Source of the DNA: the human T2T-CHM13v2.0 reference genome, Homo sapiens
Assembly: GCF_009914755.1 (NCBI RefSeq)
Contig: NC_060935.1
Length of the DNA stretch: 64,000 nucleotides
Strand: one strand, 5' to 3'
Shown in pieces: positions 1 through 64,000 of this stretch. Each line of letters begins with the position of its first letter. Position 1 is the first letter of the stretch. The notes below the pieces were generated by a model. The model was not told the DNA's origin. It saw nothing but the letters and a program-made list of their open reading frames with translations, and did no database searches. The translations under genes and the position numbers were made by a program.

Positions 1-1463
1 AGGTGGTATCTCATTGTGGTTGGTTTTGATTTGCATTTCTCTGATGACCAGTGATGATGAGCATTTATTCATGTGTCTATTGGCCACATAAATGTCTTAC
101 TTTGAGAAGTGTCTGTTCATATCCTTGGCCCACTTTTTGATGGAGTTTTTTTTCTGGTAAATTTGTTCAAGTTCTTTGTAGTTTCTGGATATTAGCCCTT
201 TGTCAGATGGGTAGATTGCAAAAATTTTCTCCCATTCTGTAGGTTGTCTGTTCACTCTGATGGTAGTTTCTTTTGATGTACAGAAGCTCTTTAGTTTAAT
301 TAGATCCCATTTGTCAACTTTGGCTTTTGTTGCCATTGCTTTTGGTGTTTTAGTCATAAAGTCCTTGCCCATGCTTATGTCCTGAATGGTATTGCCTAGG
401 TTGTCCTCTAGGGTTTTTATGGTTTTAGGTCTAACATTTAAGTCTTTAATCCATCTTGAATTAATTTTTGTATAAGGTGTAAGGAAGGGATCCAGTTTCA
501 GCTTTCTACATATGGCTAGCCAGTTTTCCCAGGGCCATTTATTAAATAGGGAATCCTTTCTCCATTTCTTGTCATGTTTGTCAAAGATCAGATGGTTGTA
601 GATGTGTGTTGTTATTTCTGAGCCTCTGTTCTGTTCCATTGGTCTATATCTCTGTTTTGGTACCAGTACCATGCTGTTTTGGTTACTGTAGCCTTGTAGT
701 GTAGTTTGCAGTCAGGTACTGTGATGCCTCCAGCTTTATTCTTTTTGCTTAGGATTCTAATTTGATTGCATTGTGGTCTGAGACAATTTGTTGTGATTTC
801 TGTTCTTTTACATTTGCTGAGGAGTCCTTTACTTCCAACTATGTGGTCAATTTTAGAATAAGTGTGATGTGGTGCTGAAAACAATGTATATTCTGTTGAT
901 TTGGGGTGGAGAGTTCTGTAGATGTCTATTAGGTCCGCTTGGTGCAGAGCTGAGTTCTAGTCCTGGATATCCTTGTTAACCTTCTGTCTCATTGATTTGT
1001 CAAATATTGAGAGTGGGGTATTAAAGTCTCCCACTATTATTGTGTGGGAGTCTAAGTCTCCTTGTAGCTCTCTCAGGACTTGCTTTATGAATCTGGGTGC
1101 TCCTGTATTGGGTGCATATATATTTAGGATAGTTAGCTCTTCTTGTTGAATTGATCCCTTTACCATTATGTAATGACTTTCTTTGTCTCTTTTGATCTTT
1201 CTTTGTTGTTTTAAAGTCTGTTTTACAGAGACTAGGATTGCAACCCCTGCTTTTTTTTGCTTTGCATTTGCTTGGTAGTTCTTGCAACATCCCTTTATTT
1301 TGAGCCTATGTGTATCTCTGCACTTGAGATGGGTCTTCTGTATACAGCACACTGATGGGTCTTGACTCTTTATCCAATTTGCCAGTCTGTGTCTTTTAAT
1401 TGGGGCATTTGGCCCATTTACATTTAAGTTTAATATTGTTATGTGTGAATTTGATCCTGTCAT
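1..1463 (-). pseudogene. L1 ORF2p remnant: endonuclease domain fused to the C-terminal region, with the RT domain absent
   Basis: EN motifs (NIYAPN, GDFNTPL, YSKIDHI) join directly to [10 protein letters not shown] at about 755. Stops and frameshifts are present. Confidence 0.93.
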
Positions 1464-1526
1464 TATGATGTTAGCTGGTTATTTTGCCTGTTAATTGATG
1501 CAGTTTCTTCATAGCATCAATGGTCT

Positions 1527-2533
1527 TTACAATTTGGCATGTTTTTGCAGTGGCTGGTACCAGTTATTCCTTTCCATGTTTAGTGCTTCCTTCAGGAGCT
1601 CTTGTAAGGCAGGCCTGGTGGTGACAAAATCTCTCAGCATTTGCTTGTCTGTAAATGATTTTATTTCTCCTTCACTTATGAAACTTAGTTTGGCTGGATA
1701 TGAAATTCTGGGTTGAAAATTCTTTTCTTTAAAAATGAATATTGGCCCCCACTTTCTTCTGGCTTGTAAAGTTTCTGCCAAGAGATGAGCTGTTAGTCTG
1801 ATGGGCTTTCCTTTGTGGGTAACCCGACCTTTCTCTCTGGCTGTCCTTAACACTTTTTCCTTCATTTCAACCTTGGTGAATCTGAAAATTATGTGTCTTG
1901 GAGTTCCTCTTCTCGAGGAGTATCTTTGTGGTGTTCTCTTTATTTCCTGAATCTGAATGTTGGCCTGCCTTGCTAGGTTGGGGAAGTTCTCCTGGATAAT
2001 ATCCTGCAGAGTGTTTTCCAACTTGGTTCCATTCTCCCCGTCACTTTCAGGTACACCAATCAAACGTAAATTTGGTCTTTTCACATAGTCCCATATTTCT
2101 TGGAGGTTTTGTTCATTTCTTTTTACTCTTTTTTCTCTAAACTTCTCACTTAATTTCATTCATTTGATCTTCCATCACTGATACCCTTTCTTCCACTTGA
2201 TTGCATTGGCTATTGTAGCTTGTGCATGCTTCAGGAAGTTCTCGTGCCATGGTTTTCAGCTCCATCAAGTCATTTAAGGTCTTCCCTACATTATTTATTC
2301 TAGTTAGCCATTCCTCTAATCTTTTTAGCTTCCTTGAGATGGGTTTGAACATCCTCCTTTAGCTTGGAGGAGTTTGTTATTACCGACCTTCTGAAGCCTA
2401 CTTCTGTTGACTTGTCAAACTTATTCTCTGTCCAATTTTGTTCCATTGCTGGCGAGGAGCTATGATCCTTTGGAGGAGAAGAGGCGCTCTGATTTTTAGA
2501 ATTTTCAGCTTTTCTGCTCTGGTTTCTCCCCAT
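1527..2533 (-). pseudogene. L1 ORF1p remnant (frameshifted)
   Basis: Three overlapping ORF-track pieces (2300-2533, 2146-2352, 1527-2159) match consecutive parts of ORF1p and end WYQPLQKHAKL. Confidence 0.95.
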
Positions 2534-3561
2534 CTTTGTGGTTTTATCTACCTTTGGTCTTTGATGTTGGTAACTTACAAATAGGGTTTTGGTATGATTG
2601 TCCTTTTCATTGATGTTGATGCTATTTCTTTCTGTTTGTTAGTTTTCCTTCTAACAGTCAGGTCTCTCAGCTGCAGGTCAGCTGGAGTTTCCTGGAGGTC
2701 CACTCCAGACCCTGTTTGCCTGGGTATCACCAGCAGAGGCTGCAGAACAGCAAATATTGCACAACAGCAAATATTGCTGCCTGATCCCTCCTCTGGGAGC
2801 TTTGTCCCAGAAGGGCACTCGCCTGTATGAGGTGTAAGTCATCCCCTTCTGGGAGGTGTCTCCCAGTTAGACTACACAGGGTTCAGGGACCCACTTGAGG
2901 AGGCAGTCTGTCCATTCTCAGAGCTCAAACTCTGTGCTGGGAGAACCACTGTTCTCTTCAGAGCTGTCAGACAGGGATGTTTAAGTCTGCAGAGGTTTCT
3001 GCTACATTTTGTTCAGCTATGCCCTGCCCCCAGTGGTGTGGTGTACAGAGGCAGCAGGCCTAGCTGAGCTGCAGTGTGCTCCACCCAGTTCGAGCTTCCA
3101 GGCCGCTTTGTTTACCTACTCAAGCCTCAGCAATGGCGGACGCCCCTCCCCCCGCCAGGCTGTTGCCTTGCAGGTCAATCTCTGACTGCTGTGCTAGCAC
3201 TGAGCAAGGCTCTGTGGGCGTGGGACCCGCCGAGCCAGGTGTGGCATAGTATCTCCTGGTCTGCTGTTTGCTAAGACCATTGGAAAAGTGCAGTATTTGG
3301 GCAGGAGTTTCCCATTTTTCCCTGGTACAGTCTGTCATGCCTTCCCTTGGCTAGGAAAGGGAAATCCCCTGACCCCTTGTGCTTCCCGGGTGAGGCGATG
3401 CCCTGCCCTGCTTTGGCTCACTCTCTGTGGGCTGCACCCACTGTCCAACCAGTCCCAGTGAGATGAACCAGGTACCTCAGCTGGAAATGCAGAAATCACC
3501 CATCTCCTGTGTTGATCACACTGGGAGCTGCCAACCAAAGATATTCCTATTTGGCCATCTT
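2534..3561 (-). promoter_or_regulatory. L1 5'UTR (sense and antisense promoter region) with YY1 core at 3553-3561
   Basis: GC-richer ~1 kb upstream of the ORF1 ATG. GGCCATCTT on + equals AAGATGGCC on -. Activity cannot be shown from sequence. Confidence 0.8.
3133..3249 (+). pseudogene. L1 ORF0-homologous antisense ORF, 38 codons, open through the first splice donor
   Basis: gcaATGG start. It translates MADAPPPARLLPCRSISDCCASTEQGSVGVGPAEPGVA*, similar to ORF0 (MAGAPPPASLPPCSLISDCCAS...). CAG|GTGTGG at 3238/3239. Confidence 0.75.
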
Positions 3562-4331
3562 TCTATACCCTGTAGAAGCTTTTTAGCTTGATGTGATCCT
3601 ATTTGTCAAATTTTTTATTTGGTTGCCTGTGTTTGGGGGGTATTACTCAAAACCTGTGCTCAGACCAATGTCCTGAAGAATTTTCCTAATGTTTTCTTGT
3701 AGCAGTTTCATAGTTTGAGGTCCTAAATTTAAGTTGTTAATACATTTTTATTTGATTGTTGTATATGGCAAGAGATGGGGTCTAGTTTTATTCCTTGGCA
3801 TATGAATATACAGTTTTCCCAGCACAATTTATTGAAGAAACTGTCTTTTCCCTGGTGTAAGTGCTTGGCAACTTTGTTAAAAATGAATTCACTGTAGGTG
3901 TGTGAATTTATTTCTGGGTTCTCCATTCTGTTCCATTGGTCTATATGTCTGTTTATATGCTACTACAATGCTGTTTTGGTTACTATAGCTCTGTAGTATA
4001 ATTTGAAGTCAGTTAATGTAATTCCTCCAGCTTTGTTCTTTTGCTTAGGATAGTTTTGGTTATTCTGGGTCTTTTGTGGTTCCATATAAAATTTAGAATT
4101 GTTTTTTCTACTTCTGTGAAGAATGTCATTGGTATTTTGATTGATAGGAATAGCATTAAACCTGTAGATTACTTTGGGTAGTACAGACATTTTAATATTT
4201 ATTCTTCCACTTCATTAGCATAGAATGTTTTTCCACTTTTTGGTTTCCTCTTCAGTTTCCTTCATCAGTGTTTTATCATTCTCATTAGAGATCTTTTACT
4301 TCTTTGGTTAAATTAATTCCTATGTGTTTAA

Positions 4332-4654
<323 letters not shown>

Positions 4655-6577
4655 GGAATTATTTTTTAAATTTCTTTTTCTTATTATTCACTGTTGGTAT
4701 ATAGAAATGCTACTGATTTTTATATGTTGATTTTGTTTACTGAAATTTTACTAAATTTGTTTATCAGTTCTAATAGTTTTCTTGTGGAATCTAGGTTTTT
4801 TCAATATAAGATCATATCATCTGCTAACAGGAATAATTTGACTTCTTTATTTCCAATTTGGACACCCTTTATATCTTTCTCATCTGATTCCCTCTATCTA
4901 TAATAGTACTATGCTTAATAACAGTGGTACAATGGGTGTCCTTGTCATGTTCCAGATCTTAGAGGAAAGGCTTTCAGTTTTTCCCCATCCAGTATGATAC
5001 TAGCTGTGGGTCTGTCATGTAGGGGTTTCATTATATTAAGGTATGTTCCTTCTATTCCCAGTTTTTTGAGGGTTTTTGTCATAAAACGATGTTGCATTGT
5101 ATCAAATGCTTCTTCAGCATCAATTGAAATGATCATATGTTTTTTATTCTTTATTCTGTTGTATCACATTGTTTAATTTGTGTATGCTGAACCATCTTTG
5201 CCTCTCAAGGATAGATCCCACTTGAGCATGATGAATAATCTTTCTAATGTATTGTTCAATTCTATTTGCTAGTGTTTTCTTGAGGATTTTTTGCATCAGC
5301 ATTCATCAGAGATATTGGGCTGTAGTTTTGTTTTCTTAAAGTGTCTTTTTCTGGTTTTGGTATGTGGGTAATACTGGCCTTGTAGAATGAGTTTGGCAGT
5401 ATTGCGTCGTTGTCTATTTTTTGGATATTTTGAGTAAGATTGGTATTAGTTCTTTAAATGTTTGGTATAATTCAGCATTGAAACCACTTGTTCTGGGCTT
5501 TTCTTTACTGGGAGACATTTTAGTACGCCTTCAATATCTATACTTGTTATTTGTCTGTTCAGGTTTTGGATTTCTTTCCGGTTCAATCTTGGTAGGTTGT
5601 CTGTACCTAGGAATTTCTTCATTTCTTCTAGATTTTCCAATTTACTGGGATATAGTTACTCATAATAGTCACTAATGATTTTTTAAAATTTCTTCAGTAT
5701 CATTTGTGATGTCTCTTTTTACACTTCTGATTTTATTTATTTGTATCTTTTCCCTTTTTTACTTAGTTGAGATAAAGTTTTGTCAATTTTAATTACATTT
5801 TTTAAAAACCAACTTTTGTTACATTGATCTTTTGTATTTATTTCATTTCAATTTCATTTATCACTACTCTGATCTTTATTATTTCTTTTTTTCTACTAAT
5901 TTTGGGTTTGGTTTGCTCTTGCTTTTCCAGTTCTTTAACATGCATTGTTACATTGTTTATTTTAAGTTTTACTCTTTATGACATTGTTATACTGTTATCT
6001 TTTTACTCTTTTCTGATCTTTTATAGCTATAAACTTCCCTTTTAGTACTCCTTTTGCTGTATCTCATAGGTTTGGGTATGTTGTGTTTCCATTATCATTT
6101 GTTTCTAGAAATTTTTTAATTTCTTCATTGGTCCATCTGTCATTCAGAAGCATATTGTTTAATTTCCATGTATAGTTTTGTATAGTTTCCAAAATTCCTC
6201 TGTTATTAATTTCTATTTGTATTCCATTGTTGTCAGAGAAAATGCTTGATATTATTTCAAGTTTTTGAATGTTTTAAGACTTATTTTGTGATTTACATAT
6301 AATCTATCCTTGAGAATGATCAATGTGCTGAGGAAAAGAACGTGTATTCTGCAGCTATTGAATGAAATATTCTGTAAATATCTATCAGATCGATTTGGTC
6401 TATAGTGCAACTTAAGTCTGATGTTTCTTTGTTGATTTTCTATATGGAGATCTGTCCAATGCTGAAAGTGAAGTGTTGAAGTATCCAGCTATTACTGTAT
6501 TGGGGCCTGTCTCTTATTTTAGCTCTAATATTTCCTTTATATATCTGGGTGGTCCAATGTTCGGTGAATGTATATTT

Positions 6578-6715
6578 AGCTAATTTTTTGTATTTTTAGT
6601 AGAGACGGGGTTTCACCATGTTAGCCAGGATGGTCTTGATCTCCTGACCTCGTGATCCACCCGCCTCGGCCTCCCAAAGTGCTGGGATTACAGGTGTGAG
6701 CCCCCGCAACTGGCC
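6578..6715 (-). mobile_element. AluY-like left arm only; right arm and tail missing
   Basis: gctaattttttgtatttttagtagagacggggtttcaccatgttagccaggatggtc...tggcc directly abuts L1 endonuclease sequence. Confidence 0.9.
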
Positions 6716-7079
6716 TGTACTTATTATTTTTGATTGGTTCATAGTTAATCTTTCTATTTAGGATAAGAGTAGTTTACAAATACATTTACAGTGTTATAAT
6801 ATTCTGTGATTTTCTGTGTACTTACTATTATCACTGAATTTTCTACCTTCTGTTGATTATTTATTGCTCATTAATGTTCTTTTCTTTCTGTTTGTAGGAT
6901 AGGTCTGATATTGAGAAATCCCTCAGATTTTGTTTATCTTGGAAAATCTTTATTTTCATGTTTGAAGGATATCCTTTTTTTTTTTAATCTTCAGCACTTT
7001 AAATATGTCATGCCTATTTCTCCTAGCCTGTAAGGTTTCCACTGAAAAGTCTACTGCCAGACATATTTGAGGTCCATAG

Positions 7080-9452
7080 TATTCAAGGTGACTATTGATA
7101 GGTAAACTTTATGATCACCAGTTTGTTAATTATTTTCTAGTTGTTTTGTAGTTTGTTTCTTCCTATTTTACTTTCTAAGTGACTTCCCTTAACAGTAAGT
7201 TTTGATTCTTTGCTTTTTTATCTTTAATGTAATGTATCTACTATAGATTTTAGCTTTGTGATTACCATGAGGCTTACAAAAAACATTACACATAAGAGAT
7301 TATTTTAAGCTGATACAACTTAACTTTAATTGCAATATTTTAGAAAAGTCTCTACATATTAACCCCAGTTCTCATCTGTACATTCTGAGTGAGTTTTTGA
7401 TGTCAAAATATACATTTTTATATTGCATATCCCTTAGGAATTTATGTAAATATTATTATTTTAATAATTTTGCCTTTTAACCTTTATATTAAAGATATAT
7501 GTGATTTACACACTACTATAACACTGTTAGGATATTCTGAATTTGACTGTGTGCTTACTGCTACCAGTGAGTTGTTGTTTTGTTTTTAACTTTCAGATGT
7601 TTTTGTGTTACTAATGTCCTTTTCTTTAAGCTTGAGAAACTCCCTTTAGCATTTCTTGGAAGATAGGTCTGGTGCTAATAAATTCCCTTAGCTTTTGTTT
7701 TTCTTGAAAAATCTTTATCACTCTTTTTTTTCTGATGAACAGATCTGATTTTTATACTATTTCTTCTGCAAATCCTATTTGATAAATATTCTGTCTCTTG
7801 ATGGTGTCTCATAATTCATTAGACTTCCTTTATTATCTTTTTGCTCTTCTGACTGGATAATTTCAAATGTTTTGTTTTTTAACTCATTGATTCTTTTTCT
7901 TCTGTGTGAGTCTGCTGTTGAAGCTTTCTATTAAGTTTTTCATTTCAGCCTTTGTATTATTTGTCTCTATGATTTCTCTCTGGTTCTTTTGTCTGTTTTT
8001 TTGTTCATCTGATGTTTGTGTTTATTGTTTTTCAAATCTCATTACATTTTCTATAGGTTTTTTTTTTACTTTACCTAACTTTTTAATGAATATTATTCTG
8101 AATTCTTTGTCAGCCATTTCATAGATCTTCATGTTGGAGGGTCTGTTATTGTAGATTTATTAGTTTTCTTTGGGGGCGTCATGACTTCCTGATTCTTTAC
8201 AATCCTATGTCCTTATGTTGTTGTCTATGCACTTGAGGAGACAACGCCTTCTTCTGCCCTTAACAGATATTCTTTGGCAGGTGTAGAGCTTCATTATTTA
8301 TCTAGCCTATGATTATGTAAGGCCAGCTAATGATGACATTATGGAGGCAGAGCTTATTGTGAGTTATCTAGTGAGCTGGGGTGCTGCCGTTGCTTTCATG
8401 TTGTCAGGGGCTACTAGCTGAGGTCTGTTGACTGGTGAGACCACTGGCTGGCTCTGCTTTCAGGTGGAGCTGCTGGCTCAGTACTGCATAGGCTTCTGGT
8501 CGGCCAGTCACGGGATTTATTCCCTGGCTGGATAATCTCACTCTTTGTTATCTGCAGTTTGGCAAGGGCTGCAGGTTGGGCTCTGAGGTTAGGCAGGGAA
8601 ATGACCTGAGGCTATGCTCCTTTAGAAGTATGAAATTAGAGATTGCTTCCCTGTCTGGGTTGAGCTGTGGGGTTGGCCTTTGGCTGAGTCAGGTGGCTGC
8701 TTGATTTCCTGGTTGAAGCAGTACTAGCAGCTCTGTTTCTCCAAAATGCACAGAGGTGGCAGTCTTCCTTCCTAATTCCTAAGCAGGATCATTAGTCAGT
8801 ATAGCCCCTTTACTTATCTGAGATCCACAGGGTAGAAGTCTCTCTTCCTGGATGAGATCACTGGGAAGGGGGTGGGGCAGGCGCGGTTCTGAGGCTGGGT
8901 TGGGAGGAAAGCAGTCTAGGAGCTTAAGCTAGATTGTGCTTCCTATCCTACTTCTAAAGGCTACCGTCTCAGCTTTGCAGGTGTATTATGAGATTGGCTG
9001 GCAGCTATTTCTGATCAAGTTCTGCAGCTGGCAGGAAAGCAGAGGTGCCACGAAGATCTGTGTGCTAGTCCTCTTTGTTTCTACCTGACTCACCAGGCAG
9101 TCAAGCCATGTTGATTTTACCACTGTTCCCTGGGAAGTCAGTCCTGACTGGGCTATCTGAGAATGCTAGGGAAGCTGGATTCAGTTTTTGTTTTTCTTTC
9201 TCTCTAAAAAAATAAAACTGAGTTAAGGAAAACTCTCTCTGTCTGGCACCATGCCTGCTTGTTTGGAGTGAGACCATTCCTCCTACCCTTTGAAATTCAG
9301 ATTGTGTTTCATTCTGCTTGCCATATGAGTATCTCAGGATTATTTCCAGATGTTGGAGTTTTTAAAAGGATGTTCTATTCTATGGATAGTTACTAGTTGT
9401 TGGTGAGTTGGGCCCAAGACTTCTTACTCTAGAATCTTGCTGATGGCACTCC
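7080..9452 (-). mobile_element. Third, older L1M element: ORF2 start, spacer, ORF1 remnant and 5'UTR
   Basis: The spacer/ORF1-end sequence seen at 6770-6960 recurs in diverged form at 7500-7720. A GC-richer UTR at 8200-9450 ends in an L1M-like 5' terminus (GGAGTGCCATCAGCAAGAT on -). Confidence 0.75.
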
Positions 9453-10727
9453 CATAGAAGAAGTCATTTTATTTACACAAGCACATTACATGAAACCATT
9501 GGTGGGTGAGTATTCATACTTCACATAGGATTCACGCTGTGTGTAGGCAATGGGTACCTTAATCTTGTGACTGTTACCTTTCTCTAAATCCATACTGTAG
9601 CTGACTTTTCTGATGTGATATTCAATTTTAAATTTTAATGAAGTCAACTGATATTATTAAGCTGAGGATAAATTAGCTCTTCTTTCTATTTTAACACTAT
9701 ATTGAATTTGTCTAAGAAAAAATTATTAAGTAGACAGAGTTGGAGTTTACTGCCATTTAAAGTATCTTTTTTTAAAAGGCACTGCTGCTTACACCTTTTT
9801 TCCACCCTTTTGGAAGGTACTCTTTAATCTCATGCTTATGAGATTTTAGTCTTAGAACTATTTTCTTTACAATGAGAAGATAGTTCAAATTTAGGTAAAT
9901 GTTAGACCAAAACTCAAACAAAACATAATAAATTACATAATAAATTATACAGAATAAGAAGAAAGAAAGAAGAGTAAATGAGTTTCCAAAATACTCTGTA
10001 AGAGTGAGAAGTGCATTTTTTATTGTCTTCCTCGACATTCCTCTTAATTTTGTCAATTAATGTTTACATCTCTTAAGAATCAATACTCACAACTGCTTAT
10101 GGTGAAAAATGCCATCAAGTTTACCTTTACACCTATTAATTTCCATTTTTTACCATCTTTTGTTTGTAAGTAAGTCCTATAGAAACTAAAAACTTATTAA
10201 TTTTGTCTTAATGAACATAAGCATTCTGCTAAAAGTGTTTTTCTTTACTGAATTCAAGGTCCATTTTTCCTACTTGGTGGAACTGTCATTGTGCCTACAC
10301 ATCACCATAGTGTATATTTGAAAAAGTATGGGTTTGAACAAAGCATTGATCTACTATCCACAATTTCTTTCTTTCTTTAGATTTTATTTATTTGTTTCTT
10401 TGCTTGCTTATTTACTGAAAGTACTAAAATTTGACTAGTATCTATCTTTCAAGAGCAATGAAATACCAGGAATAATGGTTATAAAACTTTGTGTATTTTT
10501 GTTTAATATTTCTTCTTCTTTCTGTCTTTTCAGATGAGATCAAAATGTGATCTGAATGTACCAAGGTAACTTTATTATCATTTTGAAATGTGCCCTGTGG
10601 TCATATTTGTTTAATGTATTTCATTTGCCAAATTTCAGGATATCATTCTTGGTAATGCCTTATGTAAGACTTTTTAATATCTCACAAATGGTTCCCTAAA
10701 ATTATGTGAAATATTTTGTCTGTTAGT

Positions 10728-11125
10728 GTCATATGCTGTTTTCTGTTGCCATAACTAAACCCCTAGGACTGGGTAATATTTAAAGTGAAGAAACTTACTT
10801 CTTACAGTTCTGAAGGCTGGAAAACACAAGGTACAGGGGTTATGCTTGGTGAAGGACCTTTTGCTAGTAAGGCATCTCTTCAGAATCTCAAGGCAGTATA
10901 GGGCATCACATGGTTAGGGGGCTTAGTGTGATAGTTCAGGGTCTTATTCTCCTCTTACAAAGCTACTAATGTCCCACCCTCACAAACTTATTTAATTCCA
11001 ATTACCTCCCAAAGTTCCCACCTTTAAACACTGTAGTCAGATTTACCACCCTCTTGATACTATTAAAATGGGGATTAAGTTTTAACATGAATTTCAAAAG
11101 GGACAAACAGTTAAACTGTATAGCA
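10728..11125 (-). mobile_element. MaLR solo LTR (MLT1A-like)
   Basis: cttacagttctgaaggctgg...gggcatcacatgg...ggggattaagttttaacatgaattt...tagca. Confidence 0.85.
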
Positions 11126-12229
11126 TTTAGCAATATTCTTAAAAGTAGTGAGAGGATAGTCTTTTTGGTAGAAAAATTTGAAGAATATTTAGAAAGCCAC
11201 AATTTTATAAAACAACTACACTGTACCTCAAGGTGTAACAGCCCCTAAAGTAATATTAAATATTAATTTATTTAGATATGCTTTGTCTGGCTCATCTTCT
11301 ACAATACCAACATATGAATCTGCAACACATTATGTCAGTGACAATTAAGGCTATGAATGATTGCCCATGTTAAGGTTCAAGGTATTTGAGCTTAAGTTAT
11401 AGCTTTCTTAATCATTCTATGTTCTTATTTGATACATCACCTCTTTGGGTTTCAATACATCATCTTTAAAATGAGAGGATTAAAACATATAATTTCCATG
11501 GTTTTATTATTTTTAAGTTTAATGCTTATAAAGGTGTTGCTACGAGTGTCTGACAGAAATAACTCAGACAAATTGAGGGCTCTGTGAGCTCTTATAAACA
11601 ACCAACTGCAAAAATGAAGACAGAGTAAATAAGTAGAGTAACAGAAAAAGTAAGCCTACTTACTTACCCACTGCAACCTCAAGATAGCTCAGTGTAGATC
11701 TTTCAGGTAAACACAATGGTAGATGCAGTCTCGGTATTCTTTACTTCTCTTTTTGTTGGGAGATTTTGTACTTATTTGACCATAGTTTTTATATCTTTGC
11801 AAACCTTACTTGCACAAAGGTAGAAACAGCTGCACTTATTTGAGATAACATTATTTTACTCCTTATTCAAAAGAAAGTCCACGGTCCATAATTTCAATTT
11901 TATACTTGTCAGTAGCATAGTTTATCACATCTGCTTCTCTTTTTATTTTTCATATCTAGCAAAACTCTCAAACTAGATAAATCTATCTATTGCATTTCCC
12001 ATCTATTACATTCAGAACTAAGATAACTGTGCCCTATTGGAAAAGGTCACACAAAAGTGCAGATTGGTTCCACTTTAAATTTATGATTACCAAGCACAAA
12101 TGCAATCTCAACATGACCCAAAAATTGATCTGTGTTTCTCTGATCTGTTTGCTCTGTCACATTCCACAAGTATTTCAGAATTTTACAACTCCTTTAACAA
12201 TCTTAACTTCTCCAATTTCCTAGTTTATT

Positions 12230-13590
12230 TCAGCAGGTTATCTTTTCCTATCTAAGGTCCATGTCTGTTGCTTGGATTCCATTCTCTACCTCTTCATGAC
12301 CTTTACAGCATTGATTATTCATGCTTCTTTACATATTTAACCTCTCTCATTGTTTATCCTTTCTCATAAAGGATCCCTTCGCCCCACTTTCTGCTCAATC
12401 ACTACTATACTTCTCTCTCCATTTCTAGCTAAACTCTGTGAAACATTATCTGCACTGTCTTTGTTATCTCGTCTCCATCTTGGGGAGAAGACCAAGCTCT
12501 CTGGACTCACTTAATCTATACAAAGAGTCCTCTCTAAATTCAGTTAAACATTTTTCAATCCTTAGCTTTTTGAGTTCTCAGTAGCATTCAAGATTGTTGT
12601 TAACTATTTTAGAAAGACTCATAGTTTGCAACCAATCAATCAATGACCGATACCGGATTTTTTCCTCTCTCCTATTTTTTTTGGTTAAAATTCCTCAAAG
12701 CTCAGGCCTAGGCTCTCTCTTCTCACACTGTGAGCAATGTCATACATTGTTGGCTTTAAATATCATTCATTTTATAGTATATGGTAAACAAAACCTCTCC
12801 TCTATTCCACTTATTTTTTCATCTCTACTTAGATATTTCAAAGATATGTTGATGTCATTATCCTCAAACTTAACCAATAGGCTTACATATCAAATGTGAT
12901 ATTATTCCAATGTCAGCATCTCTTGTATGGTTGAGTTATATATTCAGATACACAAACCAGAAAGCCATGAGCTATTCAACCACTTTCTCACTCAAGTTAT
13001 GTAATACAGTGTTAAGACTTTACCAAGTCCCTCTTGAATGTACTAAATTTTGTTCATCCAACTTTCCCCATTGCAGGCCATACCACCATCATCTCTCATC
13101 TAGAATACTCAATAGCTTTGCATGAATCACCTTCCAACCCACTTTTCTTATTGCAGCCAGTAAACATTCAAAAACACAGATATTATCATCTGTTTCCTCC
13201 AATGGCTCTCTATTGTATTCAGAATAAAGAGTCTTATATTTTTTCTAAAAAAAGGCTTTATTTTCTGATTCTCTGCATTTACTTCAAATGGTGCTGCCAC
13301 CTGCTTTCTGCTTCCCAGCACCACTGGGTTTCCTTCAGTTTCTCCCAAATGTATCACTCTTTTTCTAATGCACTAATATGCTGATACACCTAGTCAGCCT
13401 TTTCATGTGCTTTTGCCTCTGTGTGGAGCACTATTTACCCTCCTCTAAAATACACTCACAGTTTTACTTGGTAGCACATCATTCCTCAAGGCTCTGCTTA
13501 ACTGTGACTTCTGCCATGTTCTCACTTCCCAGACTAGTTAAATCATTCGCCATGTGCTTTGAGACTGTCTACTTTAATTCACTATCATAG
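12230..13590 (+). mobile_element. Decayed L2 fragments
   Basis: Pyrimidine-rich tract with L2-like motifs (caccatcatctctcatctagaatactcaatagc). Boundaries are approximate. Confidence 0.65.
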
Positions 13591-13792
13591 TGTCTGAGCT
13601 AATCGTGACATAATCTTATTGAGTAAAGGCCTATGATTAAAAATAAGTTAGACAAAAACCATATGATCATCTCAATAGACACAGAAAAAGCATTTGACAA
13701 AATCCAGCATCCTTTTATGATAAAAAAAAAAAAGAACCCTCAGCAAGATTGGCATAGAAGGGATATGCCTCAAGGAAATAAAAGCCATCTGA

Positions 13793-14626
13793 CTGACAGG
13801 GTTTGGCTCTGTGTCCCTACCCAAATCTCATCTCAAACTATAATCCCCATGTATTGAGGGAGGAACCTGGTGGGAGGTGATTGGATCATGGAAGCAGTTT
13901 CCCCCATACTGTTCTCATGATTGTGAATGAGGTCTTATGAGATCTGATGGTTTTATAAGTGGCAGTTTTCCCTGCTTTCTTGCTCTCTCTCTCTCACTCT
14001 TTCTCAATCTCTGAATCATGCCTGCCACCATGTAAGATATACCTTGTTTCCCCTTAGCCTTCTGCCATGATTGTAAGTTTCCTGAGGCTTCCTCATTTAT
14101 GTGGAACTGTGAGCCAATTAAACATCTTACCTCTATAAATTACCCAGTCTAGGGTATTTTTTTATAGCAGTGAGGAAACAAAACTAATACAAGAAAGTTG
14201 TGCTGTAGAGAGTGGGGCACTGCTATAAAGACAATCTAAAAATGTGGATGCAACTTTGGAACTAGGTAACAGGTAGAGGTTGGAACAGTTTGGAGGGCTC
14301 AGAAGAAGACAGGAAGATGTAAGAAAGTTTGGAAATTCCTATAGACTTTTTGAATGGTTTTGACCAAAATACTGATAATAATATGAACAATGAAGTCCAG
14401 GCTGAGGTAGACTCAGATGGAGATGAATAACTTATTGGGAAATGGAGCAAAGGTCACTCTTGCTATGCTTTAGCAAAGAGACTGGTGGGGGAAATGGAGC
14501 AAACGTCACTCTTGCTATGCTTTAGCAAAGAGACTGGTGGCATTGGCCTAAGCCCTCAAGATCTGTGGAACTTTGTACTTGAGAGAGATGATATGAAATT
14601 GGAATTTATGTTTTAAAAGGGAAGCA
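13793..14626 (+). mobile_element. THE1D-like 5' LTR (13793-14191) plus ~430 bp of internal sequence; no 3' LTR
   Basis: tgacagggtttggctctgtgtccctacccaaatctcatc...actaataca, then MaLR-int ggaacagtttggagggctcagaagaagacaggaagatg. Confidence 0.9.
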
Positions 14627-15274
14627 AAAAAAAGCTTCTGCATAGGAAAAATAATAATAATAGCAGAGTAAACAGACAACCCACAGGGTGAGAGAAAATA
14701 GTCACAAACTAAGCATCTGACAAAAGACTAATATCAGAATCTTCAAGCAACTCAAACAAATAAGCAAGAAGAAAACAATAACCCCATATAAAAATGAGCA
14801 AAGGACGTGAATAGACAGTCCTTGAAAGAAGATATACAAATGCCCAACAAGCATATGAATAAATGATCAAAATCACTAATGACTGGGGAAATGCAAATTA
14901 AAACCTCAATGAGATACCACCTTCTCCTCTAAGAATGGCTATGATTAAAATGTCAAAAAAAAAAGATGTTAGTGTGGGTGTGGTGAAAAGGGAACACTTT
15001 TTTACTACTGTTGGCAATGTAAACTAGCACAACCACTATGGAAAACAGTATGGAGATTCCTTAAAGAACTAAAAGTAGAACTACTATTCAGTCAAGCAAT
15101 CCAAATACTCAATCAAGCAATCCAAATACTGGGTACCTACCCAAAGGAAAGGAAAATAAGTCATTATATAAAAAGGACATTTCCACTTGCGTATTTATAG
15201 CAGCACAATTCACAACTGCAAAAATATGGAACTAGCGTAAATGCCCATTGACCAACGGGCGGATAAAGAAACTG

Positions 15275-15358
15275 TGATATATATATATGATATATATCAT
15301 ATATATGTGTGTCTATATATATGTGTGTGTGTGTGTGTGTGGGTGTGTATATATATAT
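15275..15358. repeat. (TA)n/(TG)n compound microsatellite inside L1PB
   Basis: Directly visible. Confidence 0.9.
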
Positions 15359-17377
15359 CCACCATGGAATACTACTCAGCCATAAAAAGGATTGAAATAA
15401 TGGCATTTGAAGCAACCTGGATGGAGTTGGAGATCAGTATTCTAAGTAACTCAGGAATGGAAAAATCAAACATTGCATATTCTCATTTATAAGTGGGAGC
15501 TATAAGGATGGAAAGGCATAAGAATGACATAATGGACTTTGGGGAACCAGGAGGAAGGGTAGGAGTGGGGTTAGGGATAAAAGGCTACACATTGGTTACA
15601 GTGAACACTGCTCAGGTGATGGGTGCACCAAATTCAGGAATCACCATAAAGAACGTATTCATGTAACCAAAAACTTCCTGTTCCCCAAAAACTATTGAAA
15701 TAAAATAAGTTTGAGAGGTGCTACAATATTTTTTCATGTAAATTACCAGGTAAATTTAACAACCCCTGAATGAGAGGGCAATCTGTATACCCAGTAAGTC
15801 TAGAAACTTCTGAACCAATATCTGTGGTGCTAACTGATTTATTATTTTCTTTTACAGTAATACAAAAGCTGATATGAACCTGAATTCTTCCCAAAGGAAG
15901 AAAACTGCAAATGCCAGAGCCCCAATTTAGGTCTATATTTTTTTCTAATTTGTCCACCAACATTTCTCCAAAAATGAAGATGTTCTCATTTTCTCCACAT
16001 CCTTCTCATTATCTACTTGCAGCTCTCCAATGATTATTATTATACTAACCTGTTCATGGAAATGCTTTCATCTATTTTTTTCTAATGGAAGCATACTCAC
16101 ATTTTTCCATTTATTTTTTTCCACTTTCATCTAAGACATAAGTTATCCACCCTCTCCCACATTCCATTTTCAATATTTGACCTTAAATATCTCCACTTGT
16201 CAAGATGACTGACAGCTAACACTAAGACATCAGGTGCAATACTGAAATTTTTTTCTTAAGAAAAAGATCTGGAAAAATCTTACTATACCTTTGAATATTT
16301 CTGTGTCTTTGAATATTCTTTGCCTTAACTCCCTGCAGGACTAGAAACTCCTAACTCTCCAAATTTCCATATAAAATGTGCATTCTCAAGATTGTGAACA
16401 TTAAGCAGAATATATACTTTATAATTTGACCTCTGTTATTTAGGGAAGTGTTCACATTTTTAAATATGTAAAATCAAGTGGAAATGTGAATGCAAGTCTA
16501 TACCAACACTAATAAAATATTTCTTATTCTCAATACAAAATTTCTCAACTTTTTTTCTGGAAACTGTTCTTTGGAAACCTTACCCTAAGCCCTCAATCCT
16601 TTTTTTTTTTTTTTTGAAAAAAAATTTAATACAAGACCAAAAAAATTTAATACAAGACCCTGGCTTCACTTAAAGTTACTTAATGCCAGGAAAATAATGG
16701 AATGCCTTTGTTGTTCCAAACTTTCTACATAAGGAAAGTATAAAATGCATCTTGTGTTTCCTACCTAATTGAAAGGTGCTTTTGAAATTAACTCTTGATA
16801 ATTAAAACTTTTAAACTTTAATATTCAGAATTAAAAAATAAGAATATAGTGACATGTAAACTCATTGTTCATAGAATGGTAAATTAATTGTAACTGACCC
16901 AAACCAATAACATATATCTAACAAACTGAACAATATTAGCAGCTGAGTTAAATCAAATGTAAAATGTTTTTCTTTAAAAGGGGCAAATTCTCAAAAATAT
17001 GAGAAAAATAGGATTATTTTTAAGTTTTTCCCTCTTTCTTCATTGCATGCATTTCAATGTCTTGGGCACTTTATTTCACACTTCTAAGTGAAATTTTAAA
17101 ATTTGTAACATATTCAGAAAAGTACACTAGTTAGTTACAGGGATACCAGGTAATGTATTTTTTTAAGGAGTATACATTTATCATCAGTACCCAGATCAAA
17201 AATATGCTTCAAAATATCTGATTTCATTCACTGAAATAAATAGTTTAATATTGACTGCCTTAGTCTTTCTTTGTGCAAACTCCTTTACTTTTTTGCTAGG
17301 CCATCTGTTTTTCTTATTTTTGCCTATATTATCCCCAGTCTAGAATTTTCTAACTTACTCCTTCATTTGACTTACTA

Positions 17378-17878
<501 letters not shown>

Positions 17879-18412
17879 TTAATTGATAATTTTTTTCCCC
17901 GTTAGCTGTTTTAACAATTTATTTTGCACTATGTTTAGTAGCATTATTTTAAAAATCATTTTGTGGTTTTAGACATAAAAATGCTATTAATGGTATTTAG
18001 ACATAAAAATCTGAGTATTTATTTGTACTTAGTACACAGTACATTAAAGCCATAAAGAAATATATTCTCTCTTAGACACTGGATATTAGGGGATATCTCA
18101 ATGACCTAGGTGACATGTACAGATGTTTCTCATTCACTGACGATCTCTGACAAACAGCTCTTTAATTCAATATACACTAATTTAAAATAGCCTTTTTCAC
18201 TACAGTTTTTAAGTCATTGCCAACTGGGTAAATTCACTCATATCAGTTGTGGTTAGTTAATTCTAAAAAGTGGCAGAAACAGCAGCATATTAGCCTATAC
18301 AGAAAAGAAAAATCTTGCAGCCAACAGTGAAAACTTTAGAAATGTGAACAAAATTATTTTTTCTTACCCTACTTATATTAAAATATATTAAAGAATATAT
18401 ATTATGACACAG

Positions 18413-18537
18413 TTAGATGGCAGCCAACTGTAAGCCAAGGAGAGAGACCTCACCAGACACCAATCCTATGGACACCTTGATCTTAGACTTCTAGCCTCCA
18501 GAAGTATAAGAAAATAAATTTCTGGTTTTTAAGCCAC
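18413..18537 (+). mobile_element. MLT1 LTR fragment
   Basis: caccttgatcttagacttctagcctccagaagtataagaaaataaatttctgg. Confidence 0.8.
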
Positions 18538-19339
18538 GCACACACATACACGTGTGTGTGTGTGTGTATAAATATATATTTAAAATAACCTTTTTCACTA
18601 CACACACACATATATTGTTTGTTCACATTTCTAATTTTATATATAATATATATAAATATATTACGTATACAATATATAATATATATCACCTTTCAAGAAG
18701 TTTCATTCATTGTTTTTCTTAACGCTATAGCGTTAAGAGTTTCTTTAGTTTAAAGTTGTTTTGTTTTGTTTCACAGTAAAAACAGAGGCACTAAATTTCC
18801 AATGAAAAGTGTTTTTAAGCCAGCAGCATGGGTTGAAAGGAGCGGAAAGGAAAATCTGAAGAGATAGATAGAATACTTCATCTTTCCATTCAACATGTCT
18901 TACGAGAATCTGCTAAGACACATAATGTATAACAATTCACTATAGAAAGGAAAATGAAATAATCTCAATAAAAAATTTTCAGATCTATCCTCACACTGTC
19001 AAAGAGAAATTTATCTAAATCATTCCACTTGGGAGACTCCACTTCATATTTTACAACTCATTTAACTCCAACAATCTTCATCATCTAAAAGTGTTCCTTT
19101 TGTGTCATAAATGACCTAGGATGCAAGCAAAGAAGCATTCATGAGAGAAGATAATGCATCCCTCACTTTCTCATTGGGAAGGTAATAGTGAATTTTGCAA
19201 AGTCTTAAGATGAATGCTCAAGAGCTAGAAAGGGGCAGTAAAGAAGATGGGTGAGGAATAAGTTAGGTATTTGGAAAGAGACTGCATAGTCATTCTGCAT
19301 TTTGGCTAGAATTATCTTTGGTCTGATGGGAGGGGCACA

Positions 19340-19828
19340 GTTCTCATTTCCTATGGCTGCTGTTACAAATTATGGCAAACTTGGTGACTTCATAAATCAC
19401 ACATTTATTCTCTTAACACTCTAAAGGCCAGAATGTAAAATCGTTACACTGTGCAGATATCAAGATATACACAGTACCATATGCCCCTTGAATCCTTTAG
19501 GGAAGAATCTGATCCCTGCTTTTCCCAGCATCTGGAGGCTGCCATCATTCCTTGACTTGTGGCCCCATAATTCCCTCCCCTGTCTAAGTGGTCACATTGC
19601 TTCTCCACTTCTGCCTGTATCAAATCTCTCTCTACTTCTGCCTGTATCAAATTCCCTTACAAGAACCTTATGATTTCATTGAGGCCCTACTTGATAATGC
19701 AGAATTGCCCCATCTCAAGATTCTTAATCACTTCTGCAAAGACCTTTTCTAAATATGGGGTGAAATGTATAACTTAAGGGCATTAGGAGATAACAGATCT
19801 TTTAAGGGGCATTAACTAGCCTACCACA
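19340..19828 (-). mobile_element. MLT1C/D-like solo LTR
   Basis: ggctgctgttacaaattatggcaaacttggtgac...catctcaagattcttaatcacttctgcaaagacc...cctaccaca. Confidence 0.85.
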
Positions 19829-21600
19829 GATGGGGATAAGGCAAGAGGTTGAAAGGTAAAGGTTTCAAGGTCACAGGTGATATATGAACGACCCCTGTGC
19901 TAAGGAAATATATGACATTTTTGGAGCATGAAAGTTTTATATTTACAGAGAATTTGAGGCTAAGAAGACAGAATCCTGCATTTACCTTGGGTTTGCTATA
20001 GAAATCAAAATTGATCCACTTAAAGTTACCAGCAGATAGGAATAACATTTCATATTTCATACACTTATAATGTTTGGCATATACTTTTTAACCCCAATTC
20101 TTCTTTTTAAAAGTTCTTTGAGGAACCAAGAAAAGTAAAAGTCCCATTTTGCAAAGAGAACAAATAAGGCTCTCAGAACTTAAGTAATGTGCTAAAAACC
20201 AGTCAGCCAGTAATACTTGGCCAAGTCCACTGATTCAATGCCTCCCCCTCTGGCACATATAATTTTAATATATCTTAGATTTTTCTACCTTCTCACACAT
20301 TGTAGGATCTCTGAGAAATGAAGTATCACAGATGACATGCCTAAAATCCACCCCGTGATTTCAAAACACAAAGAGAATGCTGCTGATCATCTGTGAGTTC
20401 CAGAGTTAGAGGCATTCAAATCTTTCAATTTGATGAGAATGACTCCACATTCTCTCATTTAGATAATTATGCTTTTCTCGAAGGTAAGAAAGCAAGTCCA
20501 CATCTGTAGAGGGAGGATAGGATCTGGCAGTGGAGCTGCTGGTTCCTCTCTATTTCTCAGGACACAGCACACTCAATTTTACATGTTTCTGACCCTTTCA
20601 TGGAGGCACACATAAACCTTATACAAATGTCATGCTTTTTGAAAAGTAAGGATTATTTTAAAAGTAAAGACTAGAATCCTGAATTTACTGTCTCATTTGA
20701 GTAAAATGCTGCCTCCAATTAAAGAAACTATTAAGAATATTTGAAGGTATATGGAAAATATGGGGAGTAAGTCACCATATATGTGCAAAATGCCATCTCT
20801 CCTTAACATATTCGGGCTCTTGTCTTCGAGCATTTTCTTTCTATCTAGTAACTTAGAAATTGAAAGCAAAATAGCACAGTGGACATGGTTGTTAATGTGT
20901 TATTCTTCTATCATTTTCTATAACTGATTAATGGGAGAAAAGTAAAAGGTTAATTTTCTAATTACGTACTCTCCCAAGGTAAATTATGCATGTTATCATA
21001 TTCATTGACACACTATAATGGGCATTTTATGGAAAAATGATTTTCTCTGAAGCTACGAACAATCAACAGTATATTTTTAGGAAGGAAGTAGGCAGCAGGC
21101 AAGCCAGTGAAAAGACCGGCCTCTACCAAAAAATATGTTCACGAGCAGCTTTTGCCTTCAAAGCAAATTGTGGTGATTCCAAATCATTCTGTCCAGCCAT
21201 ATGAGTCAAGTATAGGCTGCAGAATTGGACCTGATTTTGACTCCTGACTTTTTCCATTTATTAATCACATGACATAAATATATTTTATATGTCTAAGCAT
21301 TGACTAATTCATTGATAAGTGGAAATAATTATTGTGAGAACATAATTACATGCAGAAACACAGTGATGTATATATAGCAAGTAATGTATAGCAAGTGTCT
21401 ATCACATATACTCTCAATACATTATAACTGCGATCATGAGTCATGAGAGAAGTTGAAATTAGGAAGTGAATTGTGGTGTTAAGTACATCCTTAATTAGAA
21501 GTGTCTGTGTAAATAGAATCTTCCCAGATCATGTCCCCATTTAGTTTTCTTTTTGTGAGGAAAGAGTATAGGAGATAGATATAAATAGATTCCTGTGATA

Positions 21601-22040
21601 TTTTTATTTCTTTACTGAAATAGAATTGATGTTCACAAACGCTTATATTTAATGTATACATTTTTATAGGTTTGTACTTATGTCTACATTTGTGCTACCA
21701 ACACCATAATCAAGGTACTAAACCTATGCATCACCTCCAAAAATTTCCCTGTGTTCCTGTGTGTATGTGTGTGTGTATTTTTTTTGATTTTTTGCTTTTG
21801 TGGTTAGAACACCTAACACGAGGTCTATCTTCTTATCATATTTTAAAGCACAAAACACCATACTAGCTATAGGTATGATGTTGTGTAGCAGATTTCTAGA
21901 ACTTATTCATCTTGCATAACTGAAACTTTATACCCATTAGGTAGCGATTTCCTATTTTCTTCTCTCCCCAGTTCTTGGCAACCACTATTTTATTCACTCC
22001 CTCTATGAGTTTGACTATTTTAAGTACCTCATATAAGTGG
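21601..22040 (-). mobile_element. L1MA/MB-type 3'UTR (non-inverted part of a 5'-inverted L1)
   Basis: Reverse-complement L1M 3'UTR: cttggcaaccactattt...gagtttgactattttaagtacctcatataagtgg. T-rich left end. Confidence 0.85.
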
Positions 22041-23268
<1,228 letters not shown>

Positions 23269-23809
23269 AGCTCATAGCATTTATATGAATAACAGAAGAA
23301 TTATAGAGGAGAAAGTACTTGGACCTTTAGACCAATTAGTTTGTAAACCTCAGGGAGACTCCCAAGTCTCTTTAGGATCCATCCTCTGGTGCATTCACTC
23401 AGACTTTCTAGCGACTAGTCATGTTTAAAAGAACATAAATGAGGACAACTTAAATAAGTCTATTATAGAGAAGCTCAAGAAGTTTGGTGAAAGAAAGCCC
23501 AAGACCAAAAGTGAAGTCCCAGTGTTTTAGGCCCATTTTTGTACCCTTTCTAGCACAAAACAACCACACTAATGGATGTCACACATTTCAAATATTGTTC
23601 CAGCTTCATTCCACTTTTATTATTAATCTTAATATGTGATTTAGGGAGCTTTTTATTTAGCACTGTCAATGAAAAATGAGATACTAGGGAAACAGTGGCT
23701 TGTTCGTTTTAAGGATATTTTCCTATTTCCTGAAAAAAATTGTTATAGCAGGTTGTCTTGTATATTTATACAGAATAAATTTACCTTTAACAAAACAATG
23801 GTAGGTGGT

Positions 23810-24025
23810 GATAATAGTGTGAGATTTAGAATAAGACCTGGGTTCAAATATTACTTTCTCTGTAACTCTGAGCAATTGCTTAATCTCTCTGAATCACAGA
23901 GAGTTTTCCTTACTTGTAAAATGAAGATAACAGCAATACTGGAGGGCTGTTAGGATGATTAAATATTAACATAAGCGAAAATCCTGGCACAATCCTTGAC
24001 CAATTGGAGCCACTGAACCAATAGA
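23810..24025 (+). mobile_element. MIR
   Basis: agacctgggttcaaat...cttaatctctctgaatc...tgtaaaatgaagataac core. Confidence 0.75.
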
Positions 24026-24099
24026 TTTTTGAGTATTATGGTTTACGAAGATAAACAAACAAACAACACCTCAGTGGACAGATAAAGATTCACAGAAGT

Positions 24100-24453
24100 T
24101 GATGTGGTTTGGCTCTGTGTCCCCACCCAAATCTCATCTTGAATTGTACTCCCATAATTCCCATGTGTTGTGGGGGGGTACCCAGTGGGAGATAATTTGA
24201 ATCATGAGGGTAGTTTCCCCTATATGGTTCTCATGGTAGTGAATAAGTCCCACAAGATCTGATGGTTTTATCAGGGGTTTCTGCTTTTGCATATTCCTCA
24301 TTTTTTCTTGCCACCACCATGTAAGAAGATCCTTTCACCTCCTGCAATGATTCTGAGGCCTCCCCAGGCATTTGGAAATATAAGTCCAATTAAACCTCTT
24401 TTTCTTCCCATTCTCTGGTATGTCTTTATCAGCAGCGTGAAACAGACTAATAT
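24100..24453 (+). mobile_element. THE1A-like solo LTR
   Basis: tgatgtggtttggctctgtgtccccacccaaatctcatcttgaattgtactccc...ttatcaggggtttc...gactaatata. Confidence 0.92.
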
Positions 24454-26629
24454 AGAGAAGTTTACTGATCACACGTTTTCACAGCCAGGCGGAGGAGGAC
24501 ACCACAGGCTAGGCATATATAAGGCTTGCACTAGGGAACAGAATGAGCAACTGTGGGCTGTGGGAAACAGGATTAAGAGACTTAGGTGTCCCTGGTTTTA
24601 TGAGAGGGTATGACTGTCATAGTTGAATAATTTTGCAGGCTGGAAGGGAACCCTTTCAGGGATGAGCAGGAACTGTACCTCCTCCACTTGAGAAAAAGGG
24701 TTGTTTGGCTAGCATTTACAGGAACGGAATGAAGAGGAGATTTTCAGGTTGGGCAATTTGAGATCATCCTTATTTCTCCAGATGATAAAGCAACATAAAA
24801 TATTGAACCTTAGTTTTAGGCCTCACAATACAGTAACAAAGCTTAATCTTCCTGGGATCATTTTATCCCCTTTTTCCTTAAAAGGAAAAATGAAAAGACT
24901 ATCAGGATAGTTATATTTTTCAAAATGTCTAACAATCACATAGATGGTATTATAATCAATCTGATGATAATTTTAGGCCTAAAAGAATGAGGAGAAGAGA
25001 AGAACTATTCAAACCAGAGACATCTTGGAAACCATCTGGAAAGCTGCATTAAATGATGGTGCTGACTCTGTTGATCTAGTTTTGAATTAATATTACAGGT
25101 TTAGTAGTAAGTGGGTGGGGGAAAAAAGCAGATAAATGGCAATGTTGGTGCAATTTAATTATTGGCTTGTTAAGGTAATTTTTTTCCCTAAATCTTAAAA
25201 AAGTAATAAATGTATTTTCAAACAATCAAGAATAACAGAACAGTAAAAAAGCAAAACAAAACAAAATAAAACAAAAAATCTATCTGCTGATGACCAGCAG
25301 ACCCCATTACCTCCAATGCACATAGACGTTAGCCTTTTGCCCTTTTGTCTGAAATTGACCTGATTTCTGCTTTCTTCAACTGCATGGTTAGAAATTTCAT
25401 CAAAAATCTCAGTTAATTTAATTTAGCTACATATTTCATTTCTAGACTTATATTTTGCCTAATATTTTGCAGTTATGGATATTGTAGGCAGTAATTGTTT
25501 TAGATCAAACTTCTTATTTTGACAATTCTTTTTAACTCTAAGATCTCCCATCATTAGTTAAGCAGCAGGAACTATTTTATTTCTGCCTAGGTTTCAGAGT
25601 ATGAAAAAGAGAAATAACAGAGTTCAATTTCAGGCTTTTGAGCTCTTAAGTAGACTTTGCAGAATCTATAGGAAGAAAAAAGTGTCCAGTATTTATAGGT
25701 TAAGAGTTACAGAGCTAATTCCAACTCAAAAACCTTACATTGCTGCTTGCTACAGTGACAAATAGTAGGCATGTGATTAGATAAAAAACTGTCTGGATTT
25801 CTGAGAAAGTGTCCTATGTGTACTTCTACTCCTATTTCCCACCTCTACCCCAGTCGTGGAGCTGTGTTTAAATATAGTTTATATCTGATATAAAGAATAT
25901 GTGCATCTGAAATGCAGAAGACACTTAGACCACAGACATCAGTCAAGGACAACACTGAACAATGGTAACAACCTTCTGAGTAACATCTCAAAAGATTCCA
26001 GGACGAACAGGAGACACCAGGTGATACAGGATGTCATTTCCCCAATTTATGGACAACACAAGCATTGCCTTCCTCTACTTTTATTTCGTCTAGAAGTAAA
26101 GGTCAAAAGGAAGCAGCAAACACTGAATTGACTCAATTAAAATCAAGAATCAAACACGTAAACTCAGGAATGACACAATTCATCTTGAATCTTCCAGGTT
26201 AGGTTGCTTTTACTGAGTAAAAATTGAAGTTTAATTTTACTAAATTATTTAAAATAGTTCTTTTGTAGAACTTATTAATGACAATAAATTTTAACCCTTC
26301 CCCATGGATAATGTCATTTCTAAAATATTGCATTTTATCTTAAAGTTAATAAAAACACAACACAAAAAAGCACCCCACATCTGAAATATTTTATCTTAAA
26401 TATGGCCCTATACCCTGTATTTGATGTTTTCTCCTTAGATAGTCCATAATTTTCTCAATAATAATTACTTTGTGAGTCAGCTTATGATGATGCAGGCTGC
26501 TAGTTCTTCCTGGTGTTGAGATAAATGAAAATGTATCCAAGCAAGCATCCAAAATTCTTCCCAAATCACAACAACATACAGTGGCAAATGATAACACTAG
26601 GTAATGAGCCCTTTAATATTCCAGACACA

Positions 26630-26800
26630 TCTGAAGTACTTTAGTGATATTTTCTTGGTTAATCTTCATAATAAGACTGAAATAAATATTATTTTGTCCT
26701 TTTACAGATGAGTAAAGTGAGGCAACACATTGTTCATTAATTTGCTAAACAGTCGGTCTGGCTCTTGAACATAGTTTCTTAATCCCTAAACTACATTATC
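26630..26800 (-). mobile_element. MIR fragment
   Basis: ttttacagatgagtaaagtgaggc core. Confidence 0.7.
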
Positions 26801-26828
26801 TCTTCAGTTCGACATACATCCTTATTAC

Positions 26829-27862
26829 TGAGAGGTGAAGCCAGCTGGACTTCCTGGGTCGAGTGGGGACTTGGAGAACTTTTCTGTCTAGCTAGAGGAT
26901 TGTAAATGCACCAATCAGCACTCTGTGTCTAGCTAAAGGATTGTAAACACAACAATCAACACTGTGTAAAAACGCACCAATCAGCACTCTATGTCTAGCT
27001 AAAGGATTGTAAACGCACCAATCAGCATTCTGTAAAAACGCACCAATCAGTGCTCTGTGTCTAGCTAAAGGATTGTAAATGCACCAATCAGCGCTCTGTA
27101 AAAATGCACCAATCAGCGCTCTGTGTCTAGCTAAAGGAAGGATTGTAAATGCGTCACTCAGCACTCTGTAAAAACGCACCAATCAGTGCTCTGTGTCTAG
27201 CTAAAGGCTTGTAAATGCACCAATCAGTGCTCTGTAAAATGGACCAATAAGTACTCTGTAAAATGGACCAATCAGCAGGACATGAGCTGTGCCAAATAAG
27301 GGAATAAAAGCTGGCCACCCAAGCCAGCAGCAGCAACCTGCTTGGTCCCCTTCCATGCTGTGTAAGCTTTGTTCTTTCACTCTTCACAGTAAATCTTGCT
27401 GCTGCTCACTCTTTGGGTCTGCACTACCTTTATGAGCTGTAACACTCACTGCAAGGGTCTGCGGCTTCGTTCCTGAAGTCGGCGAGACTACCAACCCACT
27501 GGGAGGAACAAACAAATCTGGACGTGCCACCTTTAAGAGCTGTAACACTCAATGCGAAGGTCTGCTGTTTCACTCCTGAAGTCAGCGAGACCATGAACCC
27601 ACTGGGAGGAACAAACAACTCTGGAGGTGCCACCTTTAAGAGCTGTAACACTCACTGCAAAGGTCTGCAGCTTCACTCCTGAAGTCAGCAAGAAAACAAA
27701 CTCACTGGAAGGAAGAAACTCCAGACACATCTGAACATCTGAAGGAAGAAACTCCAGACACACCATCTTTAAGAGCTGTAACACTCACCAAGAGGGTCCA
27801 TGGCTTCATTCTTGAAGTCAGGGAGAACAAGAACCAACTGGAAGGAACCAATTCTGGACACA
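26829..27862 (+). promoter_or_regulatory. 5' LTR12
   Basis: TG...CA termini. U3 tandem repeats with 10 intact CCAAT boxes, a TATA-like AATAAAA at about 27303, and tandem U5 repeats. Confidence 0.95.
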
Positions 27863-27865
27863 TTT

Positions 27866-27883
27866 TGGTGACCACAAAGGGAC
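27866..27883 (+). other. Primer-binding site, tRNA-Arg type
   Basis: TGGTGACCACAAAGGGAC begins 4 nt after the LTR and resembles TGGCGACCACGAAGGGAC with CpG decay. Confidence 0.85.
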
Positions 27884-29041
27884 TATCGACTATCATCAAG
27901 CGGTGAGCACCATCGGACCCCTTTTCCTTGCTATTCTGTCCTATTTTTCCTTAGAATTCAGGGGCTAAATACCAGGCACCTGTCAGCCAGTTAAAAGCAG
28001 ATAGCATGGCCGCTGGACTAAAGACACAGGTGTCAGACTTTCTGGGAATGGGCTCTCTAACAACCCCCAACTCTTCAGAGTTGGGAGCGTTGCTTTGCCT
28101 GGAACCAGCTTCTGCTTTTCCTGTACTTCTGGGCTGAGCTGAGAGTCGACAGAGAGGAAAGCCATTCAGCTCCAGGGTCCCAACAGCAAGTTGGTTGACC
28201 CTGTGGCCATGATTGGAACTCTCAAAGTCATGTCGCCCAAGAGAGACTCGCCCATGTAGCCTATCTATCCTGACCCTTGCCTCCTGGGTCCTAACGCCTG
28301 TCAGACAAACTTCCTCTCACCTCTCTTCTCCAAGGCTAGTCCTGCTTCTAAAATCCACTCCCTGTCTCTGGTGCTTTTCTAGTTTCTCCTATAAGAATGA
28401 TTTATAGTATAAACTTCAGGACTCTGTTACCTTCTTTAGGCACCCAGGCTCACCAATCAGAAAGACAAAATTTTTGCCCAAACCCCCATTGGGGTGGGGG
28501 GCTATCTGGAATTTTAGGATCTCTCCTCAGACTAGCAGGCCTAACAAAAGCTATTCCTGAAGCTAGGATATGGGGAGCTTCAGAAAGGGTATCTTTCCTA
28601 TTCATATATGTGAGGACAAAAGGCATCACTCTTCCAACTCTGGAGATCACTTCCCTCCCTCAGGGTATAGCCCTCCACTTCATTTTTGGGACATAACATC
28701 TTTATAGGACAGTGGTAAGGTCCCAATACTAACAGGAGAACACTTAGGACTCTAACAGGTTTTCGAGAATGCGTCAGTAAGGGCCACTAAATCTGACCTT
28801 CCTCAGTCCTCCTTGTGGTCTAGGAGGAAAACTAGTGTTTCTGCTGCTGTGTCAGTGAGTGCTACTATTCCCATCATCAGAGTCCAGGGACCATTGCAGG
28901 GTCTTGGGCAGGAGGTGTTTGTTTCTGCTGCTGTGTCAGTGAGTGCAACTATTCTGATCAGCAGGGTCCAGGGACCGTTGTGGGTTCTTGGTCAGGGGGA
29001 GAAACAAACAAACCAAAACCATGGGTGGTTTTGTCTTTCAG

Positions 29042-30482
29042 ATGGGAAACACTCAGGCATCAAAAGGATAACCCTTGAAATGCATCCTAAGCCATTGGGA
29101 CCGATTTGACCTGCAAACCCTGAAAAAGAGGCTGCTCATTTTTTCCTGCATTACAGCCTGGCCCCAGTGTTCTCTCTGATGGGGAAAAATGGCCACCTGA
29201 GGGAAGTATACATTACAATATTATCCTGCAGCTTGACCTTTTCTGTAAGAGGGAAGGCAAATGGAGTAAAATACCTTATGTCCAAGCTTTTTTTTCATTG
29301 AAGGAGAATACAAAACTATGCAAAGCTTGCAATTTATATCCCACAGGAGGACCTCTCAGCTTACTCCCATATCCTAGCCTCCCTATAGCTCCCCTTCCTA
29401 TTAATGATAAGACTCCTCTAATCTCCCCTGCCCAGAAGGCAACAAGCAAAGAAATCTCCAAAGGACCACAAAAACCCCTGGGCTATCAATTATGTCCCCT
29501 TCAAGCTGTAGGGGGAGAGGAACATGTCCCCTTCTCCCTCTCTGATTTAAAGCAGATCAAGGCAGAACTGGGGAAGTTTTCAGATAACCCTGATAGGTAT
29601 ATAGATGTCCTACAGGGTCTAGGCCAAACCTTTGATCTCACTTGGAGAGACGTCATGCTATTGTTAGATCAAACCCTGGCCTTTAATGAAAAGAATGTGG
29701 CTTTAGCTGCAGCCCAAGAGTTTGGAGATACCTGGTATCTTAGTCAAGTAAATGATAGAATGACAGCTGAAGAAAGGGACAAATTCCCTACCGGTCAGGA
29801 AGCCATCCCCAGTATGGATCCCCACTGGGATCCAGACTCAGATCATGGGGACTGGAGTCATAAACATCTGCTGACCTGTGTTCTAGAAGGACTAAGGAGA
29901 ATCAGGAAAATGCCCATGAGTTATTCAGTGATGTCCACCATAACTCAGGGAAAGGAAGAAAATCCTTCTGCCTTCCTCAAGCGGCTATGGAAGGCCTTAA
30001 GAAAATATACTTCCCTGTCACCCAACTCAGTAGAGGGTCAATTGATCCTAAAAGATAAGTTTATTACCCAATCAGCCACAGATATCAGGAGAAAGCTCCA
30101 AAAGCGAGTCCTGGGCCCTGAACAAAATCTGGAGGCATTATTAAACCTGGCAACCTCGGTATTCTATAATAGGTACCAAGAGGAACAGGCCGAAAAGGAA
30201 AAGCGAGATCAGAGAAAGGCCGCAGCCTTAGTCATGGCCCTCAGACAAACAAACCTTGGTGGTTAAGAGAGGACAGAAAATGGAGCAGGCCAATCACCTG
30301 GTAGGGCTTGTTATCAGTGTGGTTTGCAAGGACACTTTAAAAAAGATTGTCCAATGAGAAACAAGCTGCCCCCTTGCCCATGTCCACTATGCCAAGGCAA
30401 TTGCTGGAAGATGCACTGCCCCAGAGGACAAAGTTTCTCTGGGCCAGAAGTCCCCAACCAGATGATCCAACAACAGGACTGA
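29042..30482 (+). pseudogene. gag: HERV9 gag, disrupted; a 322-codon open stretch (29298-30266) spans the capsid region
   Basis: MGNTQAS start, MHR-like [16 protein letters not shown], a premature TAA at 30264, and zinc knuckle CYQCGLQGHFKKDC at 30309-30350. Confidence 0.92.
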
Positions 30483-31713
30483 GGGTGCCCGGGGCAAGCA
30501 CCAGCTCATGTCACAAACCTCACTGAGCCCTGGGTATGTATAACCGTTGAGGGTCAGGAAACTGACTTCCTCCTGGACACTGGCACGACCTTCTCAGTGT
30601 TAATCTCCTGTCCTGGACGACTGTCCTCAAGGTCTGTTACCATCTGAGGAATTGTGGGACTGCCTGTAACCAGGTATTTCTCCCACCTCCTCAGTTGTAA
30701 CTGGGAGACTTTGTTCTTTTCACATGCCTTTCTTATTATTCCTGAAAGTCCCATACCCTTATCTACATGAATACGGGGAACAAGTTGCCCATTTTTTGTC
30801 CCCTGCTTGAGGAGGGTATCAACCCTGAAGTCTGGGCATTGGAAGGAACAAACTCAAGCTCCAGCCTTAAGCCTTCCCACGGGACAAATCTTCTCTTTGT
30901 ATGTCAGAGAGAGAGCAGGAATAGCTCTTGGAGTCCTTACTCAGACTCTTGGGACAACCCCACAACCAGTGGCATACCTAAGTAAGGAAATTGATATAGT
31001 AGCAAAAGGCTGGCCTCGCTGTTTATGGGTAGTTGCAGTGGTGGCCATCTTCGTGTCAGGGGCTATCAAAATAATACAAGGAAAGGATCTCACTGTCTGG
31101 ACTACCTATGATGTAAATGGCATACTAGGTGCCAAAGGAAGTTTATGGCTCTCAGACAACCACCTGCTTAGATACCAGGCGCTACTCCTTGGGGGACTGG
31201 TGCTTCAAATATGCACGTATGTGGCCCTCAACTCTGTCACTTTTCTCCCAGAGGATGGGGAAACCAATCGAGCATGACTGCCAACAAATCATTGTCCAGA
31301 CTTATGCCGCCTGAGAGGATCTCTTAGAAGTCCCCTTAGTTAGTCCTGAGCTTAACCTATATACCAATGCAAGTTCATTTGTGGAGAATGGGATATGAAG
31401 GGCAGCTTATGCCATAGTTAGTAACAGTACTTGAAAGTAAGCCTCTTCCCCCAGGGATCAGCACCCAGTTGGCAGAACTAATGGCACTTACCCAAGCCTT
31501 AGAACTGGGAAACGGAAAAAGAATAAATGTGTATATAGATAGCAAGTATGCTTATCTAATCCTACATGCCTATGCTGCAATATGGAAATAAAGGGAGTTC
31601 CTAATCTCTGGGGGAACCTCCATTAAATACCACAAGGAAGTCATGGAGTTATTGCATGCAGTGCAAAAACCCAAGGAGGTGGCAGCCTTACACTGCCAAA
31701 GCCATCAAAAAGG
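30483..31713 (+). pseudogene. pol: HERV9 pro-pol remnant: protease plus RT connection/RNase H; polymerase core and integrase deleted
   Basis: DFLLDTG at about 30564-30584, QPVAYLSKEIDIVAKGWP, AELMALTQAL, and IDSKYAY. No YxDD region between them. Confidence 0.9.
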
Positions 31714-31759
31714 GGAAGGAGAGGAGAGAACAGTAGCATCAGCAGCTGGCAGAGGCAGG

Positions 31760-31796
31760 GAAAGACCAGCAGAAAGGAAAGAGAGAAAGAGACAGA

Positions 31797-31827
<31 letters not shown>

Positions 31828-32010
31828 GAAGAGACAGGGACAAAGAGGGAGTCAGAGAGAGAGAGGAAGAGACAGGGACAAAGAGGGAGTCAGAGAGAGA
31901 GAGAAAGAGAGACACAAAGTCAAAGAGAGAGAGGAAGAGACAGACAAAGAGGGAGTCAGAAAGAGAGAGACAAAGAAGAAGTCAAAGAGAAAAAGAGATA
32001 GAAGTAGTAA
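31760..32010. repeat. GA-rich low-complexity tract
   Basis: Directly visible purine-rich repeats (gagagagaggaagagacagggacaaagagggagtca units). Confidence 0.9.
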
Positions 32011-32429
32011 GGAAAAAACAGTGTACCCTATTCCTTTAAAACCAGGGTAAATTTAAACCTATAATTGAAGGTCTTCTCCCTGACCTATAACACTCCAATA
32101 CCACCTTGTTGTCAGTGTAAACAAGGGCATAGCCCAAAAGCACTGAGGCCAATGACAACCCATAGCCTTCCTATCAAAAATCCTTAACCCAGCAGGTTTC
32201 CTAACAAGGGATCTAAATCTTAATTAATTACCATACAAATGTCCAACCAGACCCAGGAGGAACTCCCTTCAGGGCAGGACGGATGACAGATGTTTCCTCC
32301 CAGGCAATTAAGAGAAAAAGACACAATGAGTATTCAGTAAGTGATAAGGAAACTCTTGTAGAAGCAGAGTTAGGAAAATTGCCTAATAACTGGTCTGCTC
32401 AAACGTTCAAGTTGTTTGGACTCAGCCAA

Positions 32430-32760
32430 CTCTGCACCTTCTTAGGGGAAGAGTGTTGTTTTTACACTAACTGGTCAGGGATAGTATGAGATGCTACCCA
32501 GCATTTACAGGAAAAGGCTTCTGAAATCAGACAACACCTTTCAAACTCTTATACCAACCTCTGGAGTTGGGCGACATGGCTTCTCCCCTTTCTAAGTCCT
32601 ATGACAGCCATCTTGCTATTACTCGCCTTCAGGCCCCATATTTTTAACCTCCTTGTCAAATTTGTTTCCTCTAGGATTGAGGCCATGAAGCTACAGATGG
32701 TCTTACACATGGAACTACAACTGCAGGGCCCCTTCTTTGCCCCATACAGCAGGAAGTAGC
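32430..32760 (+). pseudogene. env: HERV9 env TM C-terminal remnant
   Basis: LCTFLGEECCFY (CX6CC), an in-frame stop, the TM segment WLLPFLSPMTAILLLLAF, and FVSSRIEAMKLQMV. Confidence 0.9.
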
Positions 32761-32808
32761 TAGAGTGGTCATTGCCCAATTCCCAACAGCAGTTTGGGTG
32801 TCCTGTTT

Positions 32809-32818
32809 AGAGGGGGGA
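32809..32818 (+). other. Polypurine tract
   Basis: AGAGGGGGGA lies immediately before the 3' LTR. Confidence 0.85.
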
Positions 32819-32819
32819 T

Positions 32820-33903
32820 TGAGAGGTGAAGCCAGCTGGACTTCCTGGGTTGAGTGGTGACTTGGAGAACTTTTCTGTCTAGCTAGAGGATTGTAAATGC
32901 ACCAATCAGCACTCTGTCTAACTAAAGGATTGTAAATGCACCAATCAGCACTCTGTAAAAACGCACCAATCAGCACTCTGGGTCTAGCTAAAGGATTGTA
33001 AATGCACCAGTCAGCTCTCTGCAAAAATGCACCAATCAGCACTCTGTGTCTAGCTAAAGGATTGTAAATGCACCAATCAGCACTCTGTAAAAACGCACCA
33101 ATCAGCGCTCTGTGTCTAGCTAAAGGATTATAAACACACCAATCAGCACTCTGTAAAAATGCACCAATCAGTGCTCTGTGTCTAGCTAAAGGATTGTAAA
33201 CACACCAATCAGCACTCTGTAAAAATGCACCAATCCGTGCTCTGTGTCTAGCCAAAAGATTGTAATGCACCAATCAGCGCTCTGTAAAATGGACCAATCA
33301 GTACTCTGTAAAATGGGCCAATCAGCAGGACCTGGGCAGCGACAATAAGGGAATAAAAGCTGGCCACCCAAGCCAGCAGCGGCAACCCACTCAGGTCCCC
33401 TTCTACGCTGTGTAAGCTTTGTTCTTTCGCTCTTCACAATAAATCTTTCTGTTGCTCACTCTTTGGGCCCACACTACCTTTATGAGCTGTAACACTCACC
33501 ACGAGGGTCTGTGGCTTCATTCCTGAAGTCAGTGAGACCACCGACCCACTAGGAGGAACAAACAACTCTGGACATGCCACCTTTATGAGCTGTAACACTC
33601 ACTGCGAAGGTCTGCTGCTTCACTCCTGAAGTCAGCGAGACCACGAACCCACCGGGAGGAACAAGCAACTCTGGACGTGCCACCTTTAAGAGCTGTAACA
33701 CTCACTGTGAAGGTCTGTGGCTTCACTCCTGAAGTCAGCGAGATCACGAACCCACCAGAAGGAAGAGACCCTGGACACACACATCTCAACATCTGAAGGA
33801 ACAAACTCCGGACACACCATCTTTAAGATCTGTAACACTCAGCGTGAGGGTCTTGAAGTCACAGAGACCAAGAACCCACGGGAAGGAACCAATTCAGGAC
33901 ATA
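32820..33903 (+). promoter_or_regulatory. 3' LTR12
   Basis: Direct repeat of the 5' LTR with 13 intact CCAAT boxes and AATAAA at 33438-33443. Confidence 0.95.
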
Positions 33904-34333
33904 TTACTATTAGTTAAAAACCCTGAGTTATATTTAGTAGATTCCAGTTGGTAACTGACAACATCTAAGGTATACATTATATAATTTAATTCATCAGTTG
34001 AAGTGAAATGACTTTTTAAATAATAAAATGAAAATTATTGGGAATGTTTCCTAATAATTATAAATCACTAATACTAATTTTATATTAGAATCCAAGACCC
34101 AGTGAAAAATATGGTGACTATGCCCATGCTATTTAGCAGGGACCACATTAAATCTAATCCCTAATCTCTTGATTTTCCCTACAATAAATTTTCTGCCAAC
34201 AGATATTATCTGCAAAGATATTAAGGTTGAATAAAATGTTTGTTTGCCTTTAGAGACATCAAAATCCGGATGGAAAGAAGAACATATACACAAAGAATAT
34301 CAGTAAAGTGCTATGTGTAATAAATCCATTCAG

Positions 34334-34336
<3 letters not shown>

Positions 34337-34370
<34 letters not shown>
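34337..34370. repeat. (TA)17 microsatellite
   Basis: Directly visible. Confidence 0.95.
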
Positions 34371-34373
<3 letters not shown>

Positions 34374-35079
34374 GAGAGTTGTTAGATTTGAGTTGATATA
34401 ATCAAAAACAACATCCTGGACTATGGCAGAAACAGTGTAATAGCTTCTTACCAGTTAACTAATTTGCACTGGATGTGCTCCAGCCAAATCAGTTGCAGAA
34501 TAATTGGAATATTTATTTAAGATGGCCATCTGCAGATTGTACTGAACAGTTCTACCATTACTGCTGTTGCCTTAGTTACTATTTTCACCAGCATGTTTTA
34601 TTTATTTTAAGACAGTGTCCATCTTCAAATATTTTTGTTTTCTTAAATTCACTTAGAGGAGATGCCTGCTTTAGATGCAATGTGTTCATGGAGACTGGAT
34701 CTTAAAAGTGGATCAGTCAGGCAAAATTTGGAGTACATAGGCTTGGACTGTGGTTAGATTCAACTGTTCAAAAACTGATGAAAGTTACTGAACAATGCAG
34801 TAGACGTTACAAGAAGTGTACTGCACACTATTAGGAACTTTTGATCCAACAAAATAGTTAAATAAACAACTGCCTACATTTATATTTGAGAGCCAACCCA
34901 TGTCTATTATTTTATAACAGATTTTTGCTGTTTTCATAGTTATTATACCAGGTTGAAAAACTAATCTGGGATAGGATTTTATCCTCTTGCAACTATAATA
35001 TTGCAGTCTCACTTTTCTTCTAGAAGATAGAAATTATTGCTTGCAAATGACAGAGAAAATCTAATTTATAGAAGTGAGC

Positions 35080-35180
35080 TTAGCTGATACCACATGGAGC
35101 TGAGATCAGCCCGAATTACCAACCAACAGAATTTTGAGCAAATAAACATTTGTGATTTTTCAGCCACAAAGTTTGGAGTA
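35080..35180 (+). mobile_element. Old MLT1 LTR fragment
   Basis: cagaattttgagcaaataaacatttgtgatttttcagccacaaagtttgg. Confidence 0.55.
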
Positions 35181-35549
35181 GAAAGAGGAACACTCAAAGG
35201 AGTAAAAGAAACATCTTAATTAGCAACCCCCAAAAGCAAGAAAATAGGACAAAATAAGTGCAAAATAGTTTGGTAGAAATAAAATTTATAATACATAGAA
35301 ATAATTGGAATAAATGTAAAAAACCTCAAACAATCTAGCTAGAGTCATGATTAATATCTCAGTAAATGTAATTATTTGTGAAATATCAAAATAATTACAT
35401 TCAAAATTAGGAACATGACAAAGATGTTTCCTAATACTTGGGCCATTCCTAAAATCAAGAGAAACAGAAAGGCAGGATAAAAAATGATGAATCAAATCAA
35501 ATTAAAGTAAGCCTTCTCTTGATATGAGGTCAGGTCCCAAGAAATTCTT

Positions 35550-35607
35550 GGACAACAGAGTGAGACCCTGTCTGTACAAAAATAAATAAATAAAAATAAA
35601 TAAAAAA
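35550..35607 (+). mobile_element. Short Alu 3'-end fragment with A-rich tail
   Basis: ggacaacagagtgagaccctgtct followed by (AAAT)n. Confidence 0.8.
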
Positions 35608-35619
35608 GATACCACTCTT

Positions 35620-35923
35620 GGCTGGGTGCAGTGGCTCACGCCTGTAATCCAGCACTTTGGGAGGCCGAGGCAGGTGGATCACGAGGTCAGGAGATTGAGA
35701 CCATCTTGGCTAACACGCTGAAACCCTGTCTCTACTAAAAATACAAAAAATTAGCTGGGTGTGGTGGCAGGCGCCTGTAGTCCCAGCTACTCAGGAGGCT
35801 GAGGCAGGAGAATGGCGTGAACCTGGAGGTGGAAGTTGCAGTGAGCCAAGATCATGCCACTGCACTCCAGCCTGGGAGAGAGAGCGAGATTCCATCTGAA
35901 AAAAATAAAATAAAATAAAAAAA
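35620..35923 (+). mobile_element. AluY-like
   Basis: gagaccatcttggctaacacg and gagaatggcgtgaacc diagnostics, with an (AAAAT)n tail. Confidence 0.95.
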
Positions 35924-36029
35924 CTAGGAGAAAGTATGTAATATGGTGGGGAACTTGAAAGCAAACATGTTTATTTTCATAACACTATAGTAGGTATATA
36001 GTACTCCACTATTTTCAGTTATTTTCTTT

Positions 36030-36340
36030 AGCCAGATCCATAAGGAGATTATATTTTCCTGATTATGTAATTTTTTGGCCAATGAAATATTAGCAGTAAT
36101 AATTTGTACCATTTCTAAGGTGAATTATGTGAGATCTGGTTTGTGCTTCTCTATGTGCTTTCCCCTACCATTATAAATACTGAAACTTACTGGAGACACA
36201 GCAATATAATAAGTAGGTGGAGCCTCTATATGTCTGTGTCTTCAAGAAACTACAATAACCAGAGCTAAACATTATATGGAAAAATATATAATGTTACCCT
36301 AAGGCATGGAGAGTTTGGTTTCTTTCTTTGTTATCGCAAC
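36030..36340 (+). mobile_element. Old MLT1 (J-like) LTR, decayed
   Basis: tttggccaatgaaatattagcag...tttgttatcgcaaca. Confidence 0.5.
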
Positions 36341-36985
36341 AAATAAACCAGTTTTGTTCTAATCTACTGTCATGGTGAACACAATCATTAGAGTGTTTCC
36401 AAGCCTAGTTTATACACTTACAGTTCTCATTGAATGTTGCATAAGCTAAGACTTCTCTTCATCTATGAAATCTTTTCTCTAATTCACTTCAAATTCAGCC
36501 TACTACAGTCACCATAACAACCAAGATCTTACACCAAACAATGAGAACTCCCTGGGATTAGGCGGAGGAGGAGAGAACACACTTTTCTTTAGAAGTCTCA
36601 CCAGCATATTTAGTTTCCTAAAGGAGTCTTCTGAGGTCTTGTAACCTCAAGATTAGCCCTATATTAGTCCTGTATGAACACATATAAGTGAATTCTTGAG
36701 TTCTCTGAATCCTGGCAATTGAGATACATAAATCCTACATGACAAAGAATGGAAAAGTAAATACTGTGTTTCTACCATCCTTTATTAATCCCAAAGTGGG
36801 TTATAAAGCAATAATGAACACAAAATATATCCATATTACATTTGTTTTTAAGTAGATAATTTAATTTGAAAAAAATGTATTCTGGTAGCCTTTGACTAAT
36901 AAAACTGAAGGCTGCAGGAGAATCATATCAGTCTAGCTTAAGATTTCTATATCCTTGAGTCAGAAGAATGCAGCTAATTCCAATT

Positions 36986-37091
36986 CTGTGTGTGTGTGTA
37001 TGTAGATAGATAAAGATTCATATATATATATGTATATCTATATATAGATTCATATATATATATGAATCCCACATATATATGATACACACAC

Positions 37092-37126
<35 letters not shown>
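36986..37126. repeat. Compound (TG)/(TA)/(CA)/(GA) microsatellite
   Basis: Directly visible. Contains a 22-bp palindrome at 37047-37068. Confidence 0.9.
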
Positions 37127-37127
<1 letters not shown>

Positions 37128-37249
37128 GGATTAAGACAGCTATGTTTTCTAAAACAGAGATAGTTTATAAGAGCCCAGACACTGACTAGCATGTTTAATT
37201 CAATGTGACTGCTGCCTTTATAAGATAATGTTATAAAGGCAGTGGTAGA

Positions 37250-37337
37250 ATGCCATGTGATGACAGAAGCAAAGATTAAAGTTATGCAGTTGCAAGCCAA
37301 AAATGCCAGAGATTACTGGCAACAGCAGAAACTGAAA
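37250..37337 (+). mobile_element. MLT1 LTR fragment
   Basis: gccatgtgatgacagaagcaaagatt...atgcagttgcaagccaaaaatgccagag. Confidence 0.65.
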
Positions 37338-37744
37338 CTAACATTCCTGGTTACTGAGGACTTTCCTAAAAAATGAAATTCACATGTGAAATTATGCTTG
37401 AAAGATAAAATATGATAAGTAAATTTTCTGGGTTAATTTTAATTTTTTTCCTGCTCTGGTCCACAAGGACAAGTAAGTGTATTATAGACCATATTAGATT
37501 TTATTACTTCCTTAATAAAGCAGTACATATGTAAAATTCTAATCCACACTGGTTTTTCATTATTTTCTTAAGTTACTTTTGTGTCTATTATTTATTGATT
37601 ATCCACTGTGTGCTAGACATACAGGTGGGGAGAAGGGAATAAAGAATAGCCTAATTATTGAAGAATCTTTAGCAAGACTGTGTTAAGGGCTAATATATAT
37701 TCTTTCTAGGTGATTATTTTTTTTTCAGTGTTCCACAGCTGTGA

Positions 37745-37998
37745 CAATAACCCACTTTATATGCATCATCCCTCTGGGGATGTTTATTATGTTTATCTCA
37801 GTCTCTCCACATCATTCCCATGGGACTTGAGGGCCAAAGGGAATTCATTTGAGCATGAAGCTCATGCTTCCTGCTTCACTATGAGTAATAAAGCTCATGG
37901 TCTCTGATCCAGGAGTTTCCCATCTCCTGCCAGCATCCATGATACTGTAAGGCTAACTTGTTAGCTTGGAAATAGGGAAAAATAACAAAATTTTCACA
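37745..37998 (+). mobile_element. ERVL-class LTR 3' part (LTR40-like)
   Basis: gagtaataaag...tctctgatccaggag...ctgccagcatccatga...ggctaacttgttagcttg. Family name is from memory. Confidence 0.5.
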
Positions 37999-38257
37999 GG
38001 TCCTGAGATAGAAAGGTAGAAGAAATTCATCTTAGAAACTCTGTAGCTTCTAAATCACCTAAAAACAAAATTGATCAAAGTAAAAGTGAAAGAGTTGGTC
38101 TATGTTGCACAAACTCATAGCCTAATCATATAATTACAAATTATTTACCTTAGGGAAAGTGAAGAATTTACACATAGACATAGACATAAAAATAATTTTA
38201 TAATGGTTTTTATAGCAGTATTTCAGATAGTTCCACCTTGATCAAGGGAGTCAGTAA

Positions 38258-38599
<342 letters not shown>

Positions 38600-40349
38600 T
38601 AATCCTAGTTCAGATCCAAGTCTTTAATCACTCATTATGCTACCTCTATCATCTCGTTTCCCTTATGACCATATGCTTTAATTTAGTCTTGGTTACACAA
38701 TGCACACTTGTCCTTTTTAGGACTCAGTATTCTTTAAACTCTGAATTTGATACCACCACCAACAGAAAATATTATCAGTTTTAGTATTATAATCAGTTCA
38801 TTTCCTCCACCATGGTGAATGATTAGAATAGTTAGCTTCTTAAAACCAAAACTTTTATATTTGTAACAAAAAGAAAAAAAACACACAAGTTTAGATTCCT
38901 CCTTTCGTCAGTCTTTGGACCAAGAGATCCTTATAATCTTAGTTTCTTCCCTCAAAACAGATGCATCTAGAAATGAATATCATTATTGTGACAAGTCACT
39001 GTAGTCCCTTAAGTTTTAGACTGACTCTTTCTGGATACATGCTGCAGGTTCTCCTTCTAGAGCATGCTAAAACTGATCAGGTTTCAAGCACTATTTCAGC
39101 AAGCCACACACTAGTGAAGGCAGATCACTTCTGTGATCAGGATTTAGTTCTTTCTTTAATATCTTTCTTCTATAGCAGTCATTAGAAACAAAAGACTGCT
39201 TGCTCATAATTGGATCCCACCAGCCCTAACCCCTGCTTTGACACATTTGAAAAATGGATTTCCTCTGTTTGTTTGATTTATTCCTTAATCCAACTCATTG
39301 TAAGAGAGAATATGAGATGGGGGGAAGCATGGGTAGTTTATTATGTTTATCTCAGAGAAGCAGTGTTTAAGCATGTATTTCATATTAAGTTTTTAAAAAA
39401 CAAACCATTGCATAATAAAAATAATAAAGACCGTTAGGATTCTAAGGGCAGCGAGTTTTTAAAAGCAGAATAAGCTTGGAAGAATCACTCTTAAAAATAT
39501 GCTAGTCATTTCTAGAACAACTATATTTTTTAATGAACAATAATGAAAGCCTACTGAAGTGTAATAGCATGAATTTCCTCAGTAACACTCAGGGCTTAAG
39601 ATCAAAGCATTGTAAAGAAAGCAACAGAGTGTCAAGTAAATCGAGAATGTTAAGGAAGAAGTAAGGTTGTTTTTCATTTTCTGGAATTCTTGACCAAGAA
39701 TGGATAGTAAGATAAGTGAAAGAGGAGGAGAGATAATGATTTGAAGTAACTAGAATGGACTGGTTAATTTAAGTTTACTGAGATAAGATTTTGAACTATT
39801 GTAGACAAAATAGTTCTCTTTATGGGAAGGTGTGAAGAACAATGTGAGACTTAGAAAGTAGAGTAACCATAGAGATGGCTGTCACTGGAGTTGCAAAAGT
39901 GAGTATGTGTGAGTGTTTCTGCATGTGCATGGAATGGGGAAGGATAAAAACATATTTTTCTGGGTATAAAAATAGAATTCTTCATTTGCTTTTTGTTTCG
40001 TTCTGCCCTTGTCATAGTATCTAATCTATAAAATTAAGAGAATGAACAAAAGTCCTTTGGGAATTTTTGCATCTAGGCATTAGCTCTAATTTAGTCTACT
40101 GAAATAAGCCATAAAATGCAAGTGCTTGCTGGTTCACCCAGGTGGTCCCTAGTGTTACTGTAGAAAGTTAGAAACTACACAAATACAACTCTTGCCTTCT
40201 GCAGCCAGGATAATCTGGAGTTTATATACATCTCTAGAGGATTTGGAAATTTTAGAACTTCTACTGGATTAAAGTTGAGGATCTGGTGCTCTGGGAAAAC
40301 ATGTAATCTATATCAAAGTCATTAACATAATAACAATTGTTTTGGACTG

Positions 40350-40945
40350 ATTTACTTACATGACTTCATTAAATTCTTCCACAAACCCTACAGCATTGCC
40401 CACAACATAAAAAACTCAGAACAGATTAATTACTCACTCAAGGTCGCACAGTGATAAAGCCGTTTTTAAATTGAAAGGTCAGTCAGTATTTATGCTCTTA
40501 ATTACAACACTCTACTGTTTCAATCAACTCTGACTATAGGGTAAGAGCTGAGATTCAGGAAATATATTTTGAAGAAAGACCATCATCTCTATATTCACAC
40601 AGATTAGGTCCAAATCCTTAATTCCATTTATACTAACTGGGTCATCATAAGTAAGCTTACAAATTGATTCATCCTTTCATTATTTATTTATTTCTTCACT
40701 CATTTATATATCCATCCCATAATTCATATTGTTCATGTAGATAATGATAGCTATTGAGAATCTACTGTTTACCAACACTATGCTTAAACACTTTGAACAT
40801 CAGTTGATTATTTCAGTCAACAACGTGGGAATGCTGATATCTATTTCACAGTGTTTCGTAAGGATTAAATAATCAAACATAAAAATATAGCTAGTATTGT
40901 ATCTAGCCTATGGCGTACACTCAATAAAAGGTAAATATTTTTAAG
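40350..40945. mobile_element. MIR/L2 fragments
   Basis: tactcactcaaggtcgcacagt; gtaaggattaaataat...cactcaataaa. Boundaries are approximate. Confidence 0.55.
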
Positions 40946-41490
40946 TTATTATTATTACGTGGTACACTCATTTGCATTATTTTATACTGTGTATCTGATG
41001 AAATGGCTAAAAGAACATTTTTAAGTCTGCCTAGGAAATTTCTTTATTCTGACCCATTGGAAAGGAAATAAGAGTATATAGAAATATAAATTGCCAGAGG
41101 AAAATCCCAAATAGAGGATGAAAATGTCCAAACTCAGTATACTTAGATTTAGTAGAGATGAAAATTATTTATCTCAAATCCAGAGGTATATGATATTATA
41201 AAATCATCTTTAAAACCAATAATCAAAGTTCCAGAAAATTTTCTATGGGAGAAGTTTCAGTAGTGATAGAAATGAACAGTTTATGGAAAACATTCATGTT
41301 AGAAGGTGAGCTTATCATAGAATATTTGAAAGCCCTTAAGAGTGCATATTTTGTTTTTTCAGAAGTAAAATAAAGATTAATGAACAGTATATAAATAACT
41401 TATATTTCATAAATTAAAAATACTGGATATATTAAAACATTTCTATGTAGCATCTTATATTAAAAATCTTCAAGGTAAGTGCCAAAGGGA

Positions 41491-41591
41491 GATATATATA
41501 TATATATATGTGTGTGTGTATATATATATATGTAACATATATATATATGTAACATATATATATATGTAACATATATATATATGTATGTAAC
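41491..41591. repeat. TA-rich repeat with (TA)nTGTAACA units
   Basis: Directly visible, 3-4 units. Confidence 0.9.
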
Positions 41592-44044
41592 TATTTTCTT
41601 AAATCTTCTTGATTGTGTAGTATCTCATTTACAGGATTAGTAAAAGTTTCAAATTTTTAAACTCAAATTCCCTTAGTTAATTCTATGTTGTTACTCAAAA
41701 TGACTTTTTATTAGAGGATAGACTATCTAAATTCTCATGTATAGAATACAATATTTCACGTAAATACCTTTATGTAAGAATATAAAGGAGAATTATGTGG
41801 CTGGGAAACAATGTTTTTGGTTTAAATTAATCAGTACAATTTTTATGTCTGATCAAGGTAGAGACTCTCTTTAGGGATTATTGACAACTACACAGCCAAG
41901 CAAGAAACAATAATATTCATTAGTTGTTATTTAGCTATATATAAATATCAGGAACGACCTCTAACTCTTTGTGTCACCCATTAGGTAACCTCCATATTCT
42001 GAAATTTTTGTCAATAAGCCTAGATCCAGGGACTGTAGATCTGGTAGAAAAACAAAACAGTTACCTTGAACATCTTTTGACTTCTTTATTCTCTGCAGTG
42101 CATTGGTGTTCATGTCTTACAAGACACAAGTAAAGTTCAGGGGTCCATTTCAGGATGTTTGTAATAAGGAAATGGAACATTCAGGTTGTTCCATTTCCTT
42201 ATTACAAAAATCATCTTATTTGTTTAGTACTTCACTAATAAACTCTAATCCCTCCTTCTCAGTCCTTCCCTTCTTCTCATGGAGAGTATTTTTGATTGAA
42301 TGTTAGAAGGTTTGGGGTTATAAACATCTATATTTATTTTAAAAAATAATTATCAAAAATAATTATTAATCATCAATAATCTCACAATAGTAAGATTTGC
42401 TTATCTCCAAAAAAGAAAGTTATTTTTTACAATCCAAACCACAGGTTTTTTCATGATGAAAACATTATCACTTATGACTATCCATAAATCTGTCATTTCC
42501 ACTTTTTATGTTTATGATACATTTTCTGTGATAAAGGACTTCTCTTCAATTCTAGCAATATACTTAAATTCACCACTATTCTAATTTTCTGTTTGTTCAG
42601 TATTCAATGTTAAATTCTCCAGTAACTGATTCCAATAATACTTGTACAAAAACTTCTTAGACTACAATGTATATTTTCCCTAAATGCCCAGAAATTGCTG
42701 CAAATAATCATACAAACAATCCAAATGAAACTCTTCATTCCAGTTATTGAAACACATTGCACATGGATAACTTGAAAATAATTGGCATGTATGCTATCAA
42801 TCTCTCTCGGCTGTTTGATAATTACTGAGGTTCTGTAATTACTGAGGTTCTGTCTATAAGAACAGCAAAAATATAATTTTAGAATCTTATACCTTTTTTG
42901 AAGACAACAATACAAAAATACCATTTGAAGTATAGCTGTAACTTTGTATTTGATTCTAACATTGGTGTTGGGAAGGGAGAATAACGTAAGTTTAGGTTTA
43001 CATATTTTAGTGAAAGGAGAACTTGATTGGAAATGCTGTTACCAACCATGACCCAGTGAAGTGTTTACAAGAGTAATTTTTACTGTAGAAAGACTCTAGA
43101 GTGTTGAAACTGAAACACTGAAACTGAATCATTCACAAAGCCATGCCAGGTATTATTTCTATCAGATGCTGATTAATGCATACATTTTATTTAGAGGAAG
43201 TTACTACTGAGTTATTAAAATGGGAGACTGTCAGTTTCAGAGTGATTGATGTCTAGAATGGAAAAGATTTACGAGTTAGGTTTGAAGAAGTATCTAAAAC
43301 ATTTCTAGTGTGGATTTTTCAAGTGTAAATATCTAAAACAAATAATTTGTTTATTTTATTATCTAACCAAACTTGCAATGAATGCCCACTATAACCAAGC
43401 CCCTGAGCTAGGTACTGTGATCTGTCCTGAGATAGTTACAGTTTCTCAGCTGAATGAGTTATGGACCATGCTCTCAGGTATCTGAAGAAAATTATATGAC
43501 TATGTCAAATATTAATAAAATAAATACTATAAGGAAAGTGGACTACTAGCTGTTAAAATTAATGAAACAATCATTCTTGGATCAACTGCCACTTGAGCTT
43601 ACTCCTCTAAAATTTAGTCTTTTAGAATTTAGACACATAGAGCCAATGCAAGAAAGGTATTACTAGACAAAGGAAGGTACAAAATTAAAGAAACATCTGG
43701 CTGTAATATGATCCTAGCACACTGTTGCTTTTGGTATGCGAGATAAGTAAAGGTTGAATTTAGAGAATAGGATGATTGGATGACATGGCGTAGTAAAATC
43801 ATTAAGAGACCTGAATGACAAGCCCAGAAGTTTAGGTTTTACTTCATTGATAGTGGATAGCACCTAGAGTTCTATGAGCAGAAGAACATCTAGGTTTTCT
43901 AGAGTAGAAAATACAGTGAAAATACTCAGAAAGGGAAAAACAAATACAGTCCCTTTCTGAGTTTTTAAGATGGCCCTGGGGCTGCTTTAGTATATAAAGT
44001 AAAATGCTAGTATGTCAACATTTTCAATAGAATCATTAGGGCCT

Positions 44045-44339
44045 GGCCTGGTGTGCTGGCTCAGGCCTGTAACCCTAGCACTTTGGGAGGCTGAGGTTGG
44101 TGGATTGTTTGAGCCCAGGAGTTTGTGAACAGCCTGAGCATCATGGTGAAACCATGTCTCTACAAAAAATGCAAAAATTAGACGGGTGTGGTGGTACACA
44201 CCTGTAGTCCCAGCTACTCCAGGACACTGAGGCAGCAGGATCGCTGGAACCCAAGAGGTCAAGGCTTCAGTGAGCCATGATCATGCCACTGCATTCCAGC
44301 CTGGGTGCCAGAGTGAGACCTTGTCTGAAAAAAAAAAAA
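44045..44339 (+). mobile_element. AluJ with TSD
   Basis: gagcccaggagttt and aggtcaaggct diagnostics. TSD gaatcatta. Confidence 0.95.
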
Positions 44340-45279
44340 GAATCATTAAGGCTTCACAAATACTTTTCGGCCAAATTAAAATTGAGTTGACTTAGAATTG
44401 CATAGCTCTTTTGTGAGAATTTCTTTTTTAAAAATAAGACCTTAATAAAAGTAGATACAAACAGAATGCCTCTAGATAATAAGACTTACTGAATAGAACA
44501 TATTTAAATAATAGGACTTATTTTAATTTGCATTCATATGTGAAATTGATACCATGCATATGCAAATTTTGAAGGAGCTGACTTTAAAAATTTAGGGAAA
44601 TAAAGGCAAAATGCAGACCCCAATTCTTTTTACATTTCAGTCTGTAAGCTCTAAAGTGATTTAAGTACCTCGGCTGATAAGTCAAAGTTGATATAAAAAT
44701 ATTAAACATTTCCTTATTTTCTCAGTCTGAGTTCTGAAGCTAAACTATATAAGTCATGGCTTCAAACTGAGAAGGAAATGTCCAGTTTGCCTCTAAACAT
44801 AACTGAAATGTACATGGCTTCAACCCTGTCAAGTGCTTGCTTTCTGGCATTGGAAATAAGCCAGATGGCCACCTAGCATCATCAGCATCCCATGACGATG
44901 AACAACTGAAAATTTGCTGGGTGATCAAACATAATTTAAAGTCTTCTAACCTTAGAAATTCAAGATAGATATTATCGTGATAGAGTCAATCAATCATTTT
45001 TTAAAAGCATAATTACCTGCTTTGTCCCCAACCTTCTTCCCACTGTGACCAAATAAATAATTTACATGGCACAAGTATAAAGTCCTTCTGCATGTCTCAG
45101 GTATTAAAAAATAGGGCAAAAAAAAAAAAACCTTCATTACATATCTCAAATGAGAAAAATACCATCCAGGGCATAGGCAGGCAGATAAAATAGAAACTTG
45201 TATGGCTCAGTGAAAAAGACTAGATATTGCCACATATAGAAGTATTAAAAATCTCTGAGGTCCCTAAATATACAGGCAA

Positions 45280-45545
45280 TTGAGTTTTCAAAAGGTGTCA
45301 AGATAATTTAATGTGGAAAAGGTAGTCTTTTAAATAAATGGTATTGAAATTGGATATCCATATCCAAAAAAACTTTTTTTCTCACACTACAAATATGTAT
45401 AAAAATGAAGTATATTGTGTACTTAAATTTATGAGCTAAAACCATGTAACATCTAGAACAAAAAATAGAAGAAAATCCTTGCGACTTCGGATTAGGCAAA
45501 TATTTATTCAATAGGATACAAAAAGCATAAAGCATAACAACCAAA
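45280..45545 (+). mobile_element. Old L1M ORF2 fragment
   Basis: ggaaaaggtagtcttt...aaatggtattg...ggatatccatat...acatctagaacaaaaaatagaagaaaatcctt. Confidence 0.75.
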
Positions 45546-45966
45546 GAACAAGCAAAAAACTGTAGGTTCAGGTGGCAATAGGTTTAGTATTCCTTCAGAG
45601 ATTCATTATAGCTTTTGTTTTTCTATATAGTTTTGATGAAACTTTCTATTTTGCTAAACTATGAGATCTGCCAATGCAGAAAATTTTTATTTTGATACTT
45701 TAATATCTAATATAGTATTCCTCACTTTAAAATGCTTAGTAAATGTTGACTAAGAAAAAAAACAAATAGACTAAATTTTTCTCCATTTCTTTTATTGCTG
45801 TTACTATAGAACACTGACTTATAATAAAATTCATGTATACATGTGTATTTATTTACCTATAGCCATGTCTAATCATGGGTGTCCCATCGAACAGAGCTAA
45901 GGCATTAATTTCTCTTTATGGAATATACAAAGACCTCTTCCTAAACACATATTTCAGCTTTCATGA

Positions 45967-46290
<324 letters not shown>

Positions 46291-47470
46291 AACAAAATTT
46301 TTAGTAAACAACTTTTTATATTTATGAAGTTTAATGTCTTTAACCAAGCAGAAAAAAATATTAGTGAATATGCTCCACATGAGCAAGTACACAGAAATGA
46401 TTTTTTTTTTGGCTCTACCACCTTATATATGCATAGACTTTCATTGCAAGAAAAGTATGCTCTTCACTACCGAGATAACCAGGCCTCCTAAGTCCAGAGT
46501 AGTTGAGGTTGTAATATTGTGACAAAATCTGTTTTCCTGTAGGAGGCATTAGTAATAATTCCCTTTCCCTTTAATCCACTTAGTCATAATAGTAAAATTC
46601 ATTATTATCCTTATTTTTTTTGTGTAGACCTCAAGAGCAGCAAGAAACATGTATATTCCTGGGAGAAGAAAGGTTACCAAGATGTTTGCCCTCGCATTTC
46701 TTTCTCAGAAGTCACCCCACTGCAGAGAATCATAGCAAACACCCACACTACTCTTTGTGTAGAGTTGTCTCAAAACACACTTTAGTTTAAAATATGCACA
46801 CATTCTTGGAAAATATCACAGGAGGTGTCAGGAAAAGAGAAGGAAAGAGCTCTAGAGATGGGTAAATTATTTCTTTTGCAAAGTTATTAAATTATTAAAG
46901 TTTCATGGTGTGCTATTGCAAGAGCAAACTTGTCCCTGTAAACTGGATTAGAGGGATGTCACCTTCAAGTCTCCTCTCATTATTATTTGATGTGTGTTGA
47001 ACACCAACAGGGAACTTTGATAGCTTTTAGGATCTCTCCGAATCATCAGTATTAAAGATGAAGAGGAGAAGAAAACACACAGAACAAAACTAGCAGGTCC
47101 TCTAGTCCCTAGAGGAGTTGGTTTGGCTCCTACTAAAGATTTGAAGGAACAGGCCTAGTGTGTATAATACATAAGGAGGCACTCTGGAGTGACTTATTCT
47201 TGAACTAACATCTGATACTAATAATCTAAGTGCCTGTTCAGAAAAAATGCACTTCTTTAGAAAACTATGTGCCCCATGACAATGTCACTTTCTAATTCCA
47301 CCTGTCTATTACACTTCTCCTTATAGTTAAAGCCATTTGACTCCCAGATCAAGGTCTTCCCCTAAAATTCTTAGTAGTGTTATTATTTACCAACTATCTA
47401 TAGAAGAAAAATTGCCTTCTCTTCTGTATTATTTTCAACTTGATATTGTACTAGACTACCGGCCCATACC

Positions 47471-47765
47471 TTTTTTTTTTTTTGAGACGAAGTCCCACTC
47501 TGTCACCCAGGCTGGAGTGCAGTGGGCGATCTATGCTCACTGCAAGCTCCGCCTCCTGGGTTCACACCATTCTCCTGCCTCAGCCTCCTGAGTAGCTGGG
47601 ACTACAGGTGCCTGCTACCACGCCCGGCTAATTTTTTTGTATTTTTTAGTGGAGACGGGGTTTCACCGTGTTAGCCAGGATGGTCTCGATCTCCTGATCT
47701 TCTGATCCGCCCACCTCGGCCTCCCAAAGTGCTGGGATTACAGGCTTGTGCCACAGCGCCCAGCC
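47471..47765 (-). mobile_element. AluY with TSD
   Basis: tgcaagctccgcc and ccattctcc diagnostics. TSD actacc(g/a)gcccatac. Confidence 0.97.
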
Positions 47766-47856
47766 TACTACCAGCCCATACTTGTTGTACACTCTCTACC
47801 TTGCACATTCTGTTTGTGATATTAAAATCCCAGTAACATCTCTTCCTTTCCAGGAT

Positions 47857-47934
47857 ATATATATATAAATATGCATAATTATATATATAGTGTGTGTGTG
47901 TGTGCGCGCCTGTGTGTGGATGTGCGTGTGTGTG
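47857..47934. repeat. (TA)/(TG) microsatellite
   Basis: Directly visible. Confidence 0.85.
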
Positions 47935-48084
47935 ATTTTTTTTCCTTAACATAAATGAAGGTTAGAGATTACCACCAGATACACTGGTCTTTCTTTGTTT
48001 CAAACATATTATGCTTATTTTTACCTGTTTCTTCATAGGCTCCTCTTTTTACAAGACTTTGAATATATCATTCCTTCTTATTTT

Positions 48085-48390
48085 ATGAGTTTTAACTTAG
48101 CTGCCATATCCTCAGAGAAGCTTTCCACACTCAACCAATCTAAAGGTAGATACTCTACCTAGTTGCTCTCTGTAGCATAGCATCAACTTTTTTTCCCATC
48201 ATAGCACATATGATTGTCTGATACTATATATGTTTGTATGATTTTCTCTTCTCCACCAACCCCTTGTCAGTACAATGTCATCTCTAAAAGTAGGGCTCTC
48301 ATCAGTCTGTTCATATCTGTTAACTCTCGTGTCTACAAAGGTGCCTACCATCTAATGGGCATTTTATAAATATTGATTGGATAAAAAGCA
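48085..48390 (+). mobile_element. L2 3' end
   Basis: tcctcagagaagctttcc...tctgttcat...gtgcctaccatctaatgggcatttt ataaatattg. Confidence 0.7.
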
Positions 48391-48976
48391 ATAAAGACCC
48401 TGTGGAAATTGGCTCTCATCTTAATCCCACCATTTGTGGGAAATTTCACATCTGCCTCAGGTAAAGAAAATACATCCACTTATAAAATAACTATTTAAGA
48501 AGTCCTTAGTCTGCAAGAAGCACTATGGAGCTTAAAAAAAAAATACAACATCTACACATTCTGCATTTTCTCAGGACCCTACAGTCTAATTGAGAAGATG
48601 AGTTATGATAATACATGACTGCATCATAATGTGTTAAAAAAAATACAAATAGAGTCCATGGACTTCAGGAGTAGTGAATCTACCTATAGTTGGAGAAATC
48701 AGAGAGGACTTATGCATGGAAGCAAAAGATATACTTAAAGACAGCGAAAAGGAGATTATAGAGATAATAAGGACAGAGGAAAGAGGTTACCTGGTCAGAT
48801 AGGCGTACCAGGCCTGAAAAGGAGGTATCTAGAAAGCTTACATAGGAAGAACATGAAAGCTGTTGAAAAGCAGAATAAAAAGTCAGACTTTAATCTTCAG
48901 ACCAGTCTTTCTTAAAACAGATCCCTAGATTTACTGGGTATAAGAGGAGCCAAATATGAAAAGCAATTCTACACTA

Positions 48977-49181
48977 CTGGTGAGCAAACTAGGGCCTACA
49001 GATTAACTCTGCCTGTAAATAAGGTTTTGCTGGAATATAACCCACACCCATTAGTTTAGATATTGTTTATAGCTTTTCACTGCAGTGGTGTATTTGACCA
49101 GCTGTAACAGAGGCAGTATATATCAGAAAAATACAATATTTACCACCTGGTCCTTTACAGAGACTGCCTGCTGGCTTTTGG
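48977..49181. mobile_element. MER58A-like hAT DNA transposon
   Basis: gtaaataaggttttgctggaa...aatatttaccacctggtcctttacaga. Confidence 0.75.
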
Positions 49182-49638
49182 TATAGGTAATGGTAAACCA
49201 CTTATTATTTTTCAAAAAAAGTAAAACAAATTATTATAGTATTTTGGAGAATTTAATTTAACAGAAACATATTACGTGAGATAAAATAGATGCATTCCAG
49301 AAGCAAGGTAACAGGTTACTAAGAAATGAAAAAGTCTAAGAAAATATTACAAGGATTTGGAAGATGGTCGTAGCAATGAAATGCAAGAAGGGACTAGATA
49401 TAAGAAATGTTCTAACAATGAACTGTATAGCAAATACATAATAACATAAAGAAAATAAAAGTTGATTGAGACCTAGAACTTCAGTTACTAAGAAGCTAAC
49501 TGATGGTAGACAAAATAGGGAACCCCAAATTAGAGATATATATGGGGGGAAGCATATATTGAGTATGTGTGATTAAAACTTTTAGCAGACCGTTCTGTGG
49601 ACACATCCAATGGACTTTCACTTGAACTGAAAAACAGA

Positions 49639-49945
49639 GGCCAGGTGCAGTGGCTCATGCTTGTAATCCCAGCACTTTAGGAGGCTGAGGCGGGAGGATC
49701 ACCTGAGGTCAGGAGTTCAAGAAGAGCCTGGCCAACATGGCTCAACCCCGTCTCTACTAAAAATACAAAAAAATTAGCTGGACATGGTGGCGTGCGCCTG
49801 TAGTCTCACCTACTCGGGAGGTTGAGGCAAGAGAACCGCTTGAACCCGGTCAGCGGAGGTTTACAGTGATCTGAGATCGCACCACTGCACTCCAGCCTGG
49901 GTGACAGAGCGAGACTCCATCTCTACAAAAAAAAGAAAAAAAAAA
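49639..49945 (+). mobile_element. AluSx-like
   Basis: Full dimer with A tail. Confidence 0.95.
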
Positions 49946-50160
49946 TTGAAGTCAGCAATGGAAGTGAATGAACCATAGTTTACTTTGGTGTATTAGTTAT
50001 AACTCTGGGAGTTGCTAAGGAGGAAGAAGTAATAGGGAAATAGGAGAGCCAAATGTGGAAAGTAAAATTAAGTTTTAAAATGGAGTGGGGTGAGAAAAGA
50101 ATGCTGAGACAGACACCTATACTTATCCATCACTCTTTAATTTACCATCTGAATCATGGG

Positions 50161-50477
50161 TCTTTTTCTTTTCTTTTTTCTTTTTTTTCCAACAACGTCT
50201 CACTCTGTTTCCCAGGTCCAGGCTGGAGTGCTGTGGCGTGATCATGGCCTACTACAGCCTTGGTCTCCTGAGCTCAATCGATCCTCCCATCTCGGCCTGC
50301 TGAGTAACTAGTACTACATACATGTGTCACCACACTCAACTAATTTTTTTTTTTTTTTTTGAGAGATGGTGTTACTTTGCTGCCTAGGCTGGTCTGGAAC
50401 TCCTGGCCTCAAGTGATTCTCCTGCCTCAACCTTCCAAAGTGCTGAGATTACAGGCATGCACCATCACTCCCAGCCC
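50161..50477 (-). mobile_element. AluJ
   Basis: Diverged dimer. TSD-like ctgaatcatgggtctttt / ctgaatagtggatctttt. Confidence 0.92.
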
Positions 50478-51532
50478 CTGAATAGTGGATCTTTTTATTT
50501 CTTCACACACTTCTAGGAGTTCATGTAGCTTATACCATGGCGGAAATAAAAGACTAAACTGAAAATCAATTCAAGACATTGGTATCAGGAAAAAATACTT
50601 TGGCTCTAAAATATGCAAGGAACAGTTTTTCATCTTATACTCAAATAAGCAGGTGACTTTCCTGTACACAAGGAACAGAATATACTGTATTTCAACATAG
50701 CACAAAAATGGAATGAAGCTAAAGCACATAGCACTGAAAGAAGAGAAAAACGTCTTTCCAGATTTAGCAAATAACCAGTAGATATTTTATGAAACATATT
50801 GAAGAAGGAAGATCTTCATATAAATTCACAGTAAATAAAAGAGTCAGAGCCTTCCTCAAATAGAATTAGTGCCCTGACAAAAAGGAACAAACACTTCCAT
50901 TGTGGACTAAATGCTACAAAAACAATATGCAGAGCAAATTAGTGGAATCTGGAAAATATGAATACTGAGCCAGAAAAACATCACATAACAACAACAAAAA
51001 ATTCCCTTTAACAACGTCGGTTATATTCTTATTGGCTCATTAAAGGAAAGGGACTAGAACTTTATATTAACAGTTGTTTAGTATTTATAAATAGTTAAAT
51101 ATATGTATAATCAATTCTAGAATTACATTTCTGTGGTCCTCATACCTCGGTATGGATTTACTTGCCATCAGTTAAGCTTTCAGTTACCTTATATAGGTGT
51201 AAATCAAAGAAACCCGCTAGTCAGTAAAATATAGCTGAATGCAATGGATGAATCCAAACTGACGATTTTGGTGAAGACATCATGCTTAAGGTGTGAACCC
51301 GATAAGTAGCACCATCTCAGAACACAGTCTTAATGAGGATCGTTTTTCTCTGTGTATCCTGTATGTTGCATTGGCACAGTCCTTCTTTCTCACCTACATA
51401 CTCAATTACACAAAGAATTCTCCACAAAGAGTGCTTAGTAATTTGAATGTTAGGAACTGCAAAAAATATAATTGTGCTCATCAGACTAGTCATCTATAAT
51501 TATAAGAAAATGCATTTGCTATGTGTTTTATC

Positions 51533-51803
51533 TTTTTTTTTTTTGCGGGGGGAGGGTGTCGGGAGGAGACAAGGTCTTGCTCTGTCACTCAGGCTGGCAT
51601 GCAGTGGTGCAATCACAGCTCACTTCAGCCTCCACCTCCCAGGCTCAAGTAATCCTTGCACCTCAGCCATATACTACCATGCCGAGCTAATTTTTCCTTT
51701 TTTTGATTTCCAGGGTTGGTCTTTAACTCTTGGGCTCAAGAAATCCTCCCACCTAGGCCTCCCAAAGTGCTGGGATTACAGGTGTGAGGCACCACGCTTG
51801 GCC
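51533..51803 (-). mobile_element. AluJ with internal deletions
   Basis: Right and left arms are recognisable, each with missing segments. Confidence 0.88.
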
Positions 51804-51816
51804 TGTTTTTACCTTT

Positions 51817-51953
51817 ATTTTATTTTATTTTTTTATAGAGATGAGGTCTCACTATGTTGCCCAGGCTGGTCTCAAACACCTGAGCTCAAGTGATCCTCTC
51901 GCCACAGCCTCCCAAAGTGCTGGGATTACAAGCGTGAACCACTGTGCCTAGCC
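51817..51953 (-). mobile_element. FLAM-like / Alu left monomer with TSD
   Basis: Monomer with a (TTTTA)n tail, flanked by tgtttttaccttt at 51804 and 51955. Confidence 0.88.
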
Positions 51954-52196
51954 TTGTTTTTACCTTTTATATTCATGTTTCAATTGATTCTTAAACCAAC
52001 ATCACAAAGCATTAGTGAAATTATTACTTTTCTATTTTGGAAAATAATGTGTGTTAGAAGGTTAAGAGCTAGCCAAAGGCCACACACAAATGATAGCCTA
52101 AATTTTTGTTTCAGTGTCCTTTGAGGTGTATTTGGGTGGTCATTTGTTTTTCTCATATTTTCATACATATCCTAACCATGTGTGGCACATTTTTCT

Positions 52197-52289
52197 TATA
52201 TATATATATGTCTCATATATATATAATATATATTATATGTATATATTATATATAATATTATATATTATATAATTATATTATATATATAT
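52197..52289. repeat. AT-rich low-complexity repeat
   Basis: Directly visible. Confidence 0.9.
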
Positions 52290-55200
52290 GTCAGTACGTC
52301 ACCTCTCAAGGGTATAAAGCCATGCAAATACATATATGTTCATAGGTCATGCAGTCATGCTGATTCTCTGGAGAAAAATGACAATAGTAACCATTGTAAG
52401 TATTGTAAACCTAAACACTTAAGCTTGAGAAGATTAGGTAAATAATTTAATAAGGAGATGAAATATACCCTTTCTATACTCCCATTGACCATAATTAGCT
52501 CAGAGTGGAAAGATGTTGCCAACACACTAGGTGTGGACCATAGTGTCCAGAAATTTAACCCTGTCAGTAGAATTATCTGACCTATTAATTTTGATGCAAA
52601 GGTATTTGTGTGTACATTCAATAAAATTGTTATGATAGCTGTGAAAGCAGTAGTTTTTAGGGAAATTAAAAAAAAAAGACGGGAGGGTAAATGGAAGGAG
52701 TAAAATACATACACTTCTAATTGTGGGTATTTTCAAGGCAAGTAAAATCATCAGTATTTTCCTTCCATTTCATTACTCAGCCCAAATGCCATCAAGCTAA
52801 GTTGAGTGGGAATTGCATACAGGAATTACCATGGCAACCAGCTTAAAAATTTGTTCCCCTGCTGAGAATTTAGCTCACTGGATAATACTTTGTTTTTACC
52901 TTTGGAAAATTACATGGGAGTTAATTTTGGAAACATGTATAAGCCATCTCTAAGTTCAAGCCATTACTTGGGTTAGTTTTCCTAGGGGTAAAGGATATTA
53001 GTAGTGGTTTGTCCCTTGCAAAATAATATACAGGAATTCAAAGAAGGTAGATATTCAGTCTATTATGACTTCTAAGGCACCAATGTCTAGACACTCTCCT
53101 AGGTGTGATTTGGTCATTTATTGAAGGTCTGGTGTGAGCAAGAACACAGATAATCATGACATCAGAGAGAATGAGACGGCCTTCTGTTTCCAGTGATATG
53201 GCAGACTAGACATTCCGGAACACCTTCTTACTGCAGTCATCTAAAACACTGGGAAAATATTAAAAATAAAACTTCTTAAAAACTATGTTGATGAGGAATT
53301 TTACTTGCGGTTAGACTAATAATTCCATTGTAACAACAACAACAAAACAGGACAAAACAAACAAAAGCATATAAATACACAACCTGATGCCTCTACCCAT
53401 TTCAGCTTTTGGAGTCTAATATGTAAGTAATACTTGAATTGACAGGGGATTGTATAAATATTATGCCTGATTATTTACTTCATGTCTGCAGTTAATTTAA
53501 AAAGAAAGACAAATATAATATTATAGCAGTAATACAGGAGGTTTACTAGCTATGTCAGTTGAATTCAGTAAAAAGCTCCAATCTTGTCAGGGAATGTGTT
53601 GCTTAGGGTGTAGGAAAAGAAATTCAGTTGTATGAATTAGAAGATCTTGTGAGGTGGTGGAGTGTGGTCAAAATTTGGACATCTGTATAGCAAACACATG
53701 CTTACCTCAGAGATCATAGAGGTTTGGATGAAAACTAAGAAAAGTTTATATCTATTAATATGCCACATGTCATACATATGACTTTTATTAAATTTAGGGT
53801 TAGATATAACAGTACAAGGATGAGCAACAGAAACCAAAAGTCTTGATAAAAAACAGTTTTGTGACCTTCCACTCCTCTATTTCTCACCCAAGAAAGTTTC
53901 TTGATTCAATTTGTAAACCAGAGATTATTGCTAGTTCACTCCTCCAAAAGGACATAATCTTATTAAACAGAAATTTACACCTCTGCAAGTTGTTTTGCTT
54001 TGGAGCTTACATTATTTCATGTAATTTCCTGAGCCTATAAAGAAAGAGCACACTGGGAAAGGCAAAGTATTTTGGAGCAATTAATAAACATACAGATAAT
54101 TAATTTGTATTAAAATGGGCTAATTTATCAATCTTATGGAGATCTGATGTTTTACTCTGCATAGACTTATTCAATATTGAACGTATATGAGATAGCTGTT
54201 TAAAAAGAAAGGAAGAAAGAAAAGGAAAGGAAGCTTTAGAGAAATAAGGAGATTTATGTAAATCAAACTAAGCATTAATCCCAAGCGTCAAACCAGGATT
54301 ATTTAAAATGTGACATTGATTAAGATATTATAATGGATTTTATAAATATTTAACTTGAGTGAAAACAAAGTTTGGACACATTAAGCATAAAAGACATTCT
54401 GAAGAGTTTCAGTAGCTCTTTGGAATTCCTACATTCTTCACAAGAGTAATGACATTTAACTATTCTTGACCACTGCGGGTACAGTTACTACAATCCAAGG
54501 ACAACAGCTGGACCGATATGTGATGCAAGTCATCCTCTACCCAGATTGGTTCCAATAAACATTTGTGAATTCATTTTTGAAGAAAGTGTGTCATTGTTTA
54601 TGGAATTAAAACTTCAGATAAAGGTAGATTTTGGAACTATGAAAATAAAATCAAAGGTAATTTTTTTGAAATGATGAAATTAAACAAAGATGTTTCCTAC
54701 TAAGAGCATTATAAAAATGGTTCTCTTAAACTAGTTAGTATGTCAATTGGAAAGTATGCAAAATTGCTAGGAAAATCTGATTTATATGTTTATTTGATTT
54801 ATTATCTTTATTCATAATCTTACTTTTAGAAATATTTTGTATAATAATTCAAAAATACCCAGTCTTTTTCTCAATGTATAATTTTCAGATTAGATTTATG
54901 TTTAAGTCTTCTAAATTTAGAGCCTTCTAAATTTCCTTGTGATCATACAGCCCAGATGTAGAGAGTCAACTTCTTTTGAAATCATAAATCCTTTCATTGT
55001 AAAAGATTAATTCTGATTTATTTTTATATATCTTTGAAGCACTGGTATATACTGTTTTTTATTCAATCATTTATTCATTCAAAAAAATCTTCCCTAAGTG
55101 TGTACTAGATTAAGCCTTCATGTTTCTTTTTGTGAGAGATCAAAGACTTGGTAATCCTTACCTTCAAGGAATTTATTTAAATAAAAAATATAGTACAGAT

Positions 55201-58200
55201 AGAACAAACTAGCTGAATTTGAATCAGTTCAAAATTCTTTAATGAAGTACAATTTTGTGATATGATCATATTAATAATTAGTGGAAAGGGAATGGAATAT
55301 ATTTAACATGCTAAATTTTGTATGTACTCAAAGCATTAGAATGGCTGAAGGCTCTGGAAGCTTACCATTTGGATATTTCAAGTTAACATGACCTCAGCTG
55401 ACAGTAACATAAACTTCTAACCCTGTCATTTCATGTGTAATTTTACATGGTTAAAATTCTACAACGTATGCATTGTTTTATACTTATTCATTTATATAAA
55501 CAAACAACACATCTATGTTACTCAGAGCAAAATACATATTTTGACTTTTTAAGTCAAATTTAAATTTATGCCTTCTAAAGATATAAATAAAAATACAAGG
55601 ATACAGAAAACGTTTTCATATTTTCTTTGATGAGATAATAAAAATTGTGTTTCACTTTGTACCTACTAAGTACACTAAATAAAGGAGAGCTATGTACTTT
55701 AATTTGTAGGTTATTAAATTAGCTTGTTGGTCTCCACATTGTCAAAATTCACTTAAGTTCATTACCAAATTTCTATTTAATTTTGTGATACAGCTTCTCT
55801 CAGATTTACATTAACTGATGACCTCAAGATCAGTTATGGTTTTAGGCCAGAAAAGAGAAAATAGAAGACTAATAAAACATGCATATAAATAAATTTGTTT
55901 TCCTTCTGAAAAATCTCCGAATAAAAACATGGACTCAATATTTTTTATGAAGAAACAAATTCTTCTCTGTTAAGAAGTTATTGAGTTAAAAACTCTTTAC
56001 ACAGAATCTAGATATTTGCAGAATGAAAAGTTGGTGTAGGGGAAAGAGAACTGGTCTCAGAATTAGAACTAATCTAAATGCATAATTTAGTTCTGCCATT
56101 ACCAACCATTCACGTCAGAAACAATTATAGTTCTCTCAGATTCTTATCTTTGTCCAAGTAATTTTCCTGGCAAGTTTCTGAAATTGACTCTAGTTTGCCT
56201 TCAGCAGACATGAGTCCAAGAAGTCACAGTCTAAGTGGTAAATGGGAGGCAGACAAAAGAGTCATTAGAAGACATGCACAGCAAGAACCACAGCCAAAGT
56301 CAGGGACAATCCTTACTAGCACTGCCAAAGCAGTGAATTGTTTTCATTTGTCATGTTCTTGCACCAGTTGCACAAGATGTAGAGCACATATAATTTACCA
56401 AGTCTGGGGCATGTGAGATAAAGAATCTCTATACTACTTTCCATGGGACTACATAAAATGGGAGGTTGTCCAAAAAGGAGATCTGAGAGCTCCTAGGAAG
56501 ATACACCTTAGAATTAGAGTTTCCTCATCAGTAAAATCACATTTGTAATATTTACTTAAGAGTATTAGAGATAATGGTACAAATGAACACACTTTTTGGT
56601 TAAATTTGGTTGTATCTGCATCAGTTAATGAAAAAAATGAGAGAATATTTTAAATTTGATAACAAAGAAATAGTCGCTGTATGCAAGGAACATATGGAAG
56701 GCAAAAAACGATGAATAACATGCGCTAGAGTCCGGTCTTCTCTCTGGTGTGTACGCTTTGCTTTAAATCAAAGGAAAATAAAGAAGATGCAAATCCAGGG
56801 AGAACTGATTATTGTAGCACACTATGCTAGATCTTAAGATCTTGTGTCAAGCTATTTATTATTAATGAGGCTTTTTTCTTCCAAAGCAAACTTGAGTATC
56901 ACTCTTGATCAAATGGAAAGAGAATGTCAAAAGTACACAAGTTCACCATTAGAAAAAGAGAGTCTACTGGCACATAGAAAGTCTATTTTGCTTGACAATG
57001 GCAAAATATATAATCTTATTACAGAGAATGAAATCTGCTTGTTTGTCTCAGAGCTTATATTTATGTGGTCACTGCTTGACTCTGAAGCCATTTCTTGAAC
57101 TCACTGAAGATCTCAAGATGGAATAAATGAACCAACTGCTGAAGTATTGTAAAAGTAATTCAATGTTTAGTTAAATATATAACAGGCATGAAATTTGCAT
57201 ATATTCTCTAAAGATTTCTCAAAGATGTAACCATTTCAACCATGTTATACTATATTCCCATTCATTTAATTACTTTAGTATAGGAATATCATGTGGTAAG
57301 ATGTTTGGAGTATTTTTTATAGATTATCTAATTGAATATTTTCAAATTAAATGAAAAGTGCATTGGAAATATTTAATTCTATTAAATCTTAGAGGTTGGA
57401 GAATATGCTGTTTTCAAAGATTGCTATTTTGTATGTTCATTTGGATACTCATTGCTTCACTGAATCCTAAGATCTTTTATTAGTTTTCTAATTCATTTTC
57501 TAGACTACAGTGTAATGTAAACACACTGAAACTGCTGAATAATATCTTGATATTATGATACGTAACAGTCAGGAGTATTGATACACATGAAGTTGACATT
57601 TAGCTTAGTATTTTTGTTAATATTCTTTCTCTATTGCACTTGCACTTTTGCTTTTATTGCTTCAGTAGAGATAAAAACAAGTGATAGCAATATGGCAGTT
57701 AAGAGGTTGTAAACATATGAGGCTGCAAATAATTTAATTGGATATAAGTGTCTAGAGACTTAATTTATCTTAAAATGTCCTTACTAAGTTAAATAGAAAA
57801 GTAAAATGCTTGGATCTGTTAAGAAAAAAAGAGCAACAAAATTAAACAATGAATGTCTTTTTAAGTTGTATACAATTAGATATCTCAACATTAATTATAT
57901 TATGAAAAGCAAATCATGAAGTATCTTTTGGCTTGAATTTCAATTTGTCCAAGGGTCTTTCTTCGCTTCAAACCACAAGTTAATAGCAACATAGAAAAAA
58001 GCTGAGGTTGATCAATGCTGGACTCAAAAAACACATATAATGAATTTATATCTGCAAAATATAAGCCCAGTCTCTTTTACTAATAACCACAAATGATATG
58101 TAATCAATGTATAATAAAACCACTAAACAGATAATTAGCTTTGTGGTTTGAGGTATAACAAAAAAGTAGATTCTTGAAGCTTCTAATTGTCTTCCCAACT

Positions 58201-60099
58201 GGTATATATAACTTGGCATTTAGTATTCTGTAATGACACATTAGCTTCAATCTTGCTAGGCTCAAACTTAATTTTGATTTTTGAGTGGGGTAAAAAAACT
58301 AAGAAAAAATAACTCAATTGTTTGACGGAGCTTAATGCCAATTTTAATTAATGGTCCTAAAATAATATAAATAAAGTAAGTACAACAATGATCTATCAAT
58401 ACAAAATTAAAAATTAAAAAATATTAAAAGGAATATAAATAAGCCTTTGGATTGATGAATAAATCAATATTTAATATCAGTTACCTAATTTGTGTTCTGT
58501 ATGTTGCACAATATTTTATGAGAAGAAAAAATGTATTTTTTAAATTACTATGTTTCTTCTTTGAGGTGGGGTAGGTGGAGGAACATGTTTCTATGTAGTT
58601 TCCCTAACACTAAGTTGGATTATATATTAAATTGACTATAATTCTACTTTTAAGATATATATTTGCAAGTCTAAATAAGGAAGTTTTATCATTGTGTGTC
58701 ATGTTAAAGATCAAAAATCAATTCACTACTGTGGCAGGAAAAAACAAGAAAATAAACTATCATCCTTCTATTGATACTCTAATTTTAAGACTACTCATTT
58801 CACAATCTCTTCTTTGGGGATTTGCACTCATATAAGAAAACCTTGACAGAAGATCATATCTGAAGTAAAAACTTTCAAATTTAACATTTAATTGTAAGTT
58901 TCTAAATGTTTTCTTACTAATTACTAGTGATTATAGTGTTTCCTACTAACGATAGGATTCAACAAAACTGTTTCTTTTTTGTTAAAGAAGTTCGTAGTTA
59001 TTCTGACTTGCTACAAACATTACTTGATGGTAGTACTCTCTTTATGCTCTGTAACATATGCATAATAAGAATCTAAACATAATTAAGTGAGGCTTATTAA
59101 GAATGTCTAAAATTGTGTTACATTTAGTTCTCTCCAGTCCATACTGGTTTTCAATGACATAGAGAAAAGTCAGTTTAAGTCAATATACTTAACTTAGAAA
59201 GAATCATTAGTGCAATCAGATAATCAGTATATCAAATAAACCAGTCATTCATTAAGCCTTTATTAAATACTGTGTACAAAATTTGTACATCTAGATAATT
59301 GCTCTTCTATAGAGCTGAACAAAACGCTCTACATTTTAAAGACTAGAGGTTAGAAACAGAAATTTAATTTGTATTATAATATAGTCTTACTATAAAAATG
59401 TATAATTGAAATATAAAAATTCTATGGCTATTATTAAATATTTATCATGAACTATTATTAGCCACTTAGAGGTTAGGCTTTATCAGAGAAATGAATGAAA
59501 GGAAATTATTAAATTTCTTCTTGAATATAATTAGGTACCTAGATTATATCTGCAAAGTCAAAATTCTAGAGTCTATGCAAGCTATTATCTAGGTAGCATT
59601 TATGGAAAATATCCTTAACCTTCAACATGTTTAAATTATCTAGGTTAGGTATGAAAGTATCCTAGAATTGCTGAAATCCTTTCTTTGTTCAATACATATC
59701 TATCAGTATGCTGACATGTATGGAGACTTTTGACTTCAGATGCACTGAAACAAAAATGAGCAGTTGTAATAAATATTACTTCCTTGATTAATAAGGCTGA
59801 GTACTCAAGTGCATTGGCACTACGAGATGCATCAAATATGAGACATGGCAAAATGGTAGGAAAGAAAAACAAACAAGCAAAATGGCATGAATCAAGGTGA
59901 TAATAGTAAGTAGAGTACAGATTCCCCCAAGTGTTAAATAACAAGCTTCCTAGGCCTCCACTGAGAAATCTTCTTGAGAGAGACATTTTATGTCAGCCCA
60001 GACTTTCAATGAAACTATAACTCCAAGAGTTTCCTTTCCCAGATCCTTATGGCTCCTTATGCCATTTTTATTAATAATAGAAATAATCATAAATATTTT

Positions 60100-60305
60100 A
60101 TTTATGGTAAGCTAGTACATTTTGGATCATTTAAATTCATTTATCATTGTATTATATATACATTATACTGATTTTATAGACAAGGGAACTGAAACTTAGA
60201 ATGGTTTAGTAACTCACCTAAAGTCTCATTGCAATTAAGTTGTGGAGATAGAATTTGAACCCAGATACATATGGCTTCAGGGCTTCTGAGTTTTTACACA
60301 CCACG
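60100..60305 (-). mobile_element. MIR
   Basis: attttatagacaagggaactgaaacttagaatggtttagtaactcacctaaagtc...gaatttgaacccag. Confidence 0.8.
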
Positions 60306-60653
60306 TTATGTTTCCTCCTTTTACAAAGGGAGAGTCTCTATTATGTAGTAAGCTAATAGAGTTTGGAGCAGTGGTATCTAATCAGCTTTTTTCTCCTATT
60401 TTCTTCCCTTATCTGCCTTGTAAGCATGCCAGGTCCTTTGTAAAATGTGATAAATTCTTGTAGCTTCTTGTTACATACTGAAGGAAAAAGCTAGGACTTT
60501 TTAGAGCAAAGTATATGAAAATTGCTGGAGGAATATGTGGCAAGATGTTAAGGAGGAGAGAAGTACAAACACTTGAAAAATCCTAGAATATAGATTAGCC
60601 ATTTGGAATAAAAGGTAATAAGTAACAGATAAGATATATTAAAATGTTCCACA

Positions 60654-60963
<310 letters not shown>

Positions 60964-61469
60964 TTAAGGGGTGCTGACTGAATTTAAGTTACATAATCAT
61001 CTAATCACACATAGTACTTGCAATAATGTTTGGCACACAGCAAACATTATATATGTGTCAGCTACTGTTAATATTTATTGTTATCAATACTATTGTTTAT
61101 ATCCCTCCAGTCACCTAGGCTGTTGGATTTGATCTTTTTTAAAAAAAGTTTATGAAAGGGGTACCACAGGAAACTGGAAAGCATAGATGCTTATATTACA
61201 CATCCAATATAATATGACCATTTTCCTCTACTAAACTGTCAAATTCTCAATTTAAATGAATTACGAATGTGTATCTCAATTGGAAATAAAAGCATAAAAT
61301 GGATAAGAGAAATAATCTCAGTTAGAGGTGTAACCATACCTTTACTAAGCCTTGTGAAAATCAATAAATAAATATGTAAATAAACAAATACATTCTTGTA
61401 ACCTCAGTTTCTGTTTCACAAGCTCATTGTAAATATTGATGGGATTAACTTCATAAAATCCTATTTATC

Positions 61470-62130
61470 CATATATTGATTTATTCATAAAAAGTATTTT
61501 ATGGTGGACATTGTTTTAGAAACAAGAGACAAAATTATGAAAAATATAGACAATGTCTACCCTCTTGGAGCTTTTATTCTACTGTGGAGAAGATGGAGAA
61601 TAAATAAGAAAAAATAAACAAACAATGTAATTACAAACTGTGATGGTGCTCAGAAGAAAATAAAACAGGTTTATCTGATAAAGAGTAATTAGAAAGCCAC
61701 AGAAGGCACATCTAAGAATGTGGCATTTAAGCTGGGGCTTGAAGAATGAGTAAATGCCCAGAGAATAAAACAGAAAGTTCAAATGCAATATATACATATA
61801 TGGCATATATATGGCATATATATATATATATATATATAGTCTCATCTCCCATGATGTTCCCTTCTTTTCAGCAGTAATAATTTTTCATTGTTTTCACTCA
61901 AGTATGTCAAATTCTATATATACATGTAGAACATATATATAGAATTTGACATACTTGAGTGAAAACAATGAAAAATTATTACTGCTGAAAAGAAGGGAAC
62001 ATCATGGGAGATGGGACAAGAGATAGATTATGTAGAAGCATTGTACATGGTATGATATTTATTCTAAGTTTAAGTAGAGCCATTCAAGGGCTGAAGGAAG
62101 GCCATAGTGGGTAAGATATTTGATTTTCTT
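61470..62130 (-). mobile_element. Decayed L2 fragment interrupted by a TA tract and an inverted duplication
   Basis: ctaccctcttggagcttttattcta; gtggcatttaagctggggcttgaagaatgagta; tttattctaag...agagccatt. Confidence 0.6.
61843..62013. repeat. Perfect inverted repeat with 80-bp arms (61843-61922 and 61934-62013) and an 11-nt spacer
   Basis: Checked base by base: 80/80 complementary. Spacer is CATGTAGAACA. Confidence 0.98.
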
Positions 62131-62146
62131 GAAGGAAAAAAAATGC

Positions 62147-62631
62147 CTTGAACAACATACTTCTAAATAACAAATGAATCAGAAAAGAAATCTCCAGAGA
62201 AATATTGAAAAGATTCTGAAGTTCATGCAATGAAAAGGTAACATCAAGATTTGTTGGATGAGGCAAAAAAGTGCTTGCAGGAAAATTTATAGCACTGAAT
62301 GAATTCATTAGAAACGAAGAAAAATGTAAAATCAGTAATCTAAGCTTCCACTTCAGGAAACTAGAAAAAGAACAACAGATTAAATCCCAGCCTAACAAAA
62401 GAGAAGAAATAATAAAACTTAGAGCAGAAATCAATGGAATTAAAAACATAAAATCAACAGAAACAAATTCAACGAAACCAAATGCCGGTTCTTTAAAAAG
62501 TTGAATACCATCAATAAGCTTCTAGCCAAGCAAACTAGGAAAAATACAAGAGAGAAGAGACGGAAATTACTAATATTATAAATGAAACAGATGGCATTCA
62601 TACAAATCCCATAAACATTAAAATGATTAAG
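62147..62631 (+). mobile_element. Old L1M ORF2 fragment (post-endonuclease region)
   Basis: GKFIALNEFIRNEEKCKISNLSFHFRKLEKEQQ...EIIKLRAEIN. Confidence 0.9.
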
Positions 62632-62912
62632 TAATATTGGGTCTTCCTATCCATGAACAAGGACTATCTTGCCATTTATTTAGTTCTTCTTTTATATCTT
62701 TTATGAGAGTTTTGTAACTTTTCTAATATAGATCTTGTACCTATTTTGTTACTTTTTGGGTGCTAACATAATGGTAATGCATTTAAAATTTTAAATTAAA
62801 CTTACCTGTTGTTGGTATACAAGAAAGTGATTGTCTTTTGTGTATTAGCCTTGTTTCCTGCAGCATGGCTGTAATTCAGATTTTCTACATAAATGATCAT
62901 GTCATCTGCAAA
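62632..62912 (-). mobile_element. Old L1M ORF2 RT fragment in the opposite orientation
   Basis: The reverse complement of about 62882-62912 encodes FADDMIIYVE. Confidence 0.85.
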
Positions 62913-62923
62913 GGTGGCTTTGC

Positions 62924-63169
<246 letters not shown>

Positions 63170-64000
63170 CTATGTATAGACAATTCTGTTGAGAAGATGT
63201 GTGTGTCTGGACACATAGAAACAAAGAAAAGGAAGTTGGCTGGAAATGGGTCTAGAGATCAAATTGAAGGAGAATTTTTGCTAGATGTAGACATTAAAAC
63301 AGAACATATGAATTCTGAACTAAATTTCTGAAGGAGAAAACACAATCTTCACTATATGTTGGACCTTTAGTAAAGCAGACCTAGTTTGCTCATCAATTTA
63401 TTTTATTACCAAAAATCCTTGATTAAGCCAGTACACATGACACTGCAAGCCCAAGAACCATATCCATATTACCTCAAGTTGAAGGAGTGGGATAGACTGG
63501 CTCACATAACTGAATTCCTTGAGTAGAACTCTCTTCAAATATGAACACAAAGTCACAAATAATGTCATCAGATCCCTGTCTCTTTTAACACTACTCACAC
63601 ATCTTCTTCAAGTGGCTAATGTATGGGGAACAATTGTCCAACATGCTCATATCCTAGAATAACCTGGAGAACAAAAATGTCTTTTGAATAGTTCAGGTAA
63701 AGACCTTTAGAAATCTCTGGCTTCCCTGCCTTGAGGCATGTACCGATCCCCAAATGTACCGGGGGTCACAGACTGCTAAAATTGATTAGGAATACATCAG
63801 GTGCCCATTTCTGGGAGTTAGGATAAGTAAAGTCAACATCAACCTTAATGAATAGGATAAAACATGTTTATTTTAGAGAGGAGAGAAGCGGTTTCCAAGT
63901 AGGCACTGGCAGAGCAAACAGAGCAAAGCAAAACAAAAATGTGTCTATTTCAAACATCCTAGAAAGAATGGTTAGTTGATTGTCTCAATAGTGCTCTCAG

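What the first reader, a model, noticed from the sequence alone, without database searches (positions are those of the whole stretch)
61839..62017. Perfect 80-bp palindrome born inside an ancient L2 at a (TA)n tract
Seen: arms 61843-61922 and 61934-62013 are 100% complementary around an 11-nt spacer, extending to 84 bp with one mismatch. The left arm is bounded by TA repeats on both sides. The right arm appears to continue colinearly into the flanking, heavily decayed L2-like sequence. Established: long perfect short-spacer palindromes extrude cruciforms and are unstable, and replication template switching can create such hairpins in one step. Inference: the left arm is a very recent fold-back copy primed within the self-complementary TA tract. 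It may be lineage-specific or polymorphic. If transcribed from either strand it gives an 80-bp dsRNA stem, a candidate de novo miRNA/endo-siRNA precursor or ADAR substrate.
Basis: partly seen in the sequence, partly recalled or inferred. Interest (0 to 1): 0.8.

Follow-up and report, generated by a model that had tools for sequence, protein, structure and literature searches.

The report
Inverted self-copy making an 80-bp palindrome
A stretch of an old, decayed repeat on human chromosome 11 was copied backwards right next to itself, making one of the longest perfect hairpin-forming palindromes in the genome, by a known copying error and with no sign of a function.

Summary
Arms 61843-61922 and 61934-62013 are perfectly complementary over 80 bp, or 84 bp with one T/G mismatch, around the 11-nt spacer CATGTAGAACA. 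Either strand folds far better than any of 200 shuffles.

The structure is single-locus in the T2T genome. A 32-nt piece of the arm, allowing up to 3 mismatches, hits only the two arms. It is therefore not a MITE.

I built a profile from 49 genomic copies of the surrounding dispersed repeat, which I recall as the L2 3' region. The upstream flank, spacer, right arm and right flank are colinear on the + strand. Deleting the TA tract and left arm in silico turns two partial hits into one 37.5-bit hit; 0 of 300 shuffles reach that score, and the reverse orientation breaks the hit. The left arm is therefore the inverted copy.

This fits a template-switch mutation of type 1-4-3-2. At 84 nt it is long, but within published ranges.

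"Very recent" is not shown. Arm identity only bounds the age to about 19-56 My at most. No outgroup or population data could be reached. Nothing supports an RNA role.

Verdict: a new member of a known kind, notable mainly for its length.

The parts
61656..61787 (+). Upstream part of the old dispersed repeat (L2 3' region by recall). It ends in GTTCAAATGCA, just before the TA tract.
   Evidence: 61656-61753 matches profile positions 26-130 with E 7.3e-7. The alignment runs on to 61787 in the contiguous alignment. Identity to the profile consensus is 80 of 124 aligned columns.
61788..61838 (.). TA-rich tract at the outer junction of the left arm. It includes the perfect 11-mer tandem ATATATGGCAT x2.5 at 61796-61823. 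It has no counterpart in the repeat-family profile.
   Evidence: TRF rows. It had to be removed together with the left arm to restore one contiguous profile hit.
61839..61922 (-). Left arm: the inverted (reverse-complement) copy of 61934-62017. It has no place in the colinear repeat.
   Evidence: Exact over 80 nt, with 1 mismatch in 84. With the middle segment in this orientation the profile hit breaks into 17.8 + 10.8 bits.
61923..61933 (+). Spacer CATGTAGAACA. It is original repeat sequence, not new DNA. It contains a small ATGT/ACAT stem that shrinks the loop to 3-5 nt in the predicted folds.
   Evidence: It aligns to the profile directly after GTTCAAATGCA. Folds.
61934..62017 (+). Right arm: the original, source copy. 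It begins with a TATATATA run that is an insertion relative to the family profile.
   Evidence: 61993-62100 matches profile 268-398 with E 3.3e-6 in the unmodified sequence. The whole arm aligns in the contiguous 37.5-bit hit. 0 of 300 shuffles of 61923-62017 reach that score.
62018..62100 (+). Right flank of the same repeat copy, with the conserved TTATTCTAAGT...AGCCATT motif.
   Evidence: The motif occurs 177 times in the genome against 2 for the reversed control. Identity to the consensus is 57 of 83 columns.
61779..61812 (+). Upstream member of a 34-nt imperfect direct repeat (28 of 34) with 61907-61940, which spans the inner end of the left arm, the spacer and the start of the right arm. 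TCAAATGCAATATATA here resembles TCAAATTCTATATATA there. This may be the homology used for the return switch, or the trace of an older small duplication.
   Evidence: the repeat finder family D1. 0 of 2000 dinucleotide shuffles reach its score either way, but the best of 23 other TA tracts in the window scores 17 against 19, so it is only suggestive.

Best explanation
This is a local, one-step inverted duplication. An 84-nt stretch of an old, decayed dispersed repeat (L2 3' region by recall) was copied in reverse complement and inserted 11 nt upstream of itself, at a TA run.

The most likely route is a short-range template switch during replication or replication-coupled repair. In the four-point model this is type 1-4-3-2 (mirror 3-2-1-4):
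- The growing strand leaves its template at the end of the (TA)n tract (point 1, about 61838/61839).
- It copies the neighbouring sequence backwards from 62017 to 61934 (points 2 to 3).
- It returns through the TATATATA run to continue with the spacer (point 4, 61923).

The two TA runs on either side of the spacer could already pair with each other before the event. That gives a small AT hairpin able to nucleate the fold-back. This step is inferred.

The product is a neutral structural mutation. It can form a hairpin or cruciform, so it is expected to be deletion-prone. No function is indicated.

Shown: the palindrome itself, its uniqueness in the genome, and which arm is the copy. Inferred: the enzymology, the order of switches and the age.
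For: 1. Exact 80-nt arms, 84 nt with one mismatch, and an 11-nt spacer.
2. Single locus. The whole element, its right half and its upstream flank find only themselves in the 3.1-Gb genome. A 32-nt arm pattern with up to 3 mismatches finds 2 places, which are the two arms.
3. The flanks belong to one copy of a dispersed family. A motif from the right flank occurs 177 times against 2 for the reversed control. A profile from 49 copies hits 61656-61753 (positions 26-130, E 7.3e-7) and 61993-62100 (positions 268-398, E 3.3e-6), same strand and same order.
4. Removing 61788-61922 in a script gives one contiguous hit over positions 34-398 (37.5 bits, E 7.9e-13). Removing the left arm alone, or the right arm instead, leaves two separate hits.
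5. Orientation control. With 61923-62017 reverse-complemented the hit breaks into 17.8 + 10.8 bits. 0 of 300 shuffles of that segment reach 37.5 bits (mean 26.7, maximum 36.9).
6. The arms differ by at most 1 in 84, while this repeat copy matches the profile consensus at only 42 of 84 (arm and spacer) to 80 of 124 columns. The duplication is therefore far younger than the repeat.
7. The palindrome is not a family trait. In 49 other copies the longest perfect inverted repeat is 5-9 nt.
8. At the mismatch, the profile consensus line shows 'a' where the left-arm copy implies A and the right arm has G. This fits one later substitution in the source arm.
9. Published mechanism. Template switching makes perfect hairpins in one event (PMC10710096: abstract, section 9 and passages). 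Type 1-4-3-2 made up 31% of high-confidence human-chimp events (PMC5453318, passages). Lengths up to 90 bp in complex sequence, and 97-180 bp maxima per individual, are reported (PMC9435742, passages).
Against: - No outgroup or second haplotype was seen, so the ancestral state is reconstructed only from a family profile. That alignment is weak in the arm (50% identity; the best shuffle reached 36.9 bits against 37.5).
- The 51-nt TA tract with its 11-mer tandem is not explained by a clean 1-4-3-2 event. It must either pre-date the event or be filler or later expansion.
- The 34-nt direct repeat (61779-61812 / 61907-40) would fit an event whose return point lies before its departure point. That class was not observed in PMC5453318.
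- Microhomology at the first switch is poor: 1 exact base, or 8 of 12 imperfect.
- The product cannot distinguish replicative switching from fold-back repair of a break.
Confidence: 0.8

Rival explanations
1. The product is the same, but it was made by repair of a double-strand break in the fragile TA tract. The resected 3' end folds back on the TA runs, primes synthesis on its own strand, and is then rejoined (fold-back or microhomology-mediated repair) rather than by a switch at a moving fork.
For: TA runs flank the spacer and could form the priming hairpin. TA-rich filler at the outer junction and weak microhomology there are typical of end-joining or repair junctions (general knowledge).
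Against: Sequence alone cannot separate this from a replicative switch. Published surveys treat such products under the template-switch model without deciding the enzymology (PMC5453318, passages).
Confidence: 0.2
2. An old palindrome, tens of millions of years or more, whose arms are kept identical by arm-to-arm gene conversion or by selection on a hairpin.
For: Arm identity alone allows ages up to 19-56 My. The direct repeat around the centre is 18% diverged (28 of 34). If it arose in the same event, the event would be old.
Against: Conversion-maintained palindromes known to me are kilobase-scale (recalled). Long short-spacer palindromes are described as unstable (PMC7999016, passages). There is no sign of function, and the direct repeat is barely above other TA tracts.
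Confidence: 0.07
3. A miniature inverted-repeat transposable element, or another mobile element with long terminal inverted repeats.
For: Its shape (two long inverted arms and a short centre) and the TA-rich target.
Against: There is only one locus in the genome. There is no target-site duplication: 61829-61838 TATATATATA against 62018-62027 AAGAGATAGA. The right arm and spacer are colinear host repeat sequence.
Confidence: 0.01
4. An assembly or sequencing artefact (a fold-back chimera) in this assembly.
For: Palindromes are known trouble spots for cloning and sequencing (PMC7999016 and PMC13155455 discussion, passages).
Against: The structure is a short internal insertion with normal colinear sequence on both sides, an asymmetric spacer and one arm mismatch. 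That is not the shape of a read-end fold-back. A consensus of many long reads should not fix a chimera (inference). Reads were not available.
Confidence: 0.03
5. A functional hairpin RNA locus: a young miRNA or endo-siRNA precursor, or an ADAR substrate.
For: Either strand would give an 80-84-bp stem. Template-switch hairpins have become miRNA genes (PMC10710096).
Against: No Rfam family reaches its gathering score; the best is 81.5 bits against 200. No transcript is annotated over the site in the gene table given with the finding. The stem is more than twice the roughly 35-bp design. Only 57 of 6,054 suitable genic hairpins were annotated miRNAs (PMC10710096, section 9), and this site is intergenic.
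Confidence: 0.03

Closest known systems
Template-switch mutations that create inverted repeats (four-point model type 1-4-3-2 / 3-2-1-4; Loytynoja & Goldman 2017, PMC5453318; Monttinen et al. 2023, PMC10710096)
   Same: A reverse-complement copy of adjacent sequence is inserted a few bases from its source. This gives a perfect hairpin in one event, with otherwise colinear flanks.
   Different: At 84 nt it lies in the far tail of reported lengths (mean 11.56 bp; longest in complex sequence 90 bp; PMC9435742). It sits inside a masked repeat next to a microsatellite, a context those surveys filtered out. The ancestral state here is inferred from a repeat-family profile, not from an outgroup.
Quasipalindrome correction by strand switching (Ripley model, as described in PMC5453318 and PMC10710096)
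   Same: A pre-existing short, imperfect inverted repeat (here the two TA runs around the spacer, possibly with TCAAAT/ATTTGA) could nucleate the switch.
   Different: The classic model perfects an existing repeat. Here about 76 nt of new arm were added beyond any pre-existing complementarity.
Palindromic AT-rich repeats (PATRR11, PATRR22, PATRR17)
   Same: A near-perfect palindrome with an AT-rich centre, able to form a cruciform, and expected to be unstable.
   Different: PATRRs are several hundred bp, very AT-rich and without a real spacer (PMC7999016, passages). This one is 179 bp in all, 68% AT, with an 11-nt spacer. No rearrangement is known at this site.
Largest perfect short-spacer inverted repeats catalogued in the human genome (PMC13155455, Supplementary Table 4)
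   Same: The ten largest listed have arms of 140, 118, 95, 93, 88, 86, 84, 80, 80 and 80 bp. This one has 80-bp perfect arms.
   Different: That catalogue allowed spacers of at most 8 nt, so this locus (11 nt) is not in it. Five of the ten listed have 2-12% GC and so are presumably simple AT repeats, whereas this one has 30% GC and complex sequence.

Membership tests
Template-switch mutation, type 1-4-3-2 (four-point model) | A fragment that is the reverse complement of nearby sequence at high identity | tested here: met
   80 of 80 identical, 83 of 84.
   The source starts 11 nt from the end of the copy.
Template-switch mutation, type 1-4-3-2 (four-point model) | The sequence on both sides of the copied fragment is colinear with the ancestral sequence | tested here: met
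   Shown by proxy only. The repeat-family profile is colinear across upstream flank, spacer, right arm and right flank once 61788-61922 is removed.
Template-switch mutation, type 1-4-3-2 (four-point model) | An ancestral allele without the copy is seen in an outgroup or another haplotype | not testable with these tools
   No primate or other human genome was reachable. The genome search holds only this genome and prokaryotes.
MITE / non-autonomous DNA transposon | Many dispersed copies | tested here: not met
   Only self hits. A 32-nt arm pattern with up to 3 mismatches gives 2 hits, which are the two arms.
MITE / non-autonomous DNA transposon | Target-site duplication flanking the inverted repeats | tested here: not met
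   61829-61838 TATATATATA against 62018-62027 AAGAGATAGA.
PATRR | Several hundred bp, extremely AT-rich, near-perfect palindrome (PMC7999016) | tested here: not met
   179 bp in all, GC 31.8%, 11-nt spacer.
miRNA precursor (any Rfam family) | Reaches a family's gathering score | tested here: not met
   0 of 49 matches reach the gathering score. The best is MIR7723, 81.5 bits against 200. The hits are to unrelated, mostly plant or lineage-specific hairpin families, on both strands.
miRNA precursor (any Rfam family) | Stem of about 35 bp with an apical loop of 10 nt or more (PMC10710096), and evidence of expression and processing | tested here: not met
   The stem is 80-84 bp, and the predicted loop is 3-5 nt after inner pairing. 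Expression cannot be tested here.
L2 LINE, 3' region (name recalled) | Membership of one dispersed ancient family, with both flanks in the same order and strand | tested here: met
   Motif 177 against 2 control. Profile hits at E 7.3e-7 and 3.3e-6.
L2 LINE, 3' region (name recalled) | Match to the curated L2 consensus (Dfam/Repbase) | not testable with these tools
No repeat library is on hand.

The most novel reading that the evidence does not exclude
The 84-nt copy is a human- or great-ape-specific event, perhaps still polymorphic. It made one of the roughly ten longest perfect short-spacer palindromes of complex sequence in the human genome. That palindrome acts in vivo, either as a cruciform-forming, deletion- or break-prone site or as a source of hairpin-derived small RNAs.
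Probability: 0.1. Interest if true: 0.6.

Novelty: new member of a known kind. Interest (0 to 1): 0.3.

Why it matters
It is a clean natural example of a hairpin born in one step. Because the source lies in a dispersed repeat, which arm is the copy can be read from the repeat family itself, without an outgroup.

Its perfect arms equal the 8th to 10th longest in a published catalogue of human perfect inverted repeats. The locus escaped that catalogue only through its 11-nt spacer, and it escaped the template-switch surveys because they mask repeats.

That makes it a reasonable test locus for palindrome stability, polymorphism and cruciform formation in human DNA. The mechanism is already described and nothing points to a function, so the wider significance is modest.

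Tried and rejected
- **Rfam scan of 61000-63000**: only sub-threshold, structure-driven matches to many unrelated miRNA families on both strands. It gave no family assignment.
- **Whole-genome DNA searches** with the element, its right half and its upstream flank: they find only the locus itself. The tool is not sensitive enough to pull in old repeat copies, so I switched to a motif search.
It still recovered the family.
- **First profile from 30 loci** and its iteration: the iteration picked up Alu-like sequence from the flanks. I replaced it with a tighter 417-nt cut from 49 copies. L034 was dropped because it carries the same motif string as L020, and L001-L004 because they are the locus itself.
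- **Extension of the palindrome to 95 nt**: rejected as arm, because the extra 11 positions are (TA)n pairing with 7 of 11 purine-rich bases.
- **Priming from the small ATGT/ACAT stem inside the spacer**: worked through by hand. It predicts a centre 2 nt shorter than observed, so I rejected it in favour of pairing between the TA runs.
- **An event with the return point before the departure point**, which would explain the 34-nt direct repeat: kept only as a minor possibility. That class was not seen in PMC5453318, and the repeat's score is close to that of other TA tracts.
- **LINE twin-priming inversion at the time of insertion**: rejected, because the arms are nearly identical while the repeat copy matches its profile consensus at only 50-69% of aligned columns.
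- **Earlier findings** were not open. **PMC1310899**, on the NF1 palindrome, is not held.
- **Supplements of PMC10710096**: listed but not read. They cover miRNA and genic loci, and this site is intergenic.

Full report
**What is there**

The sequence and the repeat finder confirm the observation. 61843-61922 and 61934-62013 are exact reverse complements over 80 nt. Extending to 61839-61922 / 61934-62017 gives 84 nt with one mismatch, T61842 opposite G62014. That mismatch is a G-U pair in + strand RNA.

The spacer is 61923-61933, CATGTAGAACA. The arms have 30% GC and no CpG.

The repeat finder extends the pair to 95 nt at 95%. The extra 11 positions are only (TA)n pairing with 7 of 11 purine-rich bases, so I do not count them.

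Outside the left arm lies a TA-rich tract, 61788-61838. It holds a perfect 11-mer tandem at 61796-61823. Both arms end at the centre in an 8-nt TA run.

Folding gives:
- -96.7 kcal/mol as single-stranded DNA (z -26.5)
- -143.2 kcal/mol as + strand RNA (z -26.1)
- -141.1 kcal/mol as - strand RNA (z -27.6)

In each case 0 of 200 shuffles fold as well.

In the whole window only 7 non-overlapping perfect inverted repeats have arms of 14 nt or more and spacers up to 30 nt. The next longest are a pure TA repeat (25 nt) and a 22-nt complex one.

**Is it a repeat family or a one-off?**

The window's own genome (3.1 Gb, 24 contigs) could be searched. The element, its right half and its upstream flank find only this locus. 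A 32-nt piece of the arm with up to 3 mismatches finds 2 places, the two arms, and 0 for the reversed control. There is no target-site duplication. A mobile element with long inverted ends is therefore rejected.

**Which arm is the original?**

A motif modelled on the right flank occurs 177 times in the genome (88 + 89), against 2 for the reversed control. The flank therefore belongs to a dispersed family. No curated library was available to confirm the name.

I took the 30 loci returned and fetched 20 more. I dropped one apparent duplicate and built a profile from 49 copies.

In the unmodified window the profile hits 61656-61753 (positions 26-130, E 7.3e-7) and 61993-62100 (positions 268-398, E 3.3e-6). 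Both hits are on the + strand and in the right order, and the second reaches 22 nt into the right arm.

When 61788-61922 (TA tract plus left arm) is left out in a script, the two hits fuse into one over positions 34-398 (37.5 bits, E 7.9e-13). In that alignment GTTCAAATGCA is followed directly by the spacer, then the right arm. Leaving out only the left arm, or the right arm instead, does not fuse them.

Controls:
- With 61923-62017 reverse-complemented, the hit falls apart into 17.8 and 10.8 bits.
- With that segment shuffled, 0 of 300 trials reach 37.5 bits (mean 26.7, sd 3.0, maximum 36.9).

The alignment in the arm is weak, 42 of 84 columns identical to the consensus, against 80 of 124 upstream and 57 of 83 downstream. 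The inference is sound but not overwhelming.

The spacer and right arm are thus original repeat sequence, and the left arm is an inverted extra copy. In 49 other copies of the family the longest perfect inverted repeat is 5-9 nt, so the palindrome is a property of this locus and not of the family.

**How it most likely arose**

The structure is what a short-range template switch of type 1-4-3-2 gives. Synthesis leaves the template at the end of the (TA)n tract. It copies 62017 back to 61934 from the other strand or from the nascent strand itself. It then returns to continue with the spacer.

This class creates an inverted repeat and made up 31% of high-confidence human-chimp events (PMC5453318, passages read). 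Template switching is documented to create perfect hairpins in one event, with inferred events of up to 83 bases (PMC10710096; abstract, section 9 and passages read).

Among polymorphic human events the mean length is 11.56 bp. The per-individual maxima are 97-180 bp, and the longest in complex sequence in one data set is 90 bp (PMC9435742, passages read). At 84 nt this event is long but not unprecedented.

The return switch has 8 nt of TA homology. The first switch has only one exact base, or 8 of 12 imperfect pairs.

Before the event, the TA run left of the spacer and the TA run right of it could already form a small AT stem around the same 11-nt loop. I take that to be the nucleation point, but this is inference. 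A break in the TA tract repaired by fold-back synthesis would give the same product and cannot be told apart from a replicative switch here.

**What remains unexplained**

The 51-nt TA tract has no counterpart in the family profile. It either pre-dated the event, was made as filler during it, or expanded later.

A 34-nt direct repeat (61779-61812 against 61907-61940, 28 of 34) links the sequence before the TA tract with the palindrome centre. No dinucleotide shuffle reaches its score (0 of 2000 in each direction). The best of 23 other TA-rich tracts in the window scores 17 against its 19, so it is only suggestive. It could be the homology used for the return switch or the trace of an older small duplication.

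A reading in which the return point precedes the departure point would explain the direct repeat. That class was not observed in PMC5453318.

**Age**

One difference in 84 positions gives a best estimate of 6-12 My and a 95% upper bound of 28-56 My, for rates of 1e-9 and 0.5e-9 per site per year. No difference in 80 positions gives an upper bound of 19-37 My.

The event is much younger than the repeat it sits in. It may be human-specific, ape-wide, or older still. At the mismatch, the profile consensus agrees with the base implied by the left arm. This fits one later change in the source arm, though the evidence is weak. No primate or population data could be reached, so lineage-specificity and polymorphism are untested.

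**Function**

Nothing indicates one. All 49 Rfam matches are below their gathering scores. They go to many unrelated hairpin families on both strands, which is what any long perfect stem gives.

The gene table supplied with the finding lists no transcript over the site. The 84-bp stem is far from the roughly 35-bp pri-miRNA design. Only 57 of 6,054 suitable genic hairpins were annotated miRNAs (PMC10710096, section 9).

The expected behaviour is that of a long, short-spacer, AT-centred palindrome, prone to hairpin or cruciform formation and to deletion (PMC7999016, passages read). This was not tested.

**How unusual it is**

A catalogue of perfect inverted repeats with spacers of at most 8 nt lists the ten largest in Homo sapiens, with arms of 140, 118, 95, 93, 88, 86, 84, 80, 80 and 80 bp (PMC13155455, Supplementary Table 4). 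I did not check which assembly its coordinates refer to.

This locus has 80-bp perfect arms but an 11-nt spacer, so it falls outside that catalogue. With a looser spacer limit it would tie for eighth, although other loci might then join too. Five of the ten listed have 2-12% GC, whereas this one is complex sequence with 30% GC.

**Verdict**

This is a real, single-locus, near-perfect palindrome. It was made by an inverted duplication of adjacent old repeat sequence, most likely by template switching at a TA run. It is a new member of a known kind. It is of moderate interest for its length and for the clean way the copy can be told from the source. Its age is open and there is no evidence of function.

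Noticed in passing
window 42158-42208: A second perfect inverted repeat of complex sequence, with 22-nt arms (TTTGTAATAAGGAAATGGAACA) and a 7-nt spacer. Exact matches in the genome are only its own two arms. The 7 further hits at 2 mismatches are no more than the reversed control gives (9 in total against 9). It may be another small template-switch product.
   Followed up: partly
window 61796-61823: A perfect 11-mer tandem, ATATATGGCAT x2.5, inside the TA tract. It resembles the start of the right arm (ATATATAGAAT, 9 of 11 by eye). Its origin is unclear.
   Followed up: partly
window 62150-62450 and 62919-62990: Downstream of the old repeat the sequence reads like an ancient L1 ORF2 fragment, and further on like the start of an Alu. 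Both names are from recall. The Alu-like stretch contaminated the iterated profile and was hit at E 4.3e-11.
   Followed up: no
G000 C1:141385, C1:223130152, C1:227174429, C1:242453569, C2:242637331, C3:200965207, C4:121951266, C5:181902424, C7:54036: Nine of the listed motif hits carry the same 27-nt string (TTATTCTAAGTGCAATGTGAAGCCAAT). Several are near chromosome ends, as expected if one copy of the repeat was spread by recent segmental or subtelomeric duplication.
   Followed up: no
window 38346-38395 and 34338-34371: Pure (TA)n palindromes of 25 and 17 nt per arm. The window holds 24 TA-run blocks in all, so this AT-rich gene desert offers many self-complementary TA sites.
   Followed up: no
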